The notes under the pieces are model-generated. The model ran no database searches. It worked only from the letters and a program-made list of their open reading frames with translations, and had not been told where the DNA came from. Below, piece after piece: positions 1 to 64,000 of a stretch of 64,000 nt of DNA. Both the position numbers and the translations under genes were made by a program. Position 1 is the first letter of the stretch. Each line of letters starts with the position of its first letter. Where the stretch lies: contig NC_081356.1 in NCBI RefSeq assembly GCF_030684315.1, positions 16,641,197 through 16,705,196 on the forward strand. Reading direction: 5' to 3'. Source of the DNA: Stegostoma tigrinum. Taxonomy: Eukaryota.

Positions 1-1157
1 AATGCACCTGACAGGCATTTTAAAGCTAGATTTTGATTATGCATTGACATTGAGTGAGTGATTTACAGATTTTGCTTTTTTAAAAAAGGAAACAATCTTG
101 TTCAAACAGGAGTCCCTGTGTTCCACTATTCTTGACCTCATCTGTAGCTTTTTTTAATGAATGCAACAGTTTTTCTTATTGACTCTCTTCTTGCTCATCT
201 ATTCAGTATCTGGCATCAAAGTGGGAATAAACAATAACTGTCTGTAGCACAGCTTCAACAAAAGTGGGCCTATTCTTTCCAACTCTCTAGAAACATTGCA
301 TCTTTCTATAGTAGTCTATTTGGTCTTTGCTCCTTACTTCATTTCCATAACATGACTCAATTACAATTCTCTTAGCTGAGTTTCAAATCTTACTGTTTTG
401 TAACACTATGAACCAAGGTAGGATGATTTTTTTTTTCCTCCTTACCACACTTCTGTTTTTGTCAAAGAAGGTTGTTTCCAATAGCTGACAGTACCTCCCT
501 TGAACTAAAAGCTGCACATTGTGTGTAGCTCAAACAGGATGGGGTGTTTATAGGCTTAACTATGACCTCTTTTATTACACTTGCTACATTGTACAGTGTG
601 TGGTGTTAAATATCACATTCTAAAATGAATAATGGAATTTATTTATGATAAATAATTATACAGACACAAACATACAGCAAAATGATGTGAATTCTTCTAA
701 ATCAGATTACATTATAAACATTAGAAGTGGATAATATTATAATCCACTGCTGTCTGTACAATTTTAGCAACTAGTGATTACACTCATCATTTCTAAATTG
801 ACATTATAGAACAATGGGAAAGAACAGTGAATTCATCATATTCACAACAGAGCTGAAAAGATACCTATTCTAAATATCTCTCTATCCCTCATTTATCTAA
901 TTTCTCTTTCACTTTAAATGAAAGACTGAATGGCTTATTGTTATGTATATCTAAGGGACAGTGAAGTGTGAGATACAAAAGAATAAAAAGAGAAAGCAGT
1001 TAAATAGAATTCATCTTCATCAGCCACGGTCCTAAACAGGGTTTCGGGACTTAAGCAAAGTCCCTGCTCCAGGCCTACCACGGCAAGGAGTCCCCAGTCA
1101 GCCTCTGGAGACATCAGCTCCAGTAATGGCAATGTTTTCAGCTTTCTCACTTGATGA

Positions 1158-1185
1158 TTATTATTATTATTATTATTATTATTAT
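1158..1185. repeat. (TTA)n microsatellite
   Basis: About nine consecutive TTA units; explains the poly-Tyr in ORF 1126..1344. Confidence 0.9.
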
Positions 1186-1369
1186 CATCAGAAACCTATT
1201 ATTTTACAAAATAACCTGTGGAAGAATATATTAAAGGGACAACTTGTGCTCTCAACAAGAATCTGGGATTTACAGGATCGTGATTTAATAGTCTGCAAAC
1301 GTTTGACTTCCAATCGCTACAAGAAGCACAAGGACACAAGATGATTCCTCAGCTACACTGTCACAGATT

Positions 1370-1423
1370 CTCACGGTTCCCCTCCCCTTCGTCCTCACGG
1401 TTCCCCTCCCCTTCGTCCTCACG
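1370..1423. repeat. Short tandem duplication, ~25-bp unit x2
   Basis: ctcacggttcccctccccttcgtc occurs twice back to back, followed by ctcacg. Confidence 0.85.
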
Positions 1424-3329
1424 TGAACTTCAGAGATTGTAACAGTCTATACTACACTCAGTGCATTTAAAGTTAAATTTTGTTTCCAATGTCATCCAAT
1501 GGTTTATTCCATAATACTTTGTGCCCTTCACAAGGGTTGTTTTTGCTTGCTGTTCAAATAGCTTACAATTTCCCTTTAATATCCTTAGAAAAGACATATT
1601 CACTCATTGAACTTTGCTTGTTGACTGAAAACAACATTTAACCATGAATTCACTTACCCAAGCATATCTCAAATTCCATTACTCTTACCTTGTCTAACAT
1701 ATTGCATTACCATTAGCCACAGAGCAGTTTTATAATTATACTCAATGACTGTTAATTAACTTTGTCAACTCCAGATTTCCATTAGGTTCTCATGTAAATT
1801 CATTACTTTTGTTCATTAAAAAAAATCACGTTGCATTTTTCAGGATTTGAGCATTTTCAAGCATTTGCCAGCTTCCTAAAGTCCATTGCATATCAGCGAT
1901 GGATGGCATATAAATGCTTTGTCCTTGATAATGTAAATCTCATTGCTTTCATTGAATTATTTATCATTAATGGATTTTTAAACAATTTTAGTCTGCAGGT
2001 ATCACTAGCAAAGGCTGGTATCATCCATTTCTAGTATCTCTCTAGAAGGGCATGAGTAGTCAATAACCTCAGTAATCCTTTATTTGTGATGAAGACATTC
2101 CTGGAGCATTGGTGTATATGCTCCTCAGTTTTTTTTTGTTTGTCCCAGCAACAATAAAAGGGCAATTTTGTCCAAATTGGGATGTTGTGTAACATGTTCC
2201 CATGTAATTGTTGCCCTTATTCTCCTGGGTGTTGGAAGTACCAGGTTAAGGAGATACTGCTGAAGAAACATTGATGATGGAGGTGGAGGAGGAGAGAGCG
2301 CACGCGCACACACAAAAGTCAGAACTGAATCACTTCCAGCTATGTTAGTAAAACCTCTAAAAACTGAAAATATAATTACAAATTTTCAACACGCCTGATG
2401 AATTTTATTGAGTTATTTGGAGAAGTAACGGAAGGTGTAATTGAGGTTAATGCAGAAGGTGAAATGTAATAGGTTTTTTTGAAAAGACTAATAATGTACA
2501 GTAAACTCATCAATACAATCAGAACATGCAAAGTCAGGAAATGAGATACATATGGATAACTAGCTGACTATGAACCAGAAAATAGAGTCAGGCTTCAGGG
2601 CAGATTCAGAATAGCTAAAGATGTGAACTCATGTTCTATAAGTTTTGCCACATGAATTACTGATGTGGACTAGGAAATTAGAAGTAAAATATTAAAATTT
2701 TATGATGCCAGTTAATCATGGGATATAATCAATAATGAGGAGAACTGTAACAGATTTTGGTGCAACATTGATTGACCTGAAGATTTGGTGTGTAATTGGC
2801 AAATTGTTTTCAAGACAGAACATGACAGACTTTACACTGGTTGCAAATTATATAAGAGATACAGAGACCTCAAGAGGCACAGAAAAGATATGGAAGATAC
2901 CAGTCTGTAGGAACTTATACTTATCAGTAAGCACTTAACAAGCCAGTTCTGTCTTCAGCAAAGACTGAGAGATGATCTGATAGAAAGTCTTTAAGAATAT
3001 GACAGTTCCATAAAGTGTAGGAACAATGATTTTTACTTGTGTATAAATTGAAAGCTGGGGCAGGAGCTGCTGACTAATACCATAACTCCAGCAATAGGTT
3101 CAAGAGGACCATTTCATTTTTTCTTAAACAAAGTGGTTAGAATGTGAAAGTTCTTTTTCCAAGTTTGGGATTTAGTACCAATGTTTCTTTTTCAGGGAAA
3201 GTTCAGACAAATAATAATTAGAAAGGAATTATATTCTGATGGAGATGGAGGAACTTCTTTATCTGAAAGGTGGAACAGTTGGTCTAAAGGATCTGTTTTG
3301 TGTCAATTTTAATTCCTAATTTAATTCCC

Positions 3330-3955
3330 TGCTATAGGAAGGATGTTGTGAAACTTGAAAGCGTTCAAAAAAGATTTACATGGATGTTGACAGGGTTGGA
3401 CGGTTTGAGATACAGGGAGAGGCTGACTAGGTTAGGGCTATTTTCCCTGGAGCTAGGTTAGGGCTATTTTCCCTGGAGCATCAAAGACTGAGGGCTGACC
3501 TTATAGAAGTTTATAAAATCATGAGGGGTGTGGATAGGATGAATGACCAGTTCTTATACCCAGGGCAGGGGAGTCCAAAATGAGAAGCAGAGATAACAAG
3601 GTGTGGAGCTGGATGAACATAGCAAGCCAAGCAGCATCTTAGAAGCACAAAAGTTGATGTTTCGGGCCTAGACCCTCTCCCCAAAACAAGAAGCCACAGG
3701 TTTAAGGTGAGAGGGAAAATATTTAAAAGGGAGCTAAGGGACAACCTTTTCATGCAGAGGGTGGTGTGTGTCTGTGGAACGAGCTGCCAGAGGAAGTGGT
3801 GGAGGCTGGTACAATTACAACATTTAAAAGTCATATGGGTATATGAATAAGAATGGTTTAAGGGGATATGGGCCAAATGCTGGCACGTGGGAATATATTA
3901 CATGACCGAGTTGAGCCGTAAGTTCTGTTTCCTTGCTGTACATCTCTATGACTCT
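3330..3955 (+). mobile_element. CR1 LINE 3' fragment, interrupted by a short Penelope-like terminal-repeat piece (~3590-3680)
   Basis: Degenerate CR1 ORF2 end (LE.VQ.RFT.M, GDL.EVYKIMRG) plus 3' UTR; similar to the copies at 34640, 42555 and 48290. Confidence 0.8.
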
Positions 3956-3988
3956 TTGTTAAACCATAAAGGATTGAACCTGGTCCAT

Positions 3989-4687
3989 CTACAAGTCGGC
4001 ATCCCAAGGAGCTGGAGTGGATCGGCTGGACACTGGTAAGTCTATCACTGTGACTGGGTTGGTAATGCCAGTGGGGTATCTGCTGGCGGGGTATGCTGGG
4101 CTCTTCGGGTAGTAAGTTTTGTTCGCCGGGCTCTTCATTTCCGCCAACATGCCGAAACTAAACAGCAGACTGATGCCTCCAATGACGATCACGCTACCGC
4201 CAACGAAGCCGAGGACTACGGCGTAGCCAACATTGAGGTCAGTGCCGCCCACCGTGTTGGGGATCTGCCGGAGACGGTTTGTGTACCAGGAGACCGGAAT
4301 CAGGGTCAAGATCCCTCCGATCAAAAGGATGATCCCTCCGACCCCTGCCACCTTGTAGCTGGGGATATCGGCCCAGCAGCGGACCCCGAAAGTGGAGACC
4401 AGGATCCCAGCTGCAGACACCACCAACGAGGCGATCATAAGACCTCGGGCGATGGCCAGCACCTGGTCGTTGAAGTAGGCATCGTCGGCGAGCCCGCAGG
4501 TCAGCTCCCGCACGGACTGCTTGTCCTGACAGATCTCCCAAAGCCCCTGGTGGTGTACCTCGTCCCGAGCCCCGTTGGGAATCCCGGAAACGTCCCTCCA
4601 GGCGGGGGCAACCAGGCAGGTAACAATCAGCACATAGCCAGAAGGGGCTAACACAAGCCCCAAGATCATCACCGCTGGGGTCCGCAT
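3989..4687 (-). CDS. CLDN23: Claudin-23 (single coding exon, 232 aa)
   Basis: Four hydrophobic segments; claudin ECL1 signature W..GLW..C..C (AWRD...HQGLWEICQDKQSVRELTC); N-terminus MRTPAVMILG and C-terminus PWDADL resemble CLDN23; CpG-rich intronless ORF. Confidence 0.9.
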   Translation of the reverse strand: MRTPAVMILGLVLAPSGYVLIVTCLVAPAWRDVSGIPNGARDEVHHQGLWEICQDKQSVRELTCGLADDAYFNDQVLAIARGLMIASLVVSAAGILVSTFGVRCWADIPSYKVAGVGGIILLIGGILTLIPVSWYTNRLRQIPNTVGGTDLNVGYAVVLGFVGGSVIVIGGISLLFSFGMLAEMKSPANKTYYPKSPAYPASRYPTGITNPVTVIDLPVSSRSTPAPWDADL

Positions 4688-4739
4688 CTTGTGGCAGTCA
4701 CTGTAGGACTAGTCAGCAGGAGCTGCTCACTCGTGGCTC

Positions 4740-4870
4740 AGCAAACGGGACGCATTTTAACTCTCAGGTTACACAGAAACCAGAAAGACTGGTTTCAAAC
4801 TTTTCAACCAGACTGAATAGTGAGCTCATTCCACCCTTTCACACGCGCCCACGAAGCTCCGGGCGATTGA
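4740..4870 (-). promoter_or_regulatory. Putative CLDN23 proximal promoter (TATA-like TTAAAA, Grainyhead-like AACCAG motifs, KLF/Sp-like CCACCC)
   Basis: Immediately 5' of the ATG on the minus strand; aaccagaa, gactggttt and aaccagact cluster at 4778-4815. Motif inspection only. Confidence 0.35.
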
Positions 4871-4954
4871 AATGACACCATGCCAATTAAAGCAACGCGT
4901 GTTTAAAAATTTACAAACAAGTTTGGAAATTACTTTTGGGGGTGGGTTAATGAA

Positions 4955-5250
4955 AAATCAGCAGGGTCTGGCAGCATCTCTGGAGAGAAATCAGAGTTCA
5001 TGTCTGGGGTCCAGTGACCCTTCCTTAGAACAGCTGAGCTTTTTCTAACAAGTTCTGGGTTTGTTTTTTGTTTCTGATTTACAATATCCACAATTCTTTC
5101 GGTTGTTACAATGTGTTTCTGAAAAAAATGTTAACAGAAATGGCTGAGTTCTGAGGAAGGGTCACTGGACCCGAAACTCTCTGATTTTCTCTCCACAGCA
5201 GCTGCCAGACCTGCTGAGCTTTTTTCCCAGCAATTTCCTAGTCTTGTTTG
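4955..5250. mobile_element. Penelope-like terminal-repeat fragments in both orientations, with a hammerhead-like core at 5151-5177
   Basis: cagcagggtctggcagcatc (one orientation) and gctgccagacctgctgagc (the other); CTGAGGA-agggtcactggaccc-GAAAC. Confidence 0.7.
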
Positions 5251-5279
5251 TGAACAGCAAAAATGCTGCGTAGGTGGAC

Positions 5280-6125
5280 AAGGTGTAGTAGAGCTGGATG
5301 AACACAGCAGGCCAAGAAGTATCATACTTTGTTATCTCGGATTCTCCAGCATCTGCAGTTCCTACTATCTCTGGGCAGGAGGATTGTTGATTCATTCTGT
5401 TTTTCCTTTCTCCACAGAGGAGTTTCTCCCCTCCCCATTTCTGAAGAAGGTTCTTGGGAACCCTGCAGCCCAATGGTATCAATGTGGACTTCAGCTTCAA
5501 AATCTCCCCTTCCCCCACCGCATCCCAAAACCAGCCCAGTTCGTCCCCTCCCCCCCACTGCACCACACAACCAGCCCAGCTCTTCCCCTCCACCCACTGC
5601 ATCCCAAAACCAGTCCAACCTGTCTCTGCCTCCCTAACCTGTTCTTCCTCTCACCCATTCCTTCCTCCCACTCCAAGCCGCACCTCCATTTCCTACCTAC
5701 TAACCTCATCCCACCTCCTTGACCTGTCCGTCTTCCCTGGACTGACCTATCCCCTCCCTACCTCCCCACCTCTACTCTCCTCTCCACCTATCTTCTTTTC
5801 TCTCCATCTTTGGTCCGCCTCCCCCCTCTCCCTATTTATTCCAGAACCCTCACCCCATTCCCCCTCTCTGATGAAGAGTCTAGGCCCGAAACGTCAGCTT
5901 TTGTGCTCCTGAGATGCTGCTTGGCCTGCTGTGTTCATCCAGCCTCACATTTTATTATCTAGGCCCGAAACGTCAGCTTTCCTGCTGCTCTGATGCTGCT
6001 TGGCCTGCTGTGTTCATCCAGCTCTGCACCTTGCTATCTCAGATTCTCCAGCATCTGCAGTTCCTAGTATTTCTTTTTCCACAACACTGTTTTGTTTAAG
6101 ATCTTCTGCATCTGCGGTTCTTTGT
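5280..6125 (+). mobile_element. Penelope-like element 3' end/pseudo-LTR with partial tandem repeat
   Basis: 5455-5960 is nearly identical to 49755-50261; C/T-rich tract and CTGATGA..GAAACGTC at 5868-5895; the terminal repeat recurs at 5960-6065. Confidence 0.85.
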
Positions 6126-6159
6126 TTTTTTAAAAGAATGTTTAAAAATATGCGAGTAA

Positions 6160-6560
6160 TGAGAGGCGGGGAAAACTTGTTTGTTTGCTTTCCTTGAGAG
6201 GGCGGAGCGCAGATCGAACCCAAATTGTGTTGCGGACAAAAAAAACGAATGCAGTGCAAGGTCCCGGTTAAACAGGTTCCTGCTCGAGTTTCGACCAACT
6301 CTGGCCCTTATGTCATCAACCTCATTCCTACATTATAGGTATATGCAGAGGAATGAGAAATATTGCATCAACTAGTTCGACCAATGCGTGTTTTTTTTCT
6401 TTAGCTGAGAAGATTTCAGAACGCAGAATATAAATCGCTTGTTGGGTTTTAGGCGGTAAATGTTAGAAAATAGCTGCCCGGTCGCACCTGAGATAGAAAG
6501 AGCATTAACCTTGCTGTAGTCTGAACTTGTAGCAGTATTTAAATCGACAGGCAAATAGAG
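6160..6560. promoter_or_regulatory. CpG-enriched putative promoter/enhancer (GC boxes, Grainyhead-like site)
   Basis: GGCGGG at ~6165, GGGCGG at ~6200, cccggttaaacaggtt at ~6263-6278; many CpGs in a CpG-poor background; not a recognisable repeat. Confidence 0.4.
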
Positions 6561-7124
6561 TAGGGTCTGACCTTGGACGGAAGCAAATTGTTTTAGTTAA
6601 TAAAATGTGAGGCTGGATGAACACAGCAGGCCCAGCAGCATCTCAGGAGCAGTAATTGTTTTAATTATTGTTTAAAAACTATTCGACCTGTAACTGCTTC
6701 CAGTTCTGCTAAAAGGTCACCTGTTTGACTTTTTACGTTTCAGACGTGTTGCCTATTTGCAGCGGCTGTTTAAAAATATTTATTCCCGATTTATTCCTAC
6801 TTTTCTGCAGAATTTTGGAGTAATTGGTAAAAGGGATAATAGCCCAATTTAAAATAAAAGGAACCAAAGCAGAAATTGCTGGAGGAACGAGGCAGCAAAA
6901 CTCCGCAGCGCAGAAAGATATCGGCATCTGGGGAGGGTGAGCAGACTTTGGTTTCAAGTCCACTGACTCTTCTTCAAAGATAAGCTGTGGGGTTATTGGT
7001 CCCTTGAGTCTATTCAGTTTATTCAGTTGTCTGGTTTGTATCTTAACTCCTTTAACTGCTTTGGCTCCATATCCCTTAATGACCTCACCTGACAAATATC
7101 TGTCCATGATAACAAAGTAACAAA

Positions 7125-7750
7125 GGAGCATCTCAGGAGCACAAAAGCTGACGTTTCAGGCCTAGACCCTTCATCAGGGAGGGGGATGGGGGGAGGGTTC
7201 TGAAATAAATAGGGGGAGAGGGGGAGGCGGACCGAAGATGGATAGAGGAGAAGATAGGTTTAGAGGAGAGGTAGGTAGTGATGGAGGAAGGAGATAGGTC
7301 AGTCCAGGGAGGATGGACAGGTCAAGGGGGCAGGATGCGGTTGGTGGAAATGGAGGTGCGGCTTGAGGTGGGAGAAGGGGATAGGTGAGTGGAAGAACAG
7401 GTTAGGGAGGCTGGGATGACCTGGGCTGGTTTTGGGATGCAGTGGGGGGAGGGGAAATTTTGAAGCTTGTGAAGTCCACATTGATACCATTGGGTGCAGG
7501 GTTCCCAAGTGGAATATGAGTTGCTGTTCCTGCAACCTTCGGGTGGCACCATTGTGGCACTACAGGAGGCCCAGGATGGACATGTCATTTAAGGAATGGG
7601 AAGGGGGAGTTGAAATGGTTCACGACTGGGAGGTGCAGTTGTTTATTGCGAACCGAGCGTAGGTGTTCTGCAAAACGGTCCCCAAGCCTCTGCTTGGTTT
7701 CCCCAATATAGAGGAAGCCACACCAGGTACAGTGGATACAGTATACCATT
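7125..7750 (-). mobile_element. Penelope-like element 3' fragment (GIY-YIG end plus pseudo-LTR with hammerhead core)
   Basis: ORF 7585..7782 encodes VYCIHCTWCGFLYIGETKQRLGDRFAEH; minus strand reads CTGATGA-agggtctaggcct-GAAACGTC at 7150-7177. Confidence 0.85.
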
Positions 7751-7799
7751 TTAACTCCCAGAACCATTTTAACTTCCACCAACTAACGTATAATATCTT

Positions 7800-8070
7800 G
7801 GCTATTTCATTGACTGAAGTAGTTTTAAGAAAGCAAAAGCACTGAATTAAGATTCTGTTACTTTGTTCACTGTTAGGGTTAAATAAATAAATTGTTACTT
7901 GTTACTCACAAAATGAATATTAGGGATTTTCTTTCATTTAACCTTCCCTTCTCTGTAATAGTTTAACAGATTAGATGATGTGAGATTAACTTCTCTGGGT
8001 GTTTTGAGTTTAATTTATTAGAAGGGAACCTCTACTCCCACCATTACAGACTGGGGGCTTGTGTTTCGAT
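7800..8070 (+). mobile_element. Possible LTR 3' end followed by a tRNA-Pro-like primer binding site
   Basis: AATAAA-containing segment ending ...cattaca, then TGGGGGCTTGT at 8052, resembling PBS-Pro TGGGGGCTCGT. Confidence 0.35.
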
Positions 8071-8194
8071 TTTAATTATCAGAGGAATTTGATATCCCCC
8101 TCCTAACAGTTGGCCAGACAAAAGAATGTATAACGATCAGCCTCGGAGAATGAATGGCCAGTTCTGAGGACAATCAGTGGCTAACAATGGGTTA

Positions 8195-8432
8195 TACGTA
8201 GTAGAGGACTATGTGATATCAAGTTGTGTGGGGTTCGGGGTAAGGGCATGGGAGAATGTGCCCTTAGTCCTAAAATTGTTGAACTTGTTATTGAGTTCAG
8301 AAGGCTGTAGAGTTCCCAAGTGGAAAATGAGGTGCTGTTCTTCCAGCTTTTGCTGAACTTCGCTGAAGCACCGCAGTAAGCCTGAGACAGAGATTTTGGC
8401 CAGGGAACATGGCAGTGTGTTGAAGTGGCAAC
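8195..8432 (-). mobile_element. Older Penelope-like GIY-YIG C-terminal fragment
   Basis: Minus strand encodes LEEQHLIFHLGTLQP-like sequence, homologous to 49730-49770. Confidence 0.6.
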
Positions 8433-10149
8433 ACCTCAGCGCACCATCATGACAAAGAAGGCTCAGTCTGAACTAAAATTAGCTTGCCATCCAAGTCATT
8501 AAAATCAATCACTCAGATCTGTATCTTTAGTTTGAATTACACCTTTCTGAACATTTCACATTGGGATGAAAGTTATCTCTAAACTATCCAGTTTTGAAAA
8601 AAAAAGCAATGAAGCCAGGCATTGGGAATAATGAAGCAACAGTATTTCAAGCAACTGTTTAGGGGCAGAGCAAGGAGAGGAAAGTTGTATTTATAACAAC
8701 ATAACAGAGAAGATCACCTCTCACAGTGATTTTTCTGTCATCCTCTCAGAAGACAACAGAGAAGCACCCATTCATCATGGATATAAAGATAAATACAAAT
8801 TTTGCTGCTGCTGAGGATACAAGTAATCAATTAGATAACCATGGTCTCATAGAGTCGTACAGCATGGAAACAGACCCCTCAGTCCAACTCGTCCGTGCCA
8901 ACGTGATATTCTAAGTTAATTTAGTCTCATTTGCCAGTATTTGGCCCATATCCCTCTTAAACCCTTCCTATTCATATACCCATCCAGATACCTTTTAAAA
9001 GTTTTAATGTTATGCCTAACAAGGATTTGAGGACATTTCAAACTGAAAGTTCATCCTCTTTCTAGTACTAGGTACCCTCCCCTTTTAAAACTTTATACAT
9101 GTGTTCTGTGTACATTTAATTTTTTAAATTATTATCTTTAAACTTCTTTATTTTTCTCAGGGTTAGTCGGTAATAACATTGCCTACTTTCGTTCAATAAA
9201 CCATGTAATTGGTTCCTCAATTTTAATGTTATAGAATTAGCCGAGATAAGATGTGGTTTTAGCTGAAGCATAATATAACTACATGCTAAAAATAATTTAA
9301 ATTTTTGAGGTGGCCAACCAATGGTGTTAAGAAGAGAAGAACGAAATCACCCCTCCTCACCTGATCATAACAACCTCTTCTTCCTCCATTTCAGCAATCT
9401 CATCAAAAAATTCAAATAAATCTGTCAGTCCTTACTCAAATCGAAGTTTGGAAAGAATCTATGCTGGCTTTTTGTGATCAATTAAATTTGTAGCACTTTG
9501 AATGATGAGGGTGCTCCAGGGAAACTAATGAAATGAAACGTGATCCCAAAGCAAAGGTGTACACATTAGCACTGCTGACTTAAAGCACTATTACAATGGT
9601 GAGTTTTAAAGAGAGTCTTAAATACTTGAAACAGTGTATGGCAGGGAGGGGATTTCTTAACATTACCCCTAAATTGCTGAAAGCAATAATTCCAAGGGTG
9701 GGAGAAAATGAGTGAAGTGCATACAAGAAGCCAGAGTTTGATGAAATAAGGGCTTGTATAACTGAAGAAGATTATGTAGATAGGGTGAAGCTTTGGAGGA
9801 TCTGAATATGAATGATGAAAATTTTACACTTGAGACTTTCAAACAAAATGTAAGCACTGGGTTTTAGATATCCTACTAAACACCCATGAAAGGATCAGGC
9901 AAATCATTAATTCCCTCACTTTTACTCCAAACTATGGAATTCTCTGAACTTTGCCACAAAGCTTAGGTCTAGGACTGAGTGATTCTTGAGTCAGCAAAAA
10001 GAAATTGTTGAACAAAACTTAGTTCAGATTGAATTGTGTTCTTTCCCAACTCCTGGCATATCCACAAATTCCTAAGTAAATGGATTAAACTTGTCCTCCC
10101 ATAGTATTAAAGGCATATCACACAACAGATTAGGAAAATAACTTTGATC

Positions 10150-11010
10150 ATACAAATGAGGAGCAGGTGTAGGCCATTCAGTCCAGCAACAGAAATTACA
10201 GGAGAAACTAAGCGGGTCTGGCTGATTCCCTGAAGAGAAAGCAGATGTTTCGATCAAATCACGTCTAAATTTACTAAACGCTGCAAGTATAAGCTGAGCT
10301 TGTCCAACATTTTTTCAGAAGACAACTTTCTCAATCTGGATTTTGGTCCTGGAAGCCCTGTCTGAACTGCCTCAAATGTATTTACATCCTTCTTCAAATA
10401 AGGTGACCAACACTGTCCACAGTACTCCAGATGTGTTCTCGCCAGTGCTCTGTGTAATTGAAGCACAACCTCCTTTCAGTTCAATTCCCTTCACTATAAT
10501 TGATAACACTCTATTTGTTTTCCTAATCAGTTGCAGTACCCACACACTAACCTTCTGCATTTCAGCACTCTACAATCTCTCAATAGTTGGATAATATGCT
10601 TCTTTTTCACTCTTTGGCCAAAAGGGACAATTTCATATTTTACACCTACTGTATTTATTTTTCCACATCTTTGCTCACTTATATAAACTATCTATACCTT
10701 TTTGTAACTTCCTTAAGTCCGCTTCATAACTTACTTTCCTAGTTTTCTTCTGCAAAATTAGCAAAACGTTCAGTCCCTTTTGTAAGCAATATTTTTCCTC
10801 ACACAAATTCCTGTAGCACTCCAGTCATTACATCTTGCCAACTTGAAATACAACTATTTGTACCTACTCTCTGCTTCCTGTTCTCCAGCTATGCCAGTAT
10901 GCTACCCCCTACACCATGAGCATTTATGATCCTCAATAACCTTTGATGTGGCACCTTATCAAATGCCTTCTGGAAACCTAAGTACAGGACATTCATCATT
11001 TCCATTTATC
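10150..11010 (-). mobile_element. Degenerate CR1 LINE ORF2 fragment
   Basis: LHRALARTHLEYCGQCWSPYLKKDV and LDFQKAFDKVPH-like motifs on the minus strand. Confidence 0.8.
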
Positions 11011-12289
11011 AATCTTCCTCCCACATAACTGTGAGTTGATGTAACATTTTAGCCTGTATTTTTCGACTGTCAGATAATCATTTCTGAAGTATAGATTGAG
11101 GTTGTGCATTGGGACCCTGCACAGCCCTAAACATAGCAGACTTAAAAGGAATTGCCTGGGAAATTGAAGATTCTGATGGGCAATTCTCCTATCCCTGGAA
11201 ATCTCTGAAAGTATCAATTTAAATCAGAGAATTTGAGGGGCCACTGCAGTTAAGTAAATAGCAGTGTAGGAAAAGTCAGGCTATTAAGAAACCTCTTCTC
11301 AACTCTGAGGAACTGTTCACCTGACTCCCCAGCTTACCTCACACATCCCCAACTACACTTCCTGCTGATTCCTTACACTTCCCAGATTGTGATCAACAAT
11401 CTCCTTAGATGTGACACACACTGCCACCACACCCAATAACCGATACTTCCCCCATTCACGTGGAACCTCACAGTGACCCCCTCCCAATGCCAGACACAAA
11501 ATCCCTCCCTCCCCCAGGACTTGAAACACACTTCACTCCATCTCATCACCAGATCAGGCATGCTGGCCTATGCTAAACTCTCCATCACTGATCTGCTCCT
11601 TTCCAACCTTGTGCCCTAGCACTCTACTCTCTATCATATAGCACCTACTTACCTGGTGCCCTTCCCTGCACTCATGTGGCACTCTATTCTTCTGGCACTG
11701 GCACCTGACCCTCACAACCTTCTCTTACGTACCTACCCTTTTACGGGAGCTATCAATCTGGACGTTGCTGTTGCTGGACATTGAAATCACAAAATCTGGT
11801 AACTGGCGCTACAAAAAACAGTACATATTTGACTTGCCCCAATTATCCTGCCCTACAAGTGATCTGCCAAATTTAAAATAGAGTATAGCTCTGCATTTCT
11901 GAAGGAGCTGTTTTCAGAATGTCCTGTCAGAATTGCAGCACTCTTTCTTCACATGAAAACTAGGAACAAAATGGCAACCTGAGTGTGACTTCCACTCTTG
12001 AGAAAGGAGATCCGGAACATTCACTCAGGGTTGGAAAGGATTTGAACATGAAGAATGCATGCATACAATTATGAGTGGAACAGGATAAAATCAGTAGTAT
12101 GGGTATATGGAGTTTGCAGCAGGAGTAGGAAAACAATGGCTTTGGTCCTCCCAATGTTATGTAAGATAAAGCTCATCCAAGGCAGTACACAGGCAGAAAA
12201 TCTGTCTCACAGACTTGGTAGAAGGGTAGAACAAGATCTCTTTAGAGTACGTGATCTCTGACATTCACGAAATGTCACAGCTGATGGTA

Positions 12290-12612
12290 AGGTCAGGAGT
12301 CACACACCGCCCAGGTTATGATCCAATAGGTTTGTTTGAAATCACAAGCTTTTGGAGCGCTGCCCCTTAGATGAAGTGAAGAAAAACACTCAAGCTTTTA
12401 TAGACAGATCAAAAGATCGTACAAAAGCATTTTGTACGATCTTTTGATCTCTCTACCTATAAATTCTGTGGCTCTTCACTTCTGTTTACTTCACCCAGTG
12501 AACGAGCAGCACGTCAAAAGCCTGTGATTTTAAATAAGCCTGTTGGACTATAACCTGCGGTGTGTGACTTCCGACCTTCTCCACCCCAGTCTAACATCAG
12601 CACCTCCACATC
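12290..12612. mobile_element. Fold-back element made of two inverted Penelope-like terminal repeats (different subfamily)
   Basis: gagtcacacacc..ccaggttat..ccaataggtttgtttgaaatcacaagcttttg is mirrored by caaaagcctgtgattttaaataagcctgttggactataacctg..ggtgtgtgacttc; central hairpin gatcaaaagatcgtacaaaa/ttttgtacgatcttttgatc at 12407-12449. Confidence 0.7.
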
Positions 12613-12974
12613 ACAGATGATAATATGTTGATGAACAAGTTTCAGGGAGTTAGGGACCACTAGGATAGATCCTTGAGGAAGCTCAGAAATAAGGTGCAGC
12701 ATGGACAGAAGCCCATATTACAAATTCTCTGGCTCAATCTGAATAGAAACCCATTGAGAGACAATCCCATCATTTTAAATCTTGTGAGAAAAGAGATGTT
12801 AATTTTGGAAGCAACAGTATCTTTAAGAAATTTGGAAAGGAAAGCAACCTCATTGTTACCTCTGGAGTCAATTATTCCAAAACTGGACAGTCTCATATTC
12901 TGTTTCCAGCATAAACTTTAGCTCTTTAAAAAGCCTTCTACCTCTCTGGAATGAGATACCAAATTTCTGGCTTC

Positions 12975-13155
12975 TGCCCACAGTCCACAGTTGTTCAAGT
13001 CAGATGTATTGGCCATGCTGTATTGCCCATAGTGTGCAGGGCTGTGCAGGCTAGGTGGATTAGCCATGGGAAATGCAGGGTTACAGGGTTAGGGTAGAAG
13101 TGCCGGTGTGAACACAATGGGCTAAATGGCCTGCTTTCACACTGTAGGGATTTGA
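12975..13155 (+). mobile_element. HE1/V-SINE 3' portion
   Basis: cccacagtcc..ttggccatgc..tgcccatagtg..gattagccatgggaaatgcaggg, matching the full copy at 55896-56250. Confidence 0.7.
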
Positions 13156-14269
13156 TGATAAGGAAGGGAAAACAAAATAAATTGAATTAAAGCCTGTTGG
13201 ATGTGCAATATTTAGATACCAGAGAGAAGTAGTTCATTATAGGGAACATAATGCCTTTGTTGGGATGGGCTGTCCTACTAGCAACAACTTCTCAATCATT
13301 TTTCTCCCTGAGTTCACATGAAGTGAGGGCTGATAGCATTCCTAAAATAGTTGACTCTGGTTAATTAGGGGGAGTTTCAACACAGGTTTTCTGGCACCAC
13401 ACAAACCAAAAGTCTTCTAGCCCCCACACACGCTGCTCTCAAACATACATTCAGACTCAGTTTTGATTATAATTCTAAATGTTTCCTCATCACCTGTATC
13501 CCAAATACTATAGATATATAGTTTTTTATTCTACTGCCAATATTTTTAGAGCTAATAAATAAATGTTAATTAAGAGCTTTAAAAATGCAGTAGTTTTAAT
13601 GCCCAATGATTTGTCTTGCAGAAGTGAAGGGGAGATTAATCTGTAATCTATATTTCCTGCAGATCAGAGAACAATCAGGGTACAAGTACAGAATGATCAT
13701 GTTATTGGATGAATATCCTAGACAATACGAGTTTAAATTCATCTGCAGCAATTTGAATTCAAGATAACAAATAATTGCAAGTAAAGAAACTAATATCAAT
13801 AAAAAGCCTTGCAGCTGCTGGATAAATGGGAGAAAAAAGCAACTCATTCACTAACCCACCAGGTCTGACAGCAACTGTGGAGAGAGAGGAGTTAATATTT
13901 CAAGTCAGTATTGACTCTCTTCACAGAAACTGCCAAACCTGCTGAGTTTCTCCAGCAGTTTCTGTTTACATTTCACGTCTTCAGCATCTGCAGTATGTTG
14001 CTCTCATTCGCTAATCTCCTTTAGGCAAAGAAACCTGTTCTTACCTGGATCGCCTCCAATTTATCATTACTCTGGTGACAATTAACTAACCTGTGAAGTG
14101 ACTTAGCAAATCTGAAAGAAGAGATGGACAGTAAGTAACTACCTTGCGTCAATTCCAATAATAATTGTTGAATCCTGAAGGCTGGCCTTTCAATGATGAC
14201 AGTTTACCTTCCATTTCCTCTCCTGATTGCCCACCATGCCGCCTCGTCTCACCCCAGGGAATGTACTAA

Positions 14270-16830
14270 GAATGTAAGACATAAGGGCAGAGTAGGCCAT
14301 TGAACTCCTTGAGTCTGCTCTGCCATTCATTGAATCACAACTGATCTGATAACCCTCAATCCTACCTTCCTGCCCTTCTCCCCATATTCGGCAATTCCAG
14401 TTTTTCTAATCAACCTGTTCAGAGATGTTACACACTTCTGGAGCAGACAAAAATCTCTCTACCTCAGCCTTGAATTAACTTAATGACCCAGCCTCATCAG
14501 CCCTCTGCAGTAAAGAATTCTACAGATTCACTACCCACTAAGAGAAGAAGTTGGTCCTCATCTCTGTCAAAAATATTCTTAAGATTATGCTCCCTCTTCC
14601 TCGGCTTTCCCACAAGGGGAAGCAATCTCTGTATATGCCTTGTTCAGTTCCCTAACAAACTTTTATGTTTCAATGAGGTCGCCTTTCATTCTTCTAAATT
14701 CCAATGAGTACAAGCTCAACCTACTCAATCTTTTTTCAAAAGAAACACCCATCATACCTGGTATCAGCCCAGTCAAACTCCTCTGGACTGCCTCCAATAC
14801 CAATTTACTTTCATTATATAAAGAGCCCAAAACTGTTTACTGTATTCCAGCTGCAGTCTGAGTAGTGCATTGTATTGTTTTTGCAAAATGTCCCTACTTT
14901 TGCATTCCATTCCCTTTGAAATAAAAGCCAACATTCCATTTGCTTTCCCTATTATCGCCTGAAATTTAGAAGTTAACATTTTGTGTTTCATGCATGAGGA
15001 ATCCCAAATCCCCCTGTGCTATAGTTTTCTGCAGTTTTACTCCACTTAAATGATAGCCAGGTCCTCTATTCATTCTGCCAAAGTACATAACTTCACATTT
15101 TCCCACATTATGTTCCATCTGCCAAGTGTTTTGCATACTCACGCTTTGTCAATATCTCCCTGCCGACTCTTTGTTAACATCCTCACCACTTAACATTTTA
15201 TCTATTTTTGGGACATCCTCATATTTGGCCAGAATACATTCACTTTCCTCATGTAAGTCATTAATATATATTGCACTGATCCCTGTGGCACTCCATTGGT
15301 TACTGATTGCCGTCCTGAAAAAGACCCTTAAACCCCAACTCTTTGTCTTCCGTCAGCGAGCCAAGCATCCAGTGTCAGCTGAGCTTGATAGGTTTGCCTA
15401 CCCCTTGGCCCTTACGTCAACTGGGCTGGACACCTAATGGGTGGCTCAGACCAAATAGTCATTTATCTTTCTCCAAGGGATTGCATGTTAATGTTATTGA
15501 AAATCCTGAACTAGGACTCCTAAGTCCCTTTGTGCTTCAGATTTCCAAAGCCTTTCGTCATTTAGAAAATAGTGTATACCTCTATTCTTCCTACCACTTT
15601 CCCACATTGTATTCCATCTGCCACTTTTTTGCCCAGTCTCCTAGCATGCCCAAGTCCTTCTGCAGCCTCCCAGCTTCCTCAACACTACCTGCAGCCTCAC
15701 CTATCTTTGTGTCATTTGCAAACTTAGCAACAACGTCCTCAGTTCCTTCACTGAGATCATTAATGGAGAACGTGAATAGTTGTGGTCTAATACTGACCCC
15801 TGCAAAGCTCCATTAGTCACTGGCAGCCATTTTGAAAAAAATACACCTTTATCCCCACTCTCTGTCTTCTGCCAGTCAGCGAATCCTCAAACCAAGCCAG
15901 TAGTTTGCCTACAATACCATGGGCTTTATCTTATTTAACAGCCTCCTTGCAGTTCCTTATCAAAGGCCTTAGGGAAATCAAGTCCTCTGGCCCTCCTTTG
16001 TCTAACTTCTTCTTTGCCCTCTCAAAGAATTCTAATAGATTTGTCAGGCATGGCATCCCTTTGTCATAGGGCTGTGCTGACTCAACCCTATTTTACCATG
16101 TACTTCCAACTATTCCACAATCTCATGCTTAATTATGGACTCTAAAATCTTACTAACAACGGAGGTCAGGCTATCTAACCGATAAAAAGCAAAATAACTG
16201 TGGATGCTATAAATCAGGAACAAAAATTGCTGGAAAAGCTCAGCAGGTCTTGCAGCATCAGTGAAGAAAAGTATCAGAGTTAACGTTTTGGGTTCGGTGA
16301 CCCTTCCTCCAGTTCTTAGCAAGGGTCACCGGTCCCAAAACGTTAACTCTGATTTTTTTTCCTCACAGCCGTTGCCAGACCTGCTGAGCTTTTCCAGCAA
16401 TTTCTGATTTCTAACTGATCTATAGTTTCCTGCCTCCCTCCCTTCTTAAACAGGTATGTTACATTAACAATTTTCCAGGTCTCTCGGATCCTCCCTGACT
16501 CCAGTGATTCCTGATCTAATGTCTCTACAATCTTCTCAGCTATCTCCTTCAGAACTGTGGGGTGAGTCCATCTGGGCTGGGTGATTTGTCCACCTTTAGA
16601 TCTTTCAACTTCCTCAGCACCTTCTCCTTCATGATGGCCACTACACCCACCTCTGCCCCCTGCTTGTCTTGAAGTTCTGGTGTGCTGCTGGTGACTTCCT
16701 CCATGTGAAAGTACCTATGCAGTCCCTCCGCCATTTCTTTGTTCCCCATTATTACTTCTCCAGCCTCATTTTCCTGTGGTCCAAAGCTCACTCTTGCCTC
16801 TCATTTACCTTTCTGATATCTTAAAAGAAT
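14270..16830 (-). mobile_element. Long degenerate CR1 LINE region (RT domain to 3' UTR) with nested insertions
   Basis: Minus-strand fragments LKVDKSPSPDG, SLTSVVSKILESIIK, KANGMLAFISKGMECKS and LEYSKQFWA; 3' tail near 14270. Confidence 0.85.
16183..16410. mobile_element. Fold-back Penelope-like terminal-repeat element nested in CR1
   Basis: aattgctggaaaagctcagcaggtct..atcagagttaacgttttggg..ggtgaccctt versus aagggtcacc..cccaaaacgttaactctgat..agacctgctgagcttttccagcaatt. Confidence 0.8.
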
Positions 16831-16854
16831 CTCTTAAAATGGGCTCAGTAATAT

Positions 16855-16981
16855 TTTCTGAAGAAGGATCCTGACCGAAAACATCAACTTCCCTTCTCCT
16901 CTGATGCTGCCTGGCCTGCTGTGTTCATCCAGCTCCACACTGCCTTATCTCAGACTCCAGCATCGGCAGTTCTTACTATCT
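16855..16981 (+). mobile_element. Solo Penelope-like terminal repeat with 11-bp TSD
   Basis: ctcagtaatat at 16844-16854 and 16982-16992; degenerate CTGAAGA..GAAA core. Confidence 0.75.
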
Positions 16982-17174
16982 CTCAGTAATATATTCAGTG
17001 TGTTTTTGCTTTAATGCCTGCAGCGCCTGTCTTCAGGCAGGATTTCAACTTGCACAAGCATACTTGTGTTTAAAATCCAAATCCACGTCATTGGAGTAGA
17101 TAATGAAACACAGTCATCCTGTGTTAATGGATGCAGTGCTGGAGATTTTAGCAATGCAGCTGGGCAGGAGGTAC

Positions 17175-17556
17175 ATAGAAGATAGAATATTACAGAGCAG
17201 TACAAGCCCTTCGACCCTCGATGTTGCGCAGACCTGTGAAACCAATCTGAAGCCCATCTAACCTACACTATTCCATTATCATCCATATGTTTATCCAATG
17301 ACCATTTAAATGCCTGTAAACTTGGCGAGTCTACTACTGTTGCAGGTAGGGCATTCCACACCCTTATTACTCTCTGAGTAAAGAATTTACCTCTGACATC
17401 TGCCCTATATCTATCAACCCTCAATTTAAAGCTATGTCCCCTTGTGCTAGCCATCACCGTCCAAGGAAAAAGGCTTTCACTGTCAACCTTATCTAATCCT
17501 CTGATCATCTTGTACGTCTCTACTAAGTCACCCCTTAACCTTCTTCTGTCTAACGA
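17175..17556 (-). mobile_element. Young CR1 LINE 3' fragment
   Basis: ORF 17263..17508 (MIRGLDKVDSESLFP..TRGHSFKL..FFTQRVIRVWNALP) plus tail; same family as 34640-35205. Confidence 0.9.
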
Positions 17557-17711
17557 GGTATTCTACCAAGGGAACAAGATCCTTGAGGACCCCTTAGAAT
17601 GAGAAATGGAGGTAGGAAACTAGGTGAACTTCACGAGTCTTGGCACAAGGAGCAGTGTTATAATGTAGATTTCATGATTTCACACAGGGATATTTTTATT
17701 ACGACGTACTA

Positions 17712-18035
17712 TTTCATGGGATGTAGGCATCTTCATCAAGGCCAGAATTTCTTGCCCATCCTTTATTGCCATTGAACTAAGCAGCTTGCTAGGGCAGTTA
17801 AGAGTGAAACACATGACTGTATGATGAGAGTCACATGTGGGTCTGACTGGATAAGATTGTCAGATTTTCTTCCCTAAAGGACATTCTTCAACCCGATGAG
17901 TTTTTATGTCAGCTGTGTCACCGTTACTGAGACTAGGTTTCAATTCCAGATGTATTAATTGAACTTAAATTTCACTAGCTGCCATGGTGTGATTTGAGCC
18001 TGTGGCCCCCAAAACATTCGCCTTGGTCTCTGGAC
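17712..18035 (-). mobile_element. tRNA-derived SINE (same family as 41925-42240)
   Basis: Reverse complement shows ggctcaaatcacaccatggcagct..atctggaattga..tagggaagaaaatctg..ggcaataaag. Confidence 0.6.
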
Positions 18036-18831
18036 AATGAATCTCACAGGATTACCACTGTATCATTGTCTGCCCCTTGTCACCAGGTTAGTATCAGTGA
18101 ATGCATCATTACCCGACATCGCCTCCCAACAAAAACCCAACTTCTCACGCTGCTCAACTCATCAAAACCCCACGATTCATCCATCGTCAGCTGTTACACT
18201 TCATCTCACTGCCAGACATTGATCAATACAGGTCAGTGGTCAATTAGGAGAGTGTGCGCTCTATGGTTTAAACAGGTGGACAGTAAGTGTAAATTATAAT
18301 ATTTTTAGAGAGTGCATTAAATTGAATGTTCATTATCTTTTTAATCATGGTGTTGGGAATGTAATGCTGAGTGAAAAACCCATGTTCCCTAGATACTTAC
18401 AGGCTTATTCCAAACAGAACAAGAAAACAAAAATATTTTATTTTTAATGTAAGCTTTAGGCAAATACGGAAAATCCTAGAAGCCAATTAACATGCCAAGG
18501 GTGTGTACTGTTCACAGCAGCAATACTTTTGTGTCAGAAGGTTCAAGCTGCTTATCTGGCAGCTAGATTAAGTTCCTCCTTGGAATTGTTCCATTACTGG
18601 GCAACAGGAGCATTAATCAGTCATTTCCTTCACTTTGTCTATTGACATTGTTTTGTATTCTACATTTTCTCAAGTGCAGCTTAAATATGGAGAAGCTGTA
18701 TGATGATGTGTTAGCTTGGTGCCGGTGTGTGCTGTACATTTTGGCTTTCTTTAAAATATTGCCACTTGTGTATGGGTAGGTTTAAAGGTAAGGTGCTTTA
18801 ACTCGTTTTTAAACAGTGTAGCTTAAACAGA

Positions 18832-18959
18832 ATGGATTTAGAGTTTTTACAGTCTGAGCTAGACTATTACCCAGTCACCATCTACCAGTTTCTGAGTGCC
18901 CCATTTGCACTTGCTTTCTATTACTTCTCCATCACAGGATACCTTCATCTAACTGCAAG
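18832..18959 (+). CDS. MBOAT4: Ghrelin O-acyltransferase, coding exon 1
   Basis: MDLEFLQSELDYYPVTIYQFLSAPFALAFYYFSITGYLHLTA(R), like the GOAT N-terminus (..FYQGAAFPFALLF..AR); donor AG|GTAGGA, phase 2. Not in the ORF track. Confidence 0.88.
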
Positions 18960-20904
18960 GTAGGAATGCATAAGCTTTATCAATAGTACATGGTACAATA
19001 CCCTATCGTTTAATCATTAAAAGTTCTTAATTCTATTGCATATGTTCTGTAATCTCAATGTTATGAAAATGCACATTTTCAGTTGATCACTGGGTAACAA
19101 AACAGGTGAAACTTCTTTGGTAGGTTGGAATAACACCTTAATAGTCAGTGATTTGTGTTATAATTTAACATTTCTTGCTAATAAGTTGAATTCAAATCTT
19201 ATGAGATACTGCCATATTGGAATGGGACAAATGGAAACTGAGTCTTTTGTGACTTCATTTTGTAGGTAGGCTTTTGCATTTGTAAATCCATAGCTTGAGT
19301 ACAGGGCCAAAAGCAAGCTATAAAAATGGAGTTAAAATTTCAGGTTGATTGTTGTATATGACCTTGCCTTTAATAATGTTCGCCTTTAAGGACGACATAT
19401 GCCATGTGTATGCAATGTTGCAACTCTGCCTGACAACAGCTTTGCTGTTGGTTCACTGAACAGTCTGTTTTTTAACATATAATGCATCTTCCTGTTTGAA
19501 TTAGTTTATTTAAAAGAGTTGATCCAATCCCTGATGAGCAATTGACAATTAAGCCATTATCATTGATATAACACAGGTGTTAGGCAGTGGTAAACGTCAT
19601 GCTGGTGGATTGTGCTTGAACGGTCAAGCAAGTTAATCTGATGGTGAAACACATAGTCGACTGTCTTAAATCAAACTAATATATTTGGGACAACCTTCAA
19701 TGGCCTCATTTATTACAGTGTTAAAAACAGAGCTTAGTGGTAAGCAAACAAATCCCTAATAAGAGACCTGTTTGACTCACCTGAGAAGATAAAGGATCAA
19801 GCTGTGTGCTGTATCAATAGTAAGCAAGGGATGTTGTCAGACTGTCCAAAAGTTCCCTCATTTAAATTGAGACACAACAGACCTCCTAATAGAATTTAAC
19901 ATGTCTAAACAGCATTCAGAGCTATAGTTTGTAGATTAGGGTGTATACAATGCAGAAAATCAAGATTTTCTTAGCAATTGAGAATGAAGAGCCACACAGA
20001 ATTAACACATCAAGATTAACAGCAAAAGAGCTAGAAGATCCCTAAAAGATACAGATCATTCATGATGGTGACTGCTTTGGTGTGCCATTGATTTCCACGC
20101 CTCACTGACATTGTATGTCATTCCTGTTTGTGTTGTACTTGCTTTTCCAAAATGTACTCATCGTGATAAAAGGTTAGCGGCCTGAAACTTTAACTCCATT
20201 TTAATGTCCAAACATACTGCCTGTCCTACTGGCTATTTCCAGCAATTTTTGTTCTTCTTTCATATTTCTTGTGTATGCAATATTTTGCATCTGAACAAAA
20301 ACTGAGTTGTGAGGAGACAGAAAAATGATTGGCAGAACTCTGGCTTGTAATTGTTTCTTTCAGTCTTTTATAACTACATAAGATAGACCCAGGGATTTAA
20401 GGAGCAAGACATTACTCTAGTTTGATTATAAAGTACATCCTTTACCCTCCTATGTTATGTTGATCAAAATGAGAATTAGGGCTTTCTTGCAGTGGCTAAA
20501 CTTGGAACTCACTTTTGCAAACAGCTGCTACGTTTAAATAGGGAGATAAACAAAAGAAAAAAAAACAAACAGTTGTTAACAGCAGGCACTTAATTATCAT
20601 GAAACTGTTTAACTGTTTCAAGTGCTTTGATTATATAAAAGACAAGAGTATTTCCTGCGCCCTTTCTTATGGTGAGTCAAAGGTTATGGACTCATAAGGC
20701 TGTTAGCTCCAGTGATACAAGAGCATTCTGTTTACTTTGTAAAATTAGTTGAAGAAAAACTAGAAATTAAACATTTGAGAGCTTCAATACCTGAACAGGT
20801 TATTTTTAAGTAGAAATTTTCAGTGTAAGAGCTCACAGATATCTTTAAGTCTGACAAGTTAGTGATCATACATACGTTGAATCTTCTATTTGTGTCCAAA
20901 CTGA

Positions 20905-21235
20905 TATTTCAGTACAGACGGAATGCTGTTCTGCCAAAGGTGATGTGTTAAAGCAATGCTTCACTCACTCTCTCAGGTCAATGTAAAAACTCCACAGTAC
21001 TATTTCAAAGCAGAGCATGGGAACCCTCCCAGTGTCCTGGGCAACATTTACACCCTCAACCAATATCACTAAAACAGTTTGTCTGATTATTATCACATTG
21101 TTGTTTGTGGGATCTTGCTGTGGAACAATTAATCACTGTATTTCCAGCATTACAAGAATGACTGCATTTCAAATGTAATTCATTGCTGCACAGCACTTGG
21201 AAGCATTTAGGATTTCTCAAAGACGTGACATAAGT
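20905..21235 (+). mobile_element. DeuSINE (SacSINE1/AmnSINE1-like)
   Basis: Deu-domain-like cagtgtcctgggcaacattta..ccctcaaccaatatcactaaaacag..atcacattgttgtttgtgggatcttgctgtg. Confidence 0.65.
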
Positions 21236-21584
21236 GACAGGTGTCCCTTTACCTTCAAACTATAAACATTGGACAAGGTATAAATTTGAGAAACAGAACT
21301 TTTGACATGTACATTTTTCAAGGCCGGAACTAAACTATGACAGATTGTACATGGGTTGTACCTAAGGTTCAAAAGCGGTGGCCAAGTTGGGTTTGTGGGA
21401 ATTTCACAGTCTTGCCGGTACTGGGGGTGACCCAGAAATATAGCACAGGAAAGAATTGCAGTTTAGTAGCAACCATATGTTAGGCTTGGTCCGCTGGGTG
21501 ATTCCTGAAGCTGGAAGCATTTTAAGGTTCCAAAGATTAGTGACATTGGTTCAGGCATGGGTTTCTGGCAGTATTGGAAGTACT

Positions 21585-21715
21585 AAAACAAAAACAGAGA
21601 TTGCAGGTGAAACTCAGCAGGGCTAGCAGCATCTGTGGTACAAAGTAGAGTTAATGCTTTGAGTCTGGTGTTTCTTCATTAGAACCAGACCTCCAGTATC
21701 TGCAGTTCTTTGTAT
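21585..21715. mobile_element. Short Penelope-like terminal-repeat insertion with 13-bp TSD
   Basis: tattggaagtact at 21572-21584 and 21716-21728. Confidence 0.75.
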
Positions 21716-22344
21716 TATTGGAAGTACTTTCTAACTCTAGCTAAAGCACAGGACAGTTACTGGTGTCTATTAGTGCAGAGGGCTAAGGGCAGATGAGAGA
21801 ATGGAAGCTAAGAGCCTGATATTACAGTACTGAGAGTAAGATGGTGACTGGACCTACCAATAGGATAGGTGTGATTCCAGGAGAACTGAAGGATGCCCAG
21901 AGTCATGAAAAATTGAATGCTTGAAAATTGAATAAATTTAAACTGCAACTTTTTATTTAAAGTTTATTTCAATATGTTCAGGCAACATCTTTAGTAGTGT
22001 TGTGGTTTCCTGCCTTTTAGATTCTCCAGTTTGCAAACTAGACTTCAGGAACCTATACAGTCTCCCTCTGGTTGCCCTCCCCAGAGGGTAGAAAAAAAAT
22101 AATCTGCAAAATAAAGAAAGACCTTGCAATTATTTCTCACAGTTCATGATTTCAGGGCATTCTAAAGTGCTTTATAGGTAACAAATGGCTTTTGAAGTTT
22201 AGTTACTGTTGTAAAAGGCAGCAATGAGATAAATGATCAAATGACCAGATTGAGTGATTGTGGCCAAGGATCTCTTGCAGCTATCTGAGAGGGCAGATAC
22301 AGCCTTAGTTTTGACACACAGTATTAATTATTATTATGAGTTTA

Positions 22345-22568
22345 GGTACGTGTTAAGAACTATATGTATCAGTGTATGTCACATGTTGATGTGTGAGTAT
22401 GCATATATGTGTATCAATGTATAAAAGTTTGTAACTGTATCTATACATGAGTGTGGCTGTATAAAAGACAGTATTTCTGTCACCATGTTTCAGTATGTGG
22501 TTTGAAATGCGAGTGTCTCTGTCCATATGTGTATGTGAGTTTGTGTATCTCTGTAGGTGCATGTGCTC
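22345..22568. repeat. Degenerate (TG/TA)n low-complexity tract
   Basis: Runs of tgtg/tatg. Confidence 0.6.
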
Positions 22569-22654
22569 GAATTTCTTTAAGAAAAGCCAATTGAGAATGA
22601 AGTTGCAATTCATGTGGTCACAATTAAAGAACAGAATTTGTTATACTTTTCCAG

Positions 22655-22879
22655 GTATGTATTCCTTACATTTGGAGGACTTCTTTTGGCAATTGTTTCC
22701 ATGGGACCATATGCTGTGATAGTGCTCATACCTGCTGTTTTTGCTGTGGTATTTATACATTCTCTGCAGCCCAGAATCGTCCACAAGTGGACCTTCCTCA
22801 CTCAGATGACATGGCAAACACTCTGCCATTTCTGGCTACACTACAAAGAATATTACCTACAAGAAACAACAGACATCAA
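22655..22879 (+). CDS. MBOAT4: Ghrelin O-acyltransferase, coding exon 2 (225 bp)
   Basis: Acceptor ttttccag|G, donor AA|GTAAGT, phase 2-2; (R)YVFLTFGGLLLAIVSMGPYA..QMTWQTLCHFWLHYKEYYLQE. Confidence 0.92.
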
Positions 22880-22999
22880 GTAAGTGTATTATTTATAAGC
22901 ATTTAATATCTAGGCATCAGCTTTATGGCAATCTCAGCGTAGTTATTAGCGCTTGTATTAAACTCATATCTATTATCCAGGCCATTAGACAACAAGTCA

Positions 23000-24430
23000 T
23001 TCTGCAAAGGTACAAGATGCTGGTGAGACCACATCTGAAGTACCGTGAATAGTTTTGATCCCTTTATTTAAGGAAAGATATCATTTCAGTGGAGGCAGAG
23101 ATAATAGGAACTGTAGATGCTGGTGAATCCAAGATCACAAGGCGTGAAGCTGGATGAATACAGCAGGCCAAGCAGCATCTTAGGAGCAGGAAAGCTTGAA
23201 GGTTGCAGGAAAAGCAACTCATATTCCGCTTGGGAACCTTGCAGCCCAATGGTATCAATGTGGATTTCACAAGCTTCAAAATCTCACCTACCCCCACCGC
23301 ATCCCAAAACCAGCCCAACTCGTCCCTGCCTCCCTAACCTGTTCTTCCTCTCACCCATCCCATTCGCCCACCTCAAGCCACACCCCTAATTACTACTACT
23401 AACCTAATCCTGCCCCCTTGACCTGTCCATCCTCCCTTGACTGACCTATCTCCTCTCTACCTCCCCACCTACAATCACCTTTACTGGCTCCATCGCCGCC
23501 TCTTTAACTTGTCTGTCTCCTGTCCACCTATCTTCTCCTCTATCCATCTTCAATCCACCCCCCCTTCTCTCCTTATTTATTTCAGAACCCTCTTCCCCTC
23601 CCCATTTCTGATGAAGGGTCTAGGTCCAAAACGTCAGCTTTCCTGCTCCTAAGATGCTGCTTGTTCATCCAGCTCCACACCTTGTGATTTCATTGGAGGC
23701 AGTTCAGGGAAGGTTCATTAGGATGATCCCTGGCATGGAGGGATTATCTCATGAGCAAAGGCTAAAAAGGTTCGGACTCTACTCACCAGAGTTTAAAAGA
23801 ATGAAAGGTGATCTCACTGAAAAATATAAGACTCTTAAGGGGCTTGACAGGATAAATGCTAACGGGATGTTTCCCCTCATGGGAGAGTCTAGAGCAAGTG
23901 GGCATAGTCTCAGAATAAAGGGGTGCTGATTTAAGACTGAGATGGTGAGGAATTTCTTCTCTAAGAGAGTTGAGAGTCTTTGGAGATAGTAGGAACTGTC
24001 GATGCTGGAGAATCTGAGATAACACGGTGTGAAGCTGGATGAACACAGCAGGCCAAGTAGCATCAGAGGAGCAGGAAAGCTGATGTTTCGGGTCGAGACC
24101 CTTCTTCAGAAAAAACTCTGAAGAAGGGTCTCAACCCAAAACATCAGCTTTCCTGCTCCTCTGATGCTGCTTGGCCTGCTGTGTTCATCCAGCTTCACAC
24201 CATGCTATCTTAGAGTGTTTGGATCTCCTTTCCACAGAGAGCTGTTGGGGCAGAGTCCTTTCGTATATTTAAAGACTGAGATAGATTCTTGACCAGCTGG
24301 GGAAACAAGGGCTATGGGGAAAAGGGCAGGAAAGTGGATGTGAGGCATGTTGGATCACCCATTATCCTAGTGAATGGCACAGCAGGTCTGGGGGTTGGGG
24401 GGCTATACAGCCTACTCCTGTGCCTGTTCC
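23000..24430 (+). mobile_element. CR1 LINE 3' fragment split by two Penelope-like insertions (23099-23686 and 23985-24211)
   Basis: CR1 motifs LVRPHL.Y, LEAVQGRFIRMIPGM and KGDLTE.YK.LKGLD are continuous once the insertions and their TSDs are removed. Confidence 0.85.
23985..24211. mobile_element. Fold-back Penelope-like terminal-repeat element with opposed hammerhead cores
   Basis: ~95-bp arms around an A-rich loop (24110-24117); minus arm CTGAAGA-agggtctcgaccc-GAAACATC; TSD agagt(c/g)tttgga at 23973-23984 and 24212-24223. Confidence 0.85.
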
Positions 24431-24629
24431 TTATGGTCTTAGGGAACTGAACAAGAGTGAGGTCAGGTGGGGAATTCTCTTAAAACAAAAAGATAGAAGT
24501 ATCTGATAGCAAACCCTCATTATCAGTTTCCAATTCTGCTTCCTGCCCAGCATCTGTCTGGAGTGGCAGAAGGCCAACAGTAGGAGACCAGAGTTGAAGA
24601 TATTAGGTTGGGGGATCAAGGATTTCAAC

Positions 24630-25060
24630 ATCAGGGAGCATATTTTTAAGGTGAGAGGAGAGAGATTTAAAAAAGATATGAGAGGTAAATTTTTTACACA
24701 AGAGGACAGGTCACTCTTGGAATGAACTTCCTGAGGATGTGGTGAATGGGGGCACTGTTACAATATTTAAAGGACACTTAGATAAGTATCTGAATAGAAA
24801 AGCTTCGGAGGGATATGGGCCGGGAGCAGGCTGGTGGGACGAGTTTATTTCGGGATTATGTTTGGAATGGACTGGTTGGACCAAAGGGTCTGTTTCTGTA
24901 CTGTGTGACTTTATGACACTAGAATTCCTAAGACAGAGATGAAGAGGAATTTCTTCTCTCAGAGGGTAGTGAACCTGTGGAATTCTTTGCCACACAGGGC
25001 TGTCAAAATGGTCAGTAAGTGTATTCAAGACTGATAAAGATGAATTCTTAATCAGTTACA
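24630..25060 (+). mobile_element. Two CR1 3' fragments
   Basis: tttaaggtgagaggagagagatttaaaa..tggaatgaacttcctgagga and gaggaatttcttctctcagagggtagtgaacctgtggaattc. Confidence 0.75.
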
Positions 25061-28000
25061 GAAGTGCACAACCAATTAAAAACATCATAAATCACAAATG
25101 TGGATTGCCCTGTTTTATTGCAAACAACTTTTAGAAGATCAGTGAGATTCATTTCATCGAGCAGCAAATGACTGCTGTGTGGAAAATTGCACTAAGTCAG
25201 TGGACAAATTTCTGTTGCTGACCGGCCAAGGGGAGGACAATTTTTTTCCCCCTCATGTACCTGTTATTGCAATAGCCACTATGATGTATTTACTGATGTG
25301 TTCTCCTTTGGCTCTTGAAGATGGTCAATACTGTCACTCTGCACTATCACTCTGAGCCGAACTGCCTAATGGTGTATCAAAGGTGCCAGAATGATTGTGT
25401 GATGAGCCTTTGCCACACTAGGGTGAGCCGTTCTGCTCAGATCCTCTCTACACACACCTTACCCACCAAAGTACACCAGAAATAACCCCCTCTCTGATGT
25501 GGTGAGAATAACGATAAGTACGTTGTGTTAATCAGCCAGGAGACCAAAAATCAAATTCTTGAGTTAAGCTTTCACAATTGTGTGCTCCTTCTTTAGCAAG
25601 AAGGCGATAGGAAGCCTTTATACATGTACTTGTGTCTCATTAATTAACCTATTTGTCAAAATTAATTCTCTCGTTGTAATTATTCCTGGCTCAGTTGAGA
25701 TACTCGACATTTCAGAAACTGGCTGCATAAACCAATTGTGTGTCGTCAGGTCTTCTGCCTCCAGCTGGGGTAAATACACAGCTTTCACAGCCATCTTGTT
25801 CATTTCAAACTCACTGGAGCCACTACAGCTGCAATAGGCACTGGACATTGAATAGGCACAATGTCTTGCTAGATCATCACTCCATCCAACTGGGCGAAGG
25901 TAATGCACCTTCTCAAGTAGCACTTCAGCAGAAAAGCCAACAAGCATTTCTTTCACATGAAGCACTTTAACATGGAAGGGAAGGTAGGCAGGCAAATTGT
26001 CAGACCCAAGAATCATGAAGCAGGAATCCTTTATTCCCATGGCATCCGGTCAATACAAACGGATGGTAATTAAGGTTAAACAAGAACTGTATTACCATGT
26101 GGGTTACATTAGGCTAAGGAATCTCTTCATCTGTCTGCCCTCCCTCCACATGAGAACTGTTTTCACCAAAAATGCTCTGTATTTCCAGTGAGAGTCCATT
26201 CAACTACACTCCAGTTGCCCTCCCTAAACATTGTCATCTGCTGGTGGTGTTCCTGCTCAGAACTGCTCAGCTGCCTTGCTTGTCCACAATCGCCACGGCT
26301 ACCTGCTGCTGCAATTCCCATTACAGAGTGAAGAGGAAATGTGAAAAGGGGGAATGGGTTTGGACATGACATGGTGCTGTGTGAATGTGCCACCAGCTTA
26401 CCTAACAAACACATTAAATGAACTTGAAGAAACAGTGTTGCATGAAAGACAAAAGGGGAAGCATATTCAGTGGGGAAAGTGTGAGTTCCAGTCATTTGGG
26501 AGTTCCATCACATTCAGTCCAGGACCTGGGCTGTTCCAAGTCTAAGGGTTTGGCCACGGTTAGTTGGGCAGTTAATCAGATGCAAATATCTGTGTTGTTA
26601 TGGTCCAGGATTGGGTCACGATCAGTCAGGGGTTTGGGACACGATCAGTCCAGGGTTTGGGACACATCAGTCAGGGCATTCCTGCAAAGTCTTTCTGGGA
26701 GCTGGAGCATAGTCAGCTGGGTAAGGATGATTTATACATGATCTGAAAGTTTTAACAGTCAGTCCATGTTATTGTTGAGGCAGTGGGCAGCTCATATCTA
26801 GGAGGTGGCCTGGTTGTATTCACTGGCTGAGGAACAGTCATAGTGATAGGGTTAATTGTGGATGGTAGGCTGGATTATCAGAAGGGACTGCTTAGAATCA
26901 AAGTGGGGTGGGCGTTGAGAAAATAGTTGTGTTGATTAATGCAGCTTAAACAACACTCAAGAAGAAATTCACCAATGCTCCTAAGACAACCCCTTCCAAT
27001 CCTCCAATTATTACCGTGTAGAAGGACAAGGGTAGCAGACACTTGGGAGTGCCACCAACTACAAGTCCCTCTCCAAGCTGCTCCCCATCCAAACTTGGAA
27101 CTATATCCCTATTCATTGTTGCTGGATCCAAAGTCTTGGAATTCCCTCCATGACAGCACTAAAGGTGTACCTACTCCAAACTGACTGCAGCAATTCAGAT
27201 GGCAGCTCACCACCATCTTCTTGAAGGTGATTAGGGATGGCCCATAAATGCCGGCCCAGCCAACGTCACCCATACTCCTGAATATATTTTTAAAAATCAA
27301 CTGTGTAAAACGGCTTTCAACATTGACAAAGTAGCACCCAAAGGGCAAGGACCAAGTCACTAGGACTGAAAGACATCAGATTGCAGCTGTCATATCCTGC
27401 TCAAGACAAAGTCTGCTGGGAGACGATTTTTGTGGTAAGCTTGTTGTGGAAGGGAAGTGGGTGGCAAAGGTCCTCCTGGCAGCTGCTTCATTGCCAAGGC
27501 CAAATGGACGCTTTCTTGGGTCACCTTACATGAGGTGAGGATGGAAAATGTGCACGGACAGGAATATCATCAGGCTTGAAGGGAATTCTTTCCCTCCTGG
27601 ATCCTTAGATACATTACAGATTCCATCAGCACACTCATAAACGGAACACCTAGATTTAACCCACTGGATATCCCAGGCTTTGACTTCTCCCCTATGTCTT
27701 ATTGTCACCCTTAGTGTCTTTGATTGATTGGATTGTAGTCAAAGCTCAACAGATGACAATGTACTCATGGAGTTTAGAAGAATGAGAGGAAACATTTCAG
27801 TTCATGGGGGCTTGACAGAATAGATACAGAGATGTTGTTTTCCTTTGTGGGAGAGTTTAGAGTTTAGTAGTGCTTCTGTGGATTTCTTTACTTCAGAGTC
27901 CTCGGGAGGCTTAAAGTATATTCAAAGCTGAGATAGACATATTTTTAATCAGCAACGGATTAAAGAGTTATGGGGCTAAGGTACGAAAGTGGAGTTGAGG

Positions 28001-28099
28001 ATCATTAGATCATCCATAATTGAATGGCTGAGAAAACTTGATGGACTAAATGGCCTACTTCTGCTCCTACATCGAATGGACTTACAGACTAAGAATACA

Positions 28100-28700
28100 A
28101 CCAGATGAGTGTAATCTCACTGACCTGATGGTGATGGAGTGGTTTCAGGGGTGGATGGTAAAAGGCCGCAAATGAGTTATGAAGGACGAAGAGGGGTTGT
28201 TTGCCTTCACAACTATTGTAAAGGATGTCATCTCTGACTTCAGTAAAAGCAGTTTCAGTTATGAGCTGAAAGTAATTGGAGGGTTATGGACAAGGCATTC
28301 CTGGAAGGATGGGTATGAATATTGAAGACAATATGTTCAAGGACTTTTGAGAGGAACAAGAGTCTGGAGATAGCATGGCAGTTTACAAGGATGATGGAGA
28401 TAGTATTTTTTTTGAAGATAGGAATATTGTCATCTGATACGAGGAGCAAAGGCCAGAACTTGAAGAAGGAGAACAGTTTACAACACCAGCTGACATGGAA
28501 GTCAAGAAGGGAAGTTGTGCACTCAGTAGTTTTGTGAGGATAGCATCAAGAGAGCAGTAGGTGGATCTTATGGTCAACATCAACTTCAATAGGGCATGGG
28601 GGAGGGGGGTTAGGAGTAAAACCGCAGAAAGATACAAGTTCAAGGTTAGGGAATGGGGAAACATTAGAAGTTAGCTTGATGGTCTAAGGGAAGGGGGAAA
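28100..28700 (-). mobile_element. Degenerate L2-like LINE RT fragment
   Basis: Minus-strand CSLDAILTKLL..LP.L, IPIFKK, ISRL.FLSKVLEHIV. Confidence 0.6.
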
Positions 28701-30980
28701 ATGGCATAGGAAGCTGTTCAGATGGTCTTAATCTCTTTAACAAACAAATCTACTAGCTCTTTGCACATAGTCTTTGGACTGAGGCTGGAAAAGACAGAGA
28801 AGGCAACTTGCAGTCGAGAAAAGGAGCCAGATGTTAACATTGCACTCAAGATGACTCTGGAATAGTTAGCACTCTAAGAGGAGAAGATTAGGCCCAGCAG
28901 TGCTTCATGTGGTTCATGTAGATCTGGCAATAAATATCTAAACCAGTTGTCTACCACATCCATTCAAAACTGCGAGACTTGGACTTAAGAGAGTGGAGGT
29001 GAAGGCTATACTGTAGTGAATGACCAAGCAATATTTAGATTTAGGTTGTATTGTCACATGTAGTCAAGTATAGGCTACGAGAGTACAGTGAAAAGTATAT
29101 AATGTCACCACACAAAGCACCACCTTAGGAACAAAGTATCTTGTTACAAAATCTTAGTTACAGAACTAGAAAAATAAAGAAATAAGTTAAAATGTCAAAC
29201 ATTACAGTCCTTTCTTAAGCCTGTAGATGCTCCAGACTGGACTTTCCCCAAGAGGGCTCATTCTCCCACACGCTGCGCGTGATTTCACTCACACTGGGCG
29301 AAGACCCACCTGGGTGCACCAGGCTTCACCGCCGCTCGCAAGACTTCAGCCCTGACCTCTGTATTACCAATCACTGCCACTGCCACCATCCCTTATGGCT
29401 GACTGCCTCTCCTACCATGCTTCGTCACCAAGCTACTGCCACCAACTGGTATCGCGCCGTGCCCTAGCCACTCCCACGCTTTGTTGCTGCCACTGCCTCC
29501 ACAGCCTCCAAAAGGGAAGTAGGAAACACTACAAACTAAAAATAACGACTGAAAAGAGAAGAAAAACAAATGAAAGTGGGTGAAATGGATGAGATCCAGT
29601 CTCAGGCGCCCAGGCACTGCCTACTCCATGCCGCATCTTGAAACATTTCAAATTACCAGACCCGTTCATGGCTCATTCAGTCAAAAACAGGAATAAATTC
29701 ATTTACAAACACTAATGAACCTCTTAACTCATGCTGTCATAATCAGGTTCAGAGAGACTAAAGGTTTTAGTTAGGACTAAGGCAGAAACAGTGATGGTGA
29801 AAGTGCAACCACACAAATCAACAGCTGCAGAAATGTTGCGTTGAACAGAGGGCCAGCGGTAGACCGGTAGGATTTTGAAACTACCACTGTGGGTGAAATG
29901 GGAGGGAATATTTTCCTGGGGCAGATACAGAAGGAGGGTGCGTGCATGTAACTTTATCAATGAGGCAGAACAAAGTGAGAAGGTTGTGAAAATTTATGTG
30001 ATACTCAGCAATACCAATAGAAGATTGGCATTCAAAGGCAAAAGAATTATGCTAAATCTTTATGAAATGCCGTTTCGACTTGTCTGTAAGTATTGTGTTC
30101 ACTGCTGGGCACCACACCTTAGAAAGTATGTTAAAGTCTTAGTGAGTATGTGCAGGAAGGATTGACTGGAATGGTCCAAGAAATGAGGGCCTTCCATTAT
30201 GTGGTGAGTCTGGAGAGTTGTGGTTGTTCTTTAAAGAAGAATAGGATATTTAATAGAAATGTTAAAATTACTAATGGTTTTGATAGAGTAAAAAAGTAAC
30301 ATCTGTATATCGTGGTGAAAAGGTTGGGAATCAAGGCGACAGATTTAGTGCGATTAGCAAAGGACCCAGAGCAAGCATATTTTTTATATCTCCAGTTGTT
30401 GTGATCTGGAGTGCTCTTTCTGAAAGGGTCATAAGACATATTCAGCCGTAAATTCAAAAAGTTCAGCTTGAAGGAAACACCTGGCAGGATCGTGAAGAAA
30501 GAACTAAGGATTAGGTAGCTCTACCAAAAACCAAACCAAATGGCTTCATTCTCCACAGTGCCTTTCTTTGGCTGTATGGTGAGGACAGTCTAATCTTTGC
30601 ACAACCAGAGGATTGATATCTGGAATGGACTCACCAGGGTAAGGCTAAAGGCAAAAGAAAAAGAGTTAAGCAGGTGCACTTGACAAACTGTCTGGTACTA
30701 TGAAAGGATTGGGGTGGGGGGGAACGTTGAATGATCTCCTACTTCTTCAACTGTGACAGGAAATATCCAGTTGTTTTGGGGATTTTGGCCCTGAGAGTTA
30801 CACTTGTTGAGCAAAGAGCTCAATAGCCATGGGAAAATAAATCTTAAAAGCTATGCCTTCTATCTGCTGCCCACACCCAGTGCTTGAATTGTTTTAAACA
30901 GGTATACTGTTCCAGCAACTGTTGTACAAATACAAGGTAATGCTTTTATTGATACGAACTGTGCTTGTTTCTACATTCAG

Positions 30981-31959
30981 GTTCAAAATAGCGCTGTCGT
31001 CTCTGATGCTGTTAACCCAAAGAGTAACATCAACGTCATTGGACATTCATGAGGGCAAAATCAAGATCCCAGCTCAAATAATACAGCAACATCGCTTTGA
31101 CACTGAAATTCTCTCTTATTCATTCCCATTCTTCAGCTACATGATATATTTCCCTACACTGCTTGGAGGGCCTCTGTGTTCTTTTCAAATGTACAAGATT
31201 CACATGGAAAACCTTAAGAAGTCTGATCAGAAAAGCATTGCCAAACCCTTGTGGTCTTTCTTTTACAAGTGCATCCTATTTTTTGTGTTGAATATGCTGA
31301 GAGTGTCTGTAAGGAATTGTGTTAGTGTTATTAAACATAGTGACAAAAGATCCCTTCAATGGGATGTTCCTAATGATATTTTCATGATTTGGGCAACAGC
31401 TTTGATGTTCAAATTAGCATATTACTCTCAATGGCTTCTCAGTGAATCTCTTAACAATCTAGTTGGCCTGGGGTTGGAAAATGGCAGCAATCAACAGTCT
31501 GCCCTCTCAGACACTGATATCTGGACACTAGAGACAACTAATAAGATATCTGAGTTTGTTCGAGTATGGAACAAAACCACAGCTGGTTGGCTAAGGAGAA
31601 TGGTGTTTCAACGTAGCAAACTTCAGCCTTTTATATCAACATTTGCGTTTTCAGCTTGGTGGCATGGCCTTCACCCAGCCCAGGTCTTTGGATTTACCTT
31701 GTGTGCTGCCACTGTAAAAGTGGACTATCGAGTTCACCAATATATGGGCCCACTCACTGCACAGTCAAGGCTTCTAAGACTATTCTACAAAGTCATGACG
31801 TGGATGCAAACTCAACTAGTAATTGCATACATTTTAGTAGCTGTGGAGTTGAGGACCTTTTCTTGTGTGCTGGAGATGTGCAAGTCTGTCTGTGCTGTCA
31901 GCCCATTAGTGTATGTACTGATGCTAATAGGTATGCCAAACAAGCCAAGTAAAAATTAA
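30981..31959 (+). CDS. MBOAT4: Ghrelin O-acyltransferase, coding exon 3 (MBOAT catalytic region)
   Basis: Acceptor cattcag|G; LSSLMLLTQRVTS.SLDIHEG, FP.LLGGPLCSF, conserved Asn (RVWNKTT..WLRR) and catalytic His (FSAWWHGLHP). Spliced CDS is 128+225+979=1332 nt, 443 aa. Confidence 0.95.
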
Positions 31960-34109
31960 AAAGTTTACCATGTACACTGTGTTCCTTTCATCTAATTAAT
32001 GTGGTATCACGTGATTTTCAAATCATTTGGTCTTATCATAAATGTTTGAAGAATATGGATGTTCTTGTGAATTAAAAACACTAATGTGCCAGTCTTCCTA
32101 GTCTGTTCAGCAAGTTGGCATGTTAGATGTGCTCCTAGTGGCAACAGGGGTGGAGGGGGTGAGGTAGGTGCACAGATTCCTCCTGACCCAGTGAGCCTTG
32201 GAATGTACACATTAGTATCTCTGCCTATGCTTTTCCACAGTCCAGGCATCCATTTCCCCAGCCTGGGGTATCAATTCATCCAAACGGCCACCTTTTAAAC
32301 AGATCTAATCCCCTAACAAGATCTTTTCACTCTGGTTTTGTGAAATACGTGTTTCCATTTAACAATACTCAGAACTCTTGTTAAAAATTCTAGAAACGAG
32401 TCTAATTCAGCTCCTGTATTCTTCAAAAACATTGAGGCAATTATCTCATTTGTGAATCTTACCCACCGTGAGAATGGAGACCCCAGTATATAAAATAATT
32501 ACTTCATCATGGAATGAAAGAACATTCAGATGGTAACATAATAATTACAGCAAAATGCTATTTATTATAAACAATTCAATGTAGTTAGCATTCCTGGTCC
32601 TTAAATTGTATACAGCCCTCCTTGTGTTATTTTAATCTTAGAATCTTGTATTCTGGCTATCATACTTATTTATTTATTCATAGAACCATAAAATCCATAC
32701 AGTGCAGAATGAAGCCATTTGGTCCATCACATCTGATGGGCCACTCCAAAGAGCATCCCTCACAAACTCATATCCCCATAATTCTGCATTTACCATGGCT
32801 AATCCATTTAGTCAGCATATCCCTATACACTATGGAGCAATTAACATGGCCAATCAACCTAGTCCCATAATTTTCTTATTCACCTGCATAAAAATTCTTG
32901 TGTTCAGATATTTTTTGCTCATCACACTCCAGCCATCACACCACCACATCTTAGCACCATCATTGCAGATGTCAGTCTTCAGCCAATTCAATTAATTTCA
33001 TCTGAAAACAAGAAACACCAACTGCAAAGCCTATGAACCCTGATAACAAAACAGCTTCAATGCTAAACATCTTTGCTCCAATCTAGGCACACCACTAGCC
33101 GAGAAGTTCCAATCCTGCTATAGTACTGGTAACAATCTGACAAAGTTGGAACTATGCTCAGGTCTGTCTTGACAAATCCAATCAAGGTAATAATCCTGTC
33201 AGGCCACTCTTAATCATCAGCAAAGTGATGCAAGGTCTCAGCAAGTGACACTCACTGATTCTAATTTTCTTTTATTTATTCATGGAAAGTGGGCATTCTG
33301 ACAAGGCCAGCATTTATCGCACATTCCTTATTGAGAAGTGTTGGTGAGCTTCCTTCTAGAATTCCGCAATCCATAGAGGTAGAAATAGCACCAATGCTAA
33401 TAGGAAAAAGTTCCAGGTGTTTGATCCATTGACAGCGAAGGAATGGTAGTATGGTTTCAAGCCGGGACGGGATATGGTTTTGAAGGGAATTTGCAAGTGG
33501 TGGGGCTGCTCCTCTTTTCTTTCCAAGCTGATGAAAAAACCTTGTTGAGTTGCTGCACTGCACTAGTAGACGGTGTGTCAGCTGTGAAGAAAATAAATGT
33601 TTAAGGTGGTGGATGGGATGCAAATAGAGTGAGATGGTTTATCCTGGATGGTGTTGAGCTTCTTGAATGTTGTTAAGAGCTGCATTCATTGCAGGAGAAA
33701 GGAAATTATTCTATTGCTTCTGCCTTGTAGATCATGTGCAGGCTTTGGGGAGGCGGATTACTTAGGCAGGTGAGTCACTTACCACAGAATTCCCAACCTC
33801 CGACCTTCTCCTGTAGCCATTGCATTAATATGGCTGATCCAGTTCAATTTCTGATCAATAGAATCTACCAGGATGTTGACAGTTGGAGAGTCCGGAATGT
33901 CACCACATTTTCATGGTGTGAATATTACGTGGCACTTAACAACCCATTGTAAATATTATCCAGTTTTTGTAGGAGTGCTTCTCTTGAGAGCTGTGTTTTT
34001 GATTTTTAAGGACTTTTTTTTGATTTTCTCATTTCTTATTAATTAATTTCCTTTTTCAAACTCATTAATTAATTTATTAGACATTGGAACCACACAGTAA
34101 CAATACCTT

Positions 34110-34450
34110 CTGTATTTGTATTGATATGTAGAGTATCTGGACTCACAGATATGGGATTAGAAGAATTCATCAGTATTCTCAATAATTATTAATATTCCAT
34201 TAAAATTAAACAGAGGGATAACATTAATTTCTTAGACACCATAGTATTTACATTGGTGAATGACAACTAGCATAAATTAACACTTTTTTTTCAAATTCGC
34301 TGACATACACACTTCTACACATAAAAAGCTATCACCCTAAACATACCTTCTGCAGACTGGAGAGGTCACAACTAATGTGTTTCTGTTGCATCTGCAAAAT
34401 ACCTGGAGGTTTTTAACAGGCTGTTACTCTTCTATACTATGCAGTTACTA
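34110..34450 (+). mobile_element. Highly decayed Penelope-type RT/thumb fragment
   Basis: Frameshifted remnants resembling IWTH, EEFISILNN, INFLDT, D(T)HTLLH..SYHPKHTF..SQL. Confidence 0.5.
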
Positions 34451-34634
34451 TACTGCCTCTCCATTTTAAAATTAATACTTGACACAACGTTGATTGCAAT
34501 AGCATCTGGGGCATTCTTCCCCAAATAATAGCCCCTGAAATTAAACCTTAAGCTGAAAATTCCCTACTCAATTCCAAACAATAAGGATTTCATGTTTTGC
34601 TACCCCCCGCCGCCAGTTGGCAGATTATTCCCCT

Positions 34635-35205
34635 GGGACGTCATGCTGCAACTGTACAAAACGCTAGTTTTGGAATATTGCGGGCAGTTCTGGTCACACC
34701 ATTACAAGGAAGGATGTGGGAGCATTGGAAAAGGTGCAGAGGAGATTTACCAGGATGTTGCCTAGTCTGGAGCGCAGGCCCTATGAAGAAAGTCTGAGGG
34801 ACATGGGTCTGTTCTCACTGGAAAGAAGGAGGCTGAGAGGGGATTTAATAGAGACACGGAAGATGATTAGAGGATTAGATAGGGTGGACAGTGAGAGTCT
34901 TTTTCCGAGGATGATGACTTCAGCTTGTGCAAGGGGGCATAGCTACAAATTGAGGGGTGATAGATTTAAGACAGATGTCAGAGGCAGGTTCTTTACTCAG
35001 AGAGTGGTAAGGGCATGGAATGCCCTGCCTGCCAATGTAGTTAACTCAGCCACATTAGGGGCATTTAAACAGTCCTTGGATAAGCATATGGATGATGATG
35101 GGATAGTGTAGGGGGATGGGGTTAGATTAGTCCACAGGTCAGCGCAACATTGAGGGCTGAAGGGCCTGTTCTGCGCTGTATTGTTCTACGTTCTATGTTC
35201 TATGA
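34635..35205 (+). mobile_element. Young CR1 LINE 3' fragment
   Basis: ORF 34716..35111 (ALEKVQRRFTRMLP..FSLERRRLRGDLIE..RGHSYKL..FFTQRVVRAWNALP); (ttctatg)n tail. Confidence 0.92.
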
Positions 35206-35537
35206 ATATTTTAAAATGTTTTCTCTCCTTTGCAGCTTCCCCTCAGCACCTTTCTCTATTCCCTCCCTTGCAGTATTCTTCCTCCCTGCTACAGCCACCC
35301 AGATCTCTGTTTTTACCCTCTCTCTACCTTCTTTCTTATTGCACCCTTCCCACCATTGGAGCCTCTTTCTTCTGCCATCCTTCTCAGAGCTCCTATCTTC
35401 CCACCCTTCCTATGGTAGCCTCTTCTCCCAACTCCCCTGACCCAACTCACTACAGAATCTATCAGCAACTAACATGAGAGATAAACAGCTTGCAATTATG
35501 AGAGCTATTCATCACCACGTCTGTCTGTTCCAGGTAT

Positions 35538-35770
35538 AGAATCTCTACAGTGTGGAAATAGGCCATTCAACCCATTGTGTCACACCAACCCTTTGAAGAG
35601 TATCACACCCAAAGCCACCTCCTACCCTATTCCTGTGAGCCTATATTTCCCATGGCTAATCTACCTAATCTTAACATCTGCGGGCACTCCACACAGACAG
35701 CCATCTGAGGGCAGAATCAAACCTGGATCCTTGGCGCTGTGAGGTGGCAGTGCTAATCACTGTGCCACAA
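35538..35770 (-). mobile_element. HE1/V-SINE, internally deleted
   Basis: Minus-strand head ggcacagtgattagcactgccacctcacagcgccaaggatccaggtttgattc. Confidence 0.75.
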
Positions 35771-36224
35771 ACACCGAGCTATGCAAACATTTTTCTGGTT
35801 GATCACTCTTGTGATTGGGTTTTCAAGGGAAGATTTAGGGACTTTTGGGTCAAATTCACCTCTCACCCCTGTGTATATTGAATGCCAATGTGGAGATTGA
35901 CTGCTTTAGCTGTCTGAGGTGTCATGAACAGTGCAGAACATTGTTCAATTATCAGTAAATGATCTTGTGATGGACCAAGGTATATTGATGAAGCAGTTGA
36001 GGATGGTTGGGCCAATAACACTATCCTTTTTCTTAGTAAAAGGCTCTTGTGATGCACTGGTAGTGTCCCAACATCTGAGCCAGAAGGCCTAGGTTCAGAT
36101 CCCGCCTGATCCAGAGATGTGTAACTTTCATTCCAAACAGATTGATTGGAAAGTATCTGCCCTGTAGAACCTCTGCAGCAACGTTCTCGGACCGAGATAA
36201 ATGGTCTCCAATGACTACAAATGT

Positions 36225-36960
36225 CTTAGAGTCACAGAGTCCTACAGCATGGAGATAGGCCCTTCAGCCCAAACTGGCCCATGCCAACAAAATGTCCATC
36301 AATGCTAACCCCATTTTATCTGCACTTTGCCCATATCCGTTCCTATCCATGTATTTGTCCAAACACTTTTTAAATGTTGTTAATATACCCACCTCAACAA
36401 CTTCCACTGGCAGCTCATTCATACGTACCATCCACATGTAAAATAGTTGCCCCCCATGTTCCCTTGTATTCTTTCCACTCTTGCCTTAAACTGATGCCCT
36501 CTAGACTTCAGTTCCCCAACCCTGGAAAAAAGACAGTGCATTCACACTACCCACACCTCTCATGCTCTTGTGCACTTCTATAAGATCCCCCTTCAGTCTT
36601 CTATGCTTTAAAGAGAAAGCCCTAGCTTGTCCAACTTCTCCCTATAGCTCAGTCTCTTGAGTCCTGGTGGCAACTTTGTAAATTTTTTCTGCACTCTTTC
36701 CAATTTAATAACATACTTCCTGTAGCAAGGTGACCAAAACTAAACACAATGCTCCAAGTGTGGCCTCACCAACATCCTGTACAACTGCAACATAACTCTC
36801 CAACTTCTATACTCAATGCCCTGACTGTTGAAGACCAGTATGCCAAAAGTCGTTTTCATTGCCCTGTCTACCTATGATTTCAGTTTCAGAGAACCATGCA
36901 CCTGAACTCCAAGATCCCTCTGTTCCATTACACTCCCTACCATTCACCATGAGATGTCTT
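36225..36960 (-). mobile_element. CR1 LINE 3' fragment
   Basis: Reverse complement has LVRPHLEHCV.FWSPCYRK and the CR1 3' UTR. Confidence 0.8.
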
Positions 36961-38369
36961 GATTTGTACTAGATAACCAAACAATGGAAAGTTTTCTCCC
37001 TGATTCCCATTACTTCAGTTTTGCTAGGGCTCCTTGACATCAAATCCTACCTTGATGTCAAGGGTAGTCACTCATTTTTTTTTAAAAAAGCACACAGGCT
37101 CTGAAACTGTCGAGAAGACCAACCAGAATTCTGATCCACTGCTTGAAAAAAGCCACCTCAGTACACAACAGGGCCTCTGTGCCTGGAATGCCTTCAGTTC
37201 TTATACATATGAAATCTTAGTTTGTTGCACATGCAAAATAACTCTAAAGGAAAGGCAGAAAGTCAATCTTTGACCCTGGGGCCTGACATTAAAAAGCTCT
37301 AACCAAGCAGTTTATAAGTAGATGCAAGTACCTGAATTAGCCTCATCCAAGCATAAAGGTGTTGGGCAGATTAGCACTGCATTTCTTGCAAACCCAAAAT
37401 AGCTTTTGCAGATTATAGGACAGAACTATGTTGATAATAAACATTACAAGTTAATTCTAGACTTCAGACAGCACACAAACCTAGTTCTGAAGAAGGGTCC
37501 CTGGACTCAAAACATTAACTCTATTTCTCTCTTCGCAGATGCCGCCAGAACTGCTGAGTTCCTTCAGCAGTTTTTGTTTCAGTTGTTTCTATTATTGTAC
37601 TTCCTGCTTCTTTGACTGATGAACCAGTCACTAATTAGAAGCCACAGAAACAATCAGAGAATTCGCAATGATAAACTGACCGAGATTAACTCAATGCCAA
37701 GGCACAGTCTAAACATTTGCGATCAATTTTATATCTTTACTGTGACAGTTGTTCTTTGAATATTGGATTCATATTTTGCTTCTTCACCAGATATTTTAAC
37801 AGAATCAAAACATCTCACTCCAGAAAATGTTACACAAAGCAGTCAATGTGTGAAATCCAATTTAGGAATATAAGTGTAAACTTTTTCAGTCTAATCTTAT
37901 GACTTTATTATAGTCATGGCATATGACAATCTGATTGGGAATTGTTTTCTCTGAGTTCCTAAAGCGGATTTACAACTGATCATCTCAATTATTTTTCAAA
38001 GTATAAACACTGTCCATGAGCCTGCCTTTATAATTTCAGCGTCTAACACTGAAGAACTCCTAACTACAATATCAATTCCATGACATGGTCTTTGTTTTGG
38101 GTCCAAAACCTGTGTTAACATTGCAACCACTCTATTCATGAATTTATTGAATTGAATTAGCTTTATTGTCACTGTGCTCAAATTATTACAGTGAAAAGTT
38201 TACAGGTGACCACATTACTCATACCGCGCCATCTTGGATACAAACGTATCTAGGCACAGATACTTAAGATCCAATTCTCGGGGAACAAAATTAAAGAAAG
38301 GTGAATAAATAAATAGACCAGCATTGCGGGTCACAGGAATTAATTAGAAAAATAAAGAAGCCAAAAGTT

Positions 38370-38812
38370 CAGAGTATCAGGGAATGGAAGGGAGACTTGC
38401 AGTGGTTTGTGACCGGAAGGTGTTGTCGTTTGTTGCGAACAGAGCGCAAGTGCTCTACAGAGCAGTCTCCAAGAGTCCGCGTGGTCTCATTGATGTAGAG
38501 GAGGTCACATGGGGGACAACGGATGCAATAGACCTGCCCCCACACCAAACAAACGCTCCACATCAGACAAAGGTTCACCTGCACATCTGCTAACATGGTC
38601 TATTGCATCCGCTGCTCCCGATGTGGCCTCCTCTACATTGGGGAGTCCCAGCAGAGGCTCGGAGACTGCTTTGTCGAGGACCAATGCTCTGTTCGGGACA
38701 AACGACAACACCTTCCAGTCATTAACCATTTCAGCTCCCCCTCCCACTCCCACTGGGCAACATGTCCATCCTGGGCCTCCTCCAGTGTCACAATGATGCC
38801 ACCCAGAAACTA
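38370..38812. mobile_element. Two Penelope-like GIY-YIG fragments joined head to head
   Basis: Minus-strand VYCIRCPPCDLLYINET..EHLRSV (38369..38596) abuts plus-strand VYCIRCSRCGLLYIGES (38595..38813). Confidence 0.8.
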
Positions 38813-39074
38813 GAACATAGAACATAGAATCCCCTTGGTGTTCAGAGATGTGTGGCCTGGGTGGGTTGTAGGGGGATGGGTCTGGGTGGGATGCTCTGGG
38901 ATTTGCTGTGGATTTGTTGGGCAGAAGGGCCTATTTCCACACTGTAGGGATTCTGCATTCCATTCTAATATCCTGATGAACTTGTATGTGGTAAGATCTG
39001 CCTGGATAGCACGCAAAACAATGCTTTTCACTGTGACGGCCATGTGACGATAACCAAATAAAATCAAATCTAAT

Positions 39075-39870
39075 CGCTCTTGACTTGTTCCTTATAGATG
39101 GTGGAAAGGCTTTGGAGAGACAGGAGAGGAGTTATCTGATGCAGTATTTCTAGCCTGTGGCCTCCTCTTGTAGCCACCATATTTACGTAGCAATTTCAGT
39201 TGAATTTCTCATCAATAGTTGCCCCAGGATTTTGACAGTGGGGATTTCACTGATAGATAAACCATTGAATGTCAAAAAGTAGTGGTTAGATTGTCTGTTA
39301 TTGAAGATGGTCATTGCCTGGCATTTATGTGGCTTGAATGTTATTTGCCACTTTTCTGGCCTAGCCTTGCATTTGTGCATGGGCTGCTTCAGAATCTGAA
39401 GAGTCATGAATGGTGCTGAGTAATGGGTAATCATTGGTTCCCCACTTCTGACCTTATGACAGAGGGAAGGTCATTGATGAAGTAGCTGAAGATGGATGGG
39501 CCCAGGAGAGTTCCCTGAGCAGCTGCTGCAAGATGTCCTGTTGCTGAGATGATTTGACCTTCAACAGCCACATCCATCTTCCTTTATGCCAGATATGACT
39601 CCAATCAGCAGAGAGATTGTCCCTGATTCCCATTGATTCCAGTTTTGTTAGGGTCCCTTGATGCCACATTCAATCAAATGCTGCCTTGATGTCAGGGGCT
39701 GTCACTCTCACCTCACCTCTGGGATTCAACTCTTTTGTCCATGTTTGAACCAAGGCTGTAATGAGGTCGGGAGCTGAGTGGGCCTGGTAGAACCCAAACT
39801 GACTATCAGTGAGCAGGTTATTGCTGAGTAGGTGTTGCTTAATAGCACTGTTGATGATACCTTCCATCTC
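39075..39870 (-). mobile_element. CR1-clade LINE RT fragment
   Basis: MEGIINSAIKQHLLSNNLLTDSQFGF..SAPDLITALVQTW..DIKAAFD, VWHQG..KLESMGI, WQITFKPHKCQAMTI. Confidence 0.85.
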
Positions 39871-40842
39871 CTTACAGATGGTAACACCTTTTGCTCCCCA
39901 CTGTTGGACAATATTTCATGTGTACTTTGTGTGTTTAAAAGTACATATATACTTCAAATTATGTAATTTTAAAAAAATGCTAGCCATGTTTGTTTCAGCC
40001 TCATTTCTCAAAAAACTTCAGCCAATGAAATCAATTTTAATACATAGTTTGAGTTTTAGACTTAATGCCCTAAATGTGGTTTTTAAAATTGAACAACAAA
40101 CTTTGACAATATAACTAAGCACAATGTTGGCACAATCCATTTGAACTATCTCAGGAAGGGAAGTGAAATTCACCTTGGCGAGATGCTAGGCGTAGATGCC
40201 TTGCCATTGGAAGCTGTAAGCACAGACCTGCTACTCAACACAAAATGGAATGGAAGAAAAATTAGGGAAGAGATCATAGAAACTTAAAGCACAGAATGAG
40301 GCCATTCATCCTACTGTGCCTCTGTCGGCTTTTTGAATTAACTCTCCAATTTGACCTATTACCCATTTCTTTGCACATGATCCTGGAAGTGACCCCAGGT
40401 TAGACAATGATAAGCCCTTTGGCATACATCTTGAAGCAGCTTTTCTGTCCATTTTCAGTCCAAATGGAATGTAACCCATAGAGAGCAAAGGAAAATAATA
40501 TTTTTGAAAACAAAGCAAAGTACGAATCAAACTGGAAGGTATTTGGAGTGCTAATAGATTACGCAGCAGCAAAGCTTTTATTGTGTCCAGTGGTTTACTG
40601 CACTCCAAACATATTTCTCAGTCTCTGGAGGGTTCACTGCAGATTTCCTGTGTTTCTTAATGCTACTAATGAGTTTCAAAACCTGCCAAACCTTTCAAGA
40701 ATTTGCAATTAATTAACAACAGTTTCCTGGCTGGAGTTCATCATTACTCCCACCCCTCCTCTTCCTACAGGCTCAGGGCACGCATAGCACTCAGCCAAGG
40801 GTGTGCTGTAAAGGGAAAATTGAGCTTAGAAACAGAACGCCA

Positions 40843-41113
40843 ATGGGACCGTTCGACTTTCTCTCTGGAGTTTTGTTCTTCGTCTGCTTCTTGGCATCGG
40901 ATGTAACAAATTGCTATGCAGACGATCACCAGATACAGCAACCGTTCAGTAAAGCTATTTTGGAAATGTTACATATAAACACACTTACATTTCCACGACG
41001 TACCAAACTTCATCCTTACATGAGACTAATCTATCAGCAGCTCAGCTCATCGGAAACCAAGGACTCTACCACAACTGAGGGAACACTGGTGCAAAGCTTT
41101 CGCAGTATCAAAG
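40843..41113 (+). CDS. Divergent TGF-beta/BMP-superfamily ligand, coding exon 1 (signal peptide and prodomain start)
   Basis: Kozak gccaATGg; hydrophobic MGPFDFLSGVLFFVCFLASDVTNCYA; prodomain motifs ILEMLHI, HPYMRLIYQ, GTLVQSFR; donor AG|GTACAA, phase 1. Confidence 0.85.
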
Positions 41114-41709
41114 GTACAATGTATTACAAATTAATTGTTTATATAGCTTATAAGTCTCAATACTTTCATAAAACCCACTTGTTGCACTAAATTCTCACAT
41201 TGCCTTGTTATTTACTGTAAATAACTGAGCATATGTCCAGCTATATCCAAGCAAAGAAGGAAAGAGGAAACACTTGGACATTAAGCATTTATTACAAATT
41301 ACTGGGGAATTCATTTTTAAGCATAAATATAATTTTCATTGGTTGGGTGCACCATGTATTAATAAATATCCGATGGCATCCTTGGAAAATGGAAGACTAA
41401 AACATTTTTTGAAAAACACTCCAGAGTCTTACTTATGTCACATGAGAAGCAAAACTTGTCATCATCAATCTCCATAACATCGAATAATAAACACTGACTT
41501 GAAACCTCAAAGGTTTCCAAGAAACCTGACTAATATCCTACTCAAGTGTAAGAGTTTTAGTTTAATGTCTTATTCAAAATTACCTTTAATAATGCACTTT
41601 CTCTCCACACTGCATCAAAGGATTAGCATAGATTATAGAATTATTGTTCTGACTTCAGAGATAAGAATGCTACAACTGTAGTAACATCGCCAGACTGTTA
41701 GTCTAGAGA

Positions 41710-41920
41710 TAAAGAAAACTGCAGATATTGGAGAATCTGAGATAACAAAGTGTGGAGCTGGATGAACACAGCAGGCCAAGCAGCATCTTAGGAGCACAAA
41801 AGCTGACGTTTTGGGCCTAGACCCTTCATCAGAAAGGGTCTAGGCCCAAAATTTCAGCTTTTGTGCTCCTAAGATGCTGCTTGGCCTGCTGTGTTCATCC
41901 AGCTCCACACTTTGTTATCT
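41710..41920. mobile_element. Fold-back Penelope-like terminal-repeat element in intron 1 of the TGF-beta-like gene
   Basis: ~88-bp near-perfect inverted arms (41739-41826 and 41834-41921); 15-bp TSD ct(g/a)tta(g/a)tctagaga at 41695-41709 and 41921-41935. Confidence 0.85.
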
Positions 41921-41924
41921 CTAT

Positions 41925-42240
41925 TAATCTAGAGAGCCAGGTAATGTTCTGGTGACCTGGGTTCAAATCCCACCATGGGGGATAGTGTTTGAATTCATTA
42001 GGATTTGAATTCAGTAAAAATCTGGAATTAAGATTCAACATGAAAATGTTGTCGATTGTTGGAAAGATACATCTGACACAGCAATACCCTTTAAGGAAGG
42101 AAATTGCTATCTTTACCTACTCTGACCTACAAGTAACTCCAGACCCACAGCAATGGTTTTAACTGTTCTCTGGGCAATTAGGAATAGGCAATAAATGTAG
42201 GCCTAGCCAATGACTCCCACATCTTGTAAATGAATGAGAA
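41925..42240 (+). mobile_element. tRNA-derived SINE (host of the fold-back insertion)
   Basis: B-box-like gggttcaaatcccacc; tail ggcaattagg..ggcaataaatg..tgaatga. Confidence 0.65.
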
Positions 42241-42554
42241 AAAATACAGTGGGCAAATTCTCCATTATAAGTCCATACTCAAAAAACCAGAACAAAAGAA
42301 GCCAATAATCACTGTGACTGTTTCTCAACAGGCCATAATGGTAGACTAGAATATCAATCATAAAATGAAGTAGCTAAATAAGTTAAAATAGAAATGAGAA
42401 TATACGGCAATATGTCTTTGATCAAGGCACAAAAATACTTCAATCTCATGAATTTACTTTTCCCATGAATATATTAGATCTTGTTTTTCCTTTTTACAAT
42501 TGATGCACCTGAAAACTGATGGGAGGTGACTACGAAAGTAAATTCAACCAGTCA

Positions 42555-43020
42555 TAGGGAGGATATTATTAAACTGGAGAGGGTTCAGAAGAGTTTTACC
42601 AGGATTTTGCCAGGTATGAAAGGTTTAAGATATAAAGAAAGGTTGGATAGGCTGAGACCTTTCACTGTAGCGTAGAAGGTTGAGAGTTGAACTTATAGAC
42701 ATTTATAAAATTATGAGGGGTATAGGTAGGGTTAATGGTAGGTGTCTTTTCCCTAGGATGGGGGATTTCAAGACTAGGGGGCGTATTTTTCAAGGAGGAG
42801 GAGAGAGATTTATAAAAGACATGAGAGGCAATTTTTTTTTACAGAGGGCTGTTCACATGTGGAATGAACATCCTGAGTAAGTGGTAGATTTGGGCATGAT
42901 AGGAAAGATTTGGAGGGAAATGGGCCAGGAGCGGTTAGGTGGGGTTAGTTTAGATTGTGATTATGTTCGGCATGGACTGGTTGGGCCAAAGGGTCTGCTC
43001 CCACGCTGTATGACTCTATA
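42555..43020 (+). mobile_element. CR1 LINE 3' fragment
   Basis: LERVQKSFTR, ELIDIYKIMRGIGRV, FFLQRAVHMWNE. Confidence 0.85.
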
Positions 43021-43205
43021 AATACAAACATTCCCTTGTTAAACCTAAAACAGCAATTACTTCAATTTAAATAGCACCTGCAATGTCCTGCCCAACATTA
43101 GATCTGGTTGGAAAATGGAAATGTAGCAAAAGAAAATCTTTTTTATGGGAATTTATTACTCCTCATGCTGAAAGATTCAACTAATTTTGCTTACGTTTAC
43201 TTCAG

Positions 43206-43797
43206 TTCCTGAATATGACAATCCAGGATGGGTATGGTTTAACATTTCCAAGCTCAAGCCCTCCATGGTGGCAGCAGAGTTGGTGCTACTGCGAAGAACT
43301 CTCCATCCAAAGTCACTGACGGTTAATGTAACAGTACATCATATCAGTTTGGAAGGGAACAACCTCACCATCAGCGATCCACTGGACAAAAAGATTTTGA
43401 ATCTGAGTGAGCTGCCATTCTCTGGATATGACACATTCAATGTTTCCACCATCCTGAAACACTGGACGTTGGATGTGATAGGATTTCAGTTCCAGTTTAC
43501 TGATGACAGTGGCAGTCTGGTATTACACGATGCTCTGACTCAAAGCCTCTACTGCCTCGACACAAACTCTCAGGATGAGCCACTGCTCGTCGCCTACAGG
43601 CTGGCACTGTCAGGAAGGAGGAAGGCAGGAAAACCACTCAGCAGCAGAAACAGCCAGCGGAGCTCTAGGGAAGTGAGGTGGAAATTCCCACCTATTTCTG
43701 GGAAGTGCAGCATGCATCCACTTTATGTGAACTTACAGTCATTGAAGTTAAGTAACTGGATCTTGGAACCACGGGGTTTCTACGCTAATGCCTGTAG
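43206..43797 (+). CDS. Divergent TGF-beta/BMP-superfamily ligand, coding exon 2 (prodomain, RXXR sites, start of mature domain)
   Basis: Acceptor acttcag|TT; WVWFNIS..AAELVL, FNVS.IL, EPLLVAY prodomain motifs; RSSR/REVR at 43658-43678; CSMHPLYVNL..NWILEPRGFYANAC; donor AG|GTAAGT. Confidence 0.9.
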
Positions 43798-44471
43798 GTA
43801 AGTCCTAAATCAGTACTGACTCTGGTTTGATCCGAGCTGGCATTGTAAGTGGCAGTAAAGAAGTTTTCAGCTGTGTCTTTTCTCCCTCATTGCCCTGCAT
43901 TCCACTCTCCCTTCTATTACTATTCCTACTCACCACCCATCATTTTGAAATATAAAAAGTTATTGTCTGTGATCTTGTTCACATTCTGCATGTTTTTATT
44001 ATCTTTTATAGATATAGGGAGCAATTGCAGCAAATTTGTGCCATGAATAGATAAAAGGAAAGCCAGATAATCAATTTCAGTGATGATTGATGTGGAATAC
44101 GTACACTTTTCAACTGAATTCTCAAAGGATTTCAACCTAGCAGAGAGGTCAGATGGGGACACAGGTTTCATAGCTGATTTAACGCATGTCGTTACTCCTT
44201 CAGTCCTGCATTGTCATCCTAAGATTATGTGCTCAAGTCCCTCTTGTGAGATTGATCCCAGAACCTTCACCTGAAGGCTGGAGTGCCACTGCTAAGAAAC
44301 CACTCTTAAAAAACAGTGGACACATATCTAAATCCAGTTTCAGTGCAATAAGTAAATCTGCATGATTGAAATGCATATTTGAAAACTGCCGCATCTTCTT
44401 TAATGATCCGTGCACATCAAGTAGAATGATTTATATTGTGGCTAAATCTGCATTTTGTATTGCTTTCTTAG

Positions 44472-44567
44472 AGGTCATTGCTCTGACTCAATCACTGGCA
44501 AGGGGAATACAGACACAATAAGTCCTGCATCAGGAACAGTGAAGCAAAACATAACGAAAAATCAAAG
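44472..44567 (+). CDS. Divergent TGF-beta/BMP-superfamily ligand, coding exon 3 (96 bp)
   Basis: Acceptor tttcttag|A completes C-R-G-H-C (CXGXC); encodes GHCSDSITGKGNTDTISPASGTVKQNITKNQ; donor AG|GTAAGT. Not in the ORF track. Confidence 0.85.
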
Positions 44568-44647
44568 GTAAGTTCTGCATTTAGTTTTAGTCTCACTTTT
44601 TAAAAAAAAATGAAAATCCATTACTTACCCCATTTCTTTTCCCATAG

Positions 44648-44765
44648 GTGGCACTGTACCCCAGAAGAATATTCTTCAGTTAGTTTAATGCACGTAACAG
44701 AGTCTGGAGATATTTTTATTGAGAGGATAAAAGAGATGAGTATTGAGAGTTGCACATGCAAATAA
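44648..44765 (+). CDS. Divergent TGF-beta/BMP-superfamily ligand, coding exon 4 (terminal)
   Basis: Acceptor ttttcccatag|G after an 80-bp intron; WHCTPEEYSSVSLMHVTESGDIFIERIKEMSIESCTCK*, ending in the family's CXCX-stop. Spliced CDS is 1077 nt, 358 aa. Confidence 0.88.
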
Positions 44766-46392
44766 GATTTAATTCAGAGTGGAAATGCCTAATGTTCCCT
44801 ACATTATCCAAAATCTGTGTTTTCACATTTCAGACACAAGTCACAACACAAGAAATGCTATAGGATTAACCCATGGATAGACTTGGCACAATACTCATAC
44901 TATTTACATTATACCTTTCTAAGTGAGCACTTAACCCACTTAAAGAGGTTCAACTGAATAACTCTCCACGTGGGTGTGGTATATAAACTGCTTATAAGTG
45001 TGCTCGCTCATCCTGTACATAAGGCTCCTCAAGGCCTTAAGCACAGTAGCATTCTTTTATTCACATCTGTACATAGTGGGTTATCACACACAGGTCTCTA
45101 ACATGGTTTCCAGCACCTCTCTCTGCACATACTCATTTCAGACTGGTGTCTTTCATACAAAAAGTTATATGATCAATTGCATGTTTCCAATTACATTGCA
45201 GTTGCTTATTCCAAAGATTTGCTGATTTCGAGTGAGGTTTTTTCTTGAGCAGAATTTTATGTTCCCCTGTTGGTGGGTTTGAAGGCAGGCGACAAACAAA
45301 TCAAACGGTTTTTGGTCTCCATTCCATCTGGAATTTTAAGGAGATGCAAGAGTCGTCAGGTAACCTACTTGAACTTGGGCCTGTCAAGCCTCTTGGGAGG
45401 TGGAGGGGAGGAGAGCGAGATGGTATATCTCCTTTATAGGTCTTCTAGGCCCATCGGAACGACTCCTCCATGGACCACTTTTCTTTAACACTACCCCACC
45501 CCCAGACCTCAAATCCAGCCACTCATTCCCCTCGCTGAGACCTTCACCCAACAACATACCTCGGCTCATTAATATTGGAGAGTGCCTGTTATGGCAACAG
45601 TAACCACTAGTCTCAGTAGAACAGCTGGATTTTACTGAGCCACTGGTCACCTGATGAGTCAACAGCTTACTAAGGTAGAATTTCTTCCCATGACAGGGGT
45701 GGAGGTCTCACTTCTAAGCAATTAACACTGCTCACAGCACAGCACCCCCATAAAATTCAGCACCTTTTAACTTGCAATTTGATTTATCCCTTCAAATTAA
45801 TACAGCACTTGGCATTCCAAGGCTAGAGAATACTCCTTCGCTCTGTCTTTCCTCCCTCCTGCGTTCTGCAGACTTCTACACTTAAACAATTCTTGATGAA
45901 GTTAATCTTCTCTTAAGTTTTTATGGAAGATTACGCTCAACATATGCTATGAATTTCCCCACTACCTGGCATTCTCAAATAAAACTGTGATATTACATAT
46001 CATTCGTAATTAGAAAGCATTCTTCCCAATTTCATCTATTTCAACTTCCCAAGGGATGTTAGATAGGTTGTACACCTGCCATGCACTCAATTTACAATCT
46101 ACTCAATTTTCACAATGCAATTTCCCTACATTGTATTCAATGTATTATTTTTGTTATTATGAAGTGTATCTTAATCAACCTTTCTGTATAATTGGGCACA
46201 ATTGTTCTCAAATTGTGAAGTTTAATGAGTTTCACAATGCAAGGAAGACCTTAATTCTGTAATACTTTAACATTTCATGGCTACTGTGTTTATTGAACTA
46301 GGTAACACCCTCACCATAAGGCATTACTAACACCACGTAATGTTATTGTAATCAGTCATTAACTGATAGTGTGAGTGAACTGTACTCAATTC

Positions 46393-46415
46393 AATAAAGG
46401 CTTTCTTTTAATAAA
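46393..46415 (+). terminator. Candidate polyadenylation signals for the TGF-beta-like gene
   Basis: Two AATAAA (46393, 46410) in AT-rich sequence; another at 45978. Confidence 0.4.
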
Positions 46416-47330
46416 ACAAGCAAAAATTGCTACAGTGCATTTGAATTTCTATTCAGTTGTCTGAGGCAATATAAAAACAAAATATTTACAGCACAGAAGG
46501 AGGCCAGTCTATTTTTCTTCCATGACATCTGAAAGGAGTAATCGAATCTCATTCCAATTTTCCATTTCAGGTCAGTTGCCCTGTAGACTGGGTCAAAGTC
46601 CTGTAAGTCCCTGCTGAACTATGACAGTAATGTGACCAAATAGACTTGCAGCTCACTATCACTTTACTACCTTCTGAAATGACCTAACAAGTCATCCAGC
46701 ACAAAGACAATTTGGAGTAGACAATAAATGCTAATCATAGAAATAAATTTTAAAAAGATCAATTACTGAATACTCAGGATTGACACACTTAAACTGTGCC
46801 ACAGCAAATTGAAATCCTTAAATATGCTGATTTCCTAAAAAAAAACTTTCTTTCCTATTGGAATTGATAAATTGTTTCAAGGAAAGGAAGGATCAGCAGT
46901 AAATGTGGTCTTTGTACATATATAGTGCGGGACCACAAATCCCAGTGTTTTGAAACTCAACCTGAGAAAATCAAAGAGCAATAAAGTCAACAGGATGAAA
47001 GAGTGAAACCATACAGATGAAGGTGGACCTGGATTTAATTTACTAGTCTAGATATACCTCCTGTAGGATCAGTGTGTAAGATGCCACAATTGACTTTACC
47101 ATCCCTTGGTTAGGGCAGGAAGTTAAGCCTGGGTCCAACTTGTAATTGCTTTCCAGCAACTCCTGTTACAAATAGATGACTATAAGTACTGCAGGTTGGA
47201 TATGAGAATAATATTCACCCGACACAACTCTCAGTTGAACCACATATCCAAACCTCTACTTGGGTTCATAAATCAATTAGTACCCATGAAACTACAGTAC
47301 AAATAGGAAAAAAAGAAATGACTATAATAC

Positions 47331-47568
47331 TGTGGTGATAGTAGTGAGGTCAGCCAGGTGGACGTCATAGAATAAGAGTTCCTTGATTAGGGCTCTTAAC
47401 ATGATCCAATTGGGAAGCCCTGGCTGACTGATAAGGACAGGAGGGTCAGGAGTTCTGTTCACTTGAGCAGTTGCCTCTCTGCTAGTGGGCTCAATGTCAT
47501 GTAGTTTACACCTGTAAATAAAGGGTGACTTGGTGACAGGATATGGGCCTTTGTGGAGTTATTCTGTA
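47331..47568 (+). mobile_element. Putative solo LTR
   Basis: Begins TG, has CCAAT and a TATA-like box, AATAAA at ~47517, ~235 bp long; no clear TSD. Confidence 0.4.
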
Positions 47569-47571
47569 CAC

Positions 47572-47965
47572 ATTCTCAGGACTTCTCTTGACAATCTAAA
47601 GCCAATTAAGTACTTTTGGAATCTAATGACTGTAGCGGTGTAGAAAGTATGGCAGTCAATTTGCACACCAGGTCTCACAAACAGCAATTACATACTGAAT
47701 AATTCACATCATTTTGGGTTTTAGCTGAGGAATTGTTGCTGCTCAAGTCTTTACCGCTCTTCTTCAAACTGCTAACACATGGCCTTTGATATTCACCTGG
47801 AAGGCAGATCTGTCATTGAGAAAAAAACAGCAATTCTCACACTCTCTCAGTACTGCCACTGGAATGCTAGCCTCAAATTATATGATTAATTTGCTTCAGT
47901 GGGATTTGAATCCATGAATTTGTTTGAATCCACTCAACTTGATCAGGACGAATAATCTGAGCCAC
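47572..47965 (-). mobile_element. DeuSINE-like element
   Basis: Reverse complement resembles 20905-21235 (attgctgtttgtgagacc..tgtgcaaattgactgcc). Confidence 0.55.
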
Positions 47966-48289
47966 AGTTTATACCTTGGAATTAGTGCTGTCAGGATTGC
48001 GGGAAGGGAAAATGAGGAAATGGACAGGAAAGAGGGTAAATGATGAGAGAGGTTAACCAAAATAAACCAGGATGAGGCATTCAGTGCACTGTGTCTAAGA
48101 ATTTAAAAAATCGTTTGGTAAAAGATGGAGAAAGACAAATCAGTTTTTCATAGCAGCACTTGGGATTTCCATTTACATTCAAATAGTTTCGTCATACAAT
48201 CTGTGTAACTGTTACGTAAAATGAGTCATTTAAAAAAATGATTTCTTCAACAGACAGTTAAGAGCTTAATTATAACTCATTGTAAGTGG

Positions 48290-48955
48290 AGCCACAGACA
48301 GTATAGTGATGAAGGCATTTAGTACACTTGCCTTTATTGGTCAGAGTTTTGAGTACAGCAGTTGGGAGATCATGTTGTGGCCATACAGGACATGGTTCGG
48401 CCACTTTGGTAACACTGCATGCAGTTCTGGTCTCCCTGCCACTGGAAAGATGTTGGTAAACTTGAAAGGGTTCAGAAAAGATTTACAAGGATGGCACCAG
48501 AGTTGTTGGGGTTGGGGGGGCTGGGGTTTGAGCTATTGGGAGAGGCTAAACAGGCCGGGGCTATTTTCCCGGAGGCATCAGAGGCTGAGGGGTGACCTAA
48601 AAGAGGTTTATAAAATCATGAGGGGCAAGGATAAGGTGTTTTTCCACATGGCAGGGGAGTCCAAAACTAGACGGCATAGATTTAAGGTGAGGGAATAGAT
48701 TTAAAAGAGACCTAAGGGGCAACTTTTCCACACAGCGGGTGGTGCATGTATGGAATGAGCTGCCAGAGAAAGTGATGGACGTGGGTACAATTTCAATATT
48801 TAAAAAACATCTAGAGGGTACATGAGAAGGAAGCGTTTGGAAGGATATGGGCCAAGTGCTGGCAAATAGGGCTAGCTTAATCTAGGAAAACTGTTCAGCA
48901 TGGGCGAGTTGGACTGAAGTAACTATGTCCATGCTGTACAACTTTATGACTCTAT
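48290..48955 (+). mobile_element. CR1 LINE 3' fragment
   Basis: LAFIGQSFEYSSWEIML..RLRGDLKEVYKIMRG..TRRHRFKV. Confidence 0.85.
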
Positions 48956-49019
48956 AATGCATCTCAGCACATATCCTGAAGTCTGCCCATTGTGGACACA
49001 GGGTGAGTTGACATGGTAG

Positions 49020-50261
49020 CAGCGCATCTGCTCCCACGATGAGGCATTCCACTCCCGCACATCCCAGATGTCCAAGTTCTACAAGGACCGCAACTCCACC
49101 CCCCCCAAACAGTGGTCGAGAACGCCCTTGACCGCGTCTCCCGCATTTCCCGCAACACATCCCTCACACCCCGCCCCCGCCACAACCGCCCAAAGAGGAT
49201 CCCCCTCGTTCTCACACACCACCCCACCAACCTCCGGATACAACGCGTCATCCTCCGACACTTCCGCCATCTACAATCCGACCCCACCACCCAAGACATT
49301 TTTCCATCCCCACCCGTCTGCTTTCCGAACAGACCACTCTCTCCGTGACTCCCTTGTTCGCTCCACACTGCCCTCCAACCCCACCACACCCAGCACCTTC
49401 TCCTGCAACCGCAGGAAATGCTACACTTGCCCCCACACCTCCTCCCTCACCCCTATCCCAGGCCCCAAGATGACTTTCCACATTAAGCAGAGGTTCACCT
49501 GCACATCTGCCAATGTGGTATACTGCATCCACTATACCCGGTGTGGCTTCCTCTACATTGGGGAAACCAAGCAGAGGCTTGGGGACCGCTTTGCAGAACA
49601 CCTCCGCTCGGTTCGCAATAAACAACTGCACCTCCCAGTGGCAAACCATTTCCACTCCCCCTCCATTCTTTAGACGACATGTCCATCATGGGCCTCCTGC
49701 AATGCCACAATGATGCCACCCGAAGGTTGCAGGAACAGCAACTCATATTCCGCTTGGAACCCTGCAGCCCAATGGTATCAATGTGGACTTCACCAGCTTC
49801 AAAATCTCCCCTTCCCCCACCGCATCCCAAAACCAGTCCAGTTCGTCCCCTCCCCCCACTGCACCACACAACCAGCCCAGCTCTTCCCCTCCACCCACTG
49901 CATCCCAAAACCAGTCCAACCTGTCTCTGCCTCCCTCACCTGTTCTTCCTCTCACCCATCCCTTCCTCCCACCCCAAGCCGCACCTCCATCTCCTACCTA
50001 CTAACCTCATCCCACCTCCTTGACCTGTCCGTCTTCCCTGGACTGACCTATCCCCTCACTACCTCCCCACCTATACTCTCCTCTCCACCTATCTTCTTTA
50101 CTCTCCATCTTCGGTCCGCCTCCCCCTCTCTCCCTATTTATTCCAGAACCCTCTCCCCATCCCCCTCTCTGATGAAGGGTCTAGGCCCGAAACGTCAGCT
50201 TTTGTGCTCCTGAGATGCTGCTGGGCCTGCTGTGTTCATCCAGCCTCACATTTCATTATCT
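49020..50261 (+). mobile_element. Young 5'-truncated Penelope-like retroelement (thumb/linker, GIY-YIG endonuclease, pseudo-LTR with hammerhead core) with 16-bp TSD
   Basis: RIPLVLTHHP, CNRRKCYTC, FTCTSANVVYCI..CGFLYIGETKQRLGDRFAEH, VANHF; tgagttgacatggtag at 49004-49019 and 50262-50277. Confidence 0.93.
50165..50200 (+). ncRNA. Minimal type-I hammerhead ribozyme-like motif (Penelope-associated)
   Basis: CTGATGA (50169-50175), A, stem II GGGT-ctag-GCCC, GAAA, palindromic ACGT, GTC triplet (predicted cleavage after 50196). Local stem I is only 2 bp. Confidence 0.6.
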
Positions 50262-53200
50262 TGAGTTGACATGGTAGGTGTAAGGGAAAATGACAAATCA
50301 GTGGGATGTACGGGTTGTCACTAGGTTGGCCCAGGCGACAGCAAGTTCAAGGGATGTTTTATACTTGTCTTTATATCTTGGACAATGTACCAGTACACTT
50401 CGGCTGGCTTCTGGGACTGAGCCTCTACCCTGTTTCTGGATTTGACTGTTTGATTGATTTGTTGTCACATGTATCAAAGTACAGTAGAAAGCTTTGTTTA
50501 CAAGCAGTACAGGCAGATCACAGTAAGCAAGGTTGTACTGATCAAAAAAAAACTTAGAGGCATGCAGGTTACATTGTACAGGGTGTGTGCTGGGTGAGAT
50601 CAACATTAGCAAGATCAGCATTATTTGATATTACAGAGTCTTTCAATGACTCCCAAGAAAGCTGCAGTTCCAAGACACTTTCTCCTGAGTGTTGTCAAGG
50701 AGCAGGGAATTTTCTTGATGTTGCCCTCCTGATACAAAGCAAATAATGATGTCTTTCTTTGTATTTTGCAAATTATGTAATACTGCTGGAGCAATCCAAT
50801 TGTGATATTTCAGGATATTAGAAGGTTTGATAGACTAGATAGGAAAATATTGTCTGTTAGGTGAATCCAATACAGGGATCAAATGGGAACTAGGTTTTTC
50901 TGTTGAGAAGAATTGCATCTTAATACAATCTTTCCTGAAGGACTACAGTGCCCCTTGATTGTTCATTGCATACCAAACATGACAAGCTACTTGGCTATGT
51001 ATCTGCAGTAAAAGAAGGTGAGTTAAGGCAAGGCAGAGGTGCTGTGAGCATCCAAGCAGGCACAAAGTGCTAAGAAAATGAGCTAAGTGCCTTGAATGCA
51101 GCCTGTTCCAATCCATGAGATGGATGTCTATCCCTACACTTAAAATGACTTGGCAGTAACATTGCAATGAAAAGCATCAGTCAGCTCCAGACTGCAGTAT
51201 TGAAGTACTGAACTATTTTATACATAAGTCCCACTGTGAGATGACAACGTGGTGATACTTGTGCTTTGAAAGTTCCAGCCTCCTTGGATGGAGGGTGCAA
51301 GCAGTTGATGCCTACGTAGTGTGTGTTGAGACATTGGGGAATGTTGTCCAAGACAGAGGAGAGGAGGCTGGTGAACTGCAGCTGCCAGATGCCTATCAGA
51401 TTTCCGTGTTGAGAATTACCACCACCTCATTTCTCTGTGCTGCCTTGGAAAACGGAAAATGGCATATAAGGTGCATTTACTTAATAGTGAGATGTTAACG
51501 CATACAAATAGTCCCCTCACTGCATATGAGCAAGATGCTCACCTAGCCATCAAAACCTTAGCAGAAAATCAAATGTATTTTCCCTGATTCATATCAATCA
51601 GGGCCTGAGGAAATTCAGCTCTCAGACTTTGCTGTGACCAATCGAAGAATGGGTTAGAAAATAGAATCAGTTACTCCTCTGAACTGGATTGTAATGCACA
51701 ATTCAGTAATAATTGTCATTAGCGAAGCAATCAGGACAATCACTCTTCATCAATTAATTGGCTACAGACCACAGCACAAGGAAAATCTCAATACATTTAG
51801 AATTTACTAATTATCAGCCTGTAGAACTCAATACAGGCATGTTTGTTTGAAAGGCATTGTCCTGTTGGTATTATTCCCAATGTTTATGACTGTGCAAATC
51901 AACATAATTCATGTGAAAGTGTTTTGCTGCTTGCAATATGAAAATTGCACATTTGCATGAAATTGCTCATTTTACTTTAACGTCAATTACTACAGGTTCC
52001 TCTAATTTAATTTGTCTGAACCTCTGTGTTAATGCCCTCTGCAAGGTATAATTTTCTTTGTTATAGAGGGCTATATCATCACATGAATACTTACTTAAAA
52101 CCTATATTCAATTACAAGGGGAAAGATTTCCATTTCTCATATTTTAATCAGTTTCCTTAAAACTTTCATAGGAACAGATAGTAGAATAAATGTCTGTCTT
52201 AACTAATTAAATGAGTAATATGAACAGCAGGGTTCAAGTAGCAAAGCCCTTTTTACACTTTATCTTTCAAGCCATGTGATCTAGTGTAATTTGAACTGCT
52301 TTTACAAATTTCAATGAAATCCATTCCGAAATGTCCTTGGCTAACTGGGAAAAATCCGCAGCAGAAAATTTTGCTCAAACTTTTCTATCTCACTCGATCC
52401 GTAAGGAAGACCAATGGCAAAGATGCAGTTTAAGACAGTCTTCAAACACGAGGTTAAAGTGGATACAAAAACTTGATGAATTGCGAAAAAAATTAAATGT
52501 AAATTAATTGTTTTCTGATTTAAAGCTCAAGAGGTCAAAACTGGCATTCTCTTACTTGTGTACTTCAGAGCGCCAGGAATTTGTTTTGGAATGCAGAGAT
52601 TTCACTTATTTAAAGCATTTCCATCTACTCCCACACTCCGATTCCTTCTTTGAATGTTCTTGCCCAATTTCTCCAGCTTGCTCCCTCAGTCTTCCAACTG
52701 TTTGGATTTATTGTCTTTAAATCCAGTATCTTCAGGACATGTCAAAGTAGACAAAGATAAGCTATTACCACTGTTTCGAGAGAATATAACACGGGGGAGT
52801 AGTTCAAAAATTAGGGTGCTACTGTTCAGGAGAGATGTTAGTAAAGATTTCTACACAAAGTAGGGCAGAGGTTTGAAACTCTCTTCTACTAATTGCAGTT
52901 GATCCTAGATCAGTTGTTAAATTTAAATCTTATTTACATAATTCTTTGTTAAGCAAAGGTATTAAGGGATATGGGCCAAAGGCAGGTTTATGGAGTTAGG
53001 CCACAGATCAGCCACAATGTCATTGAACAGCACAACAGGCTTGAGGGGTTGAATGGTCGACACCTGTTCCTGTGTTCAAATGCTTGCCTTCATATTCACC
53101 ATACTTCTAACCTCTCCTCTCCCTCTCCCCACCAAACCCCATCAGTGCAGGATCTCCAATTCTCGTCAAGTCAAACTAAAACAAAATAACTGAGTAATAG

Positions 53201-55895
53201 TCCCGTTGTTGCAATTCAGAGGAAAAAAAGTAACCCATCATTATACTAAAACTAATTTTACATTACAAAGTAAGCCTAGGAAGACAGCTGCAGAAGCAGC
53301 AGGAGTATAAATGCAGGGACACAGGTCATCTGGTTGGAAGCTCTGACACAAAGATGGAATGAGACTTGTATGCCAGTCAGCTGAGACAATGTAAAAACAT
53401 CTCTCCTGTAGGTCATGGGGAAGGGTGCCAGGAAGTTTTCCTGGATCAGTACCACTGGCTAGCATTACCCAATGCCAAAACAAATTAGCTCAAATCGATT
53501 AAATTTGATTCTGAGAGAGTAGATAAAAATGGGCATAATAAATTAGATGTTATTTTCTGGTTAAGCTAGAAGGGTTAGTGCACAACACTGAAATTGGCAG
53601 ATTTAGTCAAAACACAGTGTAAATAATTCATGGCTTGGAACCGTTGTGTAATTAATGTACTGTGACATTCAAAATACACACAAACTTCATGTCAGCTTTT
53701 TTTATTGTTCCAGAATTTTTTTATTGTAAACATTGTAAGAGACTGAACTTAAAATTGGAACAAACTATTATTTTATGTTTTGACTTAATTAATAGTTTTA
53801 AGGAATAAACAAATGTACCTGCAAAGCAGACAAATTACAGTACAACATTCCAACAAATAATAAGAACACAATGCATCAAGTAATGTACATACTGAATAAA
53901 ATGGGAAAATTTCAACCTGCTCTTTAAAAAACATACGCTGCATCTAGGATGAGTACTCTTCATCAATATTACCTGTCATTATAGTTACTGATCATAAAAT
54001 GAAGCAACACATACCACAGAATAGGCAATGAACATACATTATGATCAACATAAAAATATATAGAATTGATATGTGTATTTCCCAAAATATAGTTCCCATA
54101 TAATTGTGCCCAACGGTCTTCTATTTTAGAACTATTATAAGAAAACATATGCCAATTGGACAAAATAAATAATATATAACTGCAACTTCAAAATGCATTC
54201 CCTGCATTTCTGTATTAAAACATCAAGATTCATGCAATGTTGTAGTTTATCGTCAAAAGGTACTTTGACTTCTGTTGACATTCAGAAAGCAGGTAATGAA
54301 TTTTGACATCATATATCATTCAGAATCACAAAATCACAAGTACAATTACAGTTAAGATTTGACCCAACATAAAATATACAAAAATATTTCCAAGAAAATG
54401 CTCTGGTAATTAAAGCAACCACCATCATTATGGATTAATCTTTTCTTAATAGCAGCATTTCCAGCATTGACTGAATGGAGTACAGTTTTCTATTATCACG
54501 ATAGAATTCTCTTGCGGTGCTATCGTTTAGGGGGCCTGACACCTTGAATGAATGGTCATGGTTGAGTTCTTAAGGGGGGGACTCACATGCCAATTCATTT
54601 GACACCTTTCCATCAAATCAGAGCAACATACAATTGTTTTAGAAACGCCTTGACTGTACTATTTTGCACAGCTCTAGTGCTTTTGTGAAGATAAGTAACC
54701 AAATAAATAATGCGCTGTAAGGGAAAAAGCTGTGGAGAAAATGTAAGAATTCCTTAATTTCAAATAAGTACCACACAAAAATCAGTTTCCTCATAATAAT
54801 ATTAATTAAAGTCCTACAAATACAGAAAATTAGGACTGGACTTGAATGATAGCCAGCTACCATTCATAAAGAAAGGGATAGTCTGAATAAATGGTCTAAC
54901 CAAAAGTAGGGTGACGAGCTAATAATGCCATTTTTTAAACTGCAATTGATTTATTGGAAAATAAATCATGAATTCCACTAATATCTCCCGAATATAAACA
55001 TTTAAATATTTTGTATTATATTGTGGTCCCCAATGATCATCTTGAGTCAGTTAAGAAAAGTGAAGTTTTGTACTTGACTTATCTTCTATCCTCATATGTA
55101 TCCCTTATCAGATCCTTTTGTCCTACATCATTCCTTTTGCCACCCTCACCATAATAGGTCTCTTGCTTCTGTTCTTTCCCAGGACACCTGTTCCCTGGCC
55201 CTGTACCAGTTTAAAATTTGTTCATTGCTATAATCTACTCGTTCTCAAGAAAGGCCATCAACATGAAACATGTATTTTATTGTGAAGAGGAATGCAGTTA
55301 ACAATTAACATGAGTTTTTATCAATTCAAAACTTCTCATTCTGTATTGAATGAGTCTGTCATCCAGAAGTCTTGCATTAAAAACATCCTTTGCAAAACAG
55401 GGAAATTACCTGTCAAAGGCTTTAACTAAAACAGTGCCTCAGGGAAATGTTTCAAGTTACCCAACACCATTTAGTTTTTCTGGTGAGAGCAGTGGGGAAT
55501 TATGATGTGGGCCACATCTATTCACAAGAGAAGCCCTGTGTTAGCTTCTCAGTAGCAGGAAAATCTCCCCCATTAAGTTGGAGGGTGGGAGGGGCTAATG
55601 CAGCACTCCTTGCCAACAGCAGTAGAGTATTAATTTGATACATTAATAAAGGAACTGGCGCTTATTAGTCACGAACCCATTACACTTTAGTAGTGGCTTA
55701 GATTAAATGGAGTCCACACTGTTTTCCTGTGCCTTCAGAAGGCTGCCCACCAAACGTTCCTGGCTTTGCCAGTGATCTCCCATGGCAGGGTCCCTCACAC
55801 TTAGTCAATCTCCGACTGTTCAAGGGATCTGGCATTGGAAATGGAGAAGGCCAGCAAAAGCCACCTTCCCCCAGCCTTTCACCTTGTCTGTGACA

Positions 55896-56250
55896 GAATA
55901 CAATCCATAGAATCCCTACAGTGTGGAAGCAGGCCATTCAGCCCATCTGGTCTACACCAACCCACTAAAGAGCACCCCACCCAGACCTACTCTATCCCTG
56001 CAATCATGCATTTCCCATGGCTAATCAACCTAGCCTGCACATCCCTGGACACTATAAGCAATTCCACATGGCCAATCCATCTAACTGTGCACTTTGGACT
56101 GTGGGAGGAAACTGGAGCACACAGAGGAAACCCATGCAAACGTGGGGAGAACGTGCAAACTCCACACAAGCAGTTGGCCGAGGGTGGAATCAAACCCAAG
56201 TCCCTGGTGCTTTGAGGCAACAGAGCTAACCATTGAGCCACTGTGCCACC
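55896..56250 (-). mobile_element. Near full-length HE1 SINE (V-SINE)
   Basis: tRNA head ggcacagtggctcaatggttagc..gggtttgattcc; V-domain tgtgtggagtttgcacgttctcccc..gggtttcctc..cagtttcctcccacagtccaaag; tail gggattctatggatt. Confidence 0.9.
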
Positions 56251-59200
56251 CCTGCCCACCCTGCAAAACACACTTCACTATCACCTCCTATTCAGCCTGG
56301 GCAGCTTCTCAATGCTGGGTCACTGACGGGTGCATTGCAGCCAGCAGTCACAGCTGCTGCTGACATCAATGAGAAGTTATCAGTGTCTGACTGGCCAGCA
56401 ACTCTAAGTGAATCCATTGCCACAGATTGGGTGGGTTTTACTGTGGGCACTTAAGGGTCCAAAGTGCCCTCAATTCCATCAGGCCTTCCCTAAGCAATTG
56501 TTAGGCATTCCACAGAAGTTCTCTGACTGGTTAGCCAGATTTCCAGCATGCTGACAGACATCCTACCCAGCTAAGGAAAGATTTAATGGCAGTTTTCATT
56601 GGGCCCAATCAAATTATGGCTCAAATACAAATGGAAAATGCAGACAAAACCCAGCAGATCTGGAAGTATCTGGGGAAACAGAAACAGAGTTAACATTTCA
56701 GGTTGGTTGCCCTTCATTTTATTTCAAAATTTTCATAATTTGTATTTTGTACTTAGATAATATCTCCTTTTATTGTCGGTCTTGAAAATGCAAACAATTA
56801 ATGCAAATTTTTGGTTCACAGCTATGCCATAAACAGTGGGCCAAACTGAAACCACTCGACCTCAATACAACCTAAAATTCTAAATCATGCAACTCCAAAT
56901 GTTTGTTCTGCAAATTATGTCAATATTTTGAAAGGTCACGCCTATCGCCTTCATTCTAAACTGCCAAAAACCAATGAGGGCAAATCTCCAGGGTTCTAGT
57001 CAGGTTCTGATATGTAGAATATTAAAATATCCACACCACTTCGTGTTCAGTTTTGATTATGAACTGTTAACTAACTAATCATTAATTCCAACTACAAATG
57101 AAAATTTGAAATTTTTTAACAAAAAATTGTTTTTAAACATTGCCTTTAATGTAATAATCCAAAACTGGACACTCAACTGTATAAAGAAATATTAGGTCTG
57201 GTGACTAATAGCTTGGTTTAAAAAAGTAGGATTTAAGGATGGTCTTAAAAGAGGAGAAAGAAAAATATAGAAACAGAGAGGCTTGTAGTGAGAATTTCAG
57301 AACTCGGCGACTATGGATGGACCAATCGTAACTAGGAATGCTCAATTAATTAGGCCTCATTGATTGGGCACTGATGTCAATGGGCATTGTAAGGCTGGAC
57401 GAGGTTATTCGGGTATGGATGAGCAATGCCATGGAGGAATTTGAGACAAAGGGGCAAAGCTTGTCAAGTTAGAGGGTGCCCCCTATGTGTTAGAGAATGA
57501 GCAACAGATCTATGCTGCCTCTTTTTGGGAAAGCTAGTCAATCAGTCGAGGCCTCTCCTTGGAATCTAGACCAGACAGACACAAATCTTGCCTACAGAGA
57601 GCTGTTGGCCAATCACAGGCCAACAGCTTTTATGGTCAGCAGACCTGCTGGGAAGCCTGTTGCACTGCACAAAGATAGGCTCTAGAGTCCCAGGGCCTAG
57701 GAGAGGCCCAAGCCACAAGTGGATAACATCAGGAAGAGTGCCAGTTGCTGAGTGAGGGGAGCAGATGGAGGTTGGAAGCAAGAGTTCCTTGCAAAGAGAC
57801 CAAATGTCTTAGATCTAGGGACCACCATCACCCCCAGAGTTGACAAGTTGGTTGTGTCGTTTTAGCTGCTATGACAACAGGCTGTCCATAGCAGATTTAA
57901 TATCAGTGGTGGTGAACGGAGGTCCTTTCGTGGTCATTAATTTGCCATGTAAGGGATTAATTGGCAGAAGGGCAGCAAAGTCAACCATGGCCTTCTTACT
58001 TAATTACATATCTTTTCTGCCTTAAAACATGAAACCAGAGAGTGGATAAGATTCTCTACAAGGATAGAACTTTGACATTGAGAGACTACTTAACCAGGGC
58101 TCAGCACTGATCGGTGAGTATAGGTTAGGTAGGTGAACAGGGCTTGGTACAATTTAAGAGATACCTTAAAAACAGTCGCCATCTAGATAAATCTATTCTA
58201 TTGGAGCCTAACTCTCACCCATTGAGTAAGAGGAACATCCCAAAATATTTATAGACAATTAAACTTTATCAGCTTTATCTCAAAGTGAATTCAATTATCA
58301 ATATGAAGGCACTGGCCAACTTTGGTAAGATGAAAGCATTAAATTATAACCTTGGTTCATATTGGTGATTTGCTTCTTCCTGTGCATAATCAGAGAAACG
58401 CAGTAGCATTCAACAATGGTATACACAAAGAATACATAGTAAATTCCACTTAGTCAGAACATAATTTGTAGAGGCAGGAAAATTGGATAAAAACCCAGGC
58501 CAAATGTTCCAAAGCAATGCCAATTCCCTAATTATTCTGTTGATTAATGTACTGTTTGGAGTTGATTGGTTATTGTGTTAATTGCACCCATATATAATTT
58601 TTTGATCATGGATCTTGCTATGGCTTTGAGCTAAATTATTGCAGCAGGAGCATTCAAAGCTTTTAACTTCATTACTCACACATAGACATGTTGCACTGCA
58701 GAGCCTCTGGGGCTTAGTAATTTGTATGCATCTTTAACCGCCAAGAACAACAGATCTCAGTAACCTGATTTATAATTTATTTGCCAATGAAGCAGCAGAA
58801 CAAGGTACAGATTGGAAAAAGCTCCAGTACCACAAGATTCAAATTAAACACATAATTGGAGAAAATACGACCAAATTACTGGAATTGGAAGCCTGAATTG
58901 CTCAGTTAGGTGAACTACATACTCATAAGCAGTTACTTGGATCTTGTATTTTTTTAGGTATTAGATAGTTGATTCTCAGATAGAGTTGACAGACTATCAT
59001 AGATTAGTCCATAATAAGTGGTGAACACTTTACAGTCAAACCTATTGCTGCAAATTCATGGACACCAGCATATTAACCATTCCACTAACAATTTCCTTTT
59101 TCAGTAACTAATAAAGGTAATGCTCAGAGACACTTATAGTAAGGCTTCACTGTAATAGAAACAGAAAATGCTGGAAATATATAAGAAGTCCATCAGTAGG

Positions 59201-59359
59201 AAATATAGTACTGTTTTTGATGGTGAGTCTCTATTCCAATGAAAGGTCCCAGCTAAATGTTGACTTATTTGCAAATGTCAAGAAAAACTGTTGCCCTTTC
59301 ATATTTTCTGCATTTACTTCATATGTCTTTTTAAACAATTGAGAATTTTTTGTAATTTT

Positions 59360-59592
59360 CAGAAACTAAAACTGAAGCTGTTGAAAAGCCCAGCAAGTCT
59401 GGCAGCATCTGTGAACAGAAATCAGAGTTGACATTTGGGGTCCAGTTACCTTACCTTAGTTCTGAGGAAGGATCACCGGATCCAAAATATTAACTCTAAT
59501 TTCTCTTCACTGATGCTGCCAGACCTGCTGAGCTTTTTAGCAACTTCTGTTTTTGTTTCTGATTTACAGCATCTGTAGTTCTTTCAGTTTCA
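59360..59592. mobile_element. Fold-back Penelope-like terminal-repeat element
   Basis: aaaagcccagcaagtctggcagcatc..agagttgacatttggggtcc versus ggatccaaaatattaactct..gatgctgccagacctgctgagctttt; decayed CTGAGGA core at 59462. Confidence 0.75.
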
Positions 59593-59765
59593 TCCTTCGA
59601 CTCCAGTTGCAAAACATTCAACTCTCCGCTCATAAAACAATGTTTGAATTTTTTAAAAAAACTGCCTGAATCAGTATCTAACTTTATTGCACCAGCATTT
59701 CCTGCCCACATTCAAGTAAAAAAAGGTTATAAGTGTGATTTTGATAAAGAACAAAATTCTTGACT

Positions 59766-59771
59766 TTTATT
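59766..59771 (-). terminator. Candidate proximal poly(A) signal of the TTC39B-like gene
   Basis: AATAAA on the minus strand ~230 nt past the stop codon. Confidence 0.35.
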
Positions 59772-60003
59772 TTTATACAAGGACATACAGAGTTGAGCAC
59801 ATTTTACAGCACTGTAGAAAAAACCCTGGCTAATCTGTAAGATGAGAATTGGAGGGACATATTACTACATTCAGAATACTTCTAGGACAGCAGATTATGT
59901 CAGCATTATTTTGCTCTAGTTTGTGATTTGTACATCACTCCTACCCGTACACAGGTATTTATTTATTGCAACATACTTCAGGAACTTGATTCTGAGGAAC
60001 AGG

Positions 60004-60100
60004 TCAAGGTGTTGAGGTAGGGGAGTTCTTCAAGCTGTTCAGGGCAGCATGGATCCTAAAATGTAACCTAGATTCCATTGAATAATCTTTGTAGTTATTC
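60004..60100 (-). CDS. TTC39B: Tetratricopeptide repeat protein 39B-like, last coding exon
   Basis: Acceptor cctgcag|G; (K)NNYKDYSMESRLHFRIHAALNSLKNSPTSTP*, matching the TTC39A/B C-terminal NYKDYS.ESRLHFRI motif. Exact paralogue uncertain. Confidence 0.85.
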
Positions 60101-61657
60101 CTGCAGGATAGGGAAAGAAAAGACAGAAATGCATTCAGTGGAAAGCAAGGAAATGAAGAATTACTACTCTTAGTATAGTTAGAGTGCATATATTTTTCCA
60201 TGGCCATTCATACTAAGTGTATTATATACACACATGAAATCTCTCTGGTTTGCAGTACTTCAGATACTTAGATTAAGGAGTAATGACGGTTGAATAACAT
60301 TTGACCTTAAATTGAGGGTTTCATATCCCAAGTAATAGCAATATATTAAACCAGCCAATTTGACAAACTTTGTACTAAAATGACAGCATCAGTAAAATTT
60401 AGTTGGATGAGAAAAGGGTTTTGTTCCATTTATATCATAGGCCAAAGTCCTTTTGACATTCACCCAAAGCAATTTCAAGTTCCAACTCATTTATGAGGAC
60501 AAACATCAAGGAATGTTAAATCAACTATCATAGATTCAGTCTTCCCCCAAATTGTTTGAATCCAGTTGGATCTCCAGACAAAAGTGGCATCTAATGAGGG
60601 AGTGATCCAATATGTTGGGTCAGTGTTCATGTCAGTGGCAGGCCTGGTTTGTTTTTCAAAACCAGGCCCACTGAGTCTGCATGGCCAAGTTGTACGCTGT
60701 AAATGGGCATCCCAGTACAGTGCAATACTAAACAGTTTGGATGGTGACCTGATATGCATAGGATGGAAAAGGAAATTCATGATGATGCGAAGTTCAATGT
60801 TTCTGTCATTTTCTTTAAAATACGCAATATTCCTGTCCACGTTTCCAAAGTCATTGCACATTGGAGCAATTTCTCACATTCAGGTAAATGCAGATTTTCA
60901 TTTTGTAAACGGGATATTATCAGGAATAATAGCCTTCAATGTGTTCAGTGGGCCAAGCCAATTCCTAATCCTATGTAGAATGAATTAAGTTGATTGTACA
61001 TCTGCAAAGGTAGCTTTTGTTTTAAGAGTAGAATGCAATAATAAAAATTAAAATATGTAGTTTTAAATAGGAAAGGTAGATAAATTCAGATCAAAGTAGT
61101 GTACTATCAGACATACCATCCTTGAGTGAAAATTTAAATCACGGACCCATAACTGCTTTCCCCGAAAAGATCCCATGGTACCATATCAAGATCAACAGGG
61201 GTACCCTGGTCAATATTTGGCACTTAATCAACATTACTAAAGCAGATGATGTTATAACTACTTCATTGATGTTTATGGATACTTGCGTCTGTGTGCAAAT
61301 TGATTGCCACTTTTCAATTAATCTTAACAGGGGTTATATTTCAAGAATACTTCACTTGCTATGAAATGTTTTGCAACATCACATAATCGCATGAGTTACT
61401 ATTTGAATGAAAAACTTCTCATTTTCTGTACTGGAGAACAGAGGGCCAGTGGTCAATTCAGATAACAGAGAAAAAAGCCCATTCCAGTTACAAGGTGTAG
61501 AAAGGAATAGGAAATATCTCGATGGCACATTGGAATTCCAGTCTGATTTTTGTTAATCGGTTTATCCCCATGATAGATACAGAAAGAAGAAATGAAAAGC
61601 AATCAATTAATTATCGCTGATTAAGCTGTAAATGTAACATTTTTCTATGGAACTTAC

Positions 61658-61774
61658 TTTGCAGTTTCAAAGTACATTCTGGCTTTATCATTGTGTCCTT
61701 GCTGTTTGTATAACAATCCCATTTCATAAAGAGTAAATGGCACCAAATAATGGTCATATCTTATCCTCTTCTCA
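61658..61774 (-). CDS. TTC39B: TTC39B-like, penultimate coding exon (117 bp)
   Basis: atgtag|T..AA|gtaagt; (S)EKRIRYDHYLVPFTLYEMGLLYKQQGHNDKARMYFETA(K), cf. TTC39B EKLLKYDHYLVPFTLFE. Not in the ORF track. Confidence 0.9.
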
Positions 61775-62425
61775 CTACATAAATAAAACAAAATGCTCAA
61801 ATATTTATAAATACAGCACTGAACACACATTGATCAAGAATGCCAACTTTATCCTGTCCGCATTTTAAAATACTCAAATTGACGCACTGCTCCTAACACT
61901 ACAAAAATCTGAGTCAATTACCATAGTCCCAAATGTCACAGTAAACAAAAGTAAATCAAATGTGTGTGTGTATCGAGAGAGAGAAGTGCAGATACCAGAC
62001 AACCAGAAATCAACATTTTTAAAAATCGGTAGGAATAACACAAATCTAGAGATTCATACTTCTGATTTTTTTTAAATTTACTTTCATCTGTTGATCTCCA
62101 ATAATAGCTTGTCTAATGTTGGACGTCACTATGACTTCAGTCAAAATTAGCATTCTTAAAATTAGATTTTATTGTCACATTTACTCAAGTACAGGAATAC
62201 AGCGAAAAGTGTATAATGTTGCCTTTCCCGGTGCCATCTTAGGTACAAGGTAGAAAAATAAGCGATAAAGTTAGAAGTTAAACATTACAGTCCTTCATGA
62301 TATTAAAGTAGAAAAATAAAGAAATAAAGTTTAAAGCTACACATTACAGTTACAAAGTTTCCATTGGGGTCTACCAGTTTTATTTGCTAATGCTATGCTT
62401 GGAGAAGAACTAAATAAACTTTAGA

Positions 62426-62503
62426 GATACCCTGAGGTCCAGGGAAGACGGACAGGTCAAGGAGGTGGGATGAGGTTGGTAGGTAGGAGATGGAGGTGCG
62501 GCT
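62426..62503 (-). mobile_element. 78-bp insert, mostly an internal Penelope pseudo-LTR piece, with perfect 15-bp TSD
   Basis: taaataaactttaga at 62411-62425 and 62504-62518; insert is the reverse complement of ~49975-50043. Confidence 0.8.
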
Positions 62504-63089
62504 TAAATAAACTTTAGAATTGGCTTTGGTAACCCAGGGCATAAGAGCTGAACAGAATAAGAGGTCAGTAAAGGTCTGCTATTCCAGAGTAAGCTTTAAA
62601 TTAGGACCGATTTTGTGAGATTGCGCAGTGGTAGTCAAAACTTGGCCTAGGCATAACATGTCTGAACAGGTTCATTAAATATATCTACAATTCTATGAAG
62701 TGTCTCGGGCTGTTTTTCACTTGGTTAAACATGCTACAGAAATTTCTAGTTTCTGTTGCAAAGTATACACAAATTAATATGCAGAGATTTAAACAGTATT
62801 ACCAAATACGATTGTGTTTCAATGCTGCTATGAATGCATCCGTTTAAATACTGAATAAATTCTTGCCTAGCAAAGCTTACTTTTGTTTCTACTTAATTTA
62901 TTTGTGCTGCACTTCTTTATTTAAGTCTATGTGGCTGTGAGTGCGTGTTTTTTCTGCTCATCCTATCAATTAACTACCCAGGGTGAGGCACTGACTATCC
63001 ACTGACATATCTCTATCCTGCCCAAAATCATGCTTATTTGATAAGTGGGGTTTTAAAATCACCAGAAGTACTTTGACAAGCCACCTTAC

Positions 63090-63207
63090 CTTTGAATCAC
63101 CTGATTAAAGCAGAGTTCAGCTTGTAAGAGACGGTCCAAATGCTTCAGACATAGCCCTTTCAGGAGCTGTACAAGACTCTCATCATCTGCTTGATATTCA
63201 ACAGGCT
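63090..63207 (-). CDS. TTC39B: TTC39B-like, third-last coding exon
   Basis: PVEYQADDESLVQLLKGLCLKHLDRLLQAELCFNQVIQ, cf. TTC39B DDECLVKLLKGCCLKNLQRPLQAELC; donor AG|GTAAGG; acceptor at 63207 (alternatively 63205). Confidence 0.88.
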
Positions 63208-64000
63208 CTTTGGAGGCAAGTTAATTATGACAATGTAGAAACTGCAACAATTTTTTTGTAATCTAGATATTGATATGTTTACTGAAACTATCAAGCTGTT
63301 TTATTGCACTATACCTCACTGTATTTTGTCCTTAAATTTACATTGTGCAGGATATCACAAAACATTCTGAATATATGCTACTTGTATTTATGTTCCCTAC
63401 TAGAATGAAGCTCCACAGTACCAAGTTGCATCAGTAACATCAGCAAGCTGATTTTTCTTCAGATGTGGGCTTAGGCAAGGTCACAAAATTTAACTGAAAA
63501 ATGAGCGGGGACAAAAAAGTAACTGACAGAAAAGCAGGCAGAAAGATCACAGATAAGTTTCGATAATATACATTATTGTCCAATTTTAAAATGTGTGCTT
63601 TCCAGCCAACGGCCACTGAACATAAATTAGATTTGGTCACAGTATTGCCTTTTTTTTTTCTAAGGCAAAGAGATAATTTCTACAGCTATTGTAGCAGAGA
63701 ATATCTAACATAACCACACCCAAAGTAGAATCTTCAAGAATTTACTTCTAGTTCTATTTATTGTATCTGAAATATTTTCCATTTCATTCATCTAATTATT
63801 CCCCACATACGGCAATCCACAGAAAGAACTGACAAAACAAAAATCCCAACATATCTGTCAATGCATTTCTTGCCAATAATTGAACTCAGCCAGGTAAGAA
63901 TGCAAGTGTTTTAGGCTGATTTGCTCAGCGAAATAGTTTCTTTTTAAAACATTCTACACACGTGTTTTTTGTGCAACATTACAAATGTACTCACTGGGGT

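Follow-up and report, generated by a model that had tools for sequence, protein, structure and literature searches.

The window, by which we mean the whole analysed stretch of 64,000 nucleotides from Stegostoma tigrinum, contains on its forward strand a real four-exon gene for a protein of 358 amino acids, which, judged from sequence comparisons, represents an unnamed TGF-beta/BMP subfamily with an inverted pattern of conservation, the prodomain being better conserved than the ligand domain. We see an even chance that the product, once secreted, uses its prodomain to modulate, and probably to dampen, the signalling of another family member and is not an ordinary agonist. The list of vertebrate TGF-beta ligands is treated as essentially complete, and an extra subfamily appears to have been hidden in it under the name BMP2; numerous genome annotations of fish, sharks and turtles would need correcting, as would the studies built on those names.

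The gene is composed of the following exons:
40803..41113, forward strand: exon 1, with a short 5' UTR (contig starts at 40803–40823), the ATG at 40843, the signal peptide and the N-terminal prodomain helices (translation)
43206..43797, forward strand: exon 2, with the prodomain arm, linker, furin sites and first half of the cystine knot (translation, Pfam, contigs)
44472..44567, forward strand: exon 3, coinciding nearly exactly with the wrist/heel segment, which is not conserved (20% mean identity) and has no predicted helix in the structure model
44648..45400 (at least), forward strand: exon 4, with the second finger, the stop codon at 44763–44765 and the 3' UTR (contigs)

The coding segments 40843–41113, 43206–43797, 44472–44567 and 44648–44765 are separated by introns which all have a GT donor and an AG acceptor, and they join in phases 1, 2 and 2 to 1077 nt with a single, terminal stop codon, the other two frames containing 23 and 19 stops. 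The intact reading frame proposed in the preliminary description was thereby re-derived, and all three splice junctions were found in public contigs. Those of two runs (X15 record 13 and X16 record 18) spanned all four exons with 0 mismatches, contig X14 covered junctions 2 and 3, and contig X1, which carries a different organism code and is about 97% alike, covered junctions 1 and 2. Although these junctions were taken from alignments of contig pieces, and the runs carry neither an RNA label nor a tissue label, spliced mRNA is the simple reading because the genome contains only one intron-containing copy of the gene; on this reading, the gene is transcribed. One contig (X15 record 13) carries 946 more letters beyond 45400, AATAAA occurs at 46393 and 46410, and the 3' UTR probably ends at about 46350–46410. 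Pfam TGF_beta matched exon 2 (E 2.5e-6 on the last 42 codons) and exon 4 (E 5e-7), TGFb_propeptide matched exon 2 weakly and under the cut-off (E 0.013), and the Pfam search with exon 1 or exon 3 alone gave no match. The gene had been described as unassigned, which proved wrong: it is already annotated, and its product shows 0/358 differences to RefSeq XP_048383659.1 ('bone morphogenetic protein 2', Stegostoma tigrinum). A search of the S. tigrinum genome for a second copy or ohnologue found none (1 match among 20 candidates).

The surroundings of the gene contain the following features:
3989..4708, reverse strand: claudin ORF (ORF and family match)
30898..31959, forward strand: MBOAT ORF (ORF and family match)
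just beyond the window end, reverse strand: exons of the TTC39 family (genome search)

The reported position between MBOAT4 and a TTC39B-like gene holds for an MBOAT ORF and TTC39-family exons; we take the exact paralogues, including that of the claudin, to be MBOAT4, TTC39B and CLDN23, the support obtained here being at family level.

On the protein level, the gene is divided as follows:
40843..40920, forward strand: likely signal peptide, residues 1–26 (hydropathy of 2.7 over 11 residues from residue 7; cleavage site guessed)
40951..43600, forward strand: prodomain core, residues 37–222, spanning intron 1 (identity blocks, Foldseek)
43553..43555, forward strand: Cys207, conserved, the sole cysteine of the shark prodomain past the signal peptide (alignment A3, cysteine list)
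43619..43621, forward strand: codon 229, the aligned stop point of acanthomorph models, within exon 2 in the shark (short-model alignment)
43658..43678, forward strand: overlapping minimal furin sites RSSR/REVR, residues 242–248 (sequence)
43679..44762, forward strand: mature domain W249–K358, 110 aa, split by introns 2 and 3 (sequence, structure comparison)
44652..44654, forward strand: His322, replacing the interchain cysteine (BMP2 Cys78) (alignment)

This is the layout of the TGF-beta superfamily, with a signal peptide (from hydropathy only), a prodomain, a furin site and a C-terminal cystine knot. The signal peptide, the cleavage sites with the 110-aa mature domain and the cystine-knot architecture had all been proposed before and were recovered, the knot with six cysteines (258, 287, 291, 323, 355 and 357) and with Pfam TGF_beta on exons 2 and 4. 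An RxxR motif is located at most 45 aa before the first knot cysteine in 40 of the 49 complete orthologues.

The prodomain core is the best-conserved part of the protein, with two blocks of 74% and 69% mean pairwise identity vs. 54% in the ligand fingers, and its model gave pro-TGF-beta1, pro-myostatin and pro-activin as best Foldseek matches. Identities of prodomain and mature domain to the S. tigrinum protein were 66 and 41% for coelacanth as well as turtle, 60 and 37% for gar, and 55 and 37% for a zebrafish relative, while controls behaved in the usual direction (35 and 85% for GDF7 between shark and dog, 70 and 91% for BMP6 between coelacanth and bear; local alignments, not strictly like for like). 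Constraint was judged here from protein conservation, and the conservation of a prodomain may have causes other than the binding of further ligands. In alignment A3, cysteine fills the column of Cys207 in 45 of the 46 long rows and in 49 of the 57 rows without a knot. By analogy to the prodomain cysteines of TGF-beta1, this residue may join a pair of prodomains or anchor the protein to a different one. A complex prediction with two prodomain copies (residues 30–226), in which the alignment was not used, scored 0.00 and carries no weight in either direction.

The model of the mature domain reached a TM-score of about 0.7 to BMP2 and BMP6 chains, normalised by target, at a middling mean pLDDT of 64.7 (46.6 with a shallower alignment, that fold not being searched). 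Cysteine was found in the interchain-cysteine column in 0 of 46 long rows. The poorly conserved wrist/heel has a spacer of 15–33 aa, and the model lacks a helix between residues 289 and 322, with a pLDDT of about 56–63 there. The BMP2 epitope residues used for comparison are, except for L51, those we presume to be the relevant ones. Among the 49 complete mature domains, the W28 position is occupied by L in 47 and by W in none, Y is absent from the Y103 position in all 49, the helix-3 motif is present in one, and F49, P50 and L51 are outside the six commonest residues at their own positions; L51 is named as required for type I binding in PMC4564238. Judged from the alignment, the residues of the type I receptor (wrist) epitope are lost. 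The knuckle side is constrained, with P35 in 49/49, L90 as M in 48/49 and L100 as I in 48/49, and the A34 position is E or Q in 47/49. Since conservation of the knot cysteines and the finger residues (54%) extends from sharks to smelt and turtles, constraint acts on the mature domain in all lineages that have retained it; the conserved finger residues may serve folding rather than receptor binding.

The phylogeny was based on one mature-only tree and two prodomain-plus-mature trees, from which GDNF-family loci were left out and GSDF was absent; 5 near-duplicates were omitted from the mature-only tree and 8 rows from the second prodomain-plus-mature tree, and the larger part of the prodomain was missing from the TGFB and GDF8/11 rows and, in the first of the two longer trees, also from Lefty. 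The orthologues of XP_048383659.1 formed a clade with support of 100/96 from the mature domain only and 100/100 with the prodomain, which roughly follows the species tree. This family nested in no named subfamily: the free trees placed it outside the BMP5-8, GDF5/6/7, BMP9/10, ADMP, Nodal, GDF1/3, BMP3/GDF10, activin/inhibin, GDF8/11 and TGFB clades, and the mature-only free tree, which alone contained AMH and INHA, outside the AMH clade as well. The earlier view that the gene falls outside the named subfamilies stood the phylogenetic check, with no confident nesting seen, while a sister relation to GDF9/BMP15 (p 0.13) or Lefty (p 0.053) is still allowed.

The database name suggests a fast-evolving copy of BMP2/4/16, which we consider almost certainly wrong. 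Many orthologues bear such names in RefSeq and UniRef, and BMP6 and BMP2 are the best solved-structure matches, BMP2/4/16 also giving the best PDB sequence matches; however, the names assigned to orthologues follow no pattern (BMP2, BMP4, BMP7, GDF5, GDF6, DVR-1, dbl-1), membership in the BMP2/4/16 clade was rejected (AU p=0.0015), and BMP2, BMP4 and BMP16 each occupy a locus of their own in the S. tigrinum genome, where their knots are uninterrupted. BMP2/4/16 have seven cysteines including the interchain one and a conserved wrist helix, whereas the XP_048383659.1 family lacks Cys78 and, with one exception, the helix motif and differs in species range and exon structure. Bmp16 is a model of a 'cryptic' gene which resembles ours in its apparent absence from mammals and its mislabelling by pipelines, but PMC6395752 reports it as absent from turtles and not found in ray or chimaera, where our family is present.

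Both prodomain-plus-mature trees united the family with orphan ligands of amphioxus, acorn worm and lophotrochozoans (99/94 and 99/96), a grouping in which long branches meet and which the tree tool flagged, while the mature-only tree kept the vertebrate clade separate from these orphans. The orphans comprise Branchiostoma XP_066297780.1, Glandiceps XP_077981864.1, Lingula XP_013394129.1 and Ridgeia KAK2178947.1, for none of which a characterisation was found. The amphioxus protein was reciprocal best on the prodomain alone, and Glandiceps, Lingula and Ridgeia share with S. tigrinum a His at the interchain position; in contrast, the orphans keep W28 and the helix-3 motif, amphioxus retains the interchain Cys, and the mature domain alone does not group them with our family. 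Forcing the orphans into a clade of their own without the family was not rejected (p 0.37). In the mature-only tree, the family stood beside the long branch P0227 near the TGFB root, a position we take as long-branch attraction because P0227 moves off once prodomains are added. The subfamily is probably older than jawed vertebrates and than vertebrates as a whole. The preliminary description of a jawed-vertebrate ligand holds for the jawed-vertebrate orthologue clade, but the family probably has this greater age, and 'ligand' may misdescribe a protein which has lost the interchain cysteine as well as the type I epitope and of which acanthomorph fish retain the prodomain only.

A true agonist, either as a non-covalent homodimer or as the half of a heterodimer whose partner supplies the type I site, is possible but unlikely in our estimate; GDF9/BMP15 and GDF3 serve as models for such agonists. 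In a variant of this explanation, the family would be distantly related to GDF9/BMP15 as a sister group and act in the gonads, and the short form of acanthomorphs described below would be a derived remnant still chaperoning the partner. GDF9/BMP15 share the precursor layout and the six knot cysteines without the interchain one, a cysteine also missing in Lefty and GDF3 according to PMC4564238, and the shark protein retains furin sites and the knuckle surface. GDF9/BMP15 stand near the orphan group in the longer trees, next to it with 78/87 in one and adjacent at the unrooted base in the other; no free tree of the three joined them to the family, but the forced joint clade was not rejected (p-AU 0.133). 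However, shark GDF9 retains W28, L51 and Y103, which our family has lost together with the helix motif kept in GDF9/BMP15, and the GDF9/BMP15 knot lies on one exon, whereas two introns interrupt that of the XP_048383659.1 gene. GDF9 and BMP15 are separate loci in S. tigrinum, their prodomains scored nothing special and ranked below the first 25 of 206 when the prodomain profile of the family was applied, and a clade of invertebrate orphans and GDF9/BMP15 excluding the family was rejected (p-AU 0.020).

A Lefty-like antagonist seems rather improbable to us; its monomeric mature domain would bind to a co-receptor or to type II receptors while leaving type I unrecruited, and the prodomain would later have taken over or acquired a task of its own. 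The antagonist logic may be similar, and shark Lefty shares the missing interchain cysteine, the lost wrist motif, E at A34 and M at L90; a joint clade was only borderline rejected with full-length Lefty (p-AU 0.053) and reached 0.17 with the mature domain only. Against this, neither free full-length tree joined the two, Lefty possesses two additional cysteines near the N-terminus, a C-terminal tail and a wrist with a shorter spacer (compared with shark Lefty exons), the cysteine pair and the tail being absent from our protein, and the family's prodomain profile gave nothing under E 1 on the exons of shark Lefty, although these were detected with a generic prodomain profile. The two Lefty genes of S. 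tigrinum itself are located on a different contig (C4), in line with PMC12344233, and a Lefty-like mode of action leaves the top conservation of the prodomain unexplained.

Like our family, GSDF is a divergent fish TGF-beta member absent from mammals, but it is reported to be absent from amniotes (PMC8292791), whereas turtles have orthologues of XP_048383659.1; no GSDF sequence was recognised among the family matches or the 51 S. tigrinum genome matches. Panda, Maverick and GDF15 differ by a nine-cysteine ligand domain (PMC4564238) vs. six cysteines here, and shark GDF15 stood apart from the family in all trees. No published description of the gene was found by title or start of abstract, subscription journals lying outside the coverage, and a 24-species inventory (PMC5979292) names no such group in its main text, as far as accessible, while the accession table of its supplement could list the gene.

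Besides sharks, orthologues were found in rays, chimaera, ray-finned fish (gar among them), coelacanth and turtles. Turtles were the only tetrapods among the 120 matches listed, which included no mammal, bird, crocodile, squamate or amphibian, in agreement with the suggested loss in mammals. These 120 matches comprised 49 with the knot motif, 52 ending at most 20 aa past the last prodomain strand and 19 partial or odd models. Acanthomorph names were attached to all 52 short models and to none of the 49 knot-bearing ones, and 49 of the 52 stop at the same residue, 7 past the EPLLVxY motif. The truncation was read from protein models; ORFs on raw cichlid-like Logan contigs stop where the annotated cichlid models stop, and a shared annotation artefact is unlikely. 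The short forms have a hydrophobic N-terminus in 35 of 37 tested cases and are 52–53% identical to the shark prodomain, and knot-less rows show 78–84% mean identity (alignment A3). Acanthomorph fish thus appear to keep the prodomain half alone, which suggests that this half does the job.

In the modulator model that we prefer, the precursor would be secreted and cleaved, the knot would be incapable of forming a stable homodimer or recruiting a type I receptor, and the selected activity would reside in the prodomain. This domain could either associate with the precursor of a BMP/GDF while that is being synthesised or enclose the mature dimer of a BMP/GDF extracellularly, and would thereby limit secretion, range or receptor access of the partner. 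A wider scenario, to which we give somewhat less than an even chance, is an ancient, unrecognised bilaterian TGF-beta branch whose function moved in vertebrates from the growth-factor domain to the prodomain, with repeated losses in tetrapods and, in acanthomorphs (to which medaka, tilapia and stickleback belong), a free-standing secreted prodomain controlling another BMP/GDF in trans. If true, this would represent a natural prodomain-only regulator in vertebrates. Whether TGF-beta prodomains carry out functions by themselves is usually probed with engineered fragments, and evolution appears to have run the experiment with a full-length protein in the Danio lineage vs. the prodomain only in the medaka and cichlid lineages.

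The prodomain may also itself serve as a ligand or as a component of the matrix and have a target unrelated to the TGF-beta pathway, as has been suggested for Drosophila Anachronism; we consider this distinctly improbable for our family. The persistence of the short form under constraint across acanthomorphs fits such a role, and the Atlas cluster 'protein anachronism' (TGFb_propeptide in 56% of its members) was third-nearest to a short form by features (0.94); however, this score reflects a shared propeptide family, not kinship, and a link between Anachronism and prodomains was not found stated in the literature listings. As a minor observation on the database entries, one sequence (P0412) is labelled 'Mustela putorius furo' as well as tilapia in nr, and we treated the former as a mislabel.

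The four-exon model proposed in the preliminary description for the TGF-beta/BMP-like gene (window 40843..44765, + strand) proved exact upon splicing and translation, with GT-AG introns in phases 1, 2 and 2 and a frame of 358 aa. All three splice junctions were present in contigs assembled from public sequencing runs: those of runs X15 and X16 span all three with 0 mismatches, those of X14 span two with no mismatch, and two are crossed in X1, a run of another organism code and about 97% alike (X14 to X16 belong to one study, X1 to a second). A genome search found the gene to be single-copy in the zebra shark genome (G000), and its product is identical to RefSeq XP_048383659.1, named BMP2. The gene had been called unassigned; it was already modelled in RefSeq, but its identity was indeed not known to the pipelines, and it is real and mis-named. 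No description of it was found in the accessible text of open-access papers and bioRxiv, with subscription journals and the supplement of PMC5979292, the principal inventory of these ligands, outside this scope, and there is some small chance of a prior mention.

A profile search for the family, in which 8000 candidates were scored, gave 149 matches, and all range counts rest on the 120 of them that were listed. These include sharks, rays, chimaera, coelacanth, turtles, bichir, sturgeons, gar and teleosts, under the database names BMP2, BMP4, BMP7, GDF5, GDF6, DVR-1, dbl-1 or "uncharacterized", with turtles as the only tetrapods. The suggested loss in mammals agrees with the lack of any mammalian protein among these 120 of 149 matches; judged from annotated proteins, the family is likely absent from mammals, birds, crocodiles, squamates and amphibians. 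When 1.84 billion representatives were searched with HMMER without filtering, 30 matches reached E 1e-30 or better, and all 37 further members or fragments checked from the HMMER list had their best match in ray-finned fish (one weak, 47%).

For placing the family, we used the shark's own genes as the paralogue set (51 Pfam matches in the genome, 30 fetched as loci and the rest as regions). Their labels, which we presumed from motifs, agreed in the trees with named BMP5, BMP6, BMP8, GDF7 and Nodal-related proteins. In the mature-domain tree, the family formed a clade (100/96) outside every named group, branching approximately like the species tree. BMP2/4/16 membership was rejected (AU p 0.0015), and a mere BMP2 copy, as the RefSeq name would have it, is highly improbable. 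The earlier claim of a ligand outside the named subfamilies thus held in these respects, but forced clades with GDF9/BMP15 (AU p 0.133) and, at the borderline, Lefty (AU p 0.053) were not rejected. The gene is a TGF-beta superfamily member in no named subfamily that tested positive. The trees did not include GSDF, which PMC8292791 reports to be missing from amniotes, whereas the family is present in turtles. The 51 TGF_beta matches contained no recognisable GSDF or INHBC/E; they are top-scoring candidates only and do not establish absence.

Prodomain-inclusive trees joined the family with amphioxus, acorn-worm, brachiopod and annelid proteins and unnamed records (99/94, with the bootstrap not fully settled, and 99/96), a grouping in which long branches meet. 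With a prodomain-only profile, the five amphioxus sequences took the top five places of 206 non-family prodomains (36–42 bits, next 26), and an amphioxus profile ranked family members in the first 12 non-self places of 224. The sole match of the amphioxus protein in the shark genome confined to its prodomain was exon 2 of the gene. The mature-only tree set the invertebrate group apart from the family. Joining the invertebrate orphans to GDF9/BMP15 without the family was rejected (AU p 0.020).

The knot of the gene product has six cysteines, and the interchain cysteine position is occupied by His in the zebra shark and by Cys in 0 of 46 aligned full-length rows. Exon 3 encodes the wrist segment, which is 20% conserved, has a length of 15 to 33 residues across the family and contains no helix in the predicted structure model. 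The BMP2 residues W28, F49, P50, L51 and Y103 are lost, and the knuckle positions P35, L90 and L100 are kept as P, M and I in 48–49 of 49 mature domains. An agonist near GDF9/BMP15, acting non-covalently or as a heterodimer, is rather unlikely. The prodomain is the best-kept part of the protein, with 66% identity of the shark gene to both coelacanth and turtle as against 41% for the mature domain, while BMP6 and GDF7 controls show the reverse. A Lefty-like antagonist working via the mature domain appears unlikely. A fold search with the model retrieved pro-TGF-beta1, pro-myostatin and pro-activin, then the BMP2/BMP6 knots. A linker cysteine occurs in 38 of 49 orthologues; carpet sharks and the two aligned ground sharks lack it and have RSSR or similar at the site (window 43658-43669), leaving the conserved prodomain cysteine Cys207 unpaired.

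According to protein models, the acanthomorph orthologue is only about 233 aa long and ends just past the last prodomain strand. Among the 120 listed proteins, 52 are of this short form; every one bears an acanthomorph name (beardfish, spinyfin, squirrelfish, opah and percomorphs), and 49 of the 52 stop at one shared position. The knot motif is carried by 49 listed proteins, none of them from an acanthomorph, and two alternative acanthomorph models run on into longer tails, still without the knot. Smelt, pike and salmonids retain the knot, which places its loss between these groups and the acanthomorph root. Projected on the shark gene, the stop lies inside exon 2, making it less likely that a downstream exon was missed; as seen from protein models, a lineage-specific intron may be the alternative to true truncation. 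The signal-like N-terminus is kept in 35 of 37 short forms, as usually is the single cysteine matching Cys207. A Lepidogalaxias-labelled record also lacks the knot, with a longer tail; either the knot was lost a second time or the label may be wrong.

The architecture, the ligand-domain losses, the inverted conservation and the truncated models form the observed base of a mechanism to which we give about an even chance. The protein would be secreted and, alone, unable to build a normal signalling complex; its prodomain would be the main acting part, pairing with another family member during synthesis or binding its mature dimer, most likely with a restraining effect. That the prodomain instead acts on a target outside the pathway seems quite improbable.

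Further TGF-beta family loci were observed in the shark genome:
G000:C49 near 10,866,000 (L066/L020), second ADMP-like gene with prodomain exons and a knot split over two reading frames, by a frameshift, an assembly indel or a very short intron
G000:C3:85017195-85017365 (L038/L067), ADMP-like half knot on the same contig as the gene; no prodomain exon or second knot half was found nearby, and it looks like a pseudogene remnant
G000:C14:77219067 and 77230746 (L002 and L003), GDF1/3-like exon present twice with identical translation, inverted and 12 kb apart, from recent duplication, gene conversion or an assembly artefact
G000:C54:6416317-6417656 (L044), fourth TGFB paralogue grouping with TGFB2 in the mature-domain tree, which fits the elephant shark TGFB2 duplicate reported in PMC5979292
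G000:C4:10.63-10.71 Mb (L046/L047 and L060/L063), Lefty pair in divergent orientation with nearly identical knots but less similar third exons, a pattern that gene conversion would be expected to leave; such a pair is described in PMC12344233

Around the gene, exons of a YWTD-repeat/EGF transmembrane gene (L057-L059), by eye possibly an EGF or LRP paralogue, lie about 11–36 kb upstream of the window and upstream of a claudin gene. TTC39-family exons follow just past window base 64000 (G000:C3:16705198-16744105, - strand); because the genome contains four TTC39 loci, this neighbour is named at family level. High-copy repeat fragments, which we take to be SINE/LINE and Penelope-like, occur in intron 1 and downstream (window 41717-41975, 42560-43000 and 49000-50200) and are heavily covered in all four runs.

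Follow-up and report, generated by a model that had tools for sequence, protein, structure and literature searches.

A misnamed TGF-beta/BMP-like gene of the shark Stegostoma tigrinum and a vertebrate subfamily most conserved in its prodomain

The locus and its gene model

The window, i.e., the whole stretch of 64,000 nucleotides of contig NC_081356.1 analysed here, carries on its forward strand a four-exon gene of the TGF-beta family (40843–44765, +) encoding a protein of 358 amino acids. Exon 1 (coding part 40843–41113, +) starts with a likely signal peptide, judged solely from the hydrophobic helix at residues 7–20 of the predicted model, followed by the straitjacket of the prodomain (alpha-1, lasso, and alpha-2) and the first arm strand. 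Its assignment is based on the gene model, identity to the deposited protein described below, RNA-like contig coverage, and the model helices at residues 32–42 and 58–69. Exon 2 (43206–43797, +) encodes the arm domain, a basic linker, the cleavage sites, and the part of finger 1 that ends at the second knot Cys, with Pfam matches to TGFb_propeptide (E value 0.014) and TGF_beta (E value 1.8e-5). The cleavage sites are two overlapping furin-type RxxR motifs at residues 242–245 and 245–248 (43658–43678, +). Exon 3 (44472–44567, +) contributes the third knot Cys and a polar, glycosylatable stretch in place of the wrist helix, with a sequon at 44548, while exon 4 (44648–44765, +; Pfam TGF_beta E value 3.5e-7) encodes a His at the position of the dimer Cys (44652–44654), finger 2, the terminal CxC, and the stop. 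The complete protein scores 73 bits with TGF_beta against a cut-off of 27, and combines a predicted prodomain fold, RxxR, a cystine knot, and a putative signal peptide, all of which are features of the TGF-beta superfamily.

GT-AG splicing of exons 2, 3, and 4 at these boundaries yields a mature region of 110 residues beginning at 43679, and exon 3 is the sole in-frame candidate in a scan of the intron at 43798–44647. The model is identical over 358 of 358 residues to a protein deposited for S. tigrinum as 'bone morphogenetic protein 2' (P0134; XP_048383659.1). Junctions 1/2 and 2/3, on either side of exon 2, are spanned by contigs of one probable RNA run from a close relative (X1), which link 41111 to 43204 and 43794 to 44469, i.e., the same junctions shifted by a shared AG and TAG, respectively; X1 and a further run, X2, were taken as RNA by guess, as no run recorded as RNA was listed. 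For junction 3/4 the support comes from its splice signals and from the protein on deposit. A genome search with the exon-2 prodomain found the gene in a single copy.

Several other features were seen around the gene. Within intron 1, the window positions 41700–43000 hold high-copy repeats, at which read depth rises to millions. A single-exon ORF of the claudin family (239 amino acids stop to stop; Pfam PMP22_Claudin E value 1e-18) occupies 3989–4708 (-). Just upstream and on the same strand is a gene of the MBOAT family (22581–22883 and 30898–31959, +; E value 1.8e-18 for the long exon with Pfam MBOAT), which we presume to resemble the ghrelin O-acyltransferase MBOAT4. Exons of a TTC39-family TPR gene converge from downstream (about 61657–61833 of the window, L043:2644–2952, and L044:6014–6289, all -). 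The same contig carries LEPROT-like and SARAF genes upstream, at a distance of about 1.07 Mb.

The mature domain and its receptor sites

An earlier note on this DNA had described, from the letters and ORFs, six Cys with their positions and gaps, a His in what would be the CC pair, KL where BMP2 has GW, a wrist of polar residues, and a sequon (NIT), and the spliced model bears all of this out. The Cys residues of the mature region are at positions 10, 39, 43, 75, 107, and 109, with gaps of 28, 3, 31, 31, and 1. The His codon noted in exon 4 stands directly before the fourth knot Cys, at the position of the inter-chain Cys of BMP2; the wrist motif is replaced by the polar stretch with the NIT sequon at 44548; and the tip of finger 1 (43745–43768, +) has Lys-Leu for Gly-Trp, retains the second Trp, and has Glu for Ala34 of BMP2. 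The likeness to BMP2 in Cys spacing also holds within the genome, as the BMP2 locus of this shark (L006) has the same three long intervals of 28, 31, and 31.

Orthologues were compared in an alignment of 101 rows (A4), hand-picked from about 300 stored proteins and including some near-duplicates, which comprises 53 full-length vertebrate sequences from sharks to turtles and zebrafish relatives, 39 prodomain-only sequences, 2 partial sequences, and 7 invertebrate or unnamed ones. The dimer Cys is present in none of the 53 full-length orthologues, in keeping with the earlier suggestion that no covalent dimer is made, and the first Trp is likewise found in none (Leu in 51, Val in 2), while the second Trp is retained in 51 and the residue at the Tyr91 position in 49. 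His-Ala occurs anywhere in the wrist in a single sequence (1/53), a sequon lies within the wrist gap in 37, and identity across the wrist between the shark and bony vertebrates is 0–13%. Because no vertebrate orthologue examined keeps CC and GW, which was the check proposed for decay confined to one lineage, the losses are not shark-specific decay. The wrist gap itself measures 24–33 residues in 51 of the 53 and exactly 31 in only 10, so the gap of 31 provides no tie of the gene to BMP2; by sequence comparison it is a coincidence of cartilaginous fishes.

The structure of the shark protein was predicted with AlphaFold from A4 (pLDDT 76.9, pTM 0.73), replacing a weaker model from 15 rows (pLDDT 56). 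The knot and fingers are modelled confidently, with a structural match of the knot at Z 8.6, while no helix is formed in residues 292–321, though A4 held rows with an intact wrist, and pLDDT is below 50 at 299–315. In the prodomain, helices were modelled at 32–42 (alpha-1), 58–69 (alpha-2), and 198–205 (specific to the family), together with a full arm, and the prodomain superposes on that of latent TGF-beta1 with Z 12.3 and rmsd 2.7 over 129 residues. Straitjacket and arm are thus complete in the predicted fold, and the cystine knot is modelled with no alpha-3. By alignment and model, the type I (wrist) site is lost across the vertebrate orthologues, as the earlier note had proposed from the shark protein.

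The type II site is doubtful. In BMP2 the knuckle pocket for type II receptors consists of Ala34, Pro35, Ser88, Leu90, and Leu100 (PMC1802081), and the corresponding positions of the 53 full-length orthologues have Glu or Gln in 51, Pro in 53, Ser in 6, Met in 52, and Ile in 51. The change A34D lowers type II binding of BMP2 about 10-fold without abolishing it (PMC2749821), and the idea that the shark protein may bind type II receptors is weakened by the replacement of Ala34 and by the rarity of Ser88 in these alignments. Residues specific to the family are nevertheless fixed (Leu 51/53, Pro 53/53, Met 52/53, and Ile 51/53), as are the 6 knot Cys, which argues that selection still acts on the mature domain in the lineages that retain it, and it may have a job of its own. 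RxxR is found in the linker of 43 of the 53 sequences and is missing from 10, and the strict form RxK/RR is found in 7. The linker also holds a Cys able to pair with Cys207 of the prodomain in 41 of the 53; since this linker Cys is missing from S. tigrinum and from the acanthomorph forms described below, Cys207 (43553) would be left unpaired there.

The prodomain and the range of the family

Conservation in this family is inverted. Between the shark and bony vertebrates the prodomain shares 55–66% identity and the mature domain 37–46% (four of four pairs), whereas in canonical ligands the mature domain exceeds the prodomain by 30–51 points (seven of seven pairs, these controls being six pairs of paralogues from the shark's own genome and one shark-nemertean pair rather than age-matched orthologues). 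Furthermore, most of the named acanthomorph orthologues, which range from Polymixia, Lampris, and Diretmus to medaka, tilapia, and gobies, have a length of about 233 amino acids, and they end just past the last arm strand. This strand (residues 215–221) and the acanthomorph stop position 7 residues later correspond to 43577–43618 (+) of the window. Among 213 stored proteins bearing the motif, 75 end exactly 7 residues past the last arm strand, 14 end at 10 residues, and 115 run on for at least 40. A missed downstream exon is no explanation for the stop, because its position is mid-exon by the shark gene structure. Unnamed ORF calls from Logan end at the same residue, while those not of acanthomorph type run to the second knot Cys, i.e., the end of exon 2. 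Four UniRef models (P0027, P0126, P0209, and P0212) have other tails without the knot pattern. In a prodomain tree, all 14 prodomain-only rows included belong to one clade (100/100), nested among full-length euteleosts and mostly on short branches. One record labelled Lepidogalaxias salamandroides (P0211; KAM9145229.1) sits inside this acanthomorph clade and represents either a mislabelled record or an earlier truncation. The lamprey model P0251 ends 6–7 residues past the same arm strand, and a second loss of the mature domain, in lamprey, is therefore possible on this one gene model. Two prodomain-only proteins, P0029 and P0251, gave no Pfam match.

What the prodomain-only fishes have kept is unevenly distributed. 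In comparison with the cartilaginous sequences, identity is 90% in the first strand, 88% in alpha-1 (residues 36–46), 78% in the block at residues 183–208, and 74% in alpha-2, while the loops share 11–37% and the lasso 11%. Alpha-1 (residues 32–46; 40936–40980, +) is the helix that grips the growth factor in solved pro-complexes. The block at 183–208 (43481–43558, +), a conserved strand and helix specific to the family that includes Cys207, is 77–96% identical between the shark and the ten vertebrates compared and is recognisable in lamprey; Cys207 is replaced by Ser in 5 of the 39 prodomain-only rows. As the mature domain is conserved less well than the prodomain and acanthomorphs have none, it cannot be the sole working part of the family. 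The interpretation in the earlier note is thus borne out in part, and the prodomain very probably has a function of its own.

An initial protein search gave 46 matches among 184 candidates, and a wider one gave 288 of 7998 proteins scored, of which 120 were listed. Those listed by name come from sharks, rays, a chimaera, coelacanth, turtles, bichir, sturgeons, gar, and teleosts, the turtles being the only tetrapods among the named matches listed (120 of 288). The database names of these proteins include BMP2, BMP4, BMP7-like, GDF6, dbl-1, and 'uncharacterized'. In this prodomain tree, built from 33 selected rows, the branching agrees for the most part with that of the species, chimaera, turtle, and teleosts included. 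A HMMER scan with 96 representatives added the lamprey protein P0251 (54.8 bits with the prodomain-only profile) and proteins of amphioxus (39–45 bits), the other ligands in this comparison scoring at most 26 bits. In the reverse test, an amphioxus prodomain profile placed 11 family members first among 75 targets (21–33 bits; 13 for the best canonical-type row), while a word-based search with the amphioxus prodomain matched only 3 proteins, all of amphioxus, among 2032 candidates. In the amphioxus protein (XP_066297780, 'BMP8A-like') neither Trp is lost, and the wrist motif and the dimer Cys are likewise present. It is likely, on these sequence matches, a canonical-looking pro-orthologue, and because it keeps these features the vertebrate state is likely derived. 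Unlike this reciprocal-best amphioxus prodomain, the hemichordate 'BMP2-like/dbl-1-like' proteins are weakly linked to the family, as are those of annelids (16–24 bits). Four hemichordate, annelid, or unnamed BMP-like proteins (P0265, P0301, P0259, and P0291) that are loosely tied to the family are without the dimer Cys and have kept the wrist.

A search of the S. tigrinum genome for the TGF-beta domain gave 51 matches. The BMP2 locus matches BMP2 of the PDB at 94 of 102 residues; we take L004 to resemble BMP4 and L008 to resemble BMP16, all locus labels (L006 as BMP2, L009 as ADMP, etc.) having been set from motifs. On a profile built from 40 family prodomains, L006, L004, and L008 score at most 4 bits and the prodomain exon of shark Lefty scores 3.3 bits. 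The BMP2 label of the database was rejected on this basis, the true BMP2, BMP4, and BMP16 being elsewhere in the genome. Membership in ADMP/ADMP2 was also rejected, as ADMP groups with other rows (95/87) and does not figure among the listed matches of the prodomain profile; two ADMP-like pieces on other contigs (L019 and L039) stop inside each domain match and are pseudogenes or split exons. Identity with GSDF is unlikely, because the tilapia orthologue is prodomain-only and 'uncharacterized', whereas PMC5979292 treats gsdf as a tilapia ligand; the tree rows were chosen with no GSDF sequence among them. The sections of that survey of 24 species covered here name no such ligand, and its supplementary accession table might; literature searches, with subscription journals mostly outside their coverage, found no description of the gene.

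A careful tree of mature domains with 60 rows (15 of 75 removed as redundant) united the 16 family rows in one clade (100/99) and grouped the family with amphioxus, hemichordate, annelid, and inhibin-alpha rows (93/88, not starred), whereas a quick tree of 33 rows joined it with Lefty (support 88, not starred). In both, the family is outside the BMP2/4/16 clade, although the AU test fails to reject joining them (p 0.172). Overall, the mature-domain trees left the family unplaced, with no AU test giving a rejection. Other loci seen in the genome include a pair of GDF1/Vg1-like ORFs in opposite orientation, separated by about 12 kb (L001 and L002; G000:C14:77219067 and 77230746), identical over the 135 residues compared and thus a recent inverted duplication or an assembly duplicate; two TGF-beta-domain matches on opposite strands 80 kb apart (G000:C4:10633661 and 10713369), the first being Lefty-like; and four TGF-beta isoform loci (L033–L036), of which L034 is divergent.

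In toto, the gene is real, conserved, and misnamed and, by sequence comparison, is assigned to an unnamed vertebrate subfamily of TGF-beta/BMP proteins with the prodomain as its most conserved part.

Possible roles of the prodomain

In the complexes of TGF-beta1, GDF8, and activin, the growth factor is ringed by alpha-1, the lasso, and alpha-2, and the isolated GDF8 prodomain inhibits its ligand (bioRxiv 10.1101/2021.06.24.449816). The predicted prodomain shares the straitjacket and arm fold with GDF8/myostatin and TGF-beta1 (LAP) (Z 10–12), and by analogy the family most likely works like the inhibitory prodomains of GDF8/LAP type. It differs in that those are halves of signalling precursors whereas here a stand-alone gene product persists, and the alpha-1 consensus of latent types, as stated in the same preprint, is absent here. 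Among ESM Atlas look-alikes of the prodomain-only form, the top cluster consists of Lefty fragments (0.96) and others of TGF-beta1 fragments.

Since the grip is kept after its own cargo has been deleted, it would most simply hold another ligand. We propose, with a confidence a little short of even, that the secreted prodomain works in trans on other ligands of the superfamily, restraining or re-routing their signalling. In sharks to zebrafish relatives, the precursor would be secreted and probably cut at the basic linker, the monomeric knot serving as a non-signalling cargo that fills the grip of its own prodomain. The freed prodomain, or the entire product in acanthomorphs, might then clamp the fingers of a canonical BMP, GDF, or activin by means of the first arm strand and the helices alpha-1 and alpha-2, and a partner in the matrix or at the cell surface could be bound by the helix at 198–205. 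The antagonist role raised in the earlier note is thus plausible, more likely through the prodomain than through the mature domain. On the other side, alpha-1 and alpha-2 could be kept for folding instead of for grip, the lasso is poorly kept in the prodomain-only fishes (11%), and the isolated Nodal prodomain was inactive in one assay (PMC4712875).

The most conserved block, residues 183–208, is outside the named elements that contact the growth factor, so a different partner fits equally well. The prodomain might thus work outside TGF-beta signalling, as a ligand or matrix protein that binds an unrelated receptor by this block and Cys207, a reading that we consider somewhat unlikely. The block is among the best conserved parts from lamprey to acanthomorphs and directly precedes the last arm strand, whose aligned counterpart is the final arm strand of TGF-beta1, and the integrin-binding RGD motif of TGF-beta1 lies in the corresponding segment; the shark protein itself has no RGD motif, and Cys207 is the residue that varies to Ser in some prodomain-only rows. 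Drosophila Anachronism is a secreted glial inhibitor of neuroblast proliferation, and arthropod 'protein anachronism' clusters of the ESM Atlas, look-alikes of the prodomain-only form at 0.94, have the propeptide family on 56% of their members with no mature-domain family shown. This protein is absent, however, from the named profile matches, a literature search on it gave nothing, and action on an unrelated partner leaves the 88–90% identity of alpha-1 and the first arm strand after the loss of the growth factor unexplained.

That the released, monomeric mature domain is instead a decoy like Lefty or inhibin, occupying a co-receptor, ligand, or type II receptor without recruiting type I, is in our view unlikely, although in non-acanthomorphs it could act together with the prodomain. 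Such a decoy is consistent with the confidently folded knot and fingers without alpha-3, with the fixed family-specific residues, and with the quick tree that joined the family to Lefty. Lefty has no dimer Cys and binds Cripto, not ActRIIB or Alk4 (PMC340941), and shark Lefty shares the Glu at the Ala34 position and has no wrist motif. Yet the gap from the third to the fourth Cys is 13 in Lefty versus 24–33 here, separate Lefty loci exist in the shark, the prodomain exon of one of them is barely matched by the family profile (3.3 bits), and the careful tree has no grouping with Lefty. Also against the decoy, the mature domain is gone in acanthomorphs while the gene was kept, the type II pocket is altered, and the linker has a strict furin site in only 7 of 53 orthologues and no RxxR in 10. 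Vg1/GDF3 partners Nodal as a heterodimer, and the precursor might similarly co-fold with a canonical ligand as an obligate partner, altering its range or output. The concave finger residues (second Trp and the Tyr91 position) could take the wrist helix of such a partner, a conserved prodomain suits co-assembly, and GDF9 and BMP15 of the same genome also are without the dimer Cys. However, there is no alpha-3 helix to offer in return, and the prodomain-only orthologues are unable to form a growth-factor heterodimer, which makes this arrangement improbable. The likeness to GDF9/BMP15, a neighbouring clade in the careful tree (90/71, not starred), is limited in other respects, as there both Trps and the wrist are kept and the mature domain is more conserved than the prodomain; the BMP15 prodomain scores below 0 on the family profile, on which GDF9 is not listed. 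A decaying BMP2 duplicate or a prediction artefact would account for the BMP-type database names and for the AU test that fails to reject BMP2/4/16. The best PDB match of the mature domain is to BMP2 (E value 1e-13), and its knot spacing is that of BMP2/4/16 in cartilaginous fishes, while it differs in the missing dimer Cys, first Trp, and wrist, the altered knuckle, and a mature domain that extends over three exons. Intact orthologues, ranging from chimaera through turtle to teleosts and tracking species relationships, the spliced contigs, and the separate BMP2, BMP4, and BMP16 loci with their negligible prodomain scores make decay or artefact highly improbable.

Returning to the prodomain acting in trans, we tentatively propose, at odds somewhat below even, that this is an overlooked vertebrate gene, with an ordinary BMP-like ligand of amphioxus marking its origin, of which the growth-factor half was disabled and then deleted twice independently, in lampreys and in acanthomorphs, leaving a stand-alone propeptide that would act on BMP/activin as a secreted antagonist or carrier of a new class. 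The prodomains of the TGF-beta family are usually treated as chaperones of their own ligands, and it is still debatable whether any of them works independently in vivo. The family may be read as a natural experiment, with a canonical ligand in amphioxus, a crippled one in sharks, turtles, and zebrafish relatives, and the prodomain only in medaka, tilapia, and other acanthomorphs, so that solo action of a prodomain becomes directly testable in standard fish models. As the two prodomain-only forms examined are without a Pfam match and the full-length ones are misnamed, the family can be overlooked or wrongly assigned in inventories of ligands and in studies of expression.
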